Below are positions 1-64,000 of a stretch of 64,000 nucleotides of DNA, one piece after another. The stretch spans positions 204,370 to 268,369 of the forward strand of contig JAXLQJ010000002.1 in NCBI GenBank assembly GCA_046331705.1. Direction: 5' to 3'. The notes beneath the pieces were generated by a model. It was not told where the DNA came from. It saw only the letters and a list, made by a program, of their open reading frames with translations, and made no database searches. Positions within the stretch are counted from its first letter, which is position 1; each line of letters starts with the position of its first letter. Source of the stretch: a bacterium (GTDB taxonomy: Bacteria; JADJOY01). Both the position numbers and the translations under genes were made by a program.

Positions 1-429
1 CTCGTCGACTGGGAGCAGAAGCTCGACGGTTACGCCTTCTTCGACGACATGCACACCTACGCGGACGAGACCGGTGCCTTGCGGCTGATCCTGGGCCGTC
101 CGCCAGCGACGTTCGCAGTGGATGCGAGCGGCTGCCTCACACGCGACGGCCTGCGCTTGCGGCGAATCGCCGGGCACGGGTCGAATCCGCTCACGGGGCG
201 AAGCTACGTGCCCGACCGGGTGGAAACGGAGGCCGGCGACCTCGTCGCGAGCATCGAGTTCGAGGACGTGGAGACGGGACTGCCGCTACTCGCCAGCGAG
301 CGCAACGGCACCAAGCAACGGCTCTTCCACGACCCGTACCACCCGAACGAGACCGGTGCGTTGATCCTGGCCATCCTCACCGCGCAAGCGCTGCGGGACC
401 TCGAGGCCCACGGGAAGATCCCAGGCTGA
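1..429 (+). CDS. SGNH/GDSL-hydrolase-like protein, C-terminal part (runs off the window start)
   Basis: Frame is open from base 1 (LVDWEQKLDGYAFFDDMH...); ends with LFHDPYHPNETG, the DxxHPNxxG block V motif of SGNH hydrolases. Confidence 0.6.
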   Translation, partial: LVDWEQKLDGYAFFDDMHTYADETGALRLILGRPPATFAVDASGCLTRDGLRLRRIAGHGSNPLTGRSYVPDRVETEAGDLVASIEFEDVETGLPLLASERNGTKQRLFHDPYHPNETGALILAILTAQALRDLEAHGKIPG

Positions 430-452
430 GCACCGCGACACTCGCGACCCGC

Positions 453-770
453 TCACCCGCCGCCGAGCGGCGCGCGCGGCGCTCTCCCGCCTCTTCGACG
501 ACCGCGTCGCGCGACGGCGACCGCGACGCCCACGATCGCGAAGCCGATGCGATCGAGGCTGGCGAGGGTCACCTGCTTCCAGCTCACGTCCTTGGGCCAC
601 TCGATCATCCGCGCGTACGCCTTCGCCGTCCCCGTCAGCTCGCGCACCAGCGTGCGCAACGCATCCGCGATGGAGACGGGCACCACGTCCTTCGCGAGGC
701 GACCCGGTACGGGATCGATCGGCTGTGTGGGCGCGTCGCGAGGTTGCGGCGAGATCATGGCGACTCCCAT
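453..770 (-). CDS. Small hypothetical protein with C-terminal hydrophobic helix and Arg-rich tail
   Basis: ORF MGVAMISPQP...IGFAIVGVAVAVARRGRRR fills the gap between neighbours; no family recognised. Confidence 0.4.
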   Translation of the reverse strand: MGVAMISPQPRDAPTQPIDPVPGRLAKDVVPVSIADALRTLVRELTGTAKAYARMIEWPKDVSWKQVTLASLDRIGFAIVGVAVAVARRGRRRGGRAPRAPLGGG

Positions 771-941
771 CTTACCGGCGCCGGCCGAGTACGCCAGCGA
801 GCGCCCGTCGCCGAGCGCGCGCGGCACACCGCGGCGACCGTTCGAGCCGGCCATTCGGTTGCCCGTGCGCGAGGGGCTCCGCTACAGTCCGCGGCAATCG
901 CAACCGAGTTGCGCTTCGTCGTCGCCGTCGCGGTTCCTTCC

Positions 942-1691
942 ATGGCCGGCATCTGGTTCGCCACCCTCGTCAGCGTCACGCTGGTCAGCCTGATCTCCCT
1001 CGTCGGCGTGGTCTTCATCGCCGTGAGCGAGGTCAAGCTCAAGGCGATCGTGTTCCTGCTGGTGAGCACCGCCGTGGGCGCGCTGTTCGGCGACACGTTC
1101 ATCCACCTCCTGCCCGAAGCGTTCGCGAGCGAGGCGAACGCGCGCCGCGCGTCGCTGCTGGTGCTCGCCGGAATCCTGGCTTTCTTCATGCTGGAGAAGT
1201 TCCTGCGCTGGCACCACCACCACACCGTCGAGGACGAGCACCAGATCCACCCGATGGGGTACATGAACCTGGTGGCGGACGCCGTACACAACGGAATCGA
1301 CGGCTTGCTGATCGGCGCGTCCTTCCTCACCAGCACGGAGCTCGGCATCGCCACGACCGTGGCCGTCGTGCTCCACGAGATCCCGAGCGAGATCTGCCGC
1401 TTCGGCGTCCTGGTCCACGCCGGGTTCTCGAAGTCGCGCGCGCTCTGGCTCAACTTGCTATCGGGCATGGTCTCGATCGCCGGAGCGGTCGTGGCGCTGC
1501 TGCTCGGCACGCGCTCGCACGGCTTCGTGGAGATGATGCAGCCGCTCACCGCGGGCGGATTCATCTACGTCGCCGGCACGGACCTCTTGCCCGAGCTCTC
1601 CCACGACCTCGAGCCCCGCAAGTCCGCGCTGCAGATCCTCTGCATGTCCGCGGGCGTGGGGCTCATGTACGCGCTCACCCTCGTCGAGTGA
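942..1691 (+). CDS. ZIP family metal (Zn) transporter
   Basis: Multiple TM helices, His-rich loop WHHHHT, DAVHNGIDG and LHEIP signature motifs. Confidence 0.92.
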   Translation: MAGIWFATLVSVTLVSLISLVGVVFIAVSEVKLKAIVFLLVSTAVGALFGDTFIHLLPEAFASEANARRASLLVLAGILAFFMLEKFLRWHHHHTVEDEHQIHPMGYMNLVADAVHNGIDGLLIGASFLTSTELGIATTVAVVLHEIPSEICRFGVLVHAGFSKSRALWLNLLSGMVSIAGAVVALLLGTRSHGFVEMMQPLTAGGFIYVAGTDLLPELSHDLEPRKSALQILCMSAGVGLMYALTLVE

Positions 1692-1747
1692 GGCGGGTGC
1701 GCGCGCCGCGCCCCGCCGCGGCCGGGGCTGGCTATTGCCGAGGCCGG

Positions 1748-1768
1748 AATGTTAACGTCTTTAACATT
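1748..1768. promoter_or_regulatory. Perfect AT-rich palindrome AATGTTAA-N5-TTAACATT, probable operator
   Basis: Exact 8-bp inverted repeat 33 bp upstream of ATG 1802, in a GC-rich background. Confidence 0.65.
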
Positions 1769-1801
1769 CACCTGCTCCATCCACCCAGCCCGGAGTCACC
1801 C

Positions 1802-2740
1802 ATGAAACACCGTGCTCGATCCATGTCCTTCGTTCGCCCGTCGACCGTGCTCGTGCTCGCGGCGGCGGTCTTCCTCGCGTCGTGTCAGCCGCCGCGCCCC
1901 ACCACCGGGCCCGGGTCGACCGCGAGCTACATCGCCACCTCCGCGCAGGTCTCGACCTCCGGTGCCGCGAGCCCCACCGACAACACCAAGGTCACCTGGT
2001 ACGTGCCGAACGTGCTCAAACACGGGACGTCGGCGCCGGTGGTGCTCTTCCTGCACGGCTTCCAGGCGGGCGATCCCGCCCTCTACATCGCCCACATCCA
2101 GCACCTCTGGCATCAGGGCTACATCGTGGTGTTCCCCAGCTACAACACCTCGAACCCGTTCAACGACCTCGATCAGAACCTGATGGTCGACCGAATCGTG
2201 CGCAACGCCAACACCGCGTTCACGGCGCTCGGCGCCAGCGCGGAGCTCGACCACCTCTACGTCTACGGCCACTCGGCCGGGGCCGCGTTCGGCTCGGTGT
2301 GGCAGCTCAACAGCGGGATCGCGCCCGTGGGCCTGGTGCTCGCGCATCCGGCGCTCGACTCGGGCCCGGTGCCCGTTCCGGGGATCGTCCTGGTGGACTT
2401 CGCCGGCGAGGCGCCCGCGACCACCGCGCCGGTCGTGATCCTGACCGGCGACGAGGACACGCTCGCGCCGCCGAGCGCCTCGGTCACGCTCCACGGCTAT
2501 CTCACCGGCGCACCCTCGCGGGTCGTTTGGGAAGCCCGCACCGACGATCAGGAATCGCCGCCCATCCACACCGACCACCTCCAGCCGCTCACGATCGGCG
2601 GCGCGGCGGACACAATGGACTGGCGCTACTACTGGTCGGCGCTCGACCAGATGCTGGCCGGCGACGCGACCCCCACCTTCGACATGGGCAACTGGTCGAG
2701 CGGCCCGGCGGTCCTCCCGCCGGTCCAGCTGGCGAGCTGA
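1802..2740 (+). CDS. Lipoprotein alpha/beta hydrolase (chlorophyllase/esterase-like)
   Basis: Lipobox FLASC; FLHGF oxyanion region, GHSAG nucleophile elbow, TGDEDT acid, TDH histidine; GGAG RBS. Confidence 0.8.
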   Translation: MKHRARSMSFVRPSTVLVLAAAVFLASCQPPRPTTGPGSTASYIATSAQVSTSGAASPTDNTKVTWYVPNVLKHGTSAPVVLFLHGFQAGDPALYIAHIQHLWHQGYIVVFPSYNTSNPFNDLDQNLMVDRIVRNANTAFTALGASAELDHLYVYGHSAGAAFGSVWQLNSGIAPVGLVLAHPALDSGPVPVPGIVLVDFAGEAPATTAPVVILTGDEDTLAPPSASVTLHGYLTGAPSRVVWEARTDDQESPPIHTDHLQPLTIGGAADTMDWRYYWSALDQMLAGDATPTFDMGNWSSGPAVLPPVQLAS

Positions 2741-2983
2741 GCCGCACGGGCGTCACGGCAGCCACGGCCGCTCGGAAAATTCTTCGCGAAAATGCTTTGA
2801 TTACGGAGATCCATCAGATAATTTCCTGCTGTTCGTTCCGCTCCCCTAGGAGCAGGACACTTCGAACAACGCACACGATTCGTCTCCATCGCTCACCGTT
2901 TTTGGTGTGAGATGGGACGGTCAACTAGGTCGAGCTTTCGGACGTCTCCCAGGAGTGCCGGAAGTCGAATCGAGGTAGCACCA

Positions 2984-3187
2984 ATGGCAGTTGGTACCGT
3001 GAAGTGGTTCAACGATGCGAAGGGTTTTGGCTTCATCACCCCGGCGGATGGCTCGAAGGACGTGTTCGTCCATCACAGCGCCATCACGATGGAGGGGTTC
3101 CGCACCCTGTCCGAGGGACAGCGCGTCGAGTACGAGGTGACGCAAGGTGCGAAGGGGCCTGCAGCGCAGAACGTGCGGCCCGTCTGA
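2984..3187 (+). CDS. cspA: Cold-shock protein
   Basis: [15 protein letters not shown] (RNP1), DVFVHHSAI (RNP2), KGPAAQNV; 67 aa; GAGGT RBS. Confidence 0.96.
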
Positions 3188-3239
3188 CGACGCTCACGTT
3201 CCGGCCGTCCGCGTGACGGCCGGTGCATCGACCCTGAAG

Positions 3240-3275
3240 GCGCCCGACCGGTATCCGGTCGGGCGCTTTTCTTTT
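3240..3275 (+). terminator. Rho-independent terminator after cspA
   Basis: GCGCCCGACCGG-TAT-CCGGTCGGGCGC 12-bp stem followed by TTTTCTTTT. Confidence 0.9.
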
Positions 3276-3377
3276 GTCCATCGGCCGCCCGCGAAATGCC
3301 CCGGCCACGCGGGCGGGCCCCGGCGTCGCTCCGCCGCGACACGCGCGCGAGCGCGAAACGGCCCCCCCCGAGACCGC

Positions 3378-4865
3378 TCAGTCGTCCTCGCCGCTCGCCT
3401 CCGGTGCCACGCGGCCCGCGGCGCGCTCGGCCAGCACCTTGAGCTTCTTCTGCAGCCCCATCCGCGAGAGCCCGAGACGCTCGGCGGCGCGCGAGGCGTT
3501 GCCGCCACACTCGGCGAGCACCCGATCGATGAGCCGCCGCTCGAACGCATCGCGGGCGTCGCGCAGGCTGGTCAGCACCGCCGCCTCGTCGTTGGCCGCC
3601 GGGATCGGCGGCGTGGGTTGCGTCGGCGCCATGCGGATTCGCGGCGACAGCTGGTTCACGTCGATCCAGCCGTCGGGCTCGGTCAGCACCGAGGCGCGCT
3701 CGAGCTCGTTCTCGAGCTCGCGGATGTTGCCCGGGAACGGGTAGTGGCAGAGCAGATCGAGCGCCACCGGGCGGATCCCCGAGATGCGCTTGCCGAGCTT
3801 CTTCTGCATGCGGCTCAGCACCAGCGCCACCAGGAGCGGCACGTCGTCGCGACGCTCGCGGAGCGGCGGCAGGAAGATGGGGAACACGCTGATCCGGTAG
3901 TAGAGGTCCTCCCGGAAGCGGCCGTCGCGGACCTCCTCGGCGAGGTCGCAATGCGTGGCGCTGATGAGCCGCACGTCGATGGGAATCTCGTCCACCGCGC
4001 CCACCGGTCGGATCACCCGCTCCTGCACGGCGCGCAAGAGCTTCACCTGCATCGCCGGCGACATGTCGGCGACCTCGTCGAGGAAGAGCGTCCCGCCGCT
4101 CGCGACCTCGAAGAGCCCCTTGCGATCGCTGGTGGCGCCCGTGAAGGCGCCGCGGCGGTAGCCGAAGAGCTCGCTCTCGAGCAGCGTCTCGGTGATCGCA
4201 CCGCAGTTCACGGCGACGAAGCGCCCCTCGGCGCGGCCGCTCGCCGCGTGGATGGCGCGCGCGATCCGCTCCTTGCCGGTGCCGGATTCTCCGCACAGCA
4301 GCACCGTGACGTCCGCCGGCGCCACCTTGAGCGCCAGCTCGAGTGCCTCGCGCACGCCACTCGACTTGCCGACGAAGCCCTCGATCTCCTCGCGCTCGCG
4401 CACCTCGAAGCGCAGCGCTCGGTAATCCTCCTTGAGGCGCTCGTGAGCCGCGGCGAGCTCCTCGTAGAGCCGCCGATTCTCGATCCGGAGCCGGCGTGCC
4501 TCGAGCGCACGGCGCACCCGCGCCGCGAGATCGTCCGGATCCCACGGCTTCGAGATGTAGTAGTAGATGTGGCCCTCGTTGACCGCCGCCACCACGCTCT
4601 CGATGTCCGTGTAGCCGGTGAAGAGGATCCGCACGACGTCGGGGTGGCGCGCGTGCACCTCCTTCAGGAACTCGACCCCCGTCATCACCGGCATGCGCTG
4701 GTCGGCCAGCACCACCGCGAACGTCTCGCTCTCCATCAGCGCCAACGCGGCGCGGCCGTCGCTGGCGCGGCGCACGCGGAAGTGCTCTCCCAGCGTCACC
4801 TCGAGCGAGTCGAGGACTCGTTCCTCGTCGTCCACGATCAAGACGGTCTCGTCCGGCTGGCTCAC
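3378..4865 (-). CDS. Sigma-54-dependent response regulator (REC-AAA+-Fis HTH, NtrC family)
   Basis: LIVDDE receiver, DQRMP, GESGTGKE Walker A, GAFTGA, LFLDEV, PGNIREL, C-terminal HTH; GTG start overlaps upstream stop (GTGA). Confidence 0.95.
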   Translation of the reverse strand: MSQPDETVLIVDDEERVLDSLEVTLGEHFRVRRASDGRAALALMESETFAVVLADQRMPVMTGVEFLKEVHARHPDVVRILFTGYTDIESVVAAVNEGHIYYYISKPWDPDDLAARVRRALEARRLRIENRRLYEELAAAHERLKEDYRALRFEVREREEIEGFVGKSSGVREALELALKVAPADVTVLLCGESGTGKERIARAIHAASGRAEGRFVAVNCGAITETLLESELFGYRRGAFTGATSDRKGLFEVASGGTLFLDEVADMSPAMQVKLLRAVQERVIRPVGAVDEIPIDVRLISATHCDLAEEVRDGRFREDLYYRISVFPIFLPPLRERRDDVPLLVALVLSRMQKKLGKRISGIRPVALDLLCHYPFPGNIRELENELERASVLTEPDGWIDVNQLSPRIRMAPTQPTPPIPAANDEAAVLTSLRDARDAFERRLIDRVLAECGGNASRAAERLGLSRMGLQKKLKVLAERAAGRVAPEASGEDD

Positions 4866-6787
4866 GCGCGCACCTCGTCGTTGGTCTTGCCGCGGACGGG
4901 CAAGCGCACCAGGAACTCGGCCCCGCCCGCGGGATGATTGCTCGCTTCGATCGTGCCGCCGTGATCGCGGACGATCCCGTAGCTCACCGAGAGCCCCAAG
5001 CCGGTGCCGCGAGTGGGGCCCTTGGTGGTGAAGAACGGTTCGAAGAGCCTGCTCGCGACCCCCGGCGCCAAGCCCGGCCCGGAGTCGCGGACGCGAATCT
5101 CGATCTGCTGCGGCGCCTCGCCCGTCGCGGGGCGAACGCACGACGCGATCCACACGTCGCCACGTCCGTCGATCGCATCGAGCGCGTTCGCCAGCAGGTT
5201 CACGAACACCTGATTGAGCGAGCCCGCCCTGCATGCGTAACGTGGCAGCCGGCCGTAGTCGCGGTGCACCTCGACGTTGGTGCCGTCGACGCGGTGATTG
5301 AGCAGCATCAGCGCGGTGTCGAGACTCTCGTTGAGGTCGATGGATTGGATCTCGCCTTCGCCGGCGCGCGCGAAGGTCCGGAGCTTCTCGACGATCGTCT
5401 TGGTGCGCTCGGCGCCGACCTGGCACCCGTCGATGAGCTTGCCGACCTTGGCGCTCAGGTCGTCGAGGCGCGCGCGATCCTGAGACGACGCCTCGCCCGC
5501 GGCGCCCGTCGCGCCGTCGCTGGCGCCACCGCTCGCGCCCGCGCCGCGCCGCGCGATCTCCTCGATCTCGCGGACGTAGCGAGCCAGGACTCTCACGTTC
5601 GCGTAGAGGAAGCCGAGCGGGTTGTTCATCTCGTGCGCGACACCCGCCACCAGCTCGCCGAGGGCGGCGAGCTTCGCCGACTGGACGAGCTGCGCCTGTG
5701 TCGTCTCGAGCTCGCCCTTGGCGCGCGCGAGGTCTTCCATGCGGCCCTCGAGCGTGGTGGTCGCGATGCGCAGCTCGCGGGAGATCCTGAGCACCACCAT
5801 CGACGACACCAGGCTCACCAGCACCACCGCGGCGAGGGTCACCACGAAGGTGTCGCGCCCCACCGACGCGATCCGACCGAAGAACTCCTGGAGCGGCACC
5901 GCGAGCAACACCGCCCATCCGCTCACCAGCGAGCTCGGTCCCAGGCCGACGCCGATGCCGCCCAGGAGCGCATCGCTCGTGTGCACCACCAGCGGATCGG
6001 CGGATCGCACCGCCTGCGCCAGCGCGCCGACGCTCGACTCCCGCAAGCGCGCTGGCGTCCAAGCCGCCGGGATCTCGGCGGGTGCCTCGAGAAGCGCGCG
6101 CCCGTCTTCCAGGATCACGGCGACGCTGCGCGGGCCGCGCCGCAGCCCGTCGAGCGCCTCGCGCACCACGCGCAGGTCGAGGTCGAGGACGAGCTTGCCG
6201 ACGGGGCGTCGATCGTCGTCGCGCACCACCGTACCGAACCGAAGCTGGCTCGCGCCTCCGGGCACGAGCCGCTCGACCGGAGGCTCGAGCTCGTCGGAGG
6301 CCGCATCGCGGATGGCGGCGAACGCCGCCTCGAGGTCGTCGCCAGCAGCGCGCATCGCGTCGCGGCGCGTGCGTGCCACCACGCCGCCGCCTTCGTCGCG
6401 GTAAGCGATCATCACGTACGCGGGGGACGCCTCCAGGAGCTGGCGCAGCGAGTCCTCGAGCGCGGCGGCGTCCTGCTCGACGGCGTCGTTGAAACCGAAC
6501 ACCACGTCGAAGTGGTAGCGCTGGATGAGCGCGCTGTGGGAGAGCGCCTTGAGGTCGCTGGCCGAGCGCGCCAACAGACCGTCGATGCGGCGCTGGGCCT
6601 CGCCCAACGCTCGTTCGATGCCGGCGCGCTCTTGCAGCTCGGCCTCGCGTCGCACGGTTCGGTGGCTCCACCACCCCATCAGCCCGAGCATCAGCGCCAC
6701 CAGCGGCAGGATCGTGAGCAAGATCCGGGTCTCCGGGCGCCGGCCGGTCGCGCCCATGGCCGCCGGTGGCCGCGTCCCGGCGCTCAT
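4862..6787 (-). CDS. Membrane sensor histidine kinase with periplasmic Cache-like domain
   Basis: Two TM helices, AGVAHEMNNPL H-box, NLLANA, DSGPG, FEPFFTTK, GTGLGL. Confidence 0.93.
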   Translation of the reverse strand: MSAGTRPPAAMGATGRRPETRILLTILPLVALMLGLMGWWSHRTVRREAELQERAGIERALGEAQRRIDGLLARSASDLKALSHSALIQRYHFDVVFGFNDAVEQDAAALEDSLRQLLEASPAYVMIAYRDEGGGVVARTRRDAMRAAGDDLEAAFAAIRDAASDELEPPVERLVPGGASQLRFGTVVRDDDRRPVGKLVLDLDLRVVREALDGLRRGPRSVAVILEDGRALLEAPAEIPAAWTPARLRESSVGALAQAVRSADPLVVHTSDALLGGIGVGLGPSSLVSGWAVLLAVPLQEFFGRIASVGRDTFVVTLAAVVLVSLVSSMVVLRISRELRIATTTLEGRMEDLARAKGELETTQAQLVQSAKLAALGELVAGVAHEMNNPLGFLYANVRVLARYVREIEEIARRGAGASGGASDGATGAAGEASSQDRARLDDLSAKVGKLIDGCQVGAERTKTIVEKLRTFARAGEGEIQSIDLNESLDTALMLLNHRVDGTNVEVHRDYGRLPRYACRAGSLNQVFVNLLANALDAIDGRGDVWIASCVRPATGEAPQQIEIRVRDSGPGLAPGVASRLFEPFFTTKGPTRGTGLGLSVSYGIVRDHGGTIEASNHPAGGAEFLVRLPVRGKTNDEVRA

Positions 6788-7731
6788 CGCACCACCTTCG
6801 ATGCGTGCGCCTCGAGGTCGTGCGGAATGGCGAGCCCCAGCTCGGCCGCGACCTTGCCGTTGATCGCCACGCTCTCGGGCGGGTCGGAGACCGGCACTTG
6901 CGAGGCCGCTTCTCCGCCGAGAATCCGTCGCGCGAGCTCGGCGGCGCGCCGTCCCAACGCTCCATCGTCCACGTACACCGAGGCCAGCGCGCCCTCGCCG
7001 ACCAGCTGCTCGGCGTGCACCAGCAGCGGCAAGCGCCGCTCGCGCGCGGTCCTGAGCAAGAGCGGCACGGTGTCCGGATTGATCCAGGTGCGATCCGGCG
7101 ACACCCACAACGCGTCGACCGCGTCCGCCCCGGTGGTGGCCGCCATCAGCGCGTCGGCGGCATCGCCCTTGTTCACCGCGGGAATCGGCACCGGCTGCAC
7201 CCCGAGCTCGCGAGCGGCACGCTCGGCTTCGGCGACCCACGCCGCCGAGCGATCCGGATCGAAGGGGATGCCGACACGCGCGGTGCGCGGCGCCAGCCGC
7301 TTGAGGAGCTTGAGCTGCGAGCTCGCGGGCACCACCTGACGGACGCCGGTGAGGTTCTCGGCGCTGGCGCCCGCGCCCACGGGATTCAGCACGCGTGCGT
7401 AGATCACGGGCACGTCCGGCAGCTCGCGGTGCACCAGCGTCGTGGCGTTCGCGCCCAGCGTGAGGATCAACGCCGGCGGCAAACGCTCGAGCGCCTCGAC
7501 GAAACGTCGCACGTCGCCGCCCTCCGTGGGCAAGGTCAGCACGTCGACACGTGCCCCGACCGCGCCGCGAAACCCCGTGATCACGTCGTCGTAGAGCGCG
7601 AGGTCGCTCGACTTCACCGCCACGATGCGCGGCGGCGAAGCACCGTCCGCCGCGTGCGCGCGCGGCGCCGCGATCGACGACCACGCGGCGAGCCCGGCCA
7701 GGAGCGCGTGGCGAATCCCGACCCACCGCAT
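6784..7731 (-). CDS. ABC-type substrate-binding protein (ABC_sub_bind-like), secreted
   Basis: Signal peptide ending AHA; NLTGV, RVGIPFDP, GRRAAELARRILGG, INGKVAAELGLAIP motifs typical of this family. Confidence 0.85.
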   Translation of the reverse strand: MRWVGIRHALLAGLAAWSSIAAPRAHAADGASPPRIVAVKSSDLALYDDVITGFRGAVGARVDVLTLPTEGGDVRRFVEALERLPPALILTLGANATTLVHRELPDVPVIYARVLNPVGAGASAENLTGVRQVVPASSQLKLLKRLAPRTARVGIPFDPDRSAAWVAEAERAARELGVQPVPIPAVNKGDAADALMAATTGADAVDALWVSPDRTWINPDTVPLLLRTARERRLPLLVHAEQLVGEGALASVYVDDGALGRRAAELARRILGGEAASQVPVSDPPESVAINGKVAAELGLAIPHDLEAHASKVVR

Positions 7732-7742
7732 CGGGACTTCCC

Positions 7743-9821
7743 TCAGAATCCGATCGTCAGGCGAGCATCGACGATCCGGTTGCCGCGTCCCCAGATGGGC
7801 AGCTCCTCGTCGAGCAGATTCCAGCCTTCGAGGGCGATCTCGGCCCGATAGGAGCTGAGCTCCCAGCCGAGGCGCGCGTTGAGCAGCCTCGTTCCGGAGA
7901 TCGGAACGATGGTGTCGACGACCGACCCCGCGGTGAGCGTGGGCAGCGGGAACGCGAAGCCGTCCGACGTCGCTTCGAACGACACCAGACCGCGCCAGCC
8001 ACGTAGCCACGGCGCCGGGATCCGCGCGACACGGAAGTTGAAGTCGGCGCTCACGACGCCGCGATGGGTACCGAGCGCCTCCGCGATGTCGAGGTCGCCG
8101 TAGCGATCCGCCTGATCGTACGGGTCGATGTACGCGTAATCGAACGCGACGGTGAGCCACGGCACTGGCTTCACGTCCACGGACGCCTCTGCGCCGAACG
8201 CCCGGTAGGAATAGCGGTTCGCGAACGGGATGTTGATCGGCGGCTCGGGCAGCAGCGGACCGAAGCCGACGATGCCGTCGACGTCCTCCAGGAACGTCTC
8301 GAGCTGGGTGTAGAGGCGCCCGTCCCAGTAGGCACCGCGATACCCGATCTCGTACGAGGTCAGCTCCTGGTAATCCAGGCTCGGGCTGCCGCGCAGCACC
8401 AGCAGGTTCGCCGCCGTGTCTCCCAGCAGGACCGGCGTCACGTCGAAGCGGCCGTAGAGCCCGAAGAGCGGGGGCGACGCGACACCTCGCCCCACGCCGA
8501 ACCGCACGCTGTGGTCGGGCGCCGGCTTCCACACCAGCGCGCCGCCGGGAATGAAGACCGTTCCCGCGGGATGGAGCGTGTCCACCCGCGAGCTGACCGA
8601 GAGCGAGAGATCGTCCGTGATCCGCCACTCGTCGGACGCGAACACGCCCAGCGTGTCGAGCGACTCGCGCTCGCGGAACAGCCCTCCCTCCACCGTCTGG
8701 AACTTGTACGCGAGCCCGAGAAGGAGGTGGTTGTCCGCCGGCAACGACAGCGTCTGGCGGAGCTCGGCATCCACGCGATCCGCGGTGTTCTCGAGCGGGA
8801 TCACCATGGCGGCGGCCTCGAGCCCGAACGCGAACTCGGTCCACGACACCTGCGCCGTGAGCTCGCCGCCCAGCAGCTCGCGTTGATGGCGCAACAGCGC
8901 GCTGCGCTCGGATGCGTCGTGCGCCTTGAACACCGTGCCGAAGAGCAGGTCGACGTCACCGTGGGTGAAGCTGCCGTCGAGCTCCCAGCGCGAGCGGTCC
9001 TCCAGATCGAGGACGTTGCGCAGCGAGACCTTGAGGAGATGGCTCGACGTGGCGTCGAGGTCGGGAAGCACGTTGTCGCGCCGCGAGAACTCCTCGACGT
9101 TCGTGAAGCCGGCGGTGATCTTGCTCGCCACCGCGCCCATCGAGAACCCGTGCGAGCCCATCAGGTCCGCGATCCCCGTGGGACCGCCCCCCGCGAGCTG
9201 AACGAGCGTGCCCTGGGTGCTCGGGTCGGCGGGATCGCGGGTCTTGATGTCGATCACCAGCGCCAACCCGCCGGGGCCGTAGATGGCGCCGTCGGGTCCT
9301 TGCACGACCTCGATCCTGTCGATGTCCGCCAAGAAGATCGGCAGCGGGGTCTCGAAATAGGTCCCGAGCCAGTCCTGCCGCACCGAGCGGCCGTCGAGGA
9401 GCACCTCGACGAACTGGAACCCCGCCGCGCTCGCCGAGCGCGCGGCGCCGACCTGGGTGTCGGCGGAGGTGGCGACCAGCGCACGCACCGACGGGACGCG
9501 CCGCAAGAACTCGCCCAGGTTCCGAGCGCCGGAGCTGCGGATGTCGTCGGCGGTGAAGACCTGCACGTTCACCGGCGAGCGCGAGAGCCGTTGCAGCCGC
9601 TTGCCGCCCGCGCCGATCAGCGGGTCCTCCTCGACCATCCACAGCATCTCCTCGTCGAGGCGCTCGGCCTCCGGCTTGCGCCCATCGACCGTCTCGGCGG
9701 GCTCCTCGGCTTGCGCACGGGGCATCCCGAGCGCCGCGAGCGCGGCGATCGCCGCGAGCAAGACGACGAGAATCGGAGATGGCCGCGCTCCGGCGCGCTG
9801 TGGACGCGCGGGAACGGGCAC
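7743..9821 (-). CDS. TonB-dependent receptor (start uncertain; GTG 9821 chosen because it lies downstream of the sigma54 promoter)
   Basis: Plug motifs VFTADDIRSSGA and IDRIEVVQGPDGAIYG, beta-barrel strands, NLLD motif, C-terminal Phe. Confidence 0.88.
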   Translation of the reverse strand: MPVPARPQRAGARPSPILVVLLAAIAALAALGMPRAQAEEPAETVDGRKPEAERLDEEMLWMVEEDPLIGAGGKRLQRLSRSPVNVQVFTADDIRSSGARNLGEFLRRVPSVRALVATSADTQVGAARSASAAGFQFVEVLLDGRSVRQDWLGTYFETPLPIFLADIDRIEVVQGPDGAIYGPGGLALVIDIKTRDPADPSTQGTLVQLAGGGPTGIADLMGSHGFSMGAVASKITAGFTNVEEFSRRDNVLPDLDATSSHLLKVSLRNVLDLEDRSRWELDGSFTHGDVDLLFGTVFKAHDASERSALLRHQRELLGGELTAQVSWTEFAFGLEAAAMVIPLENTADRVDAELRQTLSLPADNHLLLGLAYKFQTVEGGLFRERESLDTLGVFASDEWRITDDLSLSVSSRVDTLHPAGTVFIPGGALVWKPAPDHSVRFGVGRGVASPPLFGLYGRFDVTPVLLGDTAANLLVLRGSPSLDYQELTSYEIGYRGAYWDGRLYTQLETFLEDVDGIVGFGPLLPEPPINIPFANRYSYRAFGAEASVDVKPVPWLTVAFDYAYIDPYDQADRYGDLDIAEALGTHRGVVSADFNFRVARIPAPWLRGWRGLVSFEATSDGFAFPLPTLTAGSVVDTIVPISGTRLLNARLGWELSSYRAEIALEGWNLLDEELPIWGRGNRIVDARLTIGF

Positions 9822-9924
9822 GCGATGACGTGGGGAGAAGGCGCGGGAAATCACCAGCTCTGGGTGCCAGAATCCGGCACGCGGGTCAATCCGCCGCCGG
9901 GCCTCACTCTCGCGGGGCCTCGGC

Positions 9925-9940
9925 TGCACGCGAGGTGCCA
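9925..9940 (-). promoter_or_regulatory. Sigma-54 -24/-12 promoter
   Basis: Minus strand reads TGGCACCTCGCGTGCA (GG-N10-GC), upstream of the TonB receptor operon. Confidence 0.8.
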
Positions 9941-10024
9941 CCCTCGCCTCCCGCCGGAATCGGCGGAATCGACGGATTTCTGGGTGATCCTGCGCGATTC
10001 GCCGAGAGGGCGGGCGCCACCTGC

Positions 10025-10088
10025 CAACGAAAGTGGCGAGCGGTGCAACTTTCGTTGCGGGCGCGGCGCGCCTGGTGACGAAAGTTGC
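10025..10088. promoter_or_regulatory. Three copies of a 13-bp motif (YRACGAAAGTKGC), probable enhancer sites for a sigma54 activator
   Basis: CAACGAAAGTGGC (+,10025-10037), CAACGAAAGTTGC (-,10045-10057), TGACGAAAGTTGC (+,10076-10088); 85-150 bp upstream of the -24 box. Confidence 0.7.
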
Positions 10089-10130
10089 GCGGCGGGGCTG
10101 GACGCGGTGTCTGACGCGTCAGCGCCCGAA

Positions 10131-11240
10131 TCAGTAGGTGATCACCGAGCGGATCGACTCGCCGAGGTGCATGAGGTCGAAGGCGCGGTTGATGTCGTCG
10201 AGCGGCAAACGGTGGGTGATCATCGGATCGATCTCGATCCGCTTTTCCATGTACCAGTCGACGATCTTCGGCACGTCGGTTCGCCCCCTGGCGCCGCCGA
10301 ACGCCGTGCCCCGCCACACCCGTCCGGTGACGAGCTGGAACGGTCGTGTCGAGATCTCCTCACCGGAAGCCGCGACCCCGATGATGACGCTCTCGCCCCA
10401 GCCCTTGTGGCAGCACTCGAGGGCCTGACGCATCGTCTTGGTGTTGCCGATGCATTCGAAGCTGTAGTCGGCGCCACCCTTGGTGAGGCTCACGAGGTAC
10501 GGCACCAGGTCGCCGCCCACCTCGCTCGGGTTCACGAAGTCGGTCATGCCGAAGCGCTCGCCGAGCGACTTCTTGGCGGGGTTGAGATCCACCCCCACGA
10601 TCTGCCGCGCTCCCACCAGCCTCGCGCCCTGGATCACGTTCAGGCCGATGCCGCCGAGGCCGAACACCACCACGCGCGCGCCGGCCTCCACCTTGGCGGT
10701 GTGGATCACCGCACCGATGCCGGTGGTGACGCCGCAGCCGATGTAGCAGACGGTGTCGAAGGGCGCGTCCTCGCGGATCTTCGCCACGGCGATCTCCGGC
10801 AGCACCGTGTGGTTCGCGAACGTCGACGTCCCCATGTAGTGATGGATCGTCTTGCCGGCGAGCGAGAAGCGGCTGGTGCCGTCCGGCATCACGCCTCTGC
10901 CCTGCGTCTCTCGGATCGCCTGGCAGAGGTTGGTCTTGCCGCTCAGGCAGTACTCGCAGGCGCGACACTCGGGCGTGTAGAGCGGGATCACGTGATCGCC
11001 CGGTCTCACGCTGCGGACGTCCTTCCCCACCTCCACCACCACGCCCGCGCCTTCGTGGCCCAGGATCGAAGGGAAGATCCCTTCCGAGTCCTTGCCCGAG
11101 AGCGTGTAGGCGTCGGTGTGACAGACGCCGGTGGCCTTGAGCTCGATCAGCACTTCGTTGGCGCGCGGGCCCAGAAGCTCGACGCTGTCGACGACGAGTG
11201 GCTTCCCGGGTTCGAACGCGATCGCGGCACGTGTCTTCAT
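10131..11240 (-). CDS. frmA: S-(hydroxymethyl)glutathione dehydrogenase / class III alcohol dehydrogenase
   Basis: GVCHTD, GHEGAG, PLYTPECRACEYC structural zinc site, GLGGIG, ISTRPFQLVTGRVW. Confidence 0.95.
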   Translation of the reverse strand: MKTRAAIAFEPGKPLVVDSVELLGPRANEVLIELKATGVCHTDAYTLSGKDSEGIFPSILGHEGAGVVVEVGKDVRSVRPGDHVIPLYTPECRACEYCLSGKTNLCQAIRETQGRGVMPDGTSRFSLAGKTIHHYMGTSTFANHTVLPEIAVAKIREDAPFDTVCYIGCGVTTGIGAVIHTAKVEAGARVVVFGLGGIGLNVIQGARLVGARQIVGVDLNPAKKSLGERFGMTDFVNPSEVGGDLVPYLVSLTKGGADYSFECIGNTKTMRQALECCHKGWGESVIIGVAASGEEISTRPFQLVTGRVWRGTAFGGARGRTDVPKIVDWYMEKRIEIDPMITHRLPLDDINRAFDLMHLGESIRSVITY

Positions 11241-11610
11241 GGACGGTCCCTCCTCCCAGCGCGACCAAGGCTTATCACGCCCGCGCCATGGCGCGGGCTC
11301 GGCGGCGTCCGTGCGCGACGACGAACCGTCGACGCGCGAGCGCCACGCCGGCCGCGAAGACGCCGCCGGCGCCCGGACCGATGCGCAGCATGAGCGTTTC
11401 GCTCGGGAGTGGCGCGGGCAAGACGCGGATCGCGCGTCCGCCGCGCGAGGGCGCCGAGTCCACCGCCAGAGCGCCTGAGCTTCTCCGGTGCCCGGGCGAA
11501 GCCGTTGCGGCGCGATCGTGGACGATGGTACGACGAATCATCGAATCGTAATATCCCTGCCTCACAATCGACCCAACGATATCCGCGAACGCGATCCGGA
11601 CCGGCTGCCG

Positions 11611-11627
11611 TATTCGTATTACGAATA
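11611..11627. promoter_or_regulatory. Perfect palindrome TATTCGTA-T-TACGAATA in an AT-rich promoter region
   Basis: Exact 8-bp inverted repeat 30 bp upstream of the TonB receptor ATG. Confidence 0.6.
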
Positions 11628-11657
11628 TTACTTGCGTATGAACATTGAGACATCACG

Positions 11658-13808
11658 ATGAGCACTCGACGACGCCGACTCTTCTGGCCGACTGGCAGCA
11701 CCGGGCCGACGCCGATCGTCGCGATCGCGGCGTTGGTCTTCGCCACCCGCGCAGGCGCCGAAGGCGGCGTGCCTGCGACTGCGAGAAGCCAGCGTCCGCA
11801 GCTACTGCTGGCCGTGGCGGATTCGCCAGCCCTCACCGAGACCGAAGAGGTCGAGGTGGTGGGTCGCGGCGAGAACCTGGTGGGGGTGGCCGGTGCGGCT
11901 TCGGAGGGGCGCGTCGGCCAAGACCAGATCGAGGATCGCCCGTTCCTTCGCCCCGGCGAGACGCTGGAGGTGGTGCCGGGGCTGATCGCCACACAGCACA
12001 GCGGCACCGGCAAGGCGAGTCAGTGGTTCCTGCGTGGCTTCAACCTCGACCACGGCACCGACTTTGGGCTCACCGTGGAGGGCGTGCCCATCAACCTGCC
12101 CACGCACGCGCACGGGCAGGGCTATCTCGACGTCAACTTCCTGATCCCCGAGCTCATCGAAGTGATTCGGTTCGAGAAGGGGCCGTATCACGCCGATGTC
12201 GGTGATTTCTCGTCCGCGGGCATGGCGCAGCTCCAAACGATGAACGCACTTCCTCATGGTCTCGTGAGCGCCGGAATCGGTCAGGACGACTACTGGCGCG
12301 GTCTGCTCGCGGATTCACCGAAGCTCGGCGAGGGTCATCTGCTCTACGCGATCGAGGCGCAGTATTACGACGGACCGTGGGAGGACCCCGAGAACCTCGC
12401 CAAGTTCAACGGTGAGCTGAAATACACGCTCGGCAATCGCACGGACGGGCTCTCGATCTCGGCGTTCGGCTACAGCGCCGAATGGGACTCGACGGATCAG
12501 ATCCCGCGCAGGGCAGTCCAGGAAGGGCTCATCTCTCGGCTCGGCACGCTGGACCCCACCGACGGCGGCAAGACGCTGCGCGCGATCCTCGCGGTGAACG
12601 GCTGGCGCGGCGAGGAAGATCGCTCTCGCTTCACGGCGTACGTGAGCTACTACCGGCTCAACCTGTTCTCGAACTTCACGTACTTCCTCGACGATCCCGT
12701 GAACGGCGATCAGTTCGAGCAGGCCGACCGGCGCATCATCGCCGGCGGCCAGGCGAGCCAGGACCTGAAGGTCGATCTCGGCGGCTTTGCCCTGAACAAC
12801 ACCTTCGGGCTCCAGCTCCGCAGCGACTTCATCCCCCAGGTCGGGCTCTACCACACGCAGGCGCAAGAGCGCCTGGAGCGAATCCGCGACGACAACGTCA
12901 ACGAAACCAGCCTCGGCCTCTACGCCAAGAGCGAGACGCCCTGGACCGACTGGTTCCGCTCGATCGTCGGTTTGCGCAGCGACGTCTACTACTTCTCGGT
13001 GGCGAGCAGCATCCCGGAGAACTCCGGCAACGAATGGGACGGCCTCGCGAGCCCCAAGCTCGGGCTCGTCTTCGGCCCGTGGGCCGACACCGAGATCTAC
13101 GCCAACGCGGGCCTCGGCTTCCACTCGAACGACGCGCGCGGCACCACCATCCGCGTCGACCCCAAGACGGGCGAGCCGGCGAGCCCGGTCGACCCGCTGG
13201 TGCGCACCAAAGGCGCCGAGATCGGTGCCCGCACCGCGCTTCTGCATGGGCTGCAATCGACCGTCGCTCTGTGGTGGCTCGACGTGGATTCGGAGATTCT
13301 GTTCGTCGGCGACGCGGGCACCACGGAGCCGAGCCGCCCCAGTCGCCGCTACGGCCTCGAGCTCGCGAACTACTGGAAGCCGGTCGAGTGGCTGGCGCTC
13401 GATGCCGACGCCTCGCTCTCGCACGCCGCGTTTCGCGACTCCGACCCGGCCGGCGACCACATTCCTGGCGCGGTGGAGGTGGTGGTGAGCGCGGGCGCGG
13501 CGCTCGACTTACCCCATGGCCTCAGCGCCAGCTTGCGCACCCGCTACTTCGGGCCGCGTGCGCTGATCGAGGACGACTCGGTGCGGTCGGAATCGACGTT
13601 GCTCACCAACCTGCGCGCCGGGTGGACCTACGACAACCTCGGACTGCACCTCGACGTGCTCAATCTCTTCGACTCGACCAGCCACGACATCGACTATTTC
13701 TTCCCGTCGCGCATCTCCCTCGACGAGCCCGCGGAGGGCGTCGACGATCTCCATTTCCACCCGGCGGAGCCGCGCGAGATTCGGGGGTATGTGACGTATC
13801 GGTTCTGA
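11658..13808 (+). CDS. TonB-dependent receptor (metal-uptake type, possibly Ni/Co)
   Basis: QHSGTGKASQWFLRGFNLDHGTDF and THAHGQGYLD plug motifs, C-terminal HFHPAEPR...YRF. Confidence 0.88.
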   Translation: MSTRRRRLFWPTGSTGPTPIVAIAALVFATRAGAEGGVPATARSQRPQLLLAVADSPALTETEEVEVVGRGENLVGVAGAASEGRVGQDQIEDRPFLRPGETLEVVPGLIATQHSGTGKASQWFLRGFNLDHGTDFGLTVEGVPINLPTHAHGQGYLDVNFLIPELIEVIRFEKGPYHADVGDFSSAGMAQLQTMNALPHGLVSAGIGQDDYWRGLLADSPKLGEGHLLYAIEAQYYDGPWEDPENLAKFNGELKYTLGNRTDGLSISAFGYSAEWDSTDQIPRRAVQEGLISRLGTLDPTDGGKTLRAILAVNGWRGEEDRSRFTAYVSYYRLNLFSNFTYFLDDPVNGDQFEQADRRIIAGGQASQDLKVDLGGFALNNTFGLQLRSDFIPQVGLYHTQAQERLERIRDDNVNETSLGLYAKSETPWTDWFRSIVGLRSDVYYFSVASSIPENSGNEWDGLASPKLGLVFGPWADTEIYANAGLGFHSNDARGTTIRVDPKTGEPASPVDPLVRTKGAEIGARTALLHGLQSTVALWWLDVDSEILFVGDAGTTEPSRPSRRYGLELANYWKPVEWLALDADASLSHAAFRDSDPAGDHIPGAVEVVVSAGAALDLPHGLSASLRTRYFGPRALIEDDSVRSESTLLTNLRAGWTYDNLGLHLDVLNLFDSTSHDIDYFFPSRISLDEPAEGVDDLHFHPAEPREIRGYVTYRF

Positions 13809-13905
13809 CCCGCTCGTCACCGCCGTGATGCACGCCTGCTTCCAACGCGACACGCTTTCTCGCTAAGGTCGCGCGACCTCTCGATCGTCGCGCCACGAGA
13901 ACCGC

Positions 13906-15372
13906 ATGAACCCACGCACGCTCTTCGATCACCTCGTCCGCAACTACGCGCTGAGCCGCCGCGAGGCGCTGCGCGAGGTCGTGAAACTCGCCGGTCTCGC
14001 CGCGGCAGCGCCGCTGCTGGACGCGTGCGGCGACGGCTCGCCCGCGCTCACCGCCGCCGACCTCGCGCCCGAGGACGTCCCCATCGACCACGTCGTCTTC
14101 GTGATGATGGAGAACCGCACCTTCGACCACTACTTCGGCAGCTTGAGCCTCGTCGAGGGACGCAGCGCCGTCGACGGGCTCACGGGCACCGAGTCGAACG
14201 CGCTTCCCGACGGCACGCCGGTCGCGCCGTTTCGGCTCACCGATCTGTGCGTGGCGGACCCGCCGCACGGCTGGTCGTCGAGCCGCAACGAATTCGCGGA
14301 TGGCGCCAACTCCGGCTTCGTCACCGAGCACTTCGAGGACGTCCAGGACCCCACGGTCGCGTCGCAGGTCATGGGCTATCACGATCGAGCGCTGCTGCCC
14401 TTCTACTATGGCCTCGCCGACGAGTTCACGCTCTGCCAGCGCTGGTTCGCGTCGGTCATGGGCCCCACGTGGCCCAATCGGTACTACTTCCACACCGCGC
14501 AGTCGGCCGGGCTCAAGTCGAACGATCTGCTGCCGTACGCGATCCCGACGATCTACGACCTGCTCGATGCTGCCGGTATCTCGTGGCGCTACTACTTCAC
14601 CGATCTGCCGTTCGTGGCGCTGCTCGCGCTGAGGAACGACTCGGCGAACGGCCTGCGCATCGACTTCCAGAGGATCCAGCAATACGGCCGGAACATCGTG
14701 CCGGTCGCTCGCTTCGCGGAGGACGCCGCCCAAGGCAATCTCCCCCAGGTATCCATCGTCGATCCGTCCTTCGCTCTCGCCGACGACCATCCGCCCCACC
14801 ACGTCCAGCTCGGGCAGGGCTTCGTGTCGAGCCTCTACCACTCCCTCGCCGCGAGCCCGCAATGGGAGCGCAGCCTGATGCTCCTCACGTACGACGAGCA
14901 CGGCGGTTTCTTCGACCACGTGCCGCCCCCCAAGGCCGCCGACGAGCGCGCCGGCGACGGCTTCGATCAGCTCGGCTTCCGCGTGCCGTCGCTGGCGATC
15001 GGCCCCTGGGTGAAACGCGGCCAGACCTCCAACGAGATCCTCGACCACACCAGCCCGCTCGCGTTCCTCGAGTGGCGCTGGGGCTTGCCGTCACTCACCC
15101 AGCGCGACGCCGCCGCCAATCGGCTCCTCGACGTCCTGGACCTCTCGCGAATCGCCACGCGCAAACCGCGCGCGGCACCTACGCTGCCCGAGGTCGTCGT
15201 GGACAAGAGCCAGTTCCGCGCCTACTGCGTCACCGGCAACCTCACGGATCTGGAGATCGCGGCGAATCGCGGCTGGATCCCGCCCCAATGGGATCTCCGT
15301 GCCGACGTCGAGCGAACCGTCGAGACCATGATTCGCGGCCTCGCCCTTCACGGCGCGGGCGGTATGCGGTAA
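13906..15372 (+). CDS. Phospholipase C / phosphoesterase family, Tat-exported lipoprotein
   Basis: SRREALR twin-Arg and LDAC lipobox; MMENRTFDHYFG, GPTWPNR, DDHPP, TYDEHGGFFDHVPPP, GFRVP, DHTS motifs. Confidence 0.92.
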   Translation: MNPRTLFDHLVRNYALSRREALREVVKLAGLAAAAPLLDACGDGSPALTAADLAPEDVPIDHVVFVMMENRTFDHYFGSLSLVEGRSAVDGLTGTESNALPDGTPVAPFRLTDLCVADPPHGWSSSRNEFADGANSGFVTEHFEDVQDPTVASQVMGYHDRALLPFYYGLADEFTLCQRWFASVMGPTWPNRYYFHTAQSAGLKSNDLLPYAIPTIYDLLDAAGISWRYYFTDLPFVALLALRNDSANGLRIDFQRIQQYGRNIVPVARFAEDAAQGNLPQVSIVDPSFALADDHPPHHVQLGQGFVSSLYHSLAASPQWERSLMLLTYDEHGGFFDHVPPPKAADERAGDGFDQLGFRVPSLAIGPWVKRGQTSNEILDHTSPLAFLEWRWGLPSLTQRDAAANRLLDVLDLSRIATRKPRAAPTLPEVVVDKSQFRAYCVTGNLTDLEIAANRGWIPPQWDLRADVERTVETMIRGLALHGAGGMR

Positions 15373-15503
15373 CCGCCCGACGCGGCGGATGGCGGGCGGC
15401 GGACGCCGCCCGCCTCGTGTCCCACACCAAGGCTCCGCGCGCGGGCGCCCCGCGCGCGGCGACGCACACCCATTCGCGCAATCAGCTCAAGAATCTCGCC
15501 CCG

Positions 15504-16700
15504 ATGCCGACCTCAAAGGAGGTATCTCGGCAGGAGCTCGCCTTGAGCAACGCGTCCACCGCCCGAATTCGCCGCGCCGGCGCGAGCAGCGGCTCGCCCG
15601 ACGTCCTGACGCGCGAGCTGGCCGCGGCGCTCGACGACGCGGGGGCCGCGTGCACGATGGTGTTCGCGTCCCCCGATCTCGACCGCGAGGTGCTCGCGAA
15701 CGCGTTTCGCGCACATCTGCGAGCCGATCGCGTGATCGGTTGCACCACGGCTGGCGAGATCGGGCCCGGCGGTCTCGGCGCCGGCGGCCTCGTGGGCTTC
15801 ACCTTGCCCGCATCGGATTTCCGCGTGGTGCACGCGTGCATCCCGAACGTCCGCGCGCTCCGATTCGCCGACGGCGAGGCGCTGGTTCGCGAGCTGCGCG
15901 ATCGTCTCGCCGCTGGCGGCGTGACTCCAACCGGCCGCAACACCTTCGCGGTGTTGCTCATCGACGGCCTCTCCGCCCGCGAGGAAGTCGTGGTGAGCGC
16001 CACCAGCAGCGCCTTGCGGGACATTCCGCTCGCCGGGGGCTCGGCGGGCGACGGGCTGCGCTTCCACGAAGCGGCGGTCTACGCCGATGGCGCGTTTCGC
16101 TCCGGAAGCGCGGTGGTGGCGCTGGTGCAGACGGATCGCCCCTTCGTGCCGCTCAAGATCGAGCACTTCGTTCCGGGTGCCGTCAAGATGGTGGTCACGG
16201 AGGCCGATCCCAGCCAGCGCATCGTCCGCGAGATCAACGGGGAGCCGGCCGCGGAGGAATACGCGCGGCTCGTGGGCCTCGAGCCTGGGAACCTCACCGC
16301 GATGGCGTTCGCGACCCATCCGGTGGTGGTGCAGGTGGGCGGACGCACCTACGTCCGCTCCATCCAGAAGGTCAACGACGATGGCAGCCTGACGTTCTTC
16401 TGCGCCATCGACGAAGGCGTGGTGCTCACGCTGGGCGAGAGCGCGGGCTTCGTGGAAAGCCTCGCGACCGGCATGGCGGCGATCGATCGGCAGATCGGAC
16501 CGCCCGAGCTGGTGATCGGCTTCGACTGCATCCTGCGCCGCCTGGAGGTGGAGCGCTGCGATCTCGAGGCGCCGATCTCGCAGCTCTTCGCCGACCACCG
16601 CGTCATCGGCTTCTCCACCTACGGTGAGCAGTTCAACGCGATGCACGTGAACCAGACCTTCACGGGAATCGCGATCGGCGCGCAGCCCGCGCCTCGGTGA
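15504..16700 (+). CDS. FIST-domain protein (NosP-like)
   Basis: [49 protein letters not shown]...HVNQT; start codon approximate. Confidence 0.88.
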
Positions 16701-16707
16701 GCCGGCG

Positions 16708-18123
<1,416 letters not shown>

Positions 18124-18228
18124 GCCCTGCGCGCCGGCGCGCGGGCCTCGACCTCCACGCGGGCGCGCAGGCGCCGCCGTACGCGGGCACCAACGCGTCG
18201 GGTAGACTCCGCGCGCCCCGCGTCGAGG

Positions 18229-19200
18229 ATGCTCATGCCGCACCGAATCGTTTCGCTCCTGCCGTCGGCCACCGAGATCGTGTGCGCGCTGGGCGCGCGC
18301 GGCGAGCTGGTGGGCGTCTCGCACGAATGCGACCACCCCGGCGACGTGGTGGGGTTGCCGGTGCTCACCAGCCCCAAGTTCGGCAAGCAATCGTCGAGCG
18401 CCGCGATCGACGGCGCGGTCCGCGACGTGGTGCGCGAGGCGCTGGCGGTCTACGACATCGACACCCAGCGCCTCGGCGAGCTCGCCCCCGACGTGATCGT
18501 GACGCAAGACCTCTGCGACGTGTGCGCGGTGTCCATCCAGGACGTGCGCGCCGCCGTCGCGCGGCTCGCGCACCGCGACTCGATCGAGGTCGTGAGCCTG
18601 AGCCCGACCTGCCTCGACGACATCTGGGCCGACGTGCGGCGCACGGCGCAGGCGCTCGGTCGCCGCGCCGACGGCGAACGAGTGGTCGAGCAAGCGCTGG
18701 CGCGCATCGAAGCGGTGCGCGGGCGCGCCGCCCGAGCGGCGGCGGCGAGCGGCACGCGACCCCGCGTGCTCTCGATCGAATGGCTCGAGCCGGTGATGGT
18801 CGGCGGGATGTGGATGCCCGAGCTGATCGACATCGCCGGCGGGACCCCGATGGTCACGCAGCCGCGCGACCATGCGCCCACGCTCTCGCGTGAACGGCTC
18901 GAGGCGCTCGATCCCGAGGTGGTGCTCATCAAGCCGTGCGGCTATCCGCTCGCGGAATCCTTTCGCGAGCTCGCGCTCCTGCCGCGGGTGCTGCCGTGGG
19001 ATCGCTGGAACGCGGTGGCCGCGGGGCGCGTCTACCTCGCCGACGGCAACGCGTACTTCAATCGCCCCGGGCCGCGGATCGTCGATTCCCTCGAGATCCT
19101 CGCGGCCTGCATCGCGCCCGACGCGTTCGCCGACTTCCGCGCCGCCCATGCGCCCGCGGTGCGCCGCATCCGTCGCGACCTCGTGCCCGAGGCCTGGTGA
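18229..19200 (+). CDS. BtuF-like cobalamin/Fe-siderophore binding family protein (no signal peptide evident)
   Basis: RIVSLLPSATEIVCALG, VGVSHECD, TQDLCDVCAV, YFNRPGPRIVDSLE. Confidence 0.85.
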   Translation: MLMPHRIVSLLPSATEIVCALGARGELVGVSHECDHPGDVVGLPVLTSPKFGKQSSSAAIDGAVRDVVREALAVYDIDTQRLGELAPDVIVTQDLCDVCAVSIQDVRAAVARLAHRDSIEVVSLSPTCLDDIWADVRRTAQALGRRADGERVVEQALARIEAVRGRAARAAAASGTRPRVLSIEWLEPVMVGGMWMPELIDIAGGTPMVTQPRDHAPTLSRERLEALDPEVVLIKPCGYPLAESFRELALLPRVLPWDRWNAVAAGRVYLADGNAYFNRPGPRIVDSLEILAACIAPDAFADFRAAHAPAVRRIRRDLVPEAW

Positions 19201-19979
19201 GACGCTTCTGGCCGCGGCTTGCGAGCCAGCCGCCGGGGCCGGTCACCCAGGGCGCCTACGATCGGTTGGCGCGCTTCTACGACTGGTCCGGGGCAGCCGA
19301 TTTCTCCGACGCCTGCCTGACGGCGACGCGCGACGCGCTCGCACGGCTCGCGCACGCGCCGCGCAACTGCCTCGACATCGCGTGCGGCACCGGCACCTTC
19401 GTGATCGAGATGGAGCGTCAGGGGCTCGCCGCGGTGGGCATCGACCGCTCGCACGCGATGTTGCAGGAAGCACGCGCCAAGGCGCACAAGCTGCACTCCC
19501 GGCCGCTGCTCGTCTGCGCGGACATGCGCGACTTCACGCTGCGAGCACGATTCGACCTCGTCACCTGCTTCTACGACGCCCTCAATCACGTCACCGACGC
19601 AGCCGGCGCCGCCGCGGCGATCGGCAACGCCGCGCGCCACCTCGCCCCGGGAGGCATCTACCTCTTCGATACCAACAACGAGCGCATGTTCGAGCGCGTG
19701 TGGTCGGGGCCGCGCGAGACCATCGACGTCGGCACCGGGTTGGTGGAGATCGACTACCGCTACGACCCGGTCCGCGGCTCCGCCGCGGCACAGGTGACGT
19801 TCCGCCGCCGCGGCGAGGCGCCGATCAGCGGCTGGGTTCACGAACGCTGCCACCCGCGCGCCGAGATCGAGGACGCGCTCGGGCGCGCCGGCCTCGAGCT
19901 GGTGTGCCGCGATCCGCACCCCTACTTCCGCGGCAGCGACGCCTCGCTCAAGGATCTGTGGCTGTGTCGGAAGCCGTGA
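19197..19979 (+). CDS. Class I SAM-dependent methyltransferase
   Basis: LDIACGTG motif I, GIDRS, ADMRDF, FDLVTCFYDALNH, LAPGGIYLFD; GTGA overlap with upstream stop. Confidence 0.88.
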   Translation: MRRFWPRLASQPPGPVTQGAYDRLARFYDWSGAADFSDACLTATRDALARLAHAPRNCLDIACGTGTFVIEMERQGLAAVGIDRSHAMLQEARAKAHKLHSRPLLVCADMRDFTLRARFDLVTCFYDALNHVTDAAGAAAAIGNAARHLAPGGIYLFDTNNERMFERVWSGPRETIDVGTGLVEIDYRYDPVRGSAAAQVTFRRRGEAPISGWVHERCHPRAEIEDALGRAGLELVCRDPHPYFRGSDASLKDLWLCRKP

Positions 19980-20793
19980 GCGACGCCGCCCGCGCCCTGG
20001 GCCGCTCGCGACTGGCGAGCGCGGCGGCCGCCAGCGCGACCAGCGGCAGCACGTCCGCGAGCCAGGTCACCGCGACGAAGCGTCGCCCGTCGCCCGCGTA
20101 GAAGTAGAGCGGCTCGAACGGGTCCTCCGCGTTGCCGAGCACCAAGACGGGCGACGCGAAGAACGCGAGCGCCAGCGCACCCGTGAGCCAGAGGTTGCGG
20201 ACGCGATCGAACAGGATCCCCAGCGCCAACGCCCGCGCCAGCTCGCGCAGCCAGATCTCCCCGCCGGCGTACGCGTCGTCGATCATGCCCACCCGCGCGA
20301 GCAGCGGCAGCCGATAGAGCGAGGAGAGCACCGCCACCAGCGCGATGGCACGGGCGCGTCCCCAGCGTGCGCGCGCGTCGCCGAGCAGCACTCCACGCCA
20401 CGCCAGCTCGTCGCCGAGCACCACCGCCGCCACGAGCAACGCGGCGCGCCCCACGAAGGCGCGCATCAGGTCCGGCGCGCCACGATCGACGCCGTCCGAG
20501 ATCTCGATCCAGCCCAGTCTCCACCCGACGAAGAGCGGCAGCGCCCAAGCGATCAGCGCCAGCACGAGCCACGAAACCCCGCGCATCAGGCCGCGCGTGG
20601 TGATGCCCACGTCCGCGAGGCGCGCCGGGCGATCGAGCACCAACGCGAGCAGCCCGGCGAGCAAGCCGTAGACCGGCAGGGCCTGCGGATCGTGCTTGCC
20701 CGGCGTGAAGAAGAGATAGGGCGCTTGGGTGGCGAGCACGATCAGCGTGATCGCCACGAAAGGCCGGCGCTCGCTCGTGTCCAGCTCGGTCAT
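19948..20793 (-). CDS. CPBP (CAAX-protease-like) intramembrane protein with degenerate motifs
   Basis: Multi-TM; GDELAWRG resembles EExxxRG; the downstream conserved His residues are not evident. Confidence 0.6.
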   Translation of the reverse strand: MTELDTSERRPFVAITLIVLATQAPYLFFTPGKHDPQALPVYGLLAGLLALVLDRPARLADVGITTRGLMRGVSWLVLALIAWALPLFVGWRLGWIEISDGVDRGAPDLMRAFVGRAALLVAAVVLGDELAWRGVLLGDARARWGRARAIALVAVLSSLYRLPLLARVGMIDDAYAGGEIWLRELARALALGILFDRVRNLWLTGALALAFFASPVLVLGNAEDPFEPLYFYAGDGRRFVAVTWLADVLPLVALAAAALASRERPRARAASLTASDTATDP

Positions 20794-20899
20794 GGTCGCG
20801 GCCCGTCGCGATCGGCGCCATGCGCGCCTCGCGACGGGCCGCCAATCCTACTGCCGATGCGCGTCACGATGCAGCACATCGTGACCGCGGCTCACTCGC

Positions 20900-21244
20900 T
20901 CAATCGTGCCAGCGCTCGACCCAGTGCGCGGGAACCCAGCGACCGCAATCCCAGTAGCCCGCCACCCACACGCGCACCGGCCGCGGGCAGGGCCGCGCGT
21001 AGACCGCGGGTGCCGTGACGTAGACCGGGCGCGAAACGTAGACCGGCGCCGGTACGTAGACGGCAGGCGGCGCGTACACGACCCGGGGGGCGAAGAAGGG
21101 GCGAAACGGCGCGTGAACGCCGATGCTGACGCTGACGCCAGCGTGAGCGGTGCGCGGCGGCGCCGCGGCCAGGATCGCGGCCAGCGCGACCACCGTGAGC
21201 GAGAAGCGTTTCCAGCGACGAACCGAGATGTCCTCGACCTTCAT
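20900..21244 (-). CDS. Small secreted Pro/Val/Tyr-rich protein with WVxGxW repeats
   Basis: GGAGG RBS, signal peptide ending AHA, GVSVSIG, VYxPxP repeats, WVAGYW/WVPAHW. Confidence 0.75.
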   Translation of the reverse strand: MKVEDISVRRWKRFSLTVVALAAILAAAPPRTAHAGVSVSIGVHAPFRPFFAPRVVYAPPAVYVPAPVYVSRPVYVTAPAVYARPCPRPVRVWVAGYWDCGRWVPAHWVERWHD

Positions 21245-21303
21245 GGTGAATCCTCCGCGAGCAACCACGCGAACGAGAACGCGCGCGTTGCGGGCGAGAG
21301 GAC

Positions 21304-21319
21304 TCCACGAATCGTGCCA
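21304..21319 (-). promoter_or_regulatory. Probable sigma-54 promoter (variant -12)
   Basis: Minus strand TGGCACGATTCGTGGA: perfect -24 box, GG instead of GC at -12. Confidence 0.55.
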
Positions 21320-21410
21320 GCTCCGCCGGGCGCCACCGATCGCTCGAAGCGGGGCTTTTTCGCGCATTTCCGCGGCAGCCGGCGTCGCGCCCGTGACGCG
21401 GCGGGGGCGC

Positions 21411-21429
21411 GTGTCAAGTGTGTTTACAC
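21411..21429. promoter_or_regulatory. Enhancer-like palindrome GTGTAA-N7-TGACAC (minus-strand reading)
   Basis: Plus strand GTGTCA-AGTGTGT-TTACAC; same half-sites as 25017-25035. Confidence 0.6.
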
Positions 21430-21514
21430 GCCGTGCTCGCGCGCGGTGCCCGGCGCACGACGGCTTGGCCGCCGCCGGAGCGTGGTGCGAGCGTCGGACC
21501 TCGGCGAGGCTGGC

Positions 21515-23022
<1,508 letters not shown>

Positions 23023-23026
<4 letters not shown>

Positions 23027-24969
23027 GCGCGCGTCCCTTCCGAGCCGGCCGCCGACGTGCCGAGGGGCAGGCGCACCTCGAAGGTGGCACCGCCCAGGCG
23101 ACCGGGGCTCGCGCAACGCGCGTGACCGCCGTGCGCCGCGGCGATCTCGTGCACCAGGAAGAGGCCGAGCCCCGTGCCGCGTCCCACCTCGCGGGTGGTG
23201 AAGAAGAGATCGAAGATCCGCTCGCGGACGCGCGGATCCACGCCGGCCCCATCGTCGTCGACGGTCATCACCGCGTCGTCCCCCTCGATCCCCAAGCGCA
23301 GCGTCACGCGATGTGATCCTCGCCCCGAAGCGCGGCCCTCGTCCACCGCCGCGATGGCGTTCGAGAGCAGGTTCTGCGGGATGCGCGCGATCGACGCCGT
23401 CGCCTCGATCCACAGCTCGCGGGGCGCGTCGATCTCGAGCTCGATCGTGCCCGACCAGCGGGCGCGGAGCTCTTCCGCTGCCCTGCGACAGTCGGCGGCG
23501 AGATCGTGGCGCTCGCGGCGATCGCTGCCCACGCGCTGCACCGCCGAGATCTCGTCGAGGATGGCGCGCATCCGCGCGACGTTCTCCTCGCCACCCGCGA
23601 GCAGCCGCGTGATCCGCTCGGTGAGCTCGCGCCGGCGGGCGTCGGCCAGGGCGCCGGCGGCCAGCTCCTCGTGGTACTTGCGCACGAGGCCGAGGGCTTG
23701 GTCGAGGGCGTGCACCGGGTTCTTGAGCTCGTGGGCTGCGCCGCCCACCAAGAGCCCCATCGAGGCGAGCCTGCGGGCGCGCTCGCCCTCGGCGATGCGG
23801 GCCGCCATCTCGTTGAGATCGTGCGCCACCGACGCCAGCACGTCGGTGCTCGCCACCTCGATGCGATGGGTGAAATCGCCGCGCGCGAACCGCTCGATGC
23901 CGTCTTGGACCCGGCTCAGCGGCTCGGTCGAGCGCCGCGCCACCGCGATCCCGAGCGCCACTCCCGCCGCCACCAGGAAGGCGCTCACCCACAGATAGCG
24001 GCGCGCGAGCTGCTGGAAGAGTGCCAGGTGCGGCGACGCGAACGCCGCCGCCACCAGCGCCGTGGCTCCCGGCAGGAACTGGGTGTCGTCGACCCAGCGG
24101 CCGATGTCGCGGCTCATCGCCTGCACGGCATCCACGTCGACGCGATCGGTGAGCGGTCCTGGGATCAGCGCGAGCCCGTCCACCAGCCGCTCCGCCGCCG
24201 CCAACGGCTCGGGCAGCTCGACTGCGCCACCGTGCTCGGCGGCGCCTCCGCCCGCCAGGCTCGCCGGCACCAGCACCCGCGATTCCAGGCGAGCGAGCGC
24301 GCCGCTCAGCGAGACCAGCGCGTCGAGCGCCTCGCGCTCCGCGGACGAGTCGGCGATCTCGGGCGCGCGCTGCTCCGACGAGTAGCGTTCCAGCACCTGA
24401 GCGGAGAGCGTGTCGAGGATGCGCCGCACGGCGAGCGCGAGGCCGCTCGTGCGCGCCAGCTCGGGTGGCGGAACCGGACGCGCGAGAGGCACCGTGCCGA
24501 CGCGCAGGGTCACGTCGCCCTTGCGCCGCGTCTCGACCCCGTCGAAATCGGCGCCCGAGGCGAGCGCATCGGCGAGCACCCCGTCGAGCTCCGCCGCGAG
24601 CGCTGCCGCATCGGCGCCGGCGCGGCCCATGCGATCGACGATGGCGGCCTTGGGAATCGCCTCGTGGCGCCGCGCCGGCCGCCCGGCGCGCGCCGCGTCG
24701 ACCACCACGTAGGCGAGCACGCGCGGGTCGGGCTCGAGCGAACGGACGATGGGCGCCGCGTCGGGGTTCGAGCTCGCTCCGGCCGAGCCCAGCAAGCGCG
24801 CCTGCACGAACGCGTCGGCCGCGAGCGAGTCCGCGAGGTCGCGCCACGGCTCGTCGACTCCCGTGCGAAAGAGCCGCTCGGTCATCGCGCGGTGCACGGA
24901 GAAGAAGGCACCGGCCACCGCCAGCACCACGGCGACGGTGTAAGCGACGACGCGGTTTCGATAGGACAC
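23023..24969 (-). CDS. Sensor histidine kinase with HAMP domain
   Basis: Two TM helices, HAMP (EPLSRV...DLNEMA), AAHELKNP, NLLSNA, DDDGAG, FFTTR, GTGLGL; start approximate. Confidence 0.9.
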
Positions 24970-25016
24970 GCGCGGCGATCCAACCGGGACGGGCCGCGGA
25001 ATCGCGGCCTGGACTC

Positions 25017-25035
25017 GTGTAAGCGACGATGACAC
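25017..25035. promoter_or_regulatory. Enhancer-like palindrome GTGTAA-N7-TGACAC
   Basis: GTGTAA-GCGACGA-TGACAC; identical half-sites to 21411-21429. Confidence 0.6.
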
Positions 25036-25259
25036 GGGCGGCAAGGAATCGCGCACGGGCGGGGCTCGTTGCACGCTCCGCGCCCGTCTCGCCGCGCATC
25101 CATCCGCCCACCTGCGCGCCCTTCCGCGCGCGCCGGCCGTGCGAACACCCGGCGCGCCGGGCGCAAGCGCGCGGATTCGCAAGCAAGCTCGCTCGTGGGG
25201 CGCAGCTCCCGTCGTGGCTCGCGAGCGACTCCGGCCACGGAATCGGTGCCACTCGACTT

Positions 25260-25275
25260 GGGCACTCGACTTGCG
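25260..25275 (+). promoter_or_regulatory. Sigma-54 -24/-12 promoter
   Basis: GGGCACTCGACTTGCG (GG-N10-GC with TTGC), about 60 bp before ATG 25335. Confidence 0.7.
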
Positions 25276-25334
25276 GATGGAGCGAGCGAGGAGGGAGCTC
25301 GCGCTGGCATTCCGTCGGCGCGACCAACGTCACG

Positions 25335-26009
25335 ATGAAGACCCCGAGCTGGATGTGGATGCGGTCGATGCCGAACCGATGGCGCGTCACGGCGCTGGCG
25401 AGCTTGCTCGCCGCGCTCGTCGCCGGCGCGGGCGGTTGCTACGGCGGCGATCTCGGTCTCGTCATCGACGACGATCACGACGGACCGTGCTGCTCGGAGC
25501 CGCCTCCCGGCGGCCCGCTGATCGTCGATCTCGCGGGCTTCGACGATCTCGACGGCTTCGTGGAACCAGGCGGCTTCGTCCACCTCTACGAGGGACTGGT
25601 GACCACGGACGCCGGCACGGTGGCGTTCGCGAGCTTCGATCTCTCGCGAATCCCCCCCAACGCGCGAATCCGCTGGGCGGACCTGGTGCTCACCAACGCC
25701 TGGTGGAGTGCCTGCTGTGGCACGATCGAGCTCGACGTGAGCACGGTCCCGTACGGCAACGCCCTCGACTCGGGCGATCCCAGCATCGCCGGCTACGACA
25801 CCGTGGCGTTCTCCCTCGGTGCGGCGGCCGAGGGTGCGGCGGTGACGCTCGACGTGTCCGCGCTGGTCGCGACGGAAGTAGAGTACGGCGCGACGCTCTT
25901 CCAGGTGCGCCTCGACTCGTTCGGCGGCGATCTCGGCTTCGAGGACGCGGGCGGCAACCTGGGACTCGGCACGGGGCTGGCGCCGATCCTCACGGTGAGC
26001 TACGACTGA
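25335..26009 (+). CDS. Hypothetical lipoprotein with beta-sandwich-like domain
   Basis: Hydrophobic signal then AGGC lipobox; FASFDLSRIPPNARIRWADLVL, LDVSALV, PILTVSY patterns. Confidence 0.7.
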   Translation: MKTPSWMWMRSMPNRWRVTALASLLAALVAGAGGCYGGDLGLVIDDDHDGPCCSEPPPGGPLIVDLAGFDDLDGFVEPGGFVHLYEGLVTTDAGTVAFASFDLSRIPPNARIRWADLVLTNAWWSACCGTIELDVSTVPYGNALDSGDPSIAGYDTVAFSLGAAAEGAAVTLDVSALVATEVEYGATLFQVRLDSFGGDLGFEDAGGNLGLGTGLAPILTVSYD

Positions 26010-26022
26010 GCGCAGGAATCGC

Positions 26023-26385
26023 GTGCATCCTCTCGCTCCCCTTCCCGGACGAACCTCGACGACGGCGCGCGCGGGCGCGCTGCTCCTCGTCGCCGCGCTG
26101 CTGCTCGACGCCAGCGCGGCGCACGCCGATTGGTGGCGGCCGCGAAACAGCGTGAGCGGCGGCTCGGCGAGCGGCGGTGGTCGCGATCGGGGCGGCTCCG
26201 GATCGGGCTCGAGCTCGGGCGATTCCCAACCCAGCTCGCGACCGCGCGGCTACTCGCCCGGCTCGTGCAACTGGGTCACGATCTCGCGCCAGCCCCAGTA
26301 CAAGGATCCGTCGGGGCGCATGGTCTACGAGATCACCCAGAAGAACACGTGCACAGGAGAGGTGCGCACGTTCTTCGGTTACTGA
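26023..26385 (+). CDS. Small secreted hypothetical protein (Gly/Ser linker, two Cys)
   Basis: AGGA RBS, signal peptide ending AHA, follows previous gene by 13 bp. Confidence 0.65.
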   Translation: MHPLAPLPGRTSTTARAGALLLVAALLLDASAAHADWWRPRNSVSGGSASGGGRDRGGSGSGSSSGDSQPSSRPRGYSPGSCNWVTISRQPQYKDPSGRMVYEITQKNTCTGEVRTFFGY

Positions 26386-26644
26386 GCTTGCGCGCCGATG
26401 GCGCGCGACACGAGCGCGGCGATCCGCCGGTGCCCGAGCGCGTTGGGATGGAAGCCGTCGACCTCGACGTAGAGCGGTGAGCGTAGCGCGGTCGCGACGT
26501 CGACCACGTTCGTGCCCGTCGCGGCCCCGACCGCGCGCACCGTCGCGTTCACCTCGTCCACCCAAGCGGGCCTCACGAGCGCCGCGAACGGATGCGTGAG
26601 GAGCAACGTGCGCCGACCGGCGCGCGCGCGGCGCTGGCCATCAT
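26379..26644 (-). pseudogene. SGNH hydrolase C-terminal remnant
   Basis: VNATVRAVG...VVDV...DGFHPNALGHRRIA block V motif; the coupled ATG at 26644 is in a different frame and the catalytic-Ser block is missing. Confidence 0.6.
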
Positions 26645-28788
26645 GGCTGGCCCGGACGGTACTCCCGCTCCAGGTGCGCGCGCACTTGCGCTTCGGTGAG
26701 CAGCACCGGCTTCCATTCGTGGCGCGCGAAGAGCGGCGCCTGGTCGGCATAGTGCGGCGAGCGCGGCACGGTCGACGCGGCGCCGTAGTTGTGGATGCTC
26801 TTCGAGTGGACCTCGCCGTTCGCGTCCCAGGTCACGAACATCACCAAGCCGTCGCCGTCGTGGGCGGTGAAGCGACCGTCGACCAGCGGATCGCCCTCGA
26901 TGGCGCGCACCACATCGGGGCCGCCGTCGAGCGGAAGGTCGAGATCGCCGCGACGCAGCCGATTCACGTCGCCCCACGGTGGGTCGATGCGGCCGTGGGT
27001 GTGAAGAAGCGCGCGCGCCGCCGCGAGCACGGAATCCCGTGGAGCGCTCGCAGCGGCAAGCGGATCGAGCGCGCCGCGCCAGGTCGGGTGCGCGGCGAGG
27101 ATGGCGAGCGCCGCCGCGGGATTGCGCGCGTCCGTCCGCAGGTCCCAGCTGCGCAAGAGATCGAGTGCGCTCGCGAGCGTCGGGTCCGCCGCCGGCGGCC
27201 CCTCGAGCGCCGCCCTCACGAACTCCGCCATCGGCGAGAGCTGCGAATACGCGAGGTCGAACTTGATGGACTCGAGCTCCTCGGCGGTGATCGAGGTATC
27301 GGCGCTCAAGAGCTCGACCAGGCGCCGCTGGCGATTGGTCATGCGCGTCTCGATGCCCGCCATCGGCGGTGCCAGCTCGGGCTTCGCGTTGTCCGGATCG
27401 GCGGTGACCCGGAAGGGGTTGGCGTTGGCGCTGGCGAGGAAGCCCGACGCGGGGTTCGTCACCTGCGGATCGCGATCGTGGCCCCACTCGGAGGTCCAGA
27501 GCGTCTCCGAGGTGTCGCCGGGCAGCACCTGGGTCCAATCGTACGCCGTCGATCGCACCGGGAAGCGCGCGTTGTAGACGTAGTGAATCGTGCCAGTGCG
27601 GTCGGCGTAGAGCTGATTCACCGAAGGCATGGCCTGCACGCGCATCGCCTCCTGCCAGGCGTCGAAGGTGTGCGCCTTGTTCATCCGGAAGAGCTGCTCG
27701 ACCGCGCGCACGTCGCCCATGCCGGCGTAACGGATCGCGTAGGTGCCGTGATCGAGACGCAGCACGGGACCGTAGACGCTCCACAGCGCCTCGCGATGGA
27801 ACGTCCACGAGATCGGGCCCAAGAGCTTCACCTCGATGGGCGCATCCCGCACGTCGAGGTCGCGCCACTCGCCGTCGTAGCGGTAACGGTTGGGATTCTC
27901 GGGATCGATCGTCAGCCGGTAGAGGTCGATGAGGTCCGGCTCGTTGAGCGTGCTCCCCCAGCCCAGGTCCTCGTTGTGCCCGAGGAGGATGAGCGGCGCT
28001 CCGGGGAACGTTCCGCCCGCCATGTTCCAGCCTTGCTGGCTCACCACGTGCGCCTCGTACCAGGCGACCGGCCCCTCCCACGGTTGGTGAGAGTTCACGA
28101 CCAAGCGCGTGGCACGATCGGCGGAGCGAGACGGGGCGACCGCGAAGGCGTTCGAGCCCCGCATCCGCGAGGCACCGAGGAACTCGCCGGCGGCGATCAG
28201 CGGATTGCGCGCGCTCACCGCCGGCGCCCGTTCGGCCTCGAAGAGACCCTTCGCGACCTCGTCGAGGAAGAAGAAGAACGGCACCTTGAAGACGAAACCG
28301 GCCACCAGATCCTGCCCGCGCGCGGGGAAGAGATCGGGCAGCGCCTCGTCGGGATGCTGAGCGACGTAGGCGTTCACACCCTCGGCATAGGCCTCGCAGA
28401 CCGCGCGCACCTCGGGGGACAGATCGCTTTCGTACTTCGCGTCGACGACGTCCCAGACCCGCAACAGCCGGACGAAGAAGTCGATGGGCGCGGCATCGGG
28501 GCCGTGAACCGAGGCGACCCGACCGCGGGCGGCGAGCAGCACGTCCTCGAGCGTGGTGAGGTCGTCCTCCGCCTGCGCGTAGCCGAGCCCGAACGCCGCG
28601 TCCGCATCGGTCTTGCCGAACACGTGCGGCACGCCCCACTCGTCGCGCAGGATGCGAACGTCGCGCGCGAGCGCGGGCGCGGACGCCGGCGCCACCGGAG
28701 GCGCGCGGTGACACGAGCCGAGGACGAGCGGAGCGAAGAGCAGCAGCGCGGCCACGCGCGTGAGACCTCGCCGATCCATTCGAGTCAT
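26641..28788 (-). CDS. Penicillin acylase family Ntn-hydrolase, lipoprotein
   Basis: LGSC lipobox, ILRDEWGVPHV, GYAQAED, GSNAFAV beta-chain Ser, NSHQPW, WYEAH. Confidence 0.92.
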   Translation of the reverse strand: MTRMDRRGLTRVAALLLFAPLVLGSCHRAPPVAPASAPALARDVRILRDEWGVPHVFGKTDADAAFGLGYAQAEDDLTTLEDVLLAARGRVASVHGPDAAPIDFFVRLLRVWDVVDAKYESDLSPEVRAVCEAYAEGVNAYVAQHPDEALPDLFPARGQDLVAGFVFKVPFFFFLDEVAKGLFEAERAPAVSARNPLIAAGEFLGASRMRGSNAFAVAPSRSADRATRLVVNSHQPWEGPVAWYEAHVVSQQGWNMAGGTFPGAPLILLGHNEDLGWGSTLNEPDLIDLYRLTIDPENPNRYRYDGEWRDLDVRDAPIEVKLLGPISWTFHREALWSVYGPVLRLDHGTYAIRYAGMGDVRAVEQLFRMNKAHTFDAWQEAMRVQAMPSVNQLYADRTGTIHYVYNARFPVRSTAYDWTQVLPGDTSETLWTSEWGHDRDPQVTNPASGFLASANANPFRVTADPDNAKPELAPPMAGIETRMTNRQRRLVELLSADTSITAEELESIKFDLAYSQLSPMAEFVRAALEGPPAADPTLASALDLLRSWDLRTDARNPAAALAILAAHPTWRGALDPLAAASAPRDSVLAAARALLHTHGRIDPPWGDVNRLRRGDLDLPLDGGPDVVRAIEGDPLVDGRFTAHDGDGLVMFVTWDANGEVHSKSIHNYGAASTVPRSPHYADQAPLFARHEWKPVLLTEAQVRAHLEREYRPGQP

Positions 28789-28867
28789 CGCGATCTCCCG
28801 GAGATGGGGTGGGATGATCGATCGCGCGCGCGGCCGTCAAGCGTGTTTGTGGCAAGATCCCGCCCCC

Positions 28868-29854
28868 ATGCCGATCACGGTGGCGATCACGGGCGCGACG
28901 GGCTTCCTCGGGGGAGCGCTGTGTCGCACGTTCCGCGCGCGCGGCTTCCGCGTGCGGGCGATCGTGCGGCGCGCCGTCGCGTTGCCCGACGCCGACGAGG
29001 TCCGCCGTGCCTCGCTCGTCGCGTCGCCGGCGCTCACCGCGGCGCTCGATGGCAGCGACGTGGTGGTGCACTGCGCGGGAGGCGGACGCGCGGTGACGGC
29101 CGAGGACTTCCGCCGCAACAACCTCGACACCACCCTCGCCATCGACGAGACCATCGCCGCCCTCGCGCGAAAGCCCGTCCAGCTCGTGCTGGTGTCGTCG
29201 ATCGCGGCGGGCGGTCCCGACGGCAATGGCCCGGCCGCGCTCACCGCCACCACCTGCACTGCGCGATCGAGCTACGGCAGCCACAAATGGCTCGCCGAGC
29301 GTGAGGTCCTCGCGTTCGGCGAACGCATGGGCGGCGCGGTGCAGGTCACGATCGTGCGCGCGCCGGCGATCTACGGACCCGGCGACGATCGATTCGCGCC
29401 GCTGATCCGCGCTGCCCGCCGCGGCTGGCTCGTGGCCCCCAGCCCCGACAGCCCGCTCTCGATGGTCGACGTCGACGACGCCGCGAGCGCCATCGTGAGC
29501 ACGGTCGAGCGTCGGCCGAGCGGTCCGCGGCTGCAGTTCGTGGAGGACGGCCAGCGCTACTCGGCGCGACGCCTGAGCGCGGCGCTGGCGCGGCATTTCG
29601 GACGTGAGCTGCGCGCCGTGCGGGTACCCGTCGCGCTGCTCCGCGCGGTGGCCGCCGCCGAGGAAGCGCGGGCGCGGCTCACGGCGCGCTCGGCGTTCCT
29701 CACGCGCGACAAGGTGCGCGATCTCACCGCTCCGTCGTGGCTCTGCGACAGCGCGTCGCTCCGTGCCGAGACCGGCTGGCGCCCGCTCCACACCTTCGAG
29801 TCGCGCGTGCCGGCGATCGTCGCCGCGTCCGCGCGCACCGCGAGCGACACGTGA
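28868..29854 (+). CDS. NAD-dependent epimerase/dehydratase family
   Basis: ITGATGFLG, VVHCAG, YGSHK (YxxxK), IYGPGD. Confidence 0.88.
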   Translation: MPITVAITGATGFLGGALCRTFRARGFRVRAIVRRAVALPDADEVRRASLVASPALTAALDGSDVVVHCAGGGRAVTAEDFRRNNLDTTLAIDETIAALARKPVQLVLVSSIAAGGPDGNGPAALTATTCTARSSYGSHKWLAEREVLAFGERMGGAVQVTIVRAPAIYGPGDDRFAPLIRAARRGWLVAPSPDSPLSMVDVDDAASAIVSTVERRPSGPRLQFVEDGQRYSARRLSAALARHFGRELRAVRVPVALLRAVAAAEEARARLTARSAFLTRDKVRDLTAPSWLCDSASLRAETGWRPLHTFESRVPAIVAASARTASDT

Positions 29855-30564
29855 GCTCGTCGCTCGTCCAGCTCGGTCCGGATGCCGCAGCCACGGCCGT
29901 GCTCGCCGGCACGGTGGTCTTCGTCATCGGCGCCGTCGGGCTCTCGAGGTCGTTCTTCCGACGTCACCTCGGCCAACGACTCTCCGGCGACGCGCTCGAG
30001 ATCGCGTCGGTGCTCGGCGCGAAGGTGGCATCGGGACTGCTCTTCGGCTTCGCCGGCCTCCTGGTGCTCGAGGCGACGCTTCCCGACGCCGGCGCGCTCG
30101 GCTGGAGCCTGCGGTGGACCGGCCGCGCGCTGCTGGTGCTCGCCGCGGCGGCGACGATCTGCCTCGCGATGGTCGTGCGCGCCGCACGCGCGCCCGCGAT
30201 GCGCGAGCGCTATCCCGAGGCACGGGTGTCGCGATGGAGCGTGTCCGCGCACGCCCTCGATGCGATCGGCTGGATCGTCTACCTCTACGGCTACGAGCTG
30301 CTGTTTCGCGGTGCGTTGCTCTTCCCGCTCGCGCACGTGCTGCCGCTGGTCGCCGCGCTCGCGATCCACACGGCGATCTACGCCCTCGCCCATCTCGACA
30401 AGCCGCTGCTCGAGATCCTCGGCACGTTGCCCATGGGCTTCGTCTTCGGCTGGCTCGCCCTCGAAACCCAGTCGATCCTTCCCGGCGCCGCGCTGCACGT
30501 CGCGATCGCGCTCACCAACTCGGCGCTCTGCGCCCGATCGCTCGTCCAGCGCCGCGGCGCCTGA
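29851..30564 (+). CDS. CPBP family intramembrane glutamic endopeptidase
   Basis: YELLFRG, ALAHLDKP, SILPGAALH motifs; GTGA overlap. Confidence 0.82.
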   Translation: MSSSLVQLGPDAAATAVLAGTVVFVIGAVGLSRSFFRRHLGQRLSGDALEIASVLGAKVASGLLFGFAGLLVLEATLPDAGALGWSLRWTGRALLVLAAAATICLAMVVRAARAPAMRERYPEARVSRWSVSAHALDAIGWIVYLYGYELLFRGALLFPLAHVLPLVAALAIHTAIYALAHLDKPLLEILGTLPMGFVFGWLALETQSILPGAALHVAIALTNSALCARSLVQRRGA

Positions 30565-30618
30565 CCCGGACGCGACGGAACTCGACCGGGCTGGTCGAGC
30601 CCTGCAGCGGAACGCCCG

Positions 30619-31863
30619 CTACTGCTGCGGTTCGTTGCGCAGCGCCCAGGCGACGCGCTGCTTGAGATCGGGAAGCTCGCCGTGCAGCGCGTCCGAGTTG
30701 ACGACGGCGCTGACGACGACATCCAGCTCGGGGACGTACTTCATCACCGAGACCGCACCCGGCAACGCCCCGTCGTGGCCGATGTAGGTGAGATCGCCGA
30801 CCTGCTCTCGAACGAGCCCCATCCCGTAGTCCTCGACGCCGAGGGGCACGTTGGGATCGGTGGCGAGGAAGTCCGTGGCGTCGCCCAGGCTCTCGGCCGA
30901 GTAGAGCCGTCCGTCGAGGAGCGCGCTCAAGAACGTGCCGAGATCGCGCGCGGAGGAGATCAACCCGCCCGCGGACCACGCGGAGCTGTTCAGGCTGTTG
31001 CCGGACTGGACCAGCACGGTGCCGGGGATGCGCACCGGCAGCAATCCGAAGACGTTGGTGTAGCCACTCGGGTCGAGTGGCTCACCGGGTTCGGGAAGGC
31101 GCGTCTGGTCGAGGCCGAGCGGTTCCCAGATCCGCTCCCGGTACACGTCCGCGAGCGGCTGGCCGGTGATGGCCTCGATGACGAGGCCGAGCGCGATGTA
31201 GTTGGGCTGAGCGTAGTGATAGTCGCCGCCCGGGTAGGTGAGCGGCTCGCGCGGCACGAGCATGCCGGTCAAGAAGTCGAGCATCGGGATCGGCAGATGG
31301 GTCCAGTCGAGGATCTCCTTCGGCGTGAACCAATGGTCGTCGTTCAAGATCACGTCGAGGATGAAGAAGCCATCGGCGAGCTCGAGCTCGGGGATTCCGC
31401 TGCGATGGCGCAACAGGTGCTCGAGGGTGATCTGGTCGCCGTTCGGGTAGTCGGGCACGAACTCGCCGAGCGTGGTGTCGAGCGAGAGCCGCCCTTCGTC
31501 TCGAAGCTGGAAGATCACGGTGGCGGTGAACGGCTTGGTGGCGCTGGCGATGCGACCGACGGTATCGAGCTCGAACGGCACGCCGCTGGACGTGCTCTGG
31601 ACACCCGTGGAACCCGACCAGTCGAGCCAACCGGGCGTCAGCACCCGCGCCGCGACGCCGATCAGCTCGTGGTCCGACGCCCAGCGTGCGAGCGCGTCGT
31701 CGAGGCGCGCCGGCAGCCCGGGATCGCGGTAGTCCCAGCTCGGCGCGGGGTGCGCGGGTGCGCCCTCGTTCGAGCCAGCGCAGCCGGCGAGGAACGCGAG
31801 CAGCAATGCGGCGGCGACCCGCCGTCCGCGGCCGCGACGACCGCGCGCTTCGTGGCCAACCAT
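30619..31863 (-). CDS. Serine hydrolase (beta-lactamase/D-Ala-D-Ala peptidase family), lipoprotein
   Basis: LAGC lipobox, IASATK (SxxK), LLRHRSG, YHYAQPNY, GHDG. Confidence 0.88.
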   Translation of the reverse strand: MVGHEARGRRGRGRRVAAALLLAFLAGCAGSNEGAPAHPAPSWDYRDPGLPARLDDALARWASDHELIGVAARVLTPGWLDWSGSTGVQSTSSGVPFELDTVGRIASATKPFTATVIFQLRDEGRLSLDTTLGEFVPDYPNGDQITLEHLLRHRSGIPELELADGFFILDVILNDDHWFTPKEILDWTHLPIPMLDFLTGMLVPREPLTYPGGDYHYAQPNYIALGLVIEAITGQPLADVYRERIWEPLGLDQTRLPEPGEPLDPSGYTNVFGLLPVRIPGTVLVQSGNSLNSSAWSAGGLISSARDLGTFLSALLDGRLYSAESLGDATDFLATDPNVPLGVEDYGMGLVREQVGDLTYIGHDGALPGAVSVMKYVPELDVVVSAVVNSDALHGELPDLKQRVAWALRNEPQQ

Positions 31864-31960
31864 CGATCCTGCCTCCCTCACGAAGCGACGGCCTTCCGCT
31901 TCCACGGAAGGCCGTCACCGTCTTCGGCGCCGGCTCGCCGAGCCGGAACGCTTTCGCCGC

Positions 31961-33295
31961 TCAGTCCGCGCGACGAGCCCGTCCACGCCGCAGCCCGCGC
32001 AGCAGGCTGATCGCCGCGAGCGGCGCCAGCCACGGCCACGCCATGCCCGCGTCGCGAGCGTCCGTGCCGGGCACGATGTTGCAGTTGGGGTTGGTCGGGA
32101 AGAGGTCGCAGGCGTCGCCGCGGGCGTCACCGTCGGTGTTGAGCTGCGACGGATTCGCGACCGTCGGACAGTTGTCGACCGAATCCAGCACGCCGTCGCC
32201 GTCCTGGTCCGGCGCCGAGAGCCGACAGATCAGGTCACCGGCGGAGAAATAGAGATCCTTGCCGAAGTTTCCGCCGCGGCCGAACGCGAGGCCGCCCGAG
32301 CGCTCGATGAAGTAGCTGATCGCATCGCCCACCGGCACGGTCACGATGAGCTGCGCCACGCCGAAGGGGTTGACCCGATAGACACGCGTACCGATCGTGT
32401 CGCCGCTCTCGTTCATGGCGAGGGCGAGGACGTAATCGTCGTTGCCGAAGCCGACCACGCCACCGCCGAACGCCGTGTCCACGTAGGCGTTGAGGCTCGA
32501 ATAGGTCGAGGGCAACGTGGTCGAGAGCAGGCTGCCCGCGAAGTACGCCGACGAGCTCGCCAGACCGTCCACGTTGGCGCCGTAGACCCGGTCCGGGAAG
32601 CCGCTGCCCGCGGGACTCTCGGCGTGGTTCGGCAACGCCGGCGCGCCGATGCCGGCCACCGAGATGCCGTAGGCGCCGAGCAGGTTCGCGGACGCGTCGT
32701 AGTCGAAGACGTCGAGGGCGGCGCACAAGCCACCGCACATGTACACGGTGACCGCCGAGAGCGTGTCGCCGCTCACGCCGTTCTTGAGCTCGGCGAGCTT
32801 GAAATGCGCAAGGTCGTTGTCCGGAAAGCTCGGCAGGCGAAACACGCTGCCCGCACCCGCCAAGGTCTGCTGATAGATGCCACCGCTGCCGATCGAGCCG
32901 GCGATGCCCGCCGAGATGAACATCGAGTTGGGAAGCGTGCCTCCCTCGGCCACCGCGACGCCGAAGCCCGCGGGCGGAACCATCGGATCCACCGTGAACG
33001 GCGCCACGGTGCCGTTCGGGTTGATCTTGAGCACGGCGGGCGGGCCGCTCGGGTTCGCGATGTACATCCCCTCGCCCCAGCGGGTAGCGGGATCGGTGAA
33101 GGCGATCTGGTTGGTGGGCAGCCCGACTCCCAAGGTGTTCAGGACATAGCCCGGCGCGACCGTCGCGCCGGTCGCGCACACGTTGGCGGGCCCATCGGTC
33201 GACTCGGCGAGCGCCTGCGACGGCAGCCAGGCCAGTGAGGCCGCGAGCGCGCTCACGCCGATCCATCCACCTCGAATCCACCCGTTCTTCATCAT
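31961..33295 (-). CDS. Secreted protein with thrombospondin type-3 repeat and C-terminal membrane anchor
   Basis: Signal peptide ending ALA; DQDGDGVLDSVDNCPTVANPSQLNTDGDARGDACD; C-terminal hydrophobic segment plus Arg cluster. Confidence 0.8.
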   Translation of the reverse strand: MMKNGWIRGGWIGVSALAASLAWLPSQALAESTDGPANVCATGATVAPGYVLNTLGVGLPTNQIAFTDPATRWGEGMYIANPSGPPAVLKINPNGTVAPFTVDPMVPPAGFGVAVAEGGTLPNSMFISAGIAGSIGSGGIYQQTLAGAGSVFRLPSFPDNDLAHFKLAELKNGVSGDTLSAVTVYMCGGLCAALDVFDYDASANLLGAYGISVAGIGAPALPNHAESPAGSGFPDRVYGANVDGLASSSAYFAGSLLSTTLPSTYSSLNAYVDTAFGGGVVGFGNDDYVLALAMNESGDTIGTRVYRVNPFGVAQLIVTVPVGDAISYFIERSGGLAFGRGGNFGKDLYFSAGDLICRLSAPDQDGDGVLDSVDNCPTVANPSQLNTDGDARGDACDLFPTNPNCNIVPGTDARDAGMAWPWLAPLAAISLLRGLRRGRARRAD

Positions 33296-33329
33296 CCCTC
33301 CCCGCCGACGAAATGAAGGAAAACACGCC

Positions 33330-33356
33330 CCCAACGGCTCGCTCCGAGCCGTTGGG
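33330..33356 (-). terminator. Strong hairpin, probable terminator for the upstream minus-strand gene
   Basis: CCCAACGGCTCG-CTC-CGAGCCGTTGGG; minus strand continues GGCGTGTTTTCC. Confidence 0.5.
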
Positions 33357-33456
33357 CGACGGTAGCACTCGCGGAGCGAGCGCCGCAATCGACGCGACCG
33401 CAACGCGACCGCGTCGCAGCCGCGGCGCGGGCTGGGCCGATCGAGAGGGGTGGGGA

Positions 33457-33924
33457 TCAGCTCGCGCGACGCAGGCGAAACACGCGGATGTTGCGGTCGG
33501 TGCGCGCCTCGTAGACGTTCATCTGCGGAATGGTGCGCTTGATCGCGGGCCAGAGCTGGGTCTTCTCCTCGTCGCTCAGGGGCACCGCCGTGGCGGCGAA
33601 CCGCTCCCCGCGGACCTGAACCTCCACCGCGGGATTGGCCTCGATGTTGTACTTCCACGCCGGATGCCGCTCCTGACCCATGGCGCTCGCGACCACGAGG
33701 AAATCCGATCCGTCGCGGTGATACGCCAGCTGAACGGAGCGCTTCTCGCCCGACTTCCGCCCCACGGCGGTGAGCGTGAGCATCGGGAGCGTGGGCACGC
33801 CCGTCGACGTCAGTCGTCCGTTGGTGGCGCGGAACAGGATCGGATCGACCTTGGAAGCGAAATGCTTCACGAGCCACGAGCCGAACTTGGTCGCCGAGAG
33901 CCAATTGATGAATCGCGCGTACAT
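33457..33924 (-). CDS. Deazaflavin (F420)-dependent nitroreductase family protein
   Basis: LTLTAVGRKSGEKR, VVASAMG, HPAWKYNIEANP, YEARTDRNIRVFRL. Confidence 0.88.
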   Translation of the reverse strand: MYARFINWLSATKFGSWLVKHFASKVDPILFRATNGRLTSTGVPTLPMLTLTAVGRKSGEKRSVQLAYHRDGSDFLVVASAMGQERHPAWKYNIEANPAVEVQVRGERFAATAVPLSDEEKTQLWPAIKRTIPQMNVYEARTDRNIRVFRLRRAS

Positions 33925-34041
33925 GCTCCGAGAGGTAGCACGATCGATCGCGAGCCGGCGAGGGCAAACGCCCGCGGCCCAGCCGCCGCGCGGGCGACCA
34001 AGCCGCGCGCCGTGTGCGCGGTGCGCGACGTGTGCGGCGCG

Positions 34042-36777
34042 TCAGGGCGCCGCGAAGTTGAGCGTGCCCGGCCCGACCAGATAGTAGGGCCCCAGAAACG
34101 CCGTGAGCGGCGTCGTGACGAATCCCGCGTACACGTTCGAGAGCCGGTGACCGTCCGCGGAGAGCGTGCCGCCGAGCGTGAGCAGCCCGCCCGGGAGCTG
34201 GGGTTGGGTTCCCACCGAGACGTCGTAACCGGTCACCAGCAGGTCGAACGAGAACTCGCCGGTGTTCGGATCCACCGCGACGGTGCGCACTCCACCCGAG
34301 CTCGCCAGCACGATCTTCGAGTGCATCATCGCGATGTTGAAGAGCCCGAAGAAATGCATGTCGGAGAGCGCCAGCTCGAGCCCTTGCAGCGTGAGCTGAT
34401 TCGCCTGCGGATCGAAGATCAGATCGACGAAGCTGGTCGTCAGCACCTGCGCGGTCTTGGTATCGAGCGCGCCGACGAAGTTGCCGAGGTGGAACGTGAA
34501 CTCGTTGGTCTCGCCGGTATCGGGCGTGAAGTGTCGGCCGACGACGCCGCCCTCGCACGCGTTGCCGATGCCGTCTCGATCGTCGTCCGCCTGATTCGCG
34601 TTGAAGACGTCGGGGCAGTTGTCGCACGCGTCGCCGATGCGGTCCCCGTCGGCGTCGGCCTGACTCGCGCCAGCCTGGGTTGGACAGACGTCGACCCCGT
34701 CCGCGATCCCGTCGCCGTCGCTGTCCGAATCGGCGCAGTCGAGCCCGCGTGCCAGCTCGGTCACATCGTCGACCCCATCGCCGTCGCCGTCGCCGGATAC
34801 GAGCTGGTTCCGCCAGCGTTCCAGCACCTCGCCGCCGGTGACGGCCAGCAGATCGTCGAACCCGTCGTTGTCGAGATCCTGCGCCACCACCGACGAGGCC
34901 ACCACCGACGACACTCCGTCGACCACGGCGAATCCGCCGTGGCCGTCCTCGGCGACCACGTCGATCGTGGCGTCACCGGGGGAAGCGACGACGAAGGCGC
35001 GCCGCGCCGGCACGATCCACGACGCCGAGTCGATCGCCGCGAGGTTGCGCCCGAAGTCCACGTGCACGGGAGAGAGCACCCCCGCGTCGTTCGAGAGAAC
35101 CGTGACTCGACCGGATCCGCTCGCGTCGGCATCCCCGGCGAAGGCCAGATCCCAATCGCCGTCGCCGTCCAGGTCCTGCGCGATCGCTCCTCGCGCGTCC
35201 AGCGGGCACGCGACCGATTGCGTCTCGACGAAGCTCGATGGCCCCGACGAGAGCAGCACCTTGCACGCGCCGGTGGCGGATTCCGCGATCACCAGATCGT
35301 CGAACCCATCGTCGTCGAGTGGGCGCGATTCGATGGCGTGAATCGGCCCCGAGGCCTGATACACGGTCTCGGGCTCGCCCCACTGGCCGGGCGTGATCGA
35401 GGGGACGCGCACCACGCGCCCCGGGCCACCGGCTTGATCCTCGATCGCCACCAGCAGGTCGGGCCCCTCGGTCTTGGTCACGTTCGCCACGCGAAGCGCG
35501 ACGGCGGGCCCACCCGCCGGGATGTGCAAGGGGCCCGCCACGGTCGTCAGGTTCGGCTGCACCCAGATGACGGATACGGCCTGCTGAGTGGCGTTCGGGT
35601 AGAGCACGATCGGTTGCTGGAATCCCTTGGAGGCCAACAGATCGCGGCGGATGTCGCCCTGCGCGTCGACATCGGCGTAGAGCTGGAACCCGCCCCCGGT
35701 GTTGCGTGCGAAGCGAACGCGCTGCGTGCCGTCCGGTCGCCGCACGGCCATGACCACCGTCGGCGAGGTGAGCTGGTCGAACATCCCCGTGACCAGCTCG
35801 GGAGTGCTCGTCGCGACACTGATTCCCGCCGCCGGCTCGAACGCGCCGGGCGCGCCCGTCAGGTCGACCGTTCCCACCTGGGTCGTGCCACCGTTCGCGA
35901 GCGAGGCGCGCATCGAGCTGCCCATGACCCAGCTCGATCCGCACTCGATCGCGGCGTACGTCCAGGTCGGATCGACCTGGCGCGGCCACGCATCGAAGCC
36001 GAACGCACCGTTGGCGTGCGTCCTGGATTCCTGGCCGAAGTTACCGACCCACGCGTCGGGTACCGGGACGGGTGCGCCCTGGTCGCCGAGCACGGCCACC
36101 GCGCCCTCGAGCTCGCCGTCGGGATAGGCCGGCTCGTTGCTCACGAAATCGACCGCGAGCGCGCCATCCACCAGGATCGACACGTAGTAGTACGTGCTGA
36201 GCGTGGCGCTGCCGGTGGCCGTCATCGACATCGTGACGGGGCCTGTCGCGGGCGAACCTTGGTACTCGAACGTCCCGGAGATCGACGCGCTGCCCGACGC
36301 GAGCGGAACCTCGCCATATCCGGGCAACGTGGCGACCAAGGTGAGATAGATCAGCGTCGAGAACGCACCCGTGGCGGGATCGAACGCGAACGTGATCGGC
36401 CCGGAGAAGAGCGAGACCAGGCGCACGTCGTGGAACGGAAACCCGGCAATGCGAACCGTGCCGGCGTCCAGGATCATCGACTGGATCGTCACCTGGTGTG
36501 CCGCGGCATCGAGGCTGAGCGCCATCGACGACGCCGCGCCGAAGCGCATCGAAGCGGGCACCTCGGCGACGTAACCGCCGTAGGCGATCGTGGCGGTGAG
36601 CTCGTAACCGTTGGCCGCGCTTGGCACCGGTGCCCGCGGTCCGAGGGTGGTGCTGAGCGCGGCCGCGCGGGCAACGCCGCCCGCGCCGATCAGCAACACG
36701 AGCCAAAGGCCCGTCGCCACGCATCGTTGCGTGCGAAGGCGCGCCCCGTGATCCACCACCCGCGTGCGCGTGCCCAT
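34042..36777 (-). CDS. Large secreted protein with FG-GAP/VCBS-like and thrombospondin type-3 repeats
   Basis: Signal peptide; [10 protein letters not shown] and [10 protein letters not shown] repeats; [20 protein letters not shown]; related N- and C-terminal domains. Confidence 0.82.
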
Positions 36778-36959
36778 ACCGCCCCCGAGCGCTGTGGGGC
36801 GCGATTGCGGTCCCACTCGCGCGCTCGAGTGGCATTCAACCACCCCACTCCGGGGACCGCAACGAACGTGCCTCGTCCCTCGAGCGGATCGGTGTGAGCG
36901 CGCGCCGGCGCGCGGCTACCGGCTGCGTCGCCGCGGGTCTCGCAGTCGGGCGCGAAGCG

Positions 36960-39077
36960 CTAGAACGCGGTCCACTCGCCGTCGTCGTGCCCGTTGCCGT
37001 TCGCGACGCGGGAGAGCGCCGGCGGGCGCTGCGACGCCACGGTCGCGACGGTCGCAGCCTTCGGCGGGCGCGCCGGCGATTGGCCTTGCACCGCAGCGGC
37101 GCTCGAACGCGCGGGCGCCACGGCGGACACCGCGCGCGGCGCCTCGGCGGCATCACGGATCCGGAAGAAGCTCACGACCCCGAGGAGCTGCTCGGCCTGA
37201 TCCTGCATGGCCATCGACGCCGCCGCGGCCTCTTCCACCAACGCGGCGTTTTGCTGCGTCATCTGATCCATCTGCATGACGGCCTTGTTGACCTGCTCGA
37301 TGCCAGACGATTGCTCCGAGGACGCGGCGGCGATGTCCGCCACGATGTCGGTCACCCGCTTCACCGACTCGACGATCGCCGTGAGCGCCTTGCCCGAGGC
37401 GTCGACGAGCTGCGAGCCGTTCTCGATCTTCGCGACCGAGTCGGTGATCAGCCCCTTGATCTCCTTGGCGGCGGTGGCCGAGCGCTGAGCGAGGTGACGG
37501 ACCTCGGTGGCGACCACGGCGAAGCCGCGACCCTGCTCGCCCGCGCGAGCCGCCTCCACCGCTGCGTTCAACGCCAGCAGGTTGGTCTGGAAGGCGATCT
37601 CGTCGATCACGCCGATGATGTCGGCGATCTTCTTCGAGGTCTGGTTGATGGCCCGCATCGCTTCCACCGTCCGCGTCACCACCTCGCCGCCCTCGACCGC
37701 CTGTGAACGGGCGCTCGCCACGAGCTGGCTCGCCTGGTGGGCGTTGTCCGCGTTTTGCGTCACGGTCGAGGTCAGCTCCTCCATCGATGACGCCGTCTCC
37801 TCCAGCGCCGCGGCCTGCTCCTGGGTGCGCCGCGACAGGTCGCCGTTGCCCTCGGCGATCTGGCGGGAAGCGCTGCCCACCTCCTCCGAGGCGCCCCGCA
37901 CCTCCGCGACGATCGCCGCGAGCTTCTCGCTCATCTCGCGCATGCGCGCGAGCAGGCTCTGACCGTCTCCCCGGCGCGTCTCGACCTTCACCGTGAGGTC
38001 GCCAGCAGCGATCTTGCTGGCGATCTGCGCTGCGTACAGCGGCTCGCCGCCGAGCTGGCCGAGGATGTTGCGGATGGTGGCGATCGCGATCACCACGGTG
38101 CCGGCCACCGCGCCGAACGCGATCGCCAGGAACACCAGGAGCTCGCGATGGGCGCGGGCGCGCAGCGCGGCAGCCGCCGTGCTCACGTCGCGAGCGAGCT
38201 GATCCTCGACTTTCTTCAGCAGATCGATCTTGCCGGTCATGGCCGCGAACCAACGCTCGGCGTCCACGTCGAGATCCCGCCCGTCGATCCCCGCGAGGGC
38301 GACCGTCTTGAGGCGCGCGGCCTCGTCGACCGCCGCACCGACGACCTCGTGCGCGTAGAGCTCACGCTGCTCGACGGATGCGGTGCCCTGGAACTCGCGC
38401 AGGTACACGTCCTGCGCCGAGGTGTTCGTCAGGAACCGAACCAGCGACTCCCCGTTGAACTTGCCCGTCGAGAACACGCCGGTGAGCACGGCGCGCTCGA
38501 TGCCCACGCGCTCCTTGGCGTGCGAGAGGTTCGAGTACGCGGCCAAGCGCTGGGTGAGCGCTCCGTCGCCGGTGAGCAGCATCGCCTTGCGCGTCACCTG
38601 CAGCATCGCGCCGATGGTCTGGGTGTAGTAGCCGATCGCGTCGGGCACCGCGATGGCGAAGCTGCTCACCGCCTGACGCTTGACCGGCAGCTCGCCGAGA
38701 AGCTGCACCGCCATGTCCAGCGACTCGATCAGCGAGGCGTCGTAGTGCGGGCGGTCGAAGCTCGCCAGCGTCTGCCGCAGCTCCTCCACACGCGCGTCGG
38801 ACTCCTTGCGCTGCGCCGTCAGCTCCGCCGTGAACTTCTGTCCCTTGCTCCCGAGGAAGCCGCCCGTCATGCCGCGCTCTTTCTGGATCTCGTGCGCGAC
38901 GCCTCCGAGCTTCACCGAGAGGCCGACCAGCGCCTGGAGACGGGTCATCTCGGCCGACCAAGCCATCTTGTCCAGGGCACTGTTGACGGAGAAGAACGCC
39001 AACCCCGCGATCGGCAGCGCCAGCAGCAACAGCAACCGACTGCGCATCGTCATCCGACTCAATGCAGCCATGTCCAC
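36960..39077 (-). CDS. Methyl-accepting chemotaxis protein with NIT (nitrate/nitrite) sensor domain
   Basis: HEIQKERG and [13 protein letters not shown] motifs between two TMs; [31 protein letters not shown]-terminal EWTAF pentapeptide. Confidence 0.93.
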
Positions 39078-39399
39078 CTCGCTTCAGCCGTGCGGTCCGC
39101 GGGGCGACGGATTCGATCCGCGCCGAGACATGATCGCGGCGACCCGCCCTCGGCCCTGCCGCGGCCAAGACGAGGCGCCGCGCCGCCTGGCGCGAGGAGG
39201 CCGACCCCTGGAGGTCTATCGGCGTGGCCGCGAGAACCTTGACCAGCGGCCAGGACGGGCCGAGGAAGAGACGTCGCGGCGGCGGGGGCCGCGCTGGCAC
39301 CGCCGCCGCGGGCACCAAGAAGCGAGGCGACTCGCACGGGGCGAGGCCAGCGCGGGGCGATGCGTCGATCGCGCGGCGCGGTACCCGCCGCGCGGTCGG

Positions 39400-42300
39400 T
39401 CAGTGCCGGCGACGCCGGCGGCGCGAAGCCACGAGCAGGACCCAGCCGGGAACGAGGTAGTGCCCGAGGTCGATGGCGGCGCTGAACGACGCCGGGGCAA
39501 CGCCATCCACCGACGCCTCGGCGAGCTGCGGGTTGCAGCCTCCAGGAGTCGCGGCGTTGCAATCGTCGTCGATGCCGTTGCTCGGGATCTCGGTCCTGCC
39601 TGGATTCACGTTCGCGTTCGTATCGTTGCAGTCGAGGAGCGGCTGGGCGCAGGCCGGCGAGGCCGGGTTTCCGTAGCCGTCGCCGTCGCCATCCAGGCAG
39701 TCGCTCGTCGCCGTGTTGCGGTCGTCGTCCAGACCGTTCCCGGAGCACTTCAGCGTGGCCCGGGTTCACCGCAGCGTTCCCGTCGTTGCAGTCGACGGCA
39801 CCGCACGAGCCGCCCGTGGGCGAGTAGCCGTCACCGTCGCCATCCGCGCAATCGCTCGTCGCCGCGTTGCAGTCGTCGTCGAGACCGTTCCCGGGCACTT
39901 CGGCGTGGCCCGGGTTCACCGCCGCGTTCCCGTCGTTGCAGTCGACGGCACCACTGAGCCGCCCGTAGGCGGTGGCCGTCACCGTCGCCATCCGCGCAAT
40001 CGCTCATCGCGCGTTGCAGTCGTCGTCCAGACCGTTCCCGGGCACTTCCGCGTGGCCCGGGTTCACCGCAGCGTTCCCGTCGTTGCAGTCCACGGCACCG
40101 CACGAGCCGCCCGTGGGCGAGTAGCCGTCACCGTCGCCATCCGCGCAATCGCTCGTCGCCGCGTTGCAGTCGTCGTCCAGACCGTTCCCGGGCACTTCCG
40201 CGTGGCCCGGGTTCACCGCAGCGTTCCCGTCGTTGCAGTCCACGGCACCGCACGAGCCGCCCGTGGGCGAGTAGCCGTCACCGTCGCCATCCGCGCAATC
40301 CGTCGTCGCCGCGTTGCGCGCAGTCCATCGTCCAGCTTGTTCCAGGCACTTCCGCGTGGCCCGGGTTCACCGCAACGTTGCCGTCGTTGCAGTCGACCGC
40401 ACCGCACGGGCCGCCCGTGGGCGAAGTAGCCGTCACCGTCGCCATCCAGGCAATCGCTCGTCGCCACGTTGCAGTCGTCGTCCAGACCGTTCCCGGGCAC
40501 TTCCGCGTGGCCCGGGTTCACCGCAGCGTTCCCATCGTTGCAGTCCTCGCCGACCGGATAGCCATCGAGGTCGGCATCGACGACCGCGAGCGGCGAGTAC
40601 GCGAACGCCGCACCCACGGCGTTGGATCCGATCTTGTAGCCCGGCGCGCCCACGAGGATCTCGTCGTACCCGTTGCCGTCGACGTCGCCCGCCGAAGCCA
40701 CGGCGGAACCGAGCGTCGCGGAGGCGAGGTTCGCTTCCACCGTCCACGCCGGCGCGAGACCGAGCCCCGTCGCCGATCCGACGAAGAGGTACGCGCGGCC
40801 TTCGTCGCTCTGACCGTTGGCCAGATTCGGCGCGCCCACGAGCACGTCTTCGTAGAGCTTGCCATTCACGTCGCCCGCCCGAGCCACCCACCAGCCCAGC
40901 TCCGCGCCAGCGACGTTCGACTCGTAGCCCCACGCACCACCGGTCTGCGGTCCCGTGGGCGAGCCGCGATAGACGGCGACGGCGCGGCTTCGGACGTTTG
41001 GCCATTGGAGTAGAAAGGCGCGCCCGCGATCACGTCGGAGTAGCCGTCGCCGTTGACATCCGCGCCCGCCACCGACGCGCCGAAGGCCAGCCGGCGCCGT
41101 TGAGGCTCGGCGGTCCAGACGAGGCTCGAGGCGAGCCCCGCGACCGAGCCGAGATAGACCAGCACCCAGAAGCCTCGTTGGTCTGGCCATTCGAGCAGTA
41201 GAAGGGGACGCCCACCACGACGTCGTCGAAGCCGTCGCCGTTCACGTCGCCTGCCGAAGCCACGGCGTGCCCGAAACGCTCGCCCACTGCACCGGTAGCC
41301 GTCCAAGCCGGAGTGGCGCCGAGCCCTGCGGCGGAGCCCAGGAAGAGAAACGCGCGCGGGGTGCCGAGCGGCGTGCCCACCAAGACGTCGGCGTAGCCAT
41401 CGCCGTTCACGTCGCCCGCGGAGGCCACCGCGAAGCCGAAGCCGGTCACCGCGCCACCGAGGTTCGGCGTCCACGCCGAGGTGGTGCCGAGACCGCTCGC
41501 GGAACCGAGGAAGAGATACGCGTGACCGGCGACACCACCGCCGCTCTCACCACCGAACGCTCCCACGATCACGTCGTCGAAGCCATCCCCGTTGACGTCG
41601 CCGGCGGACGCGAGCGCCGAGCCGAAGTACCCACCGACGAGCCCGCCGGGCTCCGTGAGCACTTGCGCCGGCGTGGTCGCCAGACCGGTGGCCGAGCCGC
41701 GGAAGAGATGCACGCGCCCGCGTTGACTGCCGGCGGCGACGTACTCGGGCTCGCCCACCAGCACGTCGTCGTACCCATCGCCGTTCACGTCGCCGGCGCT
41801 CGCCACGGCGTAGCCGAGCTTCGCGAGCGACTGCGTGCCCAGCGCGGACCAGTCCGCAGCGGACAGACCGGTGCCCGAGAAGTTCGCGGTGAGGGTGCCG
41901 GTGAGCTGGAACTCGAACGTCGACCACGTGAACTTGAACGCGGGCAAGTTCCCGACCGACGAGAGGTTGGTGAGCGAGGTGGCGCCGGAGTTGGCGTCGT
42001 AGCTGAAGGTTCCCTGCATCGGGACGTCGACGGTCTTCTCGTATTGCACCTCGTCGCCGGTGCAGTTGTTCCCGACCTTGCCCGAGAAATGCACCGGCAC
42101 CAGCGCGGTGAAGTTGCCGGCGCCATCGACCACGCCGCGCGGTGGATAGAGCGCATCCGCGGTGTCGATGGTGAGCACGTTCTGACGCAGACACGGGTGC
42201 ACGAAGGTGCCGAACGTGAAGGTCATGTCGGTGCCGGGCCAGGTCGCGGAAGCGAGCGTGAGCACCCGGCTGACGGTGTCGAACGAGACGTCCAGCGTGC

Positions 42301-42556
42301 TGGTGGACTGCACCTGCATCGTCTGGCTCACCGGACCCGCGGGGCCGGGCTTGGTCTGCGAGAGGCTCAGATTGGCTTGATTGGTGGCACCCGAGCTCGG
42401 CGTCAGCGAGATCGCCACCACGGCAGCGGGGGCCGGCGAGCTCAGCAGGCTCGCGCCGAGCACGAGCAACGCGACGACCGCGCGTGACCCCGCCGATCGC
42501 GGCGAGCGTGGACGAAACACGGAGGGAATCGTCGGCCGAATCAACGGCTGATTCAT
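39400..42556 (-). pseudogene. Large secreted FG-GAP (integrin-alpha-like) plus Cys/Asp metal-binding repeat protein, multiply frameshifted (pseudogene or sequencing errors)
   Basis: Signal peptide at 42556; GDVNGDGYDDV repeats continue across several frames; DCNDGNAAVNPGHAEVPGNGLDDDCN repeats; C-terminal anchor ends at 39400. Confidence 0.75.
39556..40545 (-). repeat. Coding tandem repeat, 150-bp (50-aa) unit, about 6 copies plus a diverged terminal copy
   Basis: GTTGCAGTCGTCGTCCAGACCGTTCCC-like anchors near 39716, 39866, 40013, 40163, 40313, 40468. Confidence 0.9.
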
Positions 42557-42859
42557 GTCACTTCCCGTTGCTCGAGGGGGAAAAGCGGAACGCCCGACGC
42601 TAGCAGTGCGTTCCGGCGCACGTCAACGAATCGCCGTCACGAGTAGTGGCTCACTATCGTGCCGAACCCATTCGAGCCGTGAGGGGCTGCGGGCACGTCG
42701 AAGGGCGCTCCGCGACCGCGCACCCCGGTCGAGCTCGTGGGGAGTGAGCCCCGATCGCGCGGCCGCAGCGCAGGCGACGGACCGCTCGAGCAGACCGCTT
42801 CAGCAGCCTGGCGATCTCGCGCTCGAGCCGAGCGCGAGCGCCCGCGAACCGCCGCATCC

Positions 42860-45226
42860 TCAGTCGTCGCAGGGGCCGTACGCGGCGACGATCGCGTCGA
42901 GGTCGGCAGCCCCCACCGTGCCGTCCCCATCGCGATCACCCGGGCACGCGCGGCCCGGCACGCATGCGCCGAGCCCGCTCGCCGCGAGACCTCGATCCGA
43001 CTCGCCGACTTGCCCGTCGCCGTCCAGATCGGCAGGACAAGCAGCATTCCCCACGGCGAGGTGGAGCGAGTCGAAGTACGAGTCGTTCTCCTGCCCTTCG
43101 AGTCGCGTGCCCCAGATCGTCATCTCCACCGATCGCGTGCCCGGCGGCACCGCGACCACGTCACCGAGATGGCTCCACCCCGCGGTGCGCGCCCACGATT
43201 TGGACGTGCGACCCAGCTCCTTGCCGAGCACGGGCCGGAAGGTGAGCCAGAGATCGGGCTTGTCGTCGTCACCGCCTCGATCGCGCACCCAACCGCCGAA
43301 GGACGCAGACACGCGGCCAGCATCGATCGCCGTCGCGTACGGCGACACGTCGACGAGCTGGATGGCGCGGCCGGCGATCGCCTGTCCGCCACACACTCCG
43401 CCGACGGCGAAGAACCGCGCGCCCGCCTGCGGCTCGGCGGGCGAGGCGCACGCCCCCGCCTCGAGCGACTCGAGCGGCGGAAGCGTCGCGATCCATCCGG
43501 TGGTGCCGTCCTCGGCGCCGGGGTTCACCAGCAGCTCCGGACCGAGTGCGGACGGCCCGGTCGCGAACGGCGCCGGCGCCGACCATTCGCTCCACACCAA
43601 GCCCTGATCTCGGTAACGCACGCGCCAGAAGAGCTGCGTACTCGGCGGCAGTCCGGCGAGGTCGGCGTGCGTCACGTCGGGATCGGTCACGGTGTTCACA
43701 CTGTAGTAGCCGTCGTCGCGGCCGGTGGCGCCCGGTGGCGCGTACCAGTTCTCGACCCGCAGCCAGCGTTCGGCCACCGGGCTCGACCAATCGTCCCCGT
43801 CGGCGCTCACCTGGAAGTGGCTCTCGAGGAGCGCGCGGCCGTCGGGATGCGCATAAGCCGAGCCTTCGAGGCGCAGACTCTCCGGCGCCACCGGACCGGA
43901 TACGTCGAGCGGCTCGAGCGCGATCGGCGTCTCCGGGCGACGCGCGTGAAGGCGGATCGTGATCTGGTCGCGAAGCTCGTTGTCGCGCGGCTCGATCTCG
44001 TTGCCGCGGCTCAAGCGCTTGAGCGTGAAGCTCGGCTCGTCGCCCGCCTCGACCTCCACCAGCGCGAAGCCCCACTCGGGAAGGGAGCGCTGGAACTCGG
44101 GATAGTCGGCGTTGGGCTCCTCACCCCAGTAGTCGATGTTGCCCTCGGCGGACGCGACGTTCACCCACAGGTGCTGGTGATCGCGACTCTGGCCGCGCGA
44201 GTAGGCATGCGTGTGGCCGAAGAAATGGATCGACGGCTTCTTGCAGTCGGTCGAGAAGCGCTCCATGCGGTTGATGACGCGGCCGGTGAAGTCGGCCTCG
44301 CCCGGCAGCCACAGCTCGGACTTGAACGGGTGGTGGAGCTCCGCGAACACGAAGTCGATGTACGGATCGGCACACGCCTGGTCGAGAACTCCCTGCAGCC
44401 ACGTCTCCTGACCCGGCAGCCAGCGGAAGAAGTCGTTGGAGTCGAGACCGATCACCCGGACGTTTCCGTGGTCGTGGTACCACCAATGCTCGAGGAAGCC
44501 GGGCGTTCCGTTCGCCGGCAGGCGAAAGTACTGGAAGAAGTAAGGGCTCGTGCCTTCGTGGTTGCCGAGCACGGGGTACGCGGGAATGCGCGAGATGAGA
44601 GGCTGAGCCTCGTCGAAGTAATCGCCTTTCCAGTCCTCGTACCTCCAGCCGTCGTCCACCAGATCGCCGGCGTTCAGGACGAACGCGAGCTCGCGCGAGA
44701 GATCGCTGCCGTAGTGCTGGTTCACGTAGCGGACCACGCCATCGCGGACCACCTCGCCGTGCTTGGTCGGGTTCGCGTCGTCGCGCTGGTTGTCCGAGTA
44801 CGCGACGAAGCGGAAGCCGCGCTCCGCCTCGCGCTCGGGCTGGGTGCGAAAATGCTCGAGGTTCCCTTGTGCGCCCGCCGTCGACACCCGGTAGTAATAC
44901 GTGGTGTCCGGCGTGAGCCCGGTGAGCTCGGTCTGATGGATCCGGGACGCGTCCTTGCCCGGGCCGACCTCGCCCAGGGCGACACGGCCCAGCGCTTCGC
45001 TCGTGCCGTACTCGACCCGGCTCTCGTCCCCGAAGGTCGTCTCCCACACGATCCAGATGCTGGTGGGCGTGCCTTGCTGGAGGAAGGGCCCCACCCGGAT
45101 CGCGGGCGGCTCCGTTTGCGCCGCCGCCCCCGTGGCGACCGCCAACCACGCAGCGAGCACGAGGCTTCGCCGCGCTCTTCGGCACCGATCGAACACGCGC
45201 TTCTCGCAGATCATCTCCCACCTCAC
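42860..45226 (-). CDS. Secreted purple-acid-phosphatase-type metallophosphoesterase with FN3-like and C-terminal dockerin-like domains
   Basis: YSDNQ, AGDLVD, LGNHE, HHP, FGHTH motifs; CPADLDGDGQV...CPGDRDGDGTVGAADL tail. Confidence 0.88.
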   Translation of the reverse strand: MRWEMICEKRVFDRCRRARRSLVLAAWLAVATGAAAQTEPPAIRVGPFLQQGTPTSIWIVWETTFGDESRVEYGTSEALGRVALGEVGPGKDASRIHQTELTGLTPDTTYYYRVSTAGAQGNLEHFRTQPEREAERGFRFVAYSDNQRDDANPTKHGEVVRDGVVRYVNQHYGSDLSRELAFVLNAGDLVDDGWRYEDWKGDYFDEAQPLISRIPAYPVLGNHEGTSPYFFQYFRLPANGTPGFLEHWWYHDHGNVRVIGLDSNDFFRWLPGQETWLQGVLDQACADPYIDFVFAELHHPFKSELWLPGEADFTGRVINRMERFSTDCKKPSIHFFGHTHAYSRGQSRDHQHLWVNVASAEGNIDYWGEEPNADYPEFQRSLPEWGFALVEVEAGDEPSFTLKRLSRGNEIEPRDNELRDQITIRLHARRPETPIALEPLDVSGPVAPESLRLEGSAYAHPDGRALLESHFQVSADGDDWSSPVAERWLRVENWYAPPGATGRDDGYYSVNTVTDPDVTHADLAGLPPSTQLFWRVRYRDQGLVWSEWSAPAPFATGPSALGPELLVNPGAEDGTTGWIATLPPLESLEAGACASPAEPQAGARFFAVGGVCGGQAIAGRAIQLVDVSPYATAIDAGRVSASFGGWVRDRGGDDDKPDLWLTFRPVLGKELGRTSKSWARTAGWSHLGDVVAVPPGTRSVEMTIWGTRLEGQENDSYFDSLHLAVGNAACPADLDGDGQVGESDRGLAASGLGACVPGRACPGDRDGDGTVGAADLDAIVAAYGPCDD

Positions 45227-45394
45227 ACATCGTTCGAATCTCGGAATCGCGCCTTCGCGTCGCTCGGTCGGCGACGGCGGCGGTCATCCATCGATGCTAT
45301 CAGTCGAGCGACCCCGAGCTGAAGGTCGCCGGCGCGACGGATACGGGGCTCGCCACGCGGCGCGCCGATGCGCCGCCGCGCGCCCGCGCGCGGC

Positions 45395-46690
45395 TCAGGG
45401 ATCGAGCGGGTCGTTGGCGTCGAGGTAGAGCACCTCGGGCGACGAACGGATGCACGCGTCCGTGGCGCCGAGCGCCGCTCCGCCGCGCCACGGCACATAG
45501 CCCAGCTCCCGCTCGCAACGCGGCTTCAAGAGCCACGCCATGTACCAGGACTGCCCCACGTCCGACGTCACGAGCACCGCGGTGTCCGGCGGCATCCCGT
45601 CGTGCAGCAACATGCGCGTGCTGTTGCGGATGTTGGTCGTGGTGTGGCGAGCGTACGGATCGACGAGGATCGCGTCCTCGGGAACGCCGTGCTTCTCCAT
45701 CAGGTAGCGCTTCATCTCGATCGCTTCCGCGTAGCGCGTGCGATCGGGATGGACGTGTCCACCCGAGGTCACCAGGAAAGGCGCCAGGCCAGCGCGCCAG
45801 CGCTCCACGGCCACGTCGCAACGCTGAGCGCCCAGCGGGCTCAGCGCGACCTCGGGATCCTCCGGGCCCTGGCCGGGGACGACGATCGCGCCGAAGCGGT
45901 AGGCACTCCATCGGGTGGTGGCCATGCGCGCGCGCGCCGCCGCGTTCTCGCCGTCGTCGAGCGGCTCGTAGCGCACGGCCTCGTCACGACCGTCCGCGCG
46001 CAAACCCGCGACCACGAGTCGCTCGAGAGGCTCGAACCAGAGCGCCCCGCCAGCGGGCGACGACGCAAGCTGCTCGACGAGCGGCGCCAGCCGCTCGGCG
46101 GGCAATGCGAAGGGGTACGAAGCGGCGAGCTCGCCCAGACGCGCGAACGCGTCGTCCCACGCGCCAGCGAGCACCTCGGCTGGGGGGCGGCCTGCGAAGC
46201 GCATGAAAGCACCCGAGGGCAGCACGTGATCGCCGACCAGCGCGAACGCCTCCGCGCCGGACACCTCGATCAACGCACGCTTCGCCGCCTCGGCGTCGGC
46301 GGCGGCGGGGAGCAGCGCGGCGGCCACACAGCTCGCCGCGCCGGCGCAGCCCCGTGCGGTGGCGACCCCCGTGGTCGCGCGCTCCGCGAGCGAGGCCCAG
46401 GTCGGATCGCGGGCGAGGCTAGCGCGAGTCGCAGCATCTCCCGCGAGAATCGCGAGCAAGGGGAACAGCCGCGCATCGAGCGCGTCGCCCCCTCTGGGAA
46501 GCACGTACGCGGGATCGAACCCGCGACCGTCGAAGTCGTACGCCGGGGGGCACGCCGCCGGATCGAGTCGCTCGAGCTCGGGGGGGATCGGCACCCCACC
46601 CACGCCATCCGGCGGCGAGGAGCTGGACTGGCAACACGCCACGAGCGCCAGCAGGCCGAGCCCGAGCGCGATCGTTCGACGCAACGGCAT
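45395..46690 (-). CDS. YdcF/DUF218 family lipoprotein
   Basis: LVAC lipobox; IVVPGQG, VTSGGHVHP, EAIEMKRYL, ARHTTTNIRN. Confidence 0.82.
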   Translation of the reverse strand: MPLRRTIALGLGLLALVACCQSSSSPPDGVGGVPIPPELERLDPAACPPAYDFDGRGFDPAYVLPRGGDALDARLFPLLAILAGDAATRASLARDPTWASLAERATTGVATARGCAGAASCVAAALLPAAADAEAAKRALIEVSGAEAFALVGDHVLPSGAFMRFAGRPPAEVLAGAWDDAFARLGELAASYPFALPAERLAPLVEQLASSPAGGALWFEPLERLVVAGLRADGRDEAVRYEPLDDGENAAARARMATTRWSAYRFGAIVVPGQGPEDPEVALSPLGAQRCDVAVERWRAGLAPFLVTSGGHVHPDRTRYAEAIEMKRYLMEKHGVPEDAILVDPYARHTTTNIRNSTRMLLHDGMPPDTAVLVTSDVGQSWYMAWLLKPRCERELGYVPWRGGAALGATDACIRSSPEVLYLDANDPLDP

Positions 46691-46729
46691 GGCACGCCCC
46701 CGCCAGCGCATCCGCGGCGGAACCGCCGT

Positions 46730-47086
46730 TCAGCGCAGCTCGAGGAGCTGGACCTCGAAGAGCAGCGTGGCGTTGGGCGGGATGACTCCGCCCGCTCCGC
46801 GCGCCCCGTAGCCGAGCGCGGGCGGAATCAAGAGCGTGCGCTTGCCCCCGACCTTGAGTCCCTGGACGCCTTCGTCCCAGCCCTTGATGACCTGACCCAC
46901 GCCGAGCTTGAACGAGAACGGCTGGCCGCGATCGAGGGAGCTGTCGAATTTCCGGCCCTTGGCGTCCTTCTCCCACAGCCATCCGGTGTAGTGCATGAAG
47001 CAGGTCTGGCCCGCCTTGGCCTCGCCGCCGTCTCCCGGCGCGGTGTCCTCGTACTGCAATCCACTGGCGGTGGTCGTCATCGGCAT
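46730..47086 (-). CDS. FKBP-type peptidyl-prolyl cis-trans isomerase
   Basis: HYTGWL, KFDSSLDRGQPF, VIKGWDEG, LGYGARG, IPPNATLLFEV. Confidence 0.96.
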   Translation of the reverse strand: MPMTTTASGLQYEDTAPGDGGEAKAGQTCFMHYTGWLWEKDAKGRKFDSSLDRGQPFSFKLGVGQVIKGWDEGVQGLKVGGKRTLLIPPALGYGARGAGGVIPPNATLLFEVQLLELR

Positions 47087-47213
47087 GAACGGGTTCCTCG
47101 TCGCGTGGGCGCGCGGTGAAAGATGAAAGCGATGGGCGCGCAGTATCGCACGGGAGAGCCGCCCATTCCCTCGCGAGCGCTCTGGCGCGAAGCTCGCCCG
47201 CCGCGAGGAAACC

Positions 47214-49820
47214 GTGAGGCTCTGGAACCTGCTCCGCTACGTCACGCTCGCCCAATGGCGCGAGCACACGCTGCGCACGCTGCTCACCACCATCGGGCTC
47301 GGGCTCGGCGTGGCGGTGATCGTGGCGATGCGGCTGGTGAACGACGCCGTCTTCACGTCGATCCGCGGCTCGGTCGACGACGTCGCGGGGCGCGCGGTGC
47401 TCTCGGTGAGCAACGGACAAGCCGGCGTCCCCGAGGAGCTCCTCGAACGCGTGCGCGCCGTGCCCGGCGTGAAGACCGCGGCCGCGCTGATCCTCGACTC
47501 CGGCTTGGTGCTCGACCGTCCCGAACGCGGCGAACGGCTGCAGGTCTTCGGCGTCGATTACCTGGCCGACTCCGAGGTACGCAGCTACGAGCTCGAGAAA
47601 TCCGGCGAGAGCGAGATGGAGGACCCGATCGTGGTCCTGTCTCGGCCCGACTCGGTGTTCGTGACGCGCGGCTTCGCCACCGAGCACGCGCTCGCGCTCG
47701 GCTCCAAGCTGGCGCTGCAAACCGCGCTCGGCCCGCGCGATCTCGTGGTGCGCGGGATCTTGAAGGAGGCGGGGCCGGCCAAGGCGTTCGGCGGGATGCT
47801 CGCGCTCATGGACATCTTCGCGGCCCAGATCGCGTTCGGGAAAGGCGTCGCCGGCGAGCCGGGACGCTTCGATCAGATCGACGTGGTGCTGCGCCCCGAG
47901 CTCGACGACGACGGCGAGATCGCCGCCGCGCGCGACCGCATCGCCGCGGCCGTCGCCGGCCAAGCGACCGTCGAGCGGCCCGAGAGTCGCGGCGAGCAGA
48001 TGCAGAGCATGCTCGGAGCCACCAAGCTCGGTTTCGTGCAGGCGCAAGCGCTGGCGTTCATCGTCGGCGTCTTCCTGGTGTTCAACACCATGAGCATCGC
48101 GGTGGTGCAGCGCCGCCGCGAGATCGGGATCCTGCGTTCGCTGGGTGCCACCGCACCGCGCATTCGAGGGCTCTTCCTGGTGGAGGCGGCGATTCTCTCG
48201 ACCCTCGGCAGCGCGCTCGGGCTGCTGGGCGGATTGGGAATCGCGCGCACCATCATCCCCGCGATCGAGCGGCTGACGTCGTCCTGGATCATGCCGTCGA
48301 CGATCGGCGCGCTTCGCCTCGGCCGTCTCGACGCATTGGCCGCGCTGGGCGCGGGCATCGGCGTGTCCCTCGCCGCGACGCTCGTGCCGAGCGTCCAGGC
48401 GGGACGCGTATCGCCGCTGGTGGCGCTCAGACGCGATGCGCCGGCGCGAGTCGATCCGCGGACCATGCGCAGGCTCGGCTGGGCGGGCGGCGCGCTGGTC
48501 GCCGCGAGCTTCGCGGCCGGCTTCGCCGGCGCATGGCTACCGGGCGGCGCGAGCGCGCTGGTGGCGATGGGCTGCCGCGTGGTGGGCGCGGCACTGCTCA
48601 TGCCCGCCGCCGTGGGATGGCTGGTGCCGATCGTCGGCCGCTTGCTGGAGGCGGCCTTCGGCATCCAGGGGCGCCTCGCCAGCGACAACCTGCGCCGCGC
48701 GCCCGGCCGCACGGCGGTGACGCTGACGGCGATCCTCGTCGGCATCGCCGCGTACGTGATCGTGGCCACGCTCATGCGCAGCCTCGAGGTCTCCATCTCC
48801 GACTGGCTCGATCGCTACATCGCCAGCGACCTGAGCGTCTCGGCCTCCAACCGGGTCGCCGGCCCGCGCTCCAATCGCATTCCCGGCGAGCTCATCGAAG
48901 GCGTGCGCGAGATTCCCGGCGTGCGCATCGTGCGGCCGTTTCGGTCGTTGCAGATCCCATACGAAGGGCAGATCACGATGTTGCTGTCGCTCGATCTCGG
49001 CGTGGCGCGGCGCACCATCCGCTACGACATGGTCGACGGACCCGACTCGAAGACGTTCGAGGAACGGCTCCATCGCGGCGAGGGTGTGGGGGTTTCCGAC
49101 GCGTTCGCGCGCCGCTTCGCGAAACGCGTCGGCGACGAGCTCGAGCTGGAAACACCCTCCGGACGCCACCGCTATCCGATCCTCGGCACCTTCGCCGATT
49201 GGGCCGGACCGACGGGCTCGATCCACATGGACCGCGCGCTCTTCGTGAAGGATTGGCAGACGAACCTGGTGGACGCGATCAGCGTGGACCTCGTGAGCCC
49301 CGCCGACGAGAGCCGCGTGATGGCGGCGATCCGCGCGCGCTACGGCCGCCAATACGACCTGCAGATCATCACCTCGCGCGAGATGAAGAAGGACATCCGT
49401 GAACAGATCGTGCAGGGCTTCCAGATGACCCGCGCCACCGAGGTGGTGGTGCTCCTCATCTCGGCGCTCGGCGTGGTCAACACCCTGCTCGCGGCGATCC
49501 TCGATCGCACCCGCGAGATCGGGATCCTGCGTGCCATCGGCGCGACGCGCGCGCAGGTGGTGCGCGCCGTGCTCCTCGAGGCCGGGCTCCTCGGCGCGCT
49601 CGGCGCGCTCCTCGGCATCGGCCTCGGCCTCGCCAGCGCCTACCCGTTCGTGAAGGTCGCGATCCTCGAGGTCGTCGGCTGGCACCTCGACTTCCACGTC
49701 GATCCCACCGCCGTCGCCGCTGCAGGCACCCTCGCCATCGCGATCTCGATCGCCGCCGCGTACTACCCCGGCCGCAAGGCCGCCCGCCTCGATGTCCTCA
49801 CGGCGATCGAGTACGAGTGA
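47214..49820 (+). CDS. FtsX/MacB-like ABC transporter permease (duplicated architecture)
   Basis: Two MacB-type periplasmic/FtsX halves with RRREIGILRSLGA and RTREIGILRAIGA. Confidence 0.9.
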   Translation: MRLWNLLRYVTLAQWREHTLRTLLTTIGLGLGVAVIVAMRLVNDAVFTSIRGSVDDVAGRAVLSVSNGQAGVPEELLERVRAVPGVKTAAALILDSGLVLDRPERGERLQVFGVDYLADSEVRSYELEKSGESEMEDPIVVLSRPDSVFVTRGFATEHALALGSKLALQTALGPRDLVVRGILKEAGPAKAFGGMLALMDIFAAQIAFGKGVAGEPGRFDQIDVVLRPELDDDGEIAAARDRIAAAVAGQATVERPESRGEQMQSMLGATKLGFVQAQALAFIVGVFLVFNTMSIAVVQRRREIGILRSLGATAPRIRGLFLVEAAILSTLGSALGLLGGLGIARTIIPAIERLTSSWIMPSTIGALRLGRLDALAALGAGIGVSLAATLVPSVQAGRVSPLVALRRDAPARVDPRTMRRLGWAGGALVAASFAAGFAGAWLPGGASALVAMGCRVVGAALLMPAAVGWLVPIVGRLLEAAFGIQGRLASDNLRRAPGRTAVTLTAILVGIAAYVIVATLMRSLEVSISDWLDRYIASDLSVSASNRVAGPRSNRIPGELIEGVREIPGVRIVRPFRSLQIPYEGQITMLLSLDLGVARRTIRYDMVDGPDSKTFEERLHRGEGVGVSDAFARRFAKRVGDELELETPSGRHRYPILGTFADWAGPTGSIHMDRALFVKDWQTNLVDAISVDLVSPADESRVMAAIRARYGRQYDLQIITSREMKKDIREQIVQGFQMTRATEVVVLLISALGVVNTLLAAILDRTREIGILRAIGATRAQVVRAVLLEAGLLGALGALLGIGLGLASAYPFVKVAILEVVGWHLDFHVDPTAVAAAGTLAIAISIAAAYYPGRKAARLDVLTAIEYE

Positions 49821-49889
49821 CGGCGCGCTGCCGGGCGCAGGTCGCGTGGGGCGAGGCCGACTTCGCGAACGGCGAGCCCGCGCTCGCGC

Positions 49890-50069
49890 GACACGGCGGT
49901 ACGGCTCGAGAGCGGGCTCTCCCAAGCCGAGCTCGCAGCGGCGCTCGGGAACTCGGAACGGACACGGGAGCCGTGGGAACGGGGTCGTCGGAGGCCAGCC
50001 GGCGCCGCACAGCGGCAACTCGAGATCGCCGATCGCCGTCCCGAGGTATTCCTCGAGGTCGCCGCGTAG
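49890..50069 (+). pseudogene. Remnant of an XRE/HigA-type helix-turn-helix gene
   Basis: Translates DTAVRLESGLSQAELAAALGNSERTREPWERGRRRPAGAAQRQLEIADRRPEVFLEVAA*; no in-frame start codon back to the stop at 49818. Confidence 0.7.
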
Positions 50070-50183
50070 GCGTCGGAGACGCGAGGAGCCGCCGAACGAG
50101 GCGCTGAAACGGCCGGAACTCGGGCCCGCTCGAGCTTGGGCCCGCAGCAATCTCGAGCCGTTGCGAATCGCGTCGGCTCGGGT

Positions 50184-51047
50184 TCACCACACCTGGATCG
50201 ACGTGGCGGTGCCGCGCCAGTAGGCGAAGGGGCCGGTGGGAAGGAGCCACTCGGCCACGGCGTCGCGCGGCACCCACGTTCCCGCGTGCTCCACGTAGCC
50301 GTCGATGCGCGCTTGCCACGGGCGCAGGACGGGCGGGTTCTTGCCGTCGTCGAAGGTGCGCTCGGGCGTGAAGACCGAGGCCACGCGACCGTCGGCGCCG
50401 AAGCGGAATTCGAGGCTTGCGCGCACATCGCCGGCGACGAGCGTCGCGAACGCCCGCTGCTCGTCGACCGGCTCCCAGGTCACTCCGTGGCCGGGCAGAA
50501 GCGCCGTCGGGAACCACAGCGTCTCGCCGAGGTAGCGCGTGAGCGCGGCGGTCGCGAGCGCGGGCGTGGGCTTCGCGTCGACCACGGTCACGAGCCCGAG
50601 CACGGCGCCCTGCATTCGTCCCTCGCCGCCCACGAAGGCGTCGCGCACGACGACCGAGAGCCCCGGCGCCATGCGCATCCGCGCGGCCCACACGAAACCC
50701 GGCGCCGCGGGCACGAAATCCTGGGTCGCGGTGAACGGCACCCAGCGGTCGGCGGCCGGCTTTCCCAGATTGAACTCGCCGCGCCACTCGACGCGCACGT
50801 GGCGAGCGAGCGGCGCGCTCGCGGGTAGCACCGAGCGGAGGTAGCGCGCAGCGGGCGCGGGAAGCGTGTCGAAAGCCCGGTCGGCTGGTGCCGCGGTTGG
50901 CGCACGCGCGCCGGATGCATCGTCGAGCCGCTTCACCAGCGCCTCGGTTGCTGCGCTCCAACGCCGCATCGCGCGCCGAATCCACACCACACCAACCGTT
51001 GCGCCCGCGCCGGGAAGCGCGAGCATCAGCGCGAAGGCCAGGCTCAT
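50184..51047 (-). CDS. Conserved hypothetical membrane-anchored protein (DUF6544/DUF6920-like)
   Basis: LPAPAARYL, WVPFTATQ, PGFVWAA, RYLGETLWFPTALL pattern; family name from recall. Confidence 0.7.
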   Translation of the reverse strand: MSLAFALMLALPGAGATVGVVWIRRAMRRWSAATEALVKRLDDASGARAPTAAPADRAFDTLPAPAARYLRSVLPASAPLARHVRVEWRGEFNLGKPAADRWVPFTATQDFVPAAPGFVWAARMRMAPGLSVVVRDAFVGGEGRMQGAVLGLVTVVDAKPTPALATAALTRYLGETLWFPTALLPGHGVTWEPVDEQRAFATLVAGDVRASLEFRFGADGRVASVFTPERTFDDGKNPPVLRPWQARIDGYVEHAGTWVPRDAVAEWLLPTGPFAYWRGTATSIQVW

Positions 51048-51079
51048 GACCGGTACTATCGCGCAACTCTCCCGCGGAG

Positions 51080-51296
51080 GAGTGAGCCCGCGGCGAGCAG
51101 GAGCGACGCCGCCGCGGCGCACGGACGCGCGAGGCTCGACGGATTGCGGCATCGCTCCCACCGAGGAATCCCTTCTCGACGGGCGGTGCCGAAAACCTTC
51201 GCCACTCTGCCGACGATGTTCCGCAGCTCCCATTCCGGGAGGATGCGTCTGTGCCGTCTCGCGTCGCTCCTGCGACGGCGCGCGAGGCGCTCACTC
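51080..51296 (+). ncRNA. Candidate rod-shaped structured RNA (6S-like architecture)
   Basis: Four nested helices (8 bp, 13 bp perfect, 10 bp with one G-U, about 9 bp interrupted); TACTAT -10-like box at 51054-51059. Confidence 0.45.
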
Positions 51297-51651
51297 GACC
51301 ACGTCAGCGCGTGGGCGTCTGACGACCAGCCGCGTCGAGCCGCAGCCCTTCGCGCGGCGTGATTGCACGCGCCGCGTCCAACGAAATTGCGCGCGGATTC
51401 GCCAGCGTTCACCCGCCAGAGGCCCATCTCGGACGTCGGCGCGCCGCATCCCGACCGACGTTGGCGCGCGGACGACGCTTCGAGTCGCGCGCCCGGCAAA
51501 TGGTGTGTACACGGCCCGCACAGGCGCTGAACGACGGCGGCGCATCGCTTGCACGACGCGCTACCCGCACACGCCGCTGGACGAGACGTTCGAGGCACGT
51601 GCGCAGCTGCTCGTTCACGATTCGCGGCAGGATGCCGCAAAGGAGATCTCG

Positions 51652-53052
51652 ATGAGGTGTAAGCCTTTGCTGATGACGGCCGTCGCCGCCACGGCGCTCA
51701 TCTCGCAGTCCGCTCGCGCAGGGAGTCCGTCGTTCGACACCAACTGGGAAGATCCACTCGGCGCTGCATCGGCGGTGACCTTCCCCGACGAGGCCTTCGC
51801 GGTCACCATCGACCAGAACGGCTACATCTTCACGTTCACGCAGGACCATGCGGTCGACAAGATTGGTTGTCGGCGCTACCTCTCGAATCGGACGTTCGAC
51901 TCGGGCAACAGCTCCAGCAACAACACGACCAACAATCCGATCGGCTCGGGCAGCACGGCCAAGCCGTTCGTCGCGTATGCGACCACGAACTACGTCTACA
52001 CCGCTGGCGTCGCGTACTCCGGCTCGGAATCCAACTGGTACATCATGCGTTTCTCGAAGAGCTGTGCGCCGGCGCCCTGGACCCAAGACGCCGGCGGGAC
52101 GATGGGGAGCGGCGGGAACACCGCCAGCTACTCCGTCACGAGCAACGGCGCCGCTCTGTACGGCGTGACGAACGGCTACGACGAGATCGACGGGCTGTAC
52201 GTGAATGCCGACGAGACTCGCATCACGGTGTCCGGTCACCACGGCTTCGCCAACAGCCAGCTCGCTGCTGGGGCGGAAGGTCAGGCGGCGGTGGGCCGAT
52301 TCGACGCCTCCACCGGCCTACCGATCTGGGTGAAGACGCACCATCCGAGCGGAAGCGGGGGCGCAGGCGGCCACTACGACGCTGCAGACGGAGCGCTCGC
52401 GATGTACACCGACAACGGCACCAACTACATCTACATCGCCGGCCGTCAGGCCGGTAACGGGATCTCGGGAATCGGCGCCAAGGCGATGGTGGCGCGCTTC
52501 ACCGATGCCGGCGACACGGCGCCGTCCGCTCCCACGACGGCCACTCCCTACGCTCACTCCAATCCGTTCCTGTCGCCGGTGGCCACGGCGGGTGCGGTCG
52601 TCGACTCCACGGGCGTGTACGTCGGCGGCTACCTCTCCAACTTCTTCGGCGGCGTCCCGAGCGGCACGTTCGTCCTCAAGTTCAACCTGGGCCTCAGCGC
52701 GCAGACCGCCACGCCTTACCTTCCCGCCGAGACCGAGTCGCGATTCACGCGCACGATCGCCGTCGACAACTCCGCAGGCCGCGGCTACGTGTACGTGATC
52801 GGCGCGGTGAAGACGGGCACCAGCGGCGACACGTCGCTGGTGCGACTCAACGCGAGCAATCTCGTGAAAGACACGGTCGCATCGCCCAATTGGTGTCATC
52901 AGTCCAATGTGAACTGTGCCGACGGTACCGAGCAGACACCGGGCGGCATCGCGCAAACCGGCGACACCTTCTACATCGTCGCGTTTTCGACTGGCTTCTC
53001 CGGATACTCCACCAAGAAGAACCCGATCATCTTCAGCGCGACTGGGTTCTGA
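51652..53052 (+). CDS. Secreted Gly/Ser/Thr/Asn-rich protein, probable beta-propeller
   Basis: AAGGAG RBS, signal peptide ending ARA, repeated YVYTAG/YIYIAG/VYVGG/YVYVIG strands. Confidence 0.75.
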   Translation: MRCKPLLMTAVAATALISQSARAGSPSFDTNWEDPLGAASAVTFPDEAFAVTIDQNGYIFTFTQDHAVDKIGCRRYLSNRTFDSGNSSSNNTTNNPIGSGSTAKPFVAYATTNYVYTAGVAYSGSESNWYIMRFSKSCAPAPWTQDAGGTMGSGGNTASYSVTSNGAALYGVTNGYDEIDGLYVNADETRITVSGHHGFANSQLAAGAEGQAAVGRFDASTGLPIWVKTHHPSGSGGAGGHYDAADGALAMYTDNGTNYIYIAGRQAGNGISGIGAKAMVARFTDAGDTAPSAPTTATPYAHSNPFLSPVATAGAVVDSTGVYVGGYLSNFFGGVPSGTFVLKFNLGLSAQTATPYLPAETESRFTRTIAVDNSAGRGYVYVIGAVKTGTSGDTSLVRLNASNLVKDTVASPNWCHQSNVNCADGTEQTPGGIAQTGDTFYIVAFSTGFSGYSTKKNPIIFSATGF

Positions 53053-53325
53053 CACAACGACGTAGCGCGAACGTGCGCGAGCTTCGCCGGAGAATCGATC
53101 CGGCGGAGCTCGCGCAGTCTGCTCCGCGACGGCGCACAGCGGGCACGCACCCCGCGCCGCCGCATCGGCCCCTCCCTCGCCGCCCGCGTGAATCGGGCGC
53201 TCGTCGAGAGCGCCGCTCGCAGTCCGTGCCGCCGAGCCAAGCGCGGGTCGGATACGCTCGCGCGCCTCTCATCATTCGGCGGCGCGCTCGCGTGGGCGCA
53301 GCGCTTTCCGCGAGGGCGAGGCCAC

Positions 53326-54327
53326 GTGAAGCTGCTCACCATCCTGGGTTGGATCGCGTTCGCGCTCGAAGCCGCGTTCGTGGCGATGCTCTTCTGGCAG
53401 CGCAACATGGGCGACGACGCGGCGGGGCGCGGCATGGCCACCGGCTTCGCGATCGTGCTCGCGCCGATCGTGCTGGTCGCCGGCGGACTCTTCTGGTGGG
53501 GCCAGCGCGGCGGTCCGGCGCAGGTGCTCTGGCTCGGGCTCGCGATCTTGCTCGCGCCAGCGGCGTTCGGTCTGGCGCGATTCGGCTCGGGAATCTTCGG
53601 CAAGCTCGATCGGGCGCTCGGGCGAGCGCAGTTCGGCCGCTTCGACGATCCGCACCTCACGGGCATCGCGCGCGCCATCGACCAAGACGACGTGGCCGCG
53701 ATCGAGCAACTCGTGGTCGAGAAGCCCACCGATTTCGAGGCCCGCGATCGCGTGGGCCACACCCTCTTGGGTCACGCGATCCACCGCGTGATCGAGGATT
53801 GGGGCTCGGCGCAGCATGTGCCTGCCGTGCGCGCGCTGCTGAAGGCGGGCGCGCCGCCAGCGATGGACGCGCTCTCGCCGGGACGCACCCAGGCGTCGGT
53901 GAGCGAGCACGATCTCGTGTACCACCTCTTCGGAGTCGGCCACGAAGGCGCGGTGGCCGCGCTGGACGCGATTCTCGACGCCGGCGCCAAGCCGGATACG
54001 GTCGACGAGGACGGCCGTCCGATCCTGTTCTCGAGCTACGCGCGCTTGCCCGCGCTCGAGGTGCTCGCGCGGCACGGAGCCAACCTGAAGCTGCTCGATT
54101 CCCGCAGCGATCAGCTCGGCTGGACGCCGCTCATGCACTGGGCGCGGATGCGCTCGTGGGATCTGGCGCTCTTCTTCCTTCGGCACGGCGTCCCCCAGGA
54201 CTACACCGCGCCCGACGGCCGGAATCTCCGCAACATCCTCGACGAGGTCGATCCTCCGGGCAGCACGTACTACGGCGCGGACGAGACCGCTCACGCCGCC
54301 TTCGTCGCGGCACTCGCCGGCGGCTAG
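53326..54327 (+). CDS. Membrane protein with ankyrin-like repeats
   Basis: Three N-terminal TMs; GHTLLGHAI, ALLKAGA, GRPILF, GWTPLMHW, LRHGV. Confidence 0.75.
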   Translation: MKLLTILGWIAFALEAAFVAMLFWQRNMGDDAAGRGMATGFAIVLAPIVLVAGGLFWWGQRGGPAQVLWLGLAILLAPAAFGLARFGSGIFGKLDRALGRAQFGRFDDPHLTGIARAIDQDDVAAIEQLVVEKPTDFEARDRVGHTLLGHAIHRVIEDWGSAQHVPAVRALLKAGAPPAMDALSPGRTQASVSEHDLVYHLFGVGHEGAVAALDAILDAGAKPDTVDEDGRPILFSSYARLPALEVLARHGANLKLLDSRSDQLGWTPLMHWARMRSWDLALFFLRHGVPQDYTAPDGRNLRNILDEVDPPGSTYYGADETAHAAFVAALAGG

Positions 54328-56285
54328 CGCACGGCCGCTCGGCGCGCCCCCGTCCCGCGCCGCCGCATCGCGACTCCCAGGGCGAGCGTCAGCACCATCG
54401 CAACCAGATCGCTCGGAACGCGAGCGGTTTGCGGCGCGGAATCCGCGGCGGCCTCCGCGAGCTGCGGCGTGCAACCTCCGGGAGTCTGCACGTTGCAGTC
54501 GTCGTCGATCCCGTTGGACGGGATCTCCACGGCTCCCGGGTGAACGGCGGGCGACGCATCATCGCAGTCGAGCCCGTAGTGCGGGCAGCCGCTGCTCGTC
54601 GGCACACCGTAGCCGTCGCCGTCGGCATCGATGCACGAATCGCACACGTCGCCGATTCCGTCCTCATCCCGGTCGCGCTGATTGGGATCGGCGACGTCGA
54701 CGCACAGATCGCAAGCATCGCCGGCGCCGTCGCCGTCCCAGTCGGCTTGGCTGACATCGGCAACGAGTGGGCAGTCGTCGCAGGCGTCACCAAGCCCATC
54801 GCCGTCGGTGTCGAGCTGCATCGGATCGACGACGTCGACACAATCGTCCACGTCGTCGCAAGCTCTGTCGCCGTCGGTGTCGAGACAACGGTCGCAGGAA
54901 TCTCCCAGGCCATCACCGTCGCCGTCGAGCTGTTCGGCGTTCGGCACCAGCACGCAGTCGTCACAGACGTCCGCGACTCCGTCCCCATCGGTGTCGGTGC
55001 CGGGACAAGCCTCGAGCTCCACGGCCCCCACGTCGCACCGGGCGCCGCCGTCGCCATCGCCGTCCTGCGGTCGCGGCACACCCCGCTGATCGCTGGTCGC
55101 GCACGCGGAATCGATGCCCCAGTCGATCAGGGGACTGCCGACGAGCGGCGCCTGGCTGAGCGTCGGTCCGCCGCGGTGGGTGAGCGGAGCGAGCATCGCC
55201 GAGGCCACCCCGGATCGGTCGGTCGGATCCGGCAAGCCGCAGGTGGACCCGGGGGACTCGAGGTTGCCGCCCAGCGAGACCAGCCTTCCGCTCACTTGGC
55301 AACGGCCCACCAGCGCGGAGCTCGCCATCGTCAGCTCGAAGCTGCTCGCGATCGCCGGCGAAGCGATCAGCGCGGGATCGCGCACGATCGTCACGTTCCG
55401 GAGCGCGACGCTGCCCGAGCTCGCGAGCTCCCCGCCTGCAGCGGACCCGACGTTCGCGCTCAGCGTCACGTTGGAGAGCGTGGCCACTCCCGTGATGCCG
55501 ATCCCGCCCGCGGTGCCACCGCCGACGTCGGAGGCGGTGTTGCGCGTGATCAGCGACGAGTCGACCGTGAGCACGCCGGAGCTCGAGATGCCGCCGCCGA
55601 AGCCCGCGCCGGCCGGCACGCAACACGGCAAGCATTGGGGGCTGCACCACCCCGGCGCTCCCAGGGCGAGGTTGTCCGTGACCGTCGTATCGACGAGCGC
55701 GAGCTGGTTGCCGTTGCTGATTCCGCCACCGGAGGCGCTGCCCCCGAAGATGGCGCCGCTCGCGCCGCTGGCATCGACACGGCAACGCACCAAGGTGAGG
55801 TTGCCGGCGTTGCGCACTCCGCCGCCGGGGTTCGCGCTCCCTCGTGTGAAGCGCACACCGTCGAAGACCACCGTGCCGCTGTGCACGTCGAGGACGCGGT
55901 CGATGAAGTGCGCGTCGATCGTGCTCGTGCCGGGCGCGACCGCCGCTACCTCGAGATCGCCGCGGACGTCGAGATCGCCGGTCGCGCCTGCGTCTTCGTC
56001 GCGACCCAGAACACCGAGCGAATACGAGCCGGCAGGCAACACGATCCGGTCGCTCCCCGCCCCCGCGGTGCAACCATCCACGGACACGTCACCGTTCGCC
56101 GCGAGAATCGCCTCGCGCAACGTGCAGTTGCCGTTCGGCGGCAGATCGAGGTCGTCGGCGGTGGAGTCGACGGTGATCGTGCTGCCGCTGGCGACCGATG
56201 CGGCGACGACGAGCGGCATCACGGCGCGCACGACCCGCCGCGGAAGCGGCCCGCGAACCTTCTGCCAAAGCGCCGCTGATCTCAT
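54324..56285 (-). CDS. CSLREA-domain / beta-helix surface protein with thrombospondin type-3 repeats and C-terminal anchor
   Basis: GNCTLREAILAAN, GDLDV, GGGISN repeats, SDQRGVPRPQDGDGDGGARCDVGAVE, DGDGxGDxCD repeats, hydrophobic plus RRR tail. Confidence 0.85.
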   Translation of the reverse strand: MRSAALWQKVRGPLPRRVVRAVMPLVVAASVASGSTITVDSTADDLDLPPNGNCTLREAILAANGDVSVDGCTAGAGSDRIVLPAGSYSLGVLGRDEDAGATGDLDVRGDLEVAAVAPGTSTIDAHFIDRVLDVHSGTVVFDGVRFTRGSANPGGGVRNAGNLTLVRCRVDASGASGAIFGGSASGGGISNGNQLALVDTTVTDNLALGAPGWCSPQCLPCCVPAGAGFGGGISSSGVLTVDSSLITRNTASDVGGGTAGGIGITGVATLSNVTLSANVGSAAGGELASSGSVALRNVTIVRDPALIASPAIASSFELTMASSALVGRCQVSGRLVSLGGNLESPGSTCGLPDPTDRSGVASAMLAPLTHRGGPTLSQAPLVGSPLIDWGIDSACATSDQRGVPRPQDGDGDGGARCDVGAVELEACPGTDTDGDGVADVCDDCVLVPNAEQLDGDGDGLGDSCDRCLDTDGDRACDDVDDCVDVVDPMQLDTDGDGLGDACDDCPLVADVSQADWDGDGAGDACDLCVDVADPNQRDRDEDGIGDVCDSCIDADGDGYGVPTSSGCPHYGLDCDDASPAVHPGAVEIPSNGIDDDCNVQTPGGCTPQLAEAAADSAPQTARVPSDLVAMVLTLALGVAMRRRGTGARRAAVR

Positions 56286-56448
56286 CGCGTGTTGCCGACG
56301 GAGGTCGCGCACGACGAGTGCCGCCTTCCGGTCGGTCGACCCTACGCCCCGACGACGACGGACCGCAACTCCGCGCATGACCCGCAGCCGCTGCCGCGGT
56401 CCGCGAAGCACGCGGGGTTGGGACCCGAGTCGCTCCCAGGGCGTCGCG

Positions 56449-57543
56449 TCAGCGCGCGAGCCAGCGATCGATACGCGGCAGCAGCTTCCGAAAGACGTAG
56501 TCCCCAGCGCGGCGCCGGAGCGGCGAATCGCGCCGCGTGAGCCGGAAGAGGTAGGGATAGAGCTGCGATCGGTGGTAGTGCTCGCCGCCTGCGACGTGCC
56601 GCGCGGCGAGACGCCCGCTCTCGATCGCGGGAGTGATCCCGTTCCAGAAGTCGCGGTGCAGCACCGCGGCGGCGTCTCCCACCAGCAAGCAAGTGCCGTC
56701 GTGAGTGGTCACGGGACAATCGGGCTGCGCCAGATGGATGCCGGCACCGATGGCGCTCTCGCGATCGAAGTCACGCGGTAGACGCCCCTCGCTCACGAGC
56801 GTCGCGACGAAGGCGTCCCAGAGCTCGTTGATCGACGTGGTCGTCGCCGGATCTCCAACCTGGCAGAGGCCCACGTTGGTGAGCCGTCCGTCGCGCCCCT
56901 TCGGGTACACCCAGCCGAATCCCACGGCGCCGTTGGCGTAGAAGTAGCTCGTCATCTCGCCGCCGTGACAGGCGTGGTCGAGCTCGACCTCCTTGAGCAG
57001 CACGAGGTCGTCGCGCCGGAAGCCGATCTCGGGGAAGAAGCGCCGGCGCACCGGACAGCTCGGTCCGCCGGCGCCGATCAGGTGGTCGGCGGTGATGGTC
57101 TCCCGCCCGAGGCGCAGGCGATAACGAGGCGCTCGTCCGGTGGGGTCGTGCTCGATGTCGCCTGGTGCCACGCGGCATTCGGTGCGGAGCTCGGCGCTAC
57201 CGAGGGAAAGGATCCACTCCTCCAGCTCGCCGCGCAGCACGAAGTAGAGGCGCTCGTCGAAGAAGGGCTTCACCCAGCGCTCCGGGAAGGCGCCGAAGCG
57301 ACGGCCGCCGAAGACCATGCGGATCTTGGCGGGATCCATCTCGAGGATCTCCCCGGGGTAGTCCGCGGGAGTCTTGTCGAGGAGCGTGAAGGTGCTCGTG
57401 AAGATGCCCGAGCACACGTGGCTCTTGCGCGGCATGGCCGTCGCCTCGACGACCAGCGCGCGCTTTCCGGCCCGCGACAGGAAGGCTGCGGCCGCGCCGC
57501 CGCCCACCCCGGCGCCGATCACCACCACGTCGTGATGGCTCAT
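56449..57543 (-). CDS. FAD-dependent oxidoreductase, geranylgeranyl reductase-like
   Basis: VIGAGVGG, GFGWVYPK, LLVGDAA, GITPAIESG. Confidence 0.85.
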   Translation of the reverse strand: MSHHDVVVIGAGVGGGAAAAFLSRAGKRALVVEATAMPRKSHVCSGIFTSTFTLLDKTPADYPGEILEMDPAKIRMVFGGRRFGAFPERWVKPFFDERLYFVLRGELEEWILSLGSAELRTECRVAPGDIEHDPTGRAPRYRLRLGRETITADHLIGAGGPSCPVRRRFFPEIGFRRDDLVLLKEVELDHACHGGEMTSYFYANGAVGFGWVYPKGRDGRLTNVGLCQVGDPATTTSINELWDAFVATLVSEGRLPRDFDRESAIGAGIHLAQPDCPVTTHDGTCLLVGDAAAVLHRDFWNGITPAIESGRLAARHVAGGEHYHRSQLYPYLFRLTRRDSPLRRRAGDYVFRKLLPRIDRWLAR

Positions 57544-57953
57544 CGAAGCCGCGACAACCCCTTGCGGATTCCCGTCTCGAGCCCGGCGCGGACGAGTGGG
57601 CCGAGAAAGGGGATGAACGTGCGGAACTCGATCGTGTAGTGAAGCCGCGAGCCGCCGCTCGGCGTGGCGGAGAAGCGCATCACGCCCTTGTGGTTCCGAA
57701 GCGGTGTCCCGCGGGTGATGCGGTACTCGACCAGCTCGTCCTTCCGAAACGCCGTCACCGTCTCGTCGAAGCTCGGTAGCGGTCCGATGCGCAGCGTGCG
57801 CACCGAGCCCAAACCGTTGAGCGAGTCCGTGCCGTCGCGGGTCCGCTTGATCTTGGCGCCGAGCACTGGCCCGAGCTTCTCGTGGTCGCTGAGCAAAGCG
57901 AAGAGCTCCTCGAGCGGCCGCTGGAACTCCATGTCGATCTCGATTCGCTGCAT
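57540..57953 (-). CDS. SRPBCC (START-like) family protein
   Basis: LFALLSDHE, GLGSVRTL, EYRITRGTPLRNHKG; AAGGA RBS. Confidence 0.85.
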   Translation of the reverse strand: MQRIEIDMEFQRPLEELFALLSDHEKLGPVLGAKIKRTRDGTDSLNGLGSVRTLRIGPLPSFDETVTAFRKDELVEYRITRGTPLRNHKGVMRFSATPSGGSRLHYTIEFRTFIPFLGPLVRAGLETGIRKGLSRLR

Positions 57954-58000
57954 GAGCCTCGTTCCTTCTCGTGGGGTGCGTGTTCGCACCGGTCGCGGGA

Positions 58001-58315
58001 CTATTCCTCCTCCCAGCGCTGCTCGACCAGTCGGTTGAAGGCCTGGACGAGCACCCCCGTGCCAGGCGCGACCGCGTGGAGGTCGAGATCGGCGAGGCGC
58101 CCCAGGCCGGCCTCGGCGAGGGCTTGCGCGAGCGCCGGCGACTCTCGGCACGCGCGCGTGAGCTCGGCGAGCTGACGCACCTCGTCCCGTTGGTTGTCGC
58201 CCTGCTCGCGAACTCGCACCTTCATGCGCATCACGCTGGGCTCGCGGGCGAAGCGGGCGAGCACGCTGGCGAGCGCGACGAAGGCTTCATCCTGCGTGAG
58301 TGACGATCCGTTCAC
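58001..58315 (-). CDS. Hypothetical helical protein
   Basis: GAGGAG RBS before GTG; collinear with flanking minus-strand genes. Confidence 0.6.
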   Translation of the reverse strand: MNGSSLTQDEAFVALASVLARFAREPSVMRMKVRVREQGDNQRDEVRQLAELTRACRESPALAQALAEAGLGRLADLDLHAVAPGTGVLVQAFNRLVEQRWEEE

Positions 58316-58383
58316 GAGGCGCTCCTCTCGGCCATCGGCCGCCCGCCCGGGGCCCTTCCGCTCGCTCCGCCGATCGACGCGAC

Positions 58384-59319
58384 TCAGCCGCCGGCGATGT
58401 GCGCGCGCATCTCGGTGAGCAACCCGGCGGCGAGGTCCGCCTGCGCCGGCTCGCCGCCCAGGTAAGGCAACACTTCCGCGTCGCCCTTCAGGTACCAGTC
58501 GAACCAGGCGGTGAAATACCGGCGTGCCAAACGGTGCTGGTGATCCTCGACCTGGATCGTGCGCTCACAATCGCCGAGCGCGGGACCGAGGACGTCGCCG
58601 AGCGAGCCCTCGTCGGTGAACCCCGAGTGGTTGCCACCCGCGATCACGATGAGCTGCTTGTCGGCGCGATACAGCGCCTCGTAGGTCGTGATGTCACCGG
58701 TGTAGCCCGCCTGGCAGTCGAGATCGCCGGCGATGAGCAGCATTGGACGTTCGATCAACGGCGGTGCCGAGTCGACCAAGCCGCCCAGCCCCATGGTGGC
58801 GAAAGCGAGAACGTTCGGATCCTCGATGGCGAGCTGGGTCGCCGTTCCCGCGCCCATCGAGTGGCCGATGATCCCGCGCCGCGTGGAGTCCACGAGACCG
58901 AAGATCGGCCGGCCCGGAGTCGCGCTCTCCGATTCCAGCGCAGCGAATCCTCCCCGGGCACCCTCGTCCTGCCCGTATTCCGGTGCGCCGCAGAAGGTCG
59001 GATCGGTGAACGTGAGCACCACGTAGCCGTGGCTGGCGAGGTGGTTGCCCACCCAGGTCTGCCAGGCGGCGATGGCGCAATAACCGGGTGCCATGACGAT
59101 CGCGGGAAAAGGCGCTGCTTCCATGGACGTGGGGTAGACGATCGTCGACTGCGCCGTGCCGTGCTCGGTCGCGTAGAAGTACTCGTAGCTCGCGGTGGCG
59201 TAGGGACCCGGCTCGTCGATCGGCTGCGCGGGAGGCGGATCGGCGAGCGGTGGACAGGCCGCGGGGCCGGCGCCAAGGGTCGTGAAAAGCAACCCGATCC
59301 AGAGCCACGAGCTCTTCAT
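58384..59319 (-). CDS. Secreted alpha/beta hydrolase, cutinase/chlorophyllase-like
   Basis: APGYCA, HLASHGYVV, GHSMG, IAGDLD, GGNHSGF. Confidence 0.85.
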   Translation of the reverse strand: MKSSWLWIGLLFTTLGAGPAACPPLADPPPAQPIDEPGPYATASYEYFYATEHGTAQSTIVYPTSMEAAPFPAIVMAPGYCAIAAWQTWVGNHLASHGYVVLTFTDPTFCGAPEYGQDEGARGGFAALESESATPGRPIFGLVDSTRRGIIGHSMGAGTATQLAIEDPNVLAFATMGLGGLVDSAPPLIERPMLLIAGDLDCQAGYTGDITTYEALYRADKQLIVIAGGNHSGFTDEGSLGDVLGPALGDCERTIQVEDHQHRLARRYFTAWFDWYLKGDAEVLPYLGGEPAQADLAAGLLTEMRAHIAGG

Positions 59320-59503
59320 CCGAGATGTTTGCGTGCTCCTCGCCATCGCCCGTCTCCGTTTCGCGTCAGCGCCAAAGATGAATTGTGCCCCATTCGTCGC
59401 GGGGCCATCCACCGCCGTGGTGTGACTGCACCGCGCTCCGGCGCCGTGCTCGACGAACGCGTGTCGCTTCCGTTCGCTGCGCGTGTGCTCGCGGCGCTCG
59501 CGG

Positions 59504-60286
59504 TCAGAATCGCGATGTGGTGCCACCGCCGAGGACCGCTCCGTGGAGCGACGGAATCCGCATCGGGCCGCTCGCCTCGGACAACCCCGAGATCAGGACA
59601 CTGCGGAAACGTAAGGAGTCGAGAAAGAAGCTGCTGGTGAGGTTGCCGTCGTTCGTGACTTGGATGTGAGGCGTGACTGTCTGCCCCGCATACGCCGAAA
59701 AATCGGCCAGAAAGTAATACTCGATCCAATTGGTGCCCGTGTTGAAGCTGGAGCAGATCACGATCCCATCCACGGCAGCCGCGTCGATGAAGAGCCGCAC
59801 GGCGTCGGCGGGTGTGACCTGGCTGCAATTGGTCTCGTCGCTGTTGATCTGGTAGCGGAAGAATAGGTACGACGGCGGCGTGCCCGGCGGGACCGTGATG
59901 GTCTGCGAGAGATCGCCGATCTCCCCGTTGGCACCGCCCAACCACGCCAACCAGGAGCCGGTGTGCGCAGCCGGGGCGCCGCCGTCACCTTGCTGCACCA
60001 ACAGTTCGCCGGGGAAGAACGTGGAGGACTCGGTCCAGGCCACGTGGCCCAAGTCGAAGCTCGCGTTCGCCAGCACCGGCGCGGGCGCATAAGCGCCCCA
60101 CGCACCGATGTCCATGGTTTCGAAGTCGTCGGCAAAGATCGTGTCGACCGGGGACCTCCGATCATCCTGCGAGAAGTCGTGCGCGACCGTGCGACGCAGC
60201 GCATCGGGCGCCGCGGCAACAGCCGTGTCACTCACGCCGAACGCGGCCGTGACCAGGATCGAAACAACCGAGCTTCGCACGCTCAT
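59504..60286 (-). CDS. Secreted protein with jelly-roll (carbohydrate-binding-like) domain
   Basis: Signal peptide; LANASFD, AHTGSWLAWLGG, LSQTITVP, DFSAYAGQTV, SFFLDS. Confidence 0.7.
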   Translation of the reverse strand: MSVRSSVVSILVTAAFGVSDTAVAAAPDALRRTVAHDFSQDDRRSPVDTIFADDFETMDIGAWGAYAPAPVLANASFDLGHVAWTESSTFFPGELLVQQGDGGAPAAHTGSWLAWLGGANGEIGDLSQTITVPPGTPPSYLFFRYQINSDETNCSQVTPADAVRLFIDAAAVDGIVICSSFNTGTNWIEYYFLADFSAYAGQTVTPHIQVTNDGNLTSSFFLDSLRFRSVLISGLSEASGPMRIPSLHGAVLGGGTTSRF

Positions 60287-60509
60287 CCTCACACCTCTCG
60301 GATCCTCGGGTCGGTCCATCTCTTTCCAGATTGCCACGTTCCCTCACGCGGCGACACACGCGCGACGAGGCTGACGACACGCGAGGGCGGAATCGGTGAG
60401 CCGGTCGCGAAGACTCTGGCGATGGGCACCGTGCCGTCTCGGATCGCTCCCCCGGCTGGTCTGCTGCGCGACCCGCGTGCCGCTGCGGTCGGAGCCATCG
60501 GTCCGCGAC

Positions 60510-60601
60510 GACGCCGCGCGCCGCTCAGCAGCGGCCACGGACTACCACGCGATCAACCCTGCGCGTCCCGGGGTGCCGTCTGCTGCAGCGCGTAGTTAAG
60601 G
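60510..60601 (-). mobile_element. Terminal attC site with degenerate R' box
   Basis: Minus strand CCTTAAC (contains toxin stop)-TACG-CGCTGCAGCAG...CTGCTGAGCG; GTTRRRY not present. Confidence 0.65.
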
Positions 60602-60931
60602 CCCGATGATTTCATTGAGGCCCTCAAGCACGAGACTGAGCTCCTCGGCGCTTGCTTCACCAAGGCGGCGGCCTATTCGCTCAGTCGACAACGTACGAAT
60701 CTGGCTGATCTTCACCCAAGAACGCTTTGGTAACGGTGCGTGGAGTTCCAAGGTGAGTGGATACGGTGCCCGCTGAGGCTGGGAGGTAAGGGCGAGGGCT
60801 ATTACCGTTCCAGAGCGATCGTTGAAGACATCATGGCTCAGGATCAGCACGGGACGTTCACCCGCCTGCTCCCGACCCCGTACGGGATCGAGTGACGCCC
60901 AGCGAATCTCGCCGCGACGGATTCGCGCCAA
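60596..60931 (-). CDS. mazF: Type II toxin, PemK/MazF family endoribonuclease
   Basis: RRGEIRWASLDPVRGREQAGERPVLILS, SQIRTLSTERI. Confidence 0.92.
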   Translation of the reverse strand: MARIRRGEIRWASLDPVRGREQAGERPVLILSHDVFNDRSGTVIALALTSQPQRAPYPLTLELHAPLPKRSWVKISQIRTLSTERIGRRLGEASAEELSLVLEGLNEIIGP

Positions 60932-61174
60932 TCAGTACTCCGGCCAGTCTGCGGCGTCGGCCGCGAGACCGGATTCCGCTAGGGCGCGCTCTTCCGCTAC
61001 GTCGAGAAGCCGGCAGGCATCCGCAAGGCGCGTTCGCCGAAGCCGCCTCAACGCCGCGGCGACGGCAGCCTCGATCGCGTGACTCCGGTTCGGGAACCGT
61101 CCGGCCTCGACCAGCGCGTCGAGCTCACCGAGCAAGTCCGACTCCACCGTGACGGCGACCTTAGTCTTCGGCAT
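60932..61174 (-). CDS. Ribbon-helix-helix antitoxin
   Basis: KTKVAVTV...ELDALV...FPNRSHAIE; GGAGG RBS; abuts toxin start. Confidence 0.9.
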   Translation of the reverse strand: MPKTKVAVTVESDLLGELDALVEAGRFPNRSHAIEAAVAAALRRLRRTRLADACRLLDVAEERALAESGLAADAADWPEY

Positions 61175-61187
61175 GGCTCCAACCTCC

Positions 61188-61208
61188 GGTATGACCATAC
61201 ATCATACC
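61188..61208. promoter_or_regulatory. TA operator palindrome GGTATGA-N7-TCATACC
   Basis: Perfect 7-bp inverted repeat just upstream of the antitoxin RBS, overlapping TATGAT/TATGGT -10-like hexamers. Confidence 0.8.
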
Positions 61209-61230
61209 GCAGCCAACTGCCAAATACTGG

Positions 61231-61257
61231 CCCTAACACCGCGCTCACCTGCGGCGC
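61231..61257 (-). mobile_element. Right half of an attC site (L'-R'), interrupted by IS110
   Basis: Minus strand CAGGTGAGCGCGGT-GTTAGGG immediately precedes the TA cassette; the matching left half is absent. Confidence 0.75.
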
Positions 61258-61292
61258 TGGTGCTGTCGAAAACCCCAACCGGAGGAAGCCCA

Positions 61293-62205
61293 ATGCGATT
61301 CTACACCGGCCAACACGACCACTACTGCGGCACCGATCTGCACGCGCGATCGATGTACCTCTGTGTCCTCGATCGCGCTGGCGAGGTCCGACTTCATCGG
61401 GACTTCCCGGCCAGCCCGGAGTCCTTCCTTCGCGCCGTCGCGCCCTTCCGCGAAGGGCTCGTCGTCGGAGCCGAGTGCATGTTCACCTGGTACTGGCTCG
61501 CCGACCGCTGCGCCGCCGAGAACATCCCGTTCGTGCTCGGCCACGCCCTCTACATGAAGGCGATCCACGGCGGGAAGAGCAAGAACGATCGCATCGACAG
61601 CCTCGAGACCGCCACGCTGCTGCGCGGCGGCGCCATAGCGCATGCCTACGTCTACCCGCCGAAGATGAGGGCGACGCGGGCCCTCCTTCGTCGACGGACG
61701 CGGATGGTACCCCGGCGCGCCGAGCTGATCGCCCACGTTCAGAACACCCACCACCCGTACAACCTCGCGGCGCCCGGGCCGCGGCTCGCGTACACCGGCA
61801 ATCACGAAGGCGTCCCGGAGCACTTCCGTGATCCGACGGTGCGCCGCAGCGTCGAGCTCGACCTCGAGCTGGCGCGGATCCTCGGTGAGCGCATTACCGA
61901 CCTCGAGCTTTACCTGGTGCGGCAAGCGAAGGAGCACGACCCGAACGCCTTCCATCTGCTGCGCTCGATTCCTGGCGTCGGCAAGATTCTCGCGCTCACG
62001 ATCCTCTACGAGGTCCACACGATCGAGCGCTTCCCGCGCGTGCAGGATTTCGCGTCGTATTGCCGGCTGGTGAAATGCAGTCGTGAGTCCGCGGGCAAGA
62101 TCCACGGCACCGGCGGCGCCAAGATCGGGAACGTTCACCTCAAGTGGGCCTACTCGGAAGCCGCAACGCTCTTCCTGCACGGCAACCCCGAAGGCCAGCG
62201 GCTAC
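61293..62205 (+). mobile_element. IS110-family transposase, apparently C-terminally truncated (ORF runs on to 62345 in unrelated sequence)
   Basis: GGAGG RBS; YCGTDLH, AECMFTWYWL, KNDRID (DEDD RuvC-like), SIPGVG, RESAG catalytic Ser region; resemblance ends after GNPEGQRL. Confidence 0.9.
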
Positions 62206-62293
62206 GGGGGGCCTTGATCGGGGTAGTGATCGTGGACTCCGGCTCATTGTTTGAATGGAGGAATGCCCGGGTTGATTCCTTTACACGAGGCAG

Positions 62294-62444
62294 GTCGAAC
62301 GACCTGCCGTTCAGCAGCCAACGCCAAGGTCGCGTACGAGCGTAACACGGCCGCGGGCCGCGGGTGCAGCCCGCGGCGTCGCGGCATGAGCCCAACTCCG
62401 AGCGGAAGCGCGTGGCGCTCGACTGCTGCAACGGCCGGTTGGGC
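62294..62444 (-). mobile_element. attC site (151 bp)
   Basis: Minus strand GCCCAAC-CGGC-CGTTGCAGC...GCTGAACG-GCAGGTC-GTTCGAC; extra base in L''; 7 bp after cassette stop. Confidence 0.8.
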
Positions 62445-62451
62445 AGCGCTT

Positions 62452-62757
62452 CTAGGGTGAGGTCTTGTCTTCGGCCTTGAGAAGCTCGACTGCTCGGTGG
62501 GTCACCATCTTCACGACGCGATCGTCGGTATTCAGAAGGCGTCCGACGAGCGACGGCCTCCGCCGGATCTCCTCCATGAGGAGCTTCGCATATGCGTCTT
62601 TGTCCTCCGACTTCCAGAGACCGCTCGCGTGATGGTGGAACACGTGGCACGCCTCGTTGAGGATCTTCGAGATGCGCGCGCTGTCCTCAGGGTCGGAGCC
62701 CAACTCGTAGGCGACATCCGTCCAGCCGTCATTCTTGGGGAGTTTCTCGTGCGCCAC
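62452..62757 (-). CDS. Integron cassette hypothetical protein (101 aa)
   Basis: Single ORF starting 7 bp after GTTGGGC and ending 7 bp before the next attC. Confidence 0.75.
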   Translation of the reverse strand: MAHEKLPKNDGWTDVAYELGSDPEDSARISKILNEACHVFHHHASGLWKSEDKDAYAKLLMEEIRRRPSLVGRLLNTDDRVVKMVTHRAVELLKAEDKTSP

Positions 62758-63286
62758 GCTGTCTGCCCAACGACCTGACGTTAACTGACACCCGCCGCTT
62801 GACGGACGGGGGCCTTATAGGTGTTAGGCCGCCCTTTCGCAGGTGGTCGCTCAAGATCGGCTGGCGCTCCCGGAACCACTCAGACGCGCGCGGCTCCCAC
62901 GGCCAAATGCCGTCGGTTGTAGGATAGATGATCTGAAGGACCTCGAAGTTTTTCCCGCCGTAGAGCCACTTGTCCCATCCGAGGTAGTCGTCGAAGTGGG
63001 CCGGCGTAACGACCTCGAACTGCACCCGGAAGCCTTCAAGGAAACCCTCGTGTCGAGTCCCTGGCGCGAAGCGCTCACCGGCTCGAACCCGACTGTTGTA
63101 CTCATTGACCACGAAGTGAGCGATCGTCTGCTTCAGTCCGATCACGATGACCTCAGGGACGCCGGAGGTCTTCTGCACGCCGACCGAGTAGGAGAAGGGG
63201 GGCCCCTCCTCGTCCTCGAGCACATGGATGACGTGACAGCCGTACTTCTCGATATCGTCGAGGGCTTTCTTCTCTCCGGCGTCCAT
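62729..63286 (-). CDS. DUF4262-like cassette protein
   Basis: IEKYGCHVIHV, PPFSYSVG, PEVIVIGL, LQIIYPTTDGIWPWE...QPIL; family name from recall. Confidence 0.82.
   Translation of the reverse strand: MDAGEKKALDDIEKYGCHVIHVLEDEEGPPFSYSVGVQKTSGVPEVIVIGLKQTIAHFVVNEYNSRVRAGERFAPGTRHEGFLEGFRVQFEVVTPAHFDDYLGWDKWLYGGKNFEVLQIIYPTTDGIWPWEPRASEWFRERQPILSDHLRKGGLTPIRPPSVKRRVSVNVRSLGRQRGARETPQE
62765..62829 (-). mobile_element. attC-like site with mismatched L boxes
   Basis: Minus strand GCCTAAC...central CCCG(T)CCG/CGGCGGG stem...GTTAACG-TCAGGTC-GTTGGGC. Confidence 0.65.
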
Positions 63287-63301
63287 GAGCGTCGCTTGTC
63301 G

Positions 63302-63363
63302 GCCTAACGCAGTACTAAGCGGCGGGCGCGCAGCGACCGCCCGCCTTCAGCACTCTGTTAGGC
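63302..63363 (-). mobile_element. attC site (62 bp)
   Basis: Minus strand GCCTAAC-AGA-GTGCTGAAG-GCGGGCG...CGCCCGC-CG-CTTAGTAC-TGC-GTTAGGC; next ATG 15 bp later. Confidence 0.88.
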
Positions 63364-63424
63364 CATGGTGCCACCGGAAAGCGGAGCCGGCCAGCTACAT
63401 GCGAAAGGCACGAGACGTCTGAAT

Positions 63425-63790
63425 TCACCACTCACGCAGTTCCCAGTCATCATCGCGGATCACCGCGCCGAGCTTACGCGTCAGTTCGCTCGCGACGCGA
63501 TGTGTGGCGTGGTCGTCGCTCTCAATGCCGGGGACCGCGTTGAACGTGACCGTGCCGTCGGACCTACGCCAAAACGACGCCGTCCATTCGCCCTCGATCA
63601 GTACTTCGGCGTCTCCTGGGGAGACGCCGACCTTGATGCGGCGACCGTCAGGCAGTGGAACGGTCGCGTCGCCTTCAATGATGCGAACCCCTGGCGTAGT
63701 GGCCACGGCCGCTACCCACTCCTCCATCGAGAAGCCCGATACCTCCTCATCCTGCTCGCGATGAAGATGGAACTCAGCTGGCAGGGGCAC
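63425..63790 (-). CDS. Integron cassette hypothetical protein (121 aa)
   Basis: Single ORF between GTTAGCC core (63808-63814) and attC 63302-63363; GAAGGGA RBS-like. Confidence 0.72.
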   Translation of the reverse strand: MPLPAEFHLHREQDEEVSGFSMEEWVAAVATTPGVRIIEGDATVPLPDGRRIKVGVSPGDAEVLIEGEWTASFWRRSDGTVTFNAVPGIESDDHATHRVASELTRKLGAVIRDDDWELREW

Positions 63791-63807
63791 TCCCTTCGTT
63801 CAGCCCG

Positions 63808-63814
63808 GGCTAAC
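63808..63814 (-). mobile_element. Isolated attC R' core (GTTAGCC) abutting a second IS110 end
   Basis: Exact GTTRRRY-like position 17 bp before the cassette start; rest of the attC not present in window. Confidence 0.55.
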
Positions 63815-63912
63815 CCAGATGGAATGAGAAGGCTGACCTCCCGATCACGAGATGTCGTAAACGATTCTCAAGGTTGGATCAACGGGCTCGAAGCCCAAAC
63901 AGGAGGTCAGCC

Positions 63913-64000
63913 ATGAGCGATAGTGCCACGAAGTCCTTCGGATCGGAAGCGCAGGCCGCCTCGCTTCCGCCCCTCACCGCCGGCCTCGACGTCGGCGACC
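63913..64000 (+). mobile_element. Probable second IS110-family transposase, N-terminus only
   Basis: AGGAGG RBS; MSDSATKSFGSEAQAASLPPLTAGLDVGD ends in the G-L-D-x-G-D first catalytic-Asp motif; only 29 codons visible. Confidence 0.6.

Follow-up and report, generated by a model that had tools for sequence, protein, structure and literature searches.

Among the main routes by which genes are exchanged are the cassette arrays of integrons, and elements that split their attC sites can freeze or fuse cassettes. The targeting of attC by seekRNA-guided insertion sequences (ISs) of the IS1111 type is already published, as the excerpted texts of PMC11187229 and PMC3001079 indicate, the IS1111-attC group being cited there to Tetu & Holmes 2008 and Post & Hall 2009. 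According to the excerpt of PMC3001079, members of this group are antisense to cassette transcription and lie close to the 5' end of attC. IS1111 elements are characterised, in the excerpt of PMC11187229, by subterminal repeats, by terminal extensions measuring 7 bp (left) and 3 bp (right), and by a non-coding region downstream of the transposase gene. The seekRNA or bridge RNA systems named in the excerpted sources are ISEc11, ISPa11 and ISKpn4 (PMC11187229), together with bridge RNAs that IS1111 elements carry in their right end (PMC11208160).

Here, I describe a small cassette array at the end of a 64,000-nt stretch of bacterial DNA (hereafter the window; contig JAXLQJ010000002.1 of assembly GCA_046331705.1, positions 204,370 to 268,369), from a host that belongs to a rarely sampled phylum of sludge-type habitats. 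The array, which has no integrase gene on its contig, has very probably been invaded by two unrelated RNA-guided ISs of IS1111-type architecture, IS-A and IS-B, one for each end of attC.

A cassette array without an integrase on its contig

The features are collected in Table 1; contigs are numbered C1 onwards, C2 being the one that holds the window. Cassette sense is the minus strand, as set by the Pfam-supported ORFs for a PemK toxin, an RHH antitoxin and a DUF4262 protein, and both transposases run antiparallel to it, as the original prediction had it. The long-type attC that closes the toxin-antitoxin cassette retains both arms and its R'' box (GCCTTAAC, inside which lies the PemK stop codon); on reading the sequence no R' box is recognisable in it, so that the array probably ends here. 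With at least four attC sites or remnants within 3.5 kb and no integrase nearby, the locus is a CALIN. The integron integrase model TIGR02249 scores above its cut-off on C59, C44 and C23 only, and not on the 352-kb C2, which in an assembly of 118 contigs could link to others. A regular-expression attC finder, whose pattern was too strict, returned 5 sites genome-wide. A search of Rfam with the 20 kb spanning IS-A and IS-B yielded nothing at E up to 1, no Pfam match was obtained for the 121-aa cassette ORF, and no group IIC-attC intron occurs in the window.

Table 1. Features at the end of the window (window positions unless a contig is named)
Feature	Position	Strand	Details
Long-type attC closing the toxin-antitoxin cassette	60517..60613	-	nhmmer, C2:264886-264982, E 1e-19, model positions 18-114
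Toxin-antitoxin cassette	60596..61198	-	PemK/MazF-like toxin 60596-60931, PF02452 E 1.5e-29
RHH antitoxin of the same PemK cassette	60932-61198	-	PF01402 E 2.9e-6
Long-type attC remnant	61230..61255	-	R' box GTTAGGGC (cassette sense) and L' arm; matches box plus arm of the intact attC at C23:88653
IS-B remnant	61255..62206	+	Element positions 47-998 of 1625; 82% identity to C54:43504-44455
Decayed IS-B right tip and degenerate core box	62204..62246	+	Tip ACGGGGGGCCTT 62204-62215; box GGACTCCGGCTCA 62234-62246
Short-type attC, 55 nt	62390..62444	-	GCCCAAC...GTTGGGC; AAC...GTT hairpin with paired boxes, dG -27.5 kcal/mol
DUF4262 cassette ORF	62729..63286	-	PF14081 E 6.6e-41
attC-like site with IS-B footprint	62765..62829	-	26-nt footprint 62796-62821 CGCTTGACGGACGGGGGCCTTATAGG, directly adjoining GTTAGGC 62823-62829
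Short-type attC, 62 nt	63302..63363	-	GCCTAAC...GTTAGGC; hairpin with paired boxes, dG -31.6 kcal/mol
121-aa cassette ORF	63425..63790	-	First gene past the R' box adjoining IS-A
R' core box of the attC occupied by IS-A, plus 2 nt (CC)	63808..63816	-	GGCTAAC on the plus strand, GTTAGCC in cassette sense
Left part of IS-A	63817..64000	+	7-bp extension AGATGGA, then subterminal repeat ATGAGAAGGCT at 63824-63834

IS-A at the R' end of attC

IS-A, the second of the two elements, is intact (1631 bp, C2:268186-269816, plus strand) and runs beyond the end of the window. The ORF that starts at 63913, proposed to be an IS110 transposase, is indeed one: its 379-aa product (P0001, ending at C2:269421) carries PF01548 (77.3 bits) and PF02371 (73.2 bits), which assigns it to the IS110 family (DEDD). 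A non-coding region of 395 nt follows the stop codon on the 3' side, and the right end is formed by the repeat AGCCTTCTCAT and a terminal GGA. In its subterminal inverted repeats of 11 bp, a repeat also present in 125 of 160 related loci, and in its extensions, 7 bp long on the left side and 3 bp on the right, IS-A has the architecture of the IS1111 group.

The left end lies 2 nt from GGCTAAC (63808-63814), close to the core as foreseen, and the half of attC expected beyond the element was found, namely an arm AGCTCAGCAGCGGCCCCGGACT at C2:269817-269838 and a second box AGTTCGGC at C2:270143-270150. Measured on attC, IS-A has entered at the R' (3') end, leaving 2 nt to the AAC/GTT core, and it runs antisense to the cassettes. 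All three copies in the genome (C2, C54 and C30) sit between AAC-CC and the long-attC arm (A)GCTCAGC. Metagenome contigs from 4 runs in 4 studies carry IS-A without differences over L015:6181-7818 and diverge outside it; they add a fourth left flank, ending in AAC, and, as a third right flank, a further attC arm, AGCTCACCTGCGGCC.... Over 4 left and 3 right flanks, position to the base pair and orientation are the same in every copy, and the GGA-AG-AGCTCAGC variants recover the normal spacing of the intact attC at C59:23822, GAACCCAGAGCTAAGC.

Such constancy bears on the idea that there is no targeting at all and that cassette arrays are merely tolerant places where ISs pile up. The array is full of broken elements and C2 lacks an integrase gene, as that idea would have it; yet every IS-A copy keeps its exact place and direction despite varied flanks, its guide segments spell the site, and the right tip of IS-B keeps its position across phyla (see below), so that untargeted accumulation is scarcely credible.

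The attC target sequence for IS-A can be written as GAACCCAGAGCTCAGC....

The exact 13-mer AACCCAGCTCAGC is found twice outside attC (C10:196309 and C71:28131), at sites that are both unoccupied; either a sequence match may not suffice, or these sites have simply not been hit. When up to 2 mismatches are allowed, the 13-mer counts 299 occurrences in the genome, within the range of 62-836 for shuffled patterns. No precise empty site, excision joint or circle joint was seen in the metagenome contigs, in which the joints listed have short sides.

Insertion into attC at a fixed offset, the check originally suggested, holds for the three IS-A copies, for the metagenome flank variants and for the IS-B right tips. 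In the wider family, AAC...GTT hairpins were scored at 9 of 90 insertion sites of relatives and in 5 of 90 control windows inside transposase genes; since the test does not discriminate, no claim is made on the share of the IS-A family aimed at attC, and attC-type boxes in that family are cited only from loci with visible motifs.

A predicted guide RNA that follows the flanks

In the guide of IS-A, whose layout is taken from alignments, the right flank appears as its reverse complement, GACTGCG-AGCTGAGCT, and CAACCC-AGATGG reads as left flank, core and left end, AACCC being the left half of the target that it names. In relatives of about 50% identity a two-loop RNA fold of the non-coding region is conserved, and its guide segments change together with the flanks. 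From 113 loci examined, the 93 with both anchor motifs were scored: guide and flank match on average at 7.48 of 9 right-hand and 4.31 of 6 left-hand positions, compared with means of 4.37 (maximum 4.83) and 2.46 (maximum 2.75) for 1000 shuffled pairings, a shuffle that ignores kinship among loci. In the RNAalifold consensus of 35 sequences the two loops are closed by 17 pairs, of which 9 show compensatory changes. In IS-A the predicted RNA would span roughly 150 nt (L015:7516-7663). The predicted RNA of the IS-A family would resemble a seekRNA or bridge RNA in that its segments match both target and element ends and change with the target; it is presumably made and may guide recombination.

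As to mechanism, IS-A encodes a DEDD transposase, and its 3' non-coding region would give rise to a two-loop seek/bridge RNA. In the target loop of this predicted RNA, one side is complementary to AGCTCAGC, the start of the attC arm, and the other repeats AACCC plus AG, that is, the AAC of the core box with spacer and core. Because the guides spell both halves of the target, recombination would be directed to the R' end, at a distance of 2 nt from the AAC/GTT core, in antisense orientation. The insertion parts the crossover box from the remaining hairpin, and attC sites so occupied can presumably no longer recombine.

IS-B at the R'' end of attC

IS-B, the first of the two elements, is represented in the window by a remnant. 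Its ORF (61293-62345, plus strand) likewise carries PF01548 (36.4 bits) and PF02371 (62.4 bits) and the IS-B transposase is 25% identical to P0001; the two are different members of the IS110 family, in agreement with the original prediction, and the part of it that holds them to be independently evolved stands in so far as the two families are mutually unrelated at this identity. The window copy of the transposase is cut after about residue 305, some 43 C-terminal codons being gone. The first 46 bp, and with them the left tip and the subterminal repeat, are absent, as is the entire non-coding region; lacking all these, the copy cannot move.

The remnant adjoins an attC fragment (61230-61255; box GCCCTAAC and arm GCTCACCTGCGGC) that lies 38 bp ahead of the transposase ATG. 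An attC half before this gene had been correctly noticed, and had been taken to mean that the element entered near the central stem, which would amount to a third insertion position. The arm does end at 61255, exactly where homology to IS-B begins. That homology, however, starts at element position 47, so that the junction is a deletion joint and not an insertion point: the missing stretch includes the subterminal repeat present in the full IS-B copy on C54 and in the fragment C54:29855. In other cut-down copies (C23, C10 and C2:269839) the joint, with attC or with interior sequence, falls each time at a different, unrelated point, a pattern typical of deletions, and the decayed right tip in the window still adjoins box-like sequence, albeit by a modest match. 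Entry near the central stem is thus highly improbable, and the intact members of the family land elsewhere, at the (G)TT core of the R'' end.

A full copy of IS-B occupies C54:43458-45082, where it shares one attC with a copy of IS-A, the two sitting at opposite ends. Its transposase (P0002, 347 aa) scores 57.0 bits for PF01548 and 61.6 bits for PF02371, its inverted repeats are imperfect (CTATGAAGGCCCC and GGGGCCTTATAG, with one indel), and in the family a non-coding region of 448-569 nt is present downstream of the gene for the transposase. In the copies on C54, C2, C10 and C23 the sequence next to the right tip ...GGCCTTATAGGAG reads TTCGGC, TTGGAG or TTCGAC. Relatives of 46-65% identity at nine plasmid loci have the same end motifs; the right tip was found in eight of the nine, followed by (G)TTAGGY, TTCGGC or TTATGT. 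Beyond the present genome, hosts of IS-B-type elements are plasmids of Vibrio, Alteromonas, Pseudoalteromonas, Catenovulum and Manganitrophus, and in a search of 6 genomes of the host phylum none was found outside the present one. Intact relatives invariably abut the (G)TT core, at the R'' (5') end, and run antisense to the cassettes. AAC...GTT hairpins of 96-113 nt are formed by three reconstructed gammaproteobacterial sites; automated folding of the Vibrio and Manganitrophus sites recovered no attC hairpin. With IS-A at the R' end and the IS-B family at the R'' end, the prediction that both elements occupy attC sites at different positions is borne out.

The non-coding region of IS-B is conserved across phyla and carries a copy of the right tip, and a segment NNAAC-TGG within about 10 sequences, few of them independent, tracks the box variants TTCG, TTGG, TTAT and TTAG; in the C23 copy and in one Manganitrophus copy the guide matches the box at only 4 of 6 positions. 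These alignments are suggestive of guidance by an RNA segment that follows the local box. The crossover could fall at the TT core, or the G of GTT could be part of the target.

Back in the window, the stretch 62204-62246 contains, compared with the four IS-B right tips, a 12-nt and a 13-nt block in the same order with about 15 extra nt between them, and this alignment gives moderate support for its being the R'' side of the attC that IS-B first entered. In this family the right tip invariably stops against the (G)TT of the R'' box. In the window copy, one deletion has probably taken the left tip and the centre of attC, and a second the guide region with the last part of the transposase gene. 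A further trace is the footprint at 62796-62821, which aligns with the IS-B right ends of C54, C10, C23 and C2, where BLAST also finds matches; an IS-B remnant consisting of the right end only lies directly after IS-A.

Relationship to the IS1111-attC group

Both elements might be ordinary members of the published IS1111-attC clade (ISPst6, ISKpn4, ISPa21 and ISPa25). IS-B has the position and orientation described for that group in the excerpt of PMC3001079, near the 5' end and antisense, and identities as low as 46% between members are given in the excerpted PMC11187229. IS-A, on the other hand, is at the R' (3') end, and P0001 is at most 35.5% identical to its closest plasmid-borne IS110-family gene, or to anything else, in 72,556 plasmid records; with genes labelled IS4321-family it shares 25.7% identity across 61% of its length. 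Relatives of P0001 at 79%, 65% and 57% identity exist, seen without DNA context; a scan of genome contigs with the single protein gave no match, and profile scans gave identities of at most 55%. P0002 has 171 matching plasmid records; among the 85 matches listed, none is labelled IS4321, IS5075 or attC element, the nearest named label is the ISGsu4 family at 33% (PGAP, Paraburkholderia plasmids), and IS621-family genes are matched over the C-terminal half. No record named ISPa21 or ISKpn4 came up in the plasmid searches with either protein. Moreover, at 25% mutual identity IS-A and IS-B can hardly both belong to one tight clade, and common membership for the pair is unlikely. The reading preferred here is that of two RNA-guided lineages, each with its own end of attC.

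Three matches were set aside. One on a Pseudomonas aeruginosa plasmid is not in an integron; one in Klebsiella sits in an inverted repeat (presumably IS903-like) and not in attC; and one in Aeromonas lies beside type III secretion genes and is irrelevant.

Discussion

The anatomy of the array and the covariation of guides with flanks support what had been expected of both elements, namely array disruption and, probably, RNA guidance. Two unrelated RNA-guided IS lineages would then be aimed at the two ends of one recombination site. If so, IS-A might represent a class of attC parasite placed beside the R'-end crossover point, and both classes may share one attC. Likewise, the right tip of IS-B would supply the G that completes the GTTRRRY box, and its 26-nt footprint may be built into a still usable attC at 62765-62829.

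In a quick tree of the IS-A transposase family, at least four separate branches occur at attC-type boxes: one clade lies 3-5 nt before GTTAGG, one 1 nt after YYNAAC and one between the arms, and IS-A stands on a long branch of its own. The case as a whole suggests that guide reprogramming can bring elements to attC with ease and on repeated occasions. The stronger version, in which attC has been reached many times independently in this way, by at least four branches of the IS-A family, IS-A among them, and by IS-B, is put forward tentatively and is open to considerable doubt.

Comparison with known systems

The case reveals no new mechanism. With the IS1111-attC group, as its excerpted descriptions portray it, the two elements share a DEDD transposase, subterminal inverted repeats, a long 3' non-coding region, here predicted to give a seekRNA, and insertion into attC that is specific in site and orientation and antisense to the cassettes; the R'' (5') position is shared by IS-B too. 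IS-A differs from the group, compared by description only, in its place 2 nt from the core, on the R' (3') side; both transposases are remote from all plasmid-borne relatives, and the host is from a rarely sampled phylum. With the seekRNA and bridge RNA systems of the excerpted sources they have in common a non-coding RNA downstream of the transposase and relatives retargeted by changes of guide, the RNA of IS-A differing in that it is deduced from covariation only. The ISGsu4 family is the nearest named label for IS-B-like transposases among the matches listed, yet P0002 is only 33% identical. Group IIC-attC introns also insert near one end of attC, antisense to cassettes (excerpt of PMC3001079), but are retroelements with a reverse transcriptase and another mechanism. 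Since guide and target of IS-A can be read from comparative data, they form a natural, well-defined pair for studying how IS1111-type RNAs read structured, palindromic DNA. What differs from the systems above is the landing spot at the R' end, the presence of two lineages in one attC, and the footprints left in the array.

The cassette array and its integron setting

IS-A and IS-B are a real, well-defined pair of insertion sequences that target attC, the recombination site of integron cassettes, and both are probably RNA-guided. The final 3.5 kb of the window is a small cassette array, in which every Pfam-supported ORF lies on the minus strand and a GCCTTAAC box encloses the stop codon of the PemK/MazF toxin; the cassette sense is therefore that of the minus strand. 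On the plus-strand reading used here, the ...AAC boxes at the left are R' (3') cores and the GTT... boxes at the right are R'' (5') cores. The commonest attC of the genome, assembled as 8.17 Mb in 118 contigs, is of a long type (about 100 nt) that reads xGAAC-N5-GCTCAGCAGCGGCC...GGTGCCGTCTGCTGCAGC-N4-GTTGGGC and was recovered in 21 copies by nhmmer. In the window copy, at the close of the toxin-antitoxin cassette, both arms and the R'' box are present and an R' box cannot be recognised; the sequence to its left resembles ordinary chromosome, and the array probably has its fixed end here. The cassette-sized interval 62244-62387, between the IS-B right tip and the first short attC, holds a sole ORF of 47 aa and an internal hairpin, GGCAGGTCGAACGACCTGCC, similar to an attC arm.

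Integron integrase (TIGR02249) is matched above cut-off on contigs C59, C44 and C23, and on C2, the contig of the window, nothing matches above it. The orientation of attC sites on C59 and C23 implies cassettes downstream of intI and transcribed in its direction, an inverted-integrase layout and not the usual divergent arrangement.

Features of the array, the two elements and the integron setting (bare coordinates are window positions)
Feature	Location	Strand	Support or remark
Long attC	60517-60613		nhmmer
PemK/MazF toxin ORF	60596-60931	minus	Pfam
RHH antitoxin ORF	60932-61198	minus	Pfam
IS-B, window copy	61255-62206		element positions 47-998 only
IS-B right tip, decayed	62204-62215		moderate support
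Box-like GGACTCCGGCTCA	62234-62246		moderate support
Short attC	62390-62444		paired-box hairpin
DUF4262 ORF	62729-63286	minus	Pfam
IS-B right-tip footprint site	62765-62829		exact 26 nt, beside GTTAGGC
Short attC	63302-63363		paired-box hairpin
IS-A	C2:268186-269816		1631 bp; first base at 63817
IS-B right-end remnant	C2:269839-270142		after IS-A
IS-A copy	C54:41762-43383		94% identity
IS-A copy	C30:17301-18825		92% identity
IS-B, full	C54:43458-45082		1625 bp
Integrase gene	C59:21710-22654
Integrase gene	C44:3476-4420
Integrase gene	C23:90368-91282
attC sites near integrase	C59:23435-27082
attC sites near integrase	C23:84849-89654

IS-A lands at the R' end of attC

The ORF at 63913, taken for an IS110-type transposase in the original prediction, proves to be one: it extends to C2:269421 and encodes P0001 (379 aa, PF01548 and PF02371). 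The two elements are also different, as had been claimed, P0001 and the IS-B transposase P0002 (347 aa) being 25% identical. IS-A opens with a 7-bp extension, AGATGGA, and the subterminal repeat ATGAGAAGGCT; then come the transposase gene and 395 nt of non-coding sequence, and the right-hand repeat AGCCTTCTCAT with a final GGA closes the element. Its left flank is GGGCTAAC-CC; at the right, where the rest of the attC had been expected, the arm AGCTCAGCAGCGGCC does follow, though broken off at 22 nt by a remnant of the right end only of IS-B, then AGTTCGGC. The undeleted form of this site is seen in metagenome contigs.

The three copies in the genome share one insertion position, those on C54 and C30 bearing many small indels (decay or assembly error). 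The IS-A stretch is present at half or more of the sampled words in 20 of the 24 listed runs (12 sludge/wastewater-type studies), the run with the best match being possibly the source sample itself. IS-A contigs from four runs in four studies show no differences within 6181-7818 of L015, the locus holding IS-A, and diverge outside it. Metagenome contigs contribute a fourth left flank, ending AAC, and one more right flank (the third), AGCTCACCTGCGGCC...; some read GGA-AG-AGCTCAGC, and the site rebuilt from these, GAACCC-AG-AGCTCAGC, is spaced like the intact attC at C59:23822. The left boundary is confirmed by a diverged relative from one run, since other sequence stands directly left of its AGATGG.

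C54:41700-45600 and C2:268150-270700 agree at 93-97% identity, numerous 1-3-nt indels apart, through IS-A, the right-hand part of IS-B and the cassette that follows, and carry different left cassettes. A duplication of the locus, a strain variant that ended up in the same bin, or assembly noise could account for this.

A candidate guide RNA and the targets of the IS-A family

At 45-55% identity, profile scans retrieved 160 IS-A-related loci; most belong to Acidobacteriota, Gemmatimonadota or Chloroflexota or come from metagenomes of soil or sediment, and the subterminal repeat of IS-A was recovered in 125. In the alignment their non-coding region has a conserved layout: ...GGGTGACTGCG with a variable block of 8-10 nt; a stem-loop and CCG with a second variable block, of 4-6 nt; AG-AT(G/T)GCAGCACC, then GCACCGAGC and a hairpin; and GAGTGCG(G/A)ATGGAAGC. 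Of the two blocks, the first reads as the reverse complement of the right flank and the second as a repeat of the left flank. Over the 93 of 113 loci with both anchors, right-flank matches average 7.48 of 9, against 4.37 (maximum 4.83) in shuffled pairings, and left-flank matches 4.31 of 6, against 2.46 (maximum 2.75; 1000 shuffles, kinship ignored). RNAalifold (35 sequences) gives two closing stems, with compensatory changes in 9 of 17 pairs; no Rfam family matched the 20 kb spanning both elements at E up to 1. The blocks of IS-A itself, AGCTGAGCT (reverse complement of AGCTCAGCT) and CAACCC-AG, would jointly name the core-box AAC, the spacer and the initial bases of the attC arm.

Insertion targets vary widely across the family, with attC core motifs at the site in several groups: 3-5 nt ahead of GTTAGG (L104, L111, L121, L175), 1 nt past YCTAAC or CCCAAC (L158, L161, L181), or between the arms (L123, L125, L126, L146). 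L111, L125 and L126 passed the hairpin test, which is non-discriminating overall. In a quick maximum-likelihood tree (101 rows, SH-aLRT support, midpoint root), the attC-motif groups form separate clades (support 99, 89 and 98), IS-A stands apart from them on a long branch, and the starred branches require at least two origins of the "box on the left" class.

About 20 Acidobacteriaceae copies (within L054-L103, e.g. L080:2353 and L091) sit in a repeated hairpin of about 100 nt, xAACTGTCGAAAAC^AGGCGATTACACTCATTGA...TCAATGAGTGTAATGGCGATTT...CAACAGTT, possibly the attC of acidobacteria or a repeat of REP type; two such copies (L095, L096) lie 4 kb apart.

IS-B lands at the R'' end

The full IS-B has the ends TTGACTCTATGAAGGCCCC (left) and ...CTTGACGGACGGGGGCCTTATAGGAG (right) and roughly 500 nt of non-coding sequence 3' of the stop codon. 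On C54 it shares one attC with an IS-A copy, the two at opposite ends: GTTCAAC-CC [IS-A] (AG)AGCTCAGC...CTGCTGCAGCGTC [IS-B] TTCGGC. In all four copies that retain the right tip (C54, C2:270142, C10, C23), TTCGGC, TTGGAG or TTCGAC follows; the tip adjoins the R'' box in the cassette sense, and the element is antisense.

Relatives with 46-65% identity reside on plasmids of Candidatus Manganitrophus, Vibrio campbellii, Alteromonas, Pseudoalteromonas and Catenovulum; the genes next to them are mainly small opposite-strand ORFs. End motifs are kept in 9 of the 9 plasmid loci examined, and the right tip is present in eight, before (G)TTAGGY, TTCGGC or TTATGT. Three reconstructed sites fold as AAC...GTT hairpins of 96-113 nt, and the automated fold returned none for the Vibrio and Manganitrophus sites; by eye, the Vibrio flank looks VCR-like. 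For the phylum of the present genome the search covered six genomes (two genera, one family), and none of the five others has an IS-B relative within a cut-off of E 1e-40. The non-coding region is kept across phyla and includes a copy of the right tip, ATA(G/A/T)GTGTT, while its NNAAC-TGG block tracks the local box variant (TTCG, TTGG, TTAT, TTAG). Over these few independent sequences the region is compatible with a predicted guide RNA; the crossover may have a TT core, or the terminal G may be part of the target. On the Catenovulum plasmid (L188:3067-3110) the 22-nt right tip stands in tandem, ACCTCGGGGAGGCTCATATGTG twice, and then a GTTAGGT box.

The original prediction had IS-B entering an attC near its central stem. 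The window ORF carries both Pfam domains and is attC-associated, but its homology to other IS-B copies is confined to an internal part of the element, and the left join (GCGGC/GCTGGTG, ~61255) is a deletion: what remains of a long attC, its R' box and L' arm, is fused to the interior of the IS-B left end, and 46 bp from the start of IS-B are deleted together with the middle of the attC and its second arm. Other truncated copies stop at differing points (C23:85655, C10:50797, C2:269839), as expected for deletions. What had been observed was largely right, and the account of this element wrong.

Comparison with known systems

Plasmid-borne sequences are all distant: P0001 is at most 35.5% identical to plasmid-borne genes and 25.7% to IS4321-family genes; for a relative inserting beside a GTTAGGC box, identity to plasmid genes is at most 34.2%. 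On a Klebsiella pneumoniae plasmid (L193:3803-5176), an IS1111-type element whose subterminal repeats measure 12 bp lies inside an IS903-like terminal inverted repeat, 2.5 kb from a group II intron reverse transcriptase gene.

By the description in PMC11187229, which names subterminal repeats, extensions of 7 bp and 3 bp, and a non-coding region downstream, IS-A has the IS1111 architecture. The same source already reports that IS1111-type elements target attC and that seekRNAs guide ISKpn4 and ISPst6, and bridge RNAs are placed in the right end of IS1111 elements (PMC11208160); disruption of class 1 attC sites by ISPa21 (PMC11616780) and IS1111-group transposases within environmental cassette arrays (PMC11089894) have likewise been discussed. 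Because the published attC-targeting group is described as inserting near the attC 5' end, antisense (PMC3001079), IS-B works like that group, whereas IS-A, compared with it by description only, differs in landing at the R' end.

Follow-up and report, generated by a model that had tools for sequence, protein, structure and literature searches.

The window analysed here is a stretch of 64,000 nucleotides (contig C2, positions 204370-268369) that ends inside an IS110-family transposase gene, of which 88 nt lie within the window. Directly upstream of the gene stands a structured segment with two complementary outer arms, the second of which carries the Shine-Dalgarno sequence. Positions past the window's end are given on locus L001. 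The features are as follows.

63807-63816, + strand: left half of the interrupted target (GGGCTAACCC), on the R''-core side of an attC-like site, recognised from empty copies in the genome
63817-63818, + strand: AG, likely the core dinucleotide common to element and target, marking the left boundary to within 2 nt, from the comparison of occupied and empty sites
63817-63834, + strand: left-end block AGATGGAATGAGAAGGCT, whose 16-nt motif is present with 0-3 mismatches in 58 distinct leader stretches of relatives
63824-63834, + strand: subterminal inverted repeat ATGAGAAGGCT, with its inverted copy AGCCTTCTCAT at L001 3235-3245, beyond the window
63831-63841, + strand: 5' arm of helix P1 (GGCTGACCTCC), overlapping the last 4 nt of the inverted repeat; 11 of 11 pairs with compensatory changes
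63849-63869, + strand: hairpin P2, GAGA-U-GUCG-UAAA-CGAU-UCUC, with a 4-bp base, a bulged U, a 4-bp top and a UAAA loop
63884-63896, + strand: hairpin P3, GGGCU-CGA-AGCCC, from RNA folding and covariation
63902-63912, + strand: 3' arm of P1 (GGAGGTCAGCC) with the Shine-Dalgarno sequence, from sequence, RNA folding and covariation
63913-64000, + strand: start of the transposase gene (379 codons in all, L001 1714-2853)
L001 ~2950-3030 (window 65149-65229): probable guide (seek/bridge) RNA, ~1.2 kb beyond the window end

The element and its integron surroundings

By its domains and its ends, the element is an IS110-family insertion sequence of ~1.63 kb with the IS1111 layout. The transposase contains DEDD_Tnp_IS110 (PF01548, E 1.4e-21) and Transposase_20 (PF02371, E 2.3e-20), and its C-terminal domain reads GLCPRRKQSG in translation, which fits the IS1111-type motif GL-P----S(t)G; GL-P----SG characterises the IS1111 type (PMC11187229). 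The inverted repeat ATGAGAAGGCT/AGCCTTCTCAT spans 11 bp with 0 mismatches, and subterminal inverted repeats of 7-17 bp are given for the IS1111 group (PMC11208160, in part). Scattered matches with 2 mismatches, 10 in 35 distinct regions, are the only further copies of the repeat found in the 3' region. The left end measures ~96 nt from tip to ATG, and 382 nt separate the stop codon from the right-end repeat; among 40 relatives with frames of at least 340 codons, the 3' non-coding region is 227-485 nt long. Thousands of relatives of the transposase exist, the nearest 79% and 65% identical and the following ones at most 58%. Compared with classic IS1111-group members it is distant: an IS4321-family protein shares 25.7% identity over 61% of its length, and the best of the IS110-family plasmid proteins reaches 32.9%.

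Two further copies with 92-94% DNA identity and broken frames lie on contigs C30 (L002) and C54 (L003). Both are decayed by frameshifts or stops, leaving the gene intact only in the window copy; the C30 copy has also lost part of the Shine-Dalgarno arm through a 2-nt deletion and one nucleotide of P2. Aligning the three copies places the left boundary at ~63812-63817 and reveals a long right end. An RNA-library contig from a relative loses similarity exactly before the AG (L001 1618), which fits this left boundary. Element DNA is present at 90% or more of sampled words in 14 sludge or wastewater metagenome runs, among the 13 studies listed. RNA-library contigs from 4 runs hold only pieces of the element at a depth of 5 or less, with neither ends nor strand, and contigs of this kind do not show transcription.

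The occupied site reads GGGCTAACCC-AG-ATGG...CATGGA-AG-CTCAGC-AGCGGCC, and empty sites read ..YAAC-CC(GA)-AG-CTCA(G/C)C-AGCGGCCACGGACT-ACCACG.., with one of them AACCC-AG-CTCACC. The 14 nt after the right end (AGCGGCCCCGGACT) lie outside the element; this motif and its neighbours recur element-free at window 60523-60546 and on contigs C23, C30 and C59. Three integron integrase genes score above the curated cut-off in the genome (contigs C59, C44 and C23), and attC-like repeats lie within 1-3 kb of the integrase genes on C23 and C59. Because the same repeats recur empty and near integrases, the element is placed in an attC-like site, just 3' of an R''-type core, and on this comparison it is an insertion into an integron cassette array. 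The attC core that the earlier note named beside the element is thus borne out by empty attC-like repeats elsewhere in the genome, close to integron integrases. Recombination probably takes place at the AG, by analogy with ISPpu9, which recombines at an AG dinucleotide (PMC12288879, in part). In the genome, the 13-mer inferred for the empty target has 28 matches and its reversed control 25, so it is not enriched.

Attached to this site are several observations on the array. Repeats of attC-like type with GCTCAGCAGCGGCCACGGACTACC occur at window 60505-60600 and again on C23, C30 and C59. Neighbouring cassettes carry genes for a PemK/MazF-RHH pair and for a DUF4262 protein. The pair (window 60596-61198, - strand) comprises a PemK/MazF-like toxin of 111 aa (E 1.5e-29) and a ribbon-helix-helix antitoxin of 88 aa, and lies between an attC-like site and the first IS110-family element, as is typical of toxin-antitoxin systems in cassette arrays. 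A different IS110-family gene at window 61149-62345 (+ strand) has both Pfam domains, an unrelated leader with no match to the leader model described below, and a reading frame that looks altered at its 3' end. Among relatives, the left flanks of L022, L025 and L076 contain repeated GTCATCCTGAGCGAAGCG-type sequence, which points to REP-like targets in Acidobacteriota; REPs are also the targets of ISPpu9 and ISPa11.

Structure and covariation of the leader

In this copy, the 11 nt at 63831-63841 (GGCTGACCTCC) are the perfect reverse complement of 63902-63912 (GGAGGTCAGCC), forming helix P1. The Shine-Dalgarno GGAGG (63902-63906) lies inside the 3' arm and ends 6 nt before the ATG (63913-63915), which the arm directly abuts. 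When 63815-63930 is folded without constraints, all three helices appear, at -42.6 kcal/mol; shuffled sequences average -29.8 kcal/mol (sd 3.6), giving z = -3.56, and 2 of 200 are as stable. The earlier note's description of complementary arms hiding the ribosome-binding site next to the ATG therefore holds to the base, its two inner hairpins are present at 63849-63869 and 63884-63896, and the folding check it proposed recovers the three-helix fold. Its view of GGTTGG (63872-63877) as unpaired does not hold: in the minimum-energy fold, GGUUG pairs with CGAUC (63842-63846) and lengthens the closing helix in this copy, an extension not conserved among relatives. Opening the region from the Shine-Dalgarno to the AUG is computed to cost 14.7-16.1 kcal/mol for transcripts that include the 5' arm. 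For 5' ends at 63836 or later, which lack it, the figure is still 9.2-9.4 kcal/mol, and P1 is thus left with a computed contribution of only ~5-6 kcal/mol.

A contig search with the single protein as query recovered no relative. An alignment-based scan of one-genome-per-species contigs yielded 80 loci at 43-55% identity. Judged by record title, their sources are Acidobacteriota, Chloroflexota, Gemmatimonadota, Actinomycetota, Verrucomicrobiota, Myxococcota, Planctomycetota, Desulfobacterota and Eremiobacterota; in 60 further genomes from the relatives sample, no transposase relative reached E <= 1e-40. Most of the 80 loci have GATGGRATGAGAAGGC ~100 nt upstream of the gene; despite differing sequence, the next 11 nt are in most cases complementary to the final 11 nt up to the start codon. 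Five such arm pairs are GGCCAACCTCC with GGAGGTTGGCC, GGCTGATCTCC with GGAGATCAGCC, GGCCAGTTTCC with GGAAACTGGCC, GGCCACCCTCC with GGAGGGTGGCC, and GGCCGCTCTCC with GGAGAGCGGCC. Across 51 distinct leaders, which contain 24 distinct P1 arm cores, an element's own arms agree at 4.49 of 5 variable positions and arms drawn from different elements at 2.45. Unconstrained folds of 46 of these 51 leaders include at least 8 P1 pairs. When 39 leaders are aligned with plain MAFFT, RNAalifold identifies 6 pairs of P1, each with compensatory changes.

Covariance models extend this comparison. R1, built from 9 leaders and a hand-written structure, matches 68 of the 83 loci searched; every match is on the + strand, immediately 5' of the gene, with its end at the start codon. 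The R1-based alignment (55 distinct rows) has 94.1% of its cells paired, compared with 75.5% in shuffles, 0 of 500 of which reach 94.1%; sliding the partners by 1-3 columns leaves 23-45% paired. Compensatory changes occur at 22 of its 23 base pairs, covering all 11 pairs of P1, all 7 of P2 (helices 2 and 3, with 95.4% and 91.8% of cells paired) and 4 of 5 in P3 (98.8% paired). Being fitted to the model structure, this alignment leans towards it; the arm matching, the RNAalifold result and the unconstrained folds are free of that bias. The pair closing the P3 loop is U-G in 29 and U-A in 15 of the 55 rows and therefore fits the sense strand only. Compared across relatives, the structure lies far outside chance, and the covariation shows these helices to be real and kept by selection acting on the sense RNA strand.

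A second model, R2, rebuilt from the R1 matches, adds 5 loci, so that the leader stands directly upstream of the transposase gene in 70 of the 80 relatives overall. The covariation across homologous left ends that the earlier note had named as a check is thus present, both in the 22 of 23 compensated pairs and in this distribution. Within the window, R2 has a sole match, 63818-63915, scoring 75.1 bits, against 12.2 bits for the antisense strand. An IS4321-family element, three further IS110-family elements from plasmids and two more IS110-family loci of this genome were also searched with R2 and gave no match, and the motif therefore marks this clade and not the whole family.

Among the 10 relatives with no leader match, L032 comes with no sequence upstream, and L052 is truncated on the 5' side. 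Four others (L059, L062, L077 and L084) pass from the inverted repeat directly to the Shine-Dalgarno, with no model match and with open frames of 372-387 codons. These four form an Acidobacteriota sub-lineage in which the Shine-Dalgarno lies within ~15 nt of the subterminal repeat and the leader has been lost. Their long frames and retained ends suggest, indirectly, that the leader may be dispensable for mobility.

Guide-like segments in the 3' non-coding region

The earlier note took the leader for part of a guide RNA and/or a translational repression fold, on the premise that the guide comes from upstream of the recombinase. That premise is true of the IS110 group (PMC11208160, in part), but this element has the IS1111 layout, and in the IS1111 group the guide RNA lies in the 3' non-coding region (PMC11187229 and PMC11208160, both in part). 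The repression half of the proposal stands, with a Shine-Dalgarno helix kept by compensatory change; the guide half falls, as the leader has no complementarity particular to its own target.

For 40 elements, RNA segments were compared with the 12 nt on either side of their own insertion point and with those of unrelated elements. The leader interior matches its own target over 4.15-5.65 nt and other targets over 4.25-5.63 nt, with 0-2 of 40 elements in the 5% tail, in 8 settings that combine left or right target, either strand, and wobble pairs allowed or not. In all 8, the covariation between unpaired leader bases and targets that the earlier note had envisaged is no greater than with other elements' targets. 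The 3' region behaves differently: against the top strand of the right target its matches average 7.12 nt (own) versus 5.42 nt (cross), with 15 of 40 in the 5% tail, and against the bottom strand of the left target 6.25 versus 5.50 nt, with 3 of 40. A wider longest-common-substring test over 35-50-nt flanks gave no signal for the leader; its power is low, with the 3' region itself reaching only 8.30 versus 7.30.

In the window element, GCTGAGCT (L001 2970), antisense to AG+CTCAGC, lies 31 nt 5' of AACCCAGATGG (L001 3001), which equals the left junction in sense. IS1111-type seekRNAs likewise have the top-strand match 5' of the bottom-strand match (PMC11187229). In 16 of the 40 relatives, the 3' region contains the left-target bases followed by AGATGG, and the 70 nt or less upstream hold an antisense match to the right junction (own 7.56 versus cross 5.29 nt), 12 of the 16 starting no more than 6 nt from the element's end. 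A conserved stem, GGYGACUGC...GCAGCRCC, encloses two variable segments around a variable hairpin, and RNAalifold of 13 relatives gives 13 pairs for it, 6 with compensatory change. One variable segment is antisense to the right junction, the other equals the left junction plus AGAUGG, and both track each relative's insertion site. The stability of this fold is not unusual (z = -1.09). Since the own-target complementarity and the conserved enclosing stem lie there, the guide is placed at ~L001 2955-3026 and not in the leader, and the comparison shows guide-like segments in the 3' non-coding region.

The same features agree with the seekRNA/bridge RNA elements of the IS1111 group, ISEc11, ISKpn4 and ISPst6, which also have subterminal inverted repeats, a short left end, and a 3' non-coding region that contains the guide, in which the top-strand match lies 5' of the bottom-strand one; ISKpn4 and ISPst6, as here, target attC (PMC11187229 and PMC11208160, both in part). 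The counterpart of their guide RNA is the 3' segment just described, and the leader is a different RNA. Bridge RNAs of the IS621 type (IS110 group) resemble the leader as structured non-coding RNAs upstream of the recombinase gene and on the same strand; unlike the leader, they have two internal loops that covary with target and donor.

That the leader is nevertheless a guide, or part of one, with GGUUGG and similar bases pairing with the attC flank CYAACC, is highly improbable. By inspection, GGUUGG can pair with CTAACC or TCAACC given one G-T wobble, and AGGUUGGA of the leader finds an 8-nt complement, UCCAACCU, in the 3' region. That match is ordinary, however, as this leader averages 7.10 nt against the 3' regions of other elements, and leaders in general match their own 3' region over 7.25 nt versus 7.15 nt for others in antisense (32 distinct elements) and 7.28 versus 7.15 nt in sense. 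In the predicted fold GGUUGG is paired inside the leader, the leader lacks a pair of internal loops, and four relatives have no leader. As a guide or bridge RNA, the leader is rejected: it fits its own targets no better than those of other elements, and the covarying segments sit in the 3' region.

Transcription and the likely role of the leader

A scan of the integrated element on both strands found no sigma-70-like promoter; the same has been noted for ISEc11 (PMC11187229). At least 5 of the 6 bases of TTGACA are present in 40 of 43 distinct right ends of relatives, and in 33 of those 40 the box stands 17-18 nt from a junction hexamer that arises where the right-end GGA-AG meets the left-end AG-AT. 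In this copy, the right end carries TTGAAA, followed after 17 nt by GAAGAT across the junction. Read as a -10 element, GAAGAT agrees with the consensus at only 3 of its 6 bases (A2, A5, T6) and falls short of the promoter-scan criteria, which makes the start site uncertain. Junction promoters are documented for the IS110/IS1111 family (PMC11187229, in part). If such a promoter is used here, transcription would start near 63826-63829, and the message would therefore begin with P1. From these sequences we infer that the message starts a few nucleotides 5' of P1, from a promoter formed only in the excised circle. As a further observation on the right ends (L001 3210-3250 and the right ends of L009-L088), TTGACA lies 6-7 nt before the right subterminal repeat in nearly all relatives, often preceded by a covarying hairpin such as GGCCG-CCACGT-CGGCC.

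We consider it likely, and hold this with good confidence, that 63817-63915 is an IS1111-layout left end in an attC-like site whose leader sequesters the ribosome-binding site in cis, so that the transposase is made rarely. The first 18 nt would be the conserved end with its 11-bp subterminal inverted repeat, and the next ~82 nt would be the 5' leader of the transposase mRNA. P1 would join the very start of the transcript to the Shine-Dalgarno and to the 6 nt that lead up to the AUG, with P2 and P3 inside. Folding in cis, the leader would keep ribosomes off the transposase message, and the enzyme would be poorly translated even from the excised circle's own transcript. That the fold represses translation is what we infer from its geometry and, by analogy, from experiments on other insertion sequences. 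On the structural model, the leader is most likely a brake on transposase synthesis and not a guide RNA.

The closest of these analogies is ISPpu9 of Pseudomonas putida, also an IS110-family element in which a fold in the tnp 5'-UTR buries the ribosome-binding site; there, mutations that weakened the fold raised a translational fusion 26-fold (PMC8450116, in part). Unlike the present element, ISPpu9 belongs to the IS110 group, lacks subterminal repeats, features a long 5'-UTR together with its own promoter, and produces an antisense RNA (Asr9) and a downstream sRNA (Ssr9), according to the parts of PMC8450116 and PMC12288879 that describe it. Here the leader is ~82 nt long, the layout is of IS1111 type and no antisense partner was found, and the two leaders are likened by description only. 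In IS200 and IS10/Tn10, a stem in cis likewise takes up the Shine-Dalgarno of the transposase mRNA and transposition is kept rare (PMC4513863 and PMC5006887, both in part); these elements differ in having unrelated transposase families and sequences, and simpler single stems.

The leader might instead serve only as insulation against read-through, in the manner of IS10 fold-back inhibition, a reading we regard as unlikely. Only transcripts entering from the neighbouring cassette would then carry both arms and be silenced, and the element's own transcript would start in or after the 5' arm and be translated freely. The 5' arm begins only 14 nt from the element tip, and any transcript from outside therefore carries it; the failure to find an internal promoter in the scan, and the drop in opening cost from ~15 to ~9 kcal/mol on 5' truncation at 63836 or later, point the same way. 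Set against this, the inferred junction -10 lies at 63815-63820 in joined coordinates, with a start at ~63826-63829, which is 5' of the arm, and the conserved P2 and P3 with their compensatory changes are not needed for insulation. Read-through transcripts of IS10 are reportedly silenced by fold-back inhibition.

P2 and P3 are conserved although simple occlusion does not need them, and the leader may therefore do more than clamp the Shine-Dalgarno. They may only hold the P1 arms together, or they may be recognition sites. The latter leads to a regulated switch or binding platform, which we think has a small chance of being right: the recombinase, its ribonucleoprotein or an RNase would read P2, with its bulged U, and P3, with its U-G/U-A-closed triloop, and binding or cleavage would open or lock P1, coupling transposase synthesis to the state of the element. 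Both hairpins are kept in nearly all relatives with compensatory changes; a co-transcribed long RNA has been proposed to be processed, "likely by the transposase" (PMC11187229); and the ISPpu9 fold is opened by an antisense RNA (PMC8450116, in part). The search yielded no partner for the leader, no antisense promoter (with the antisense strand at 12.2 bits) and no element-specific complementarity between leader and 3' region, and P2 and P3 may simply bring the P1 arms together. A doubtful extension makes the leader a second functional RNA module of IS1111-type elements, in which the P2/P3 switch is read by the recombinase or the guide-RNA complex; transposase synthesis would then be confined to the excised circle and would end once sufficient complex was present. 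The 5' tail of the leader, a transcript of the subterminal repeat, could also pair with both element ends and aid recognition of the donor ends. We know of no explanation so far for donor-end recognition in the IS1111-type group.

On the preferred reading, the leader brakes transposase synthesis by a mechanism of known kind, and it is the motif and its cross-phylum spread in IS1111-type elements that appear to be undescribed. Rfam gave 0 matches at E up to 1 for L001-L003 (9673 bases, both strands), and the leader is not described in the literature consulted, including passages of a 2026 preprint on IS110-adjacent non-coding RNAs.

IS110/IS1111 recombinases are under development as RNA-guided genome-writing tools, and to our knowledge published work on them has centred on the guide RNA. 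These results indicate that in a large clade of IS1111-type elements, one that spans phyla, a conserved structured leader hiding the ribosome-binding site is present as well. They redirect the guide search in this element to its 3' end, and add a lineage that targets attC and is only a distant relative of the IS1111-attC elements known so far. The leader may represent a new RNA family, and it is likely to act as a natural limit on recombinase dosage, which would matter when such elements are expressed in other hosts.
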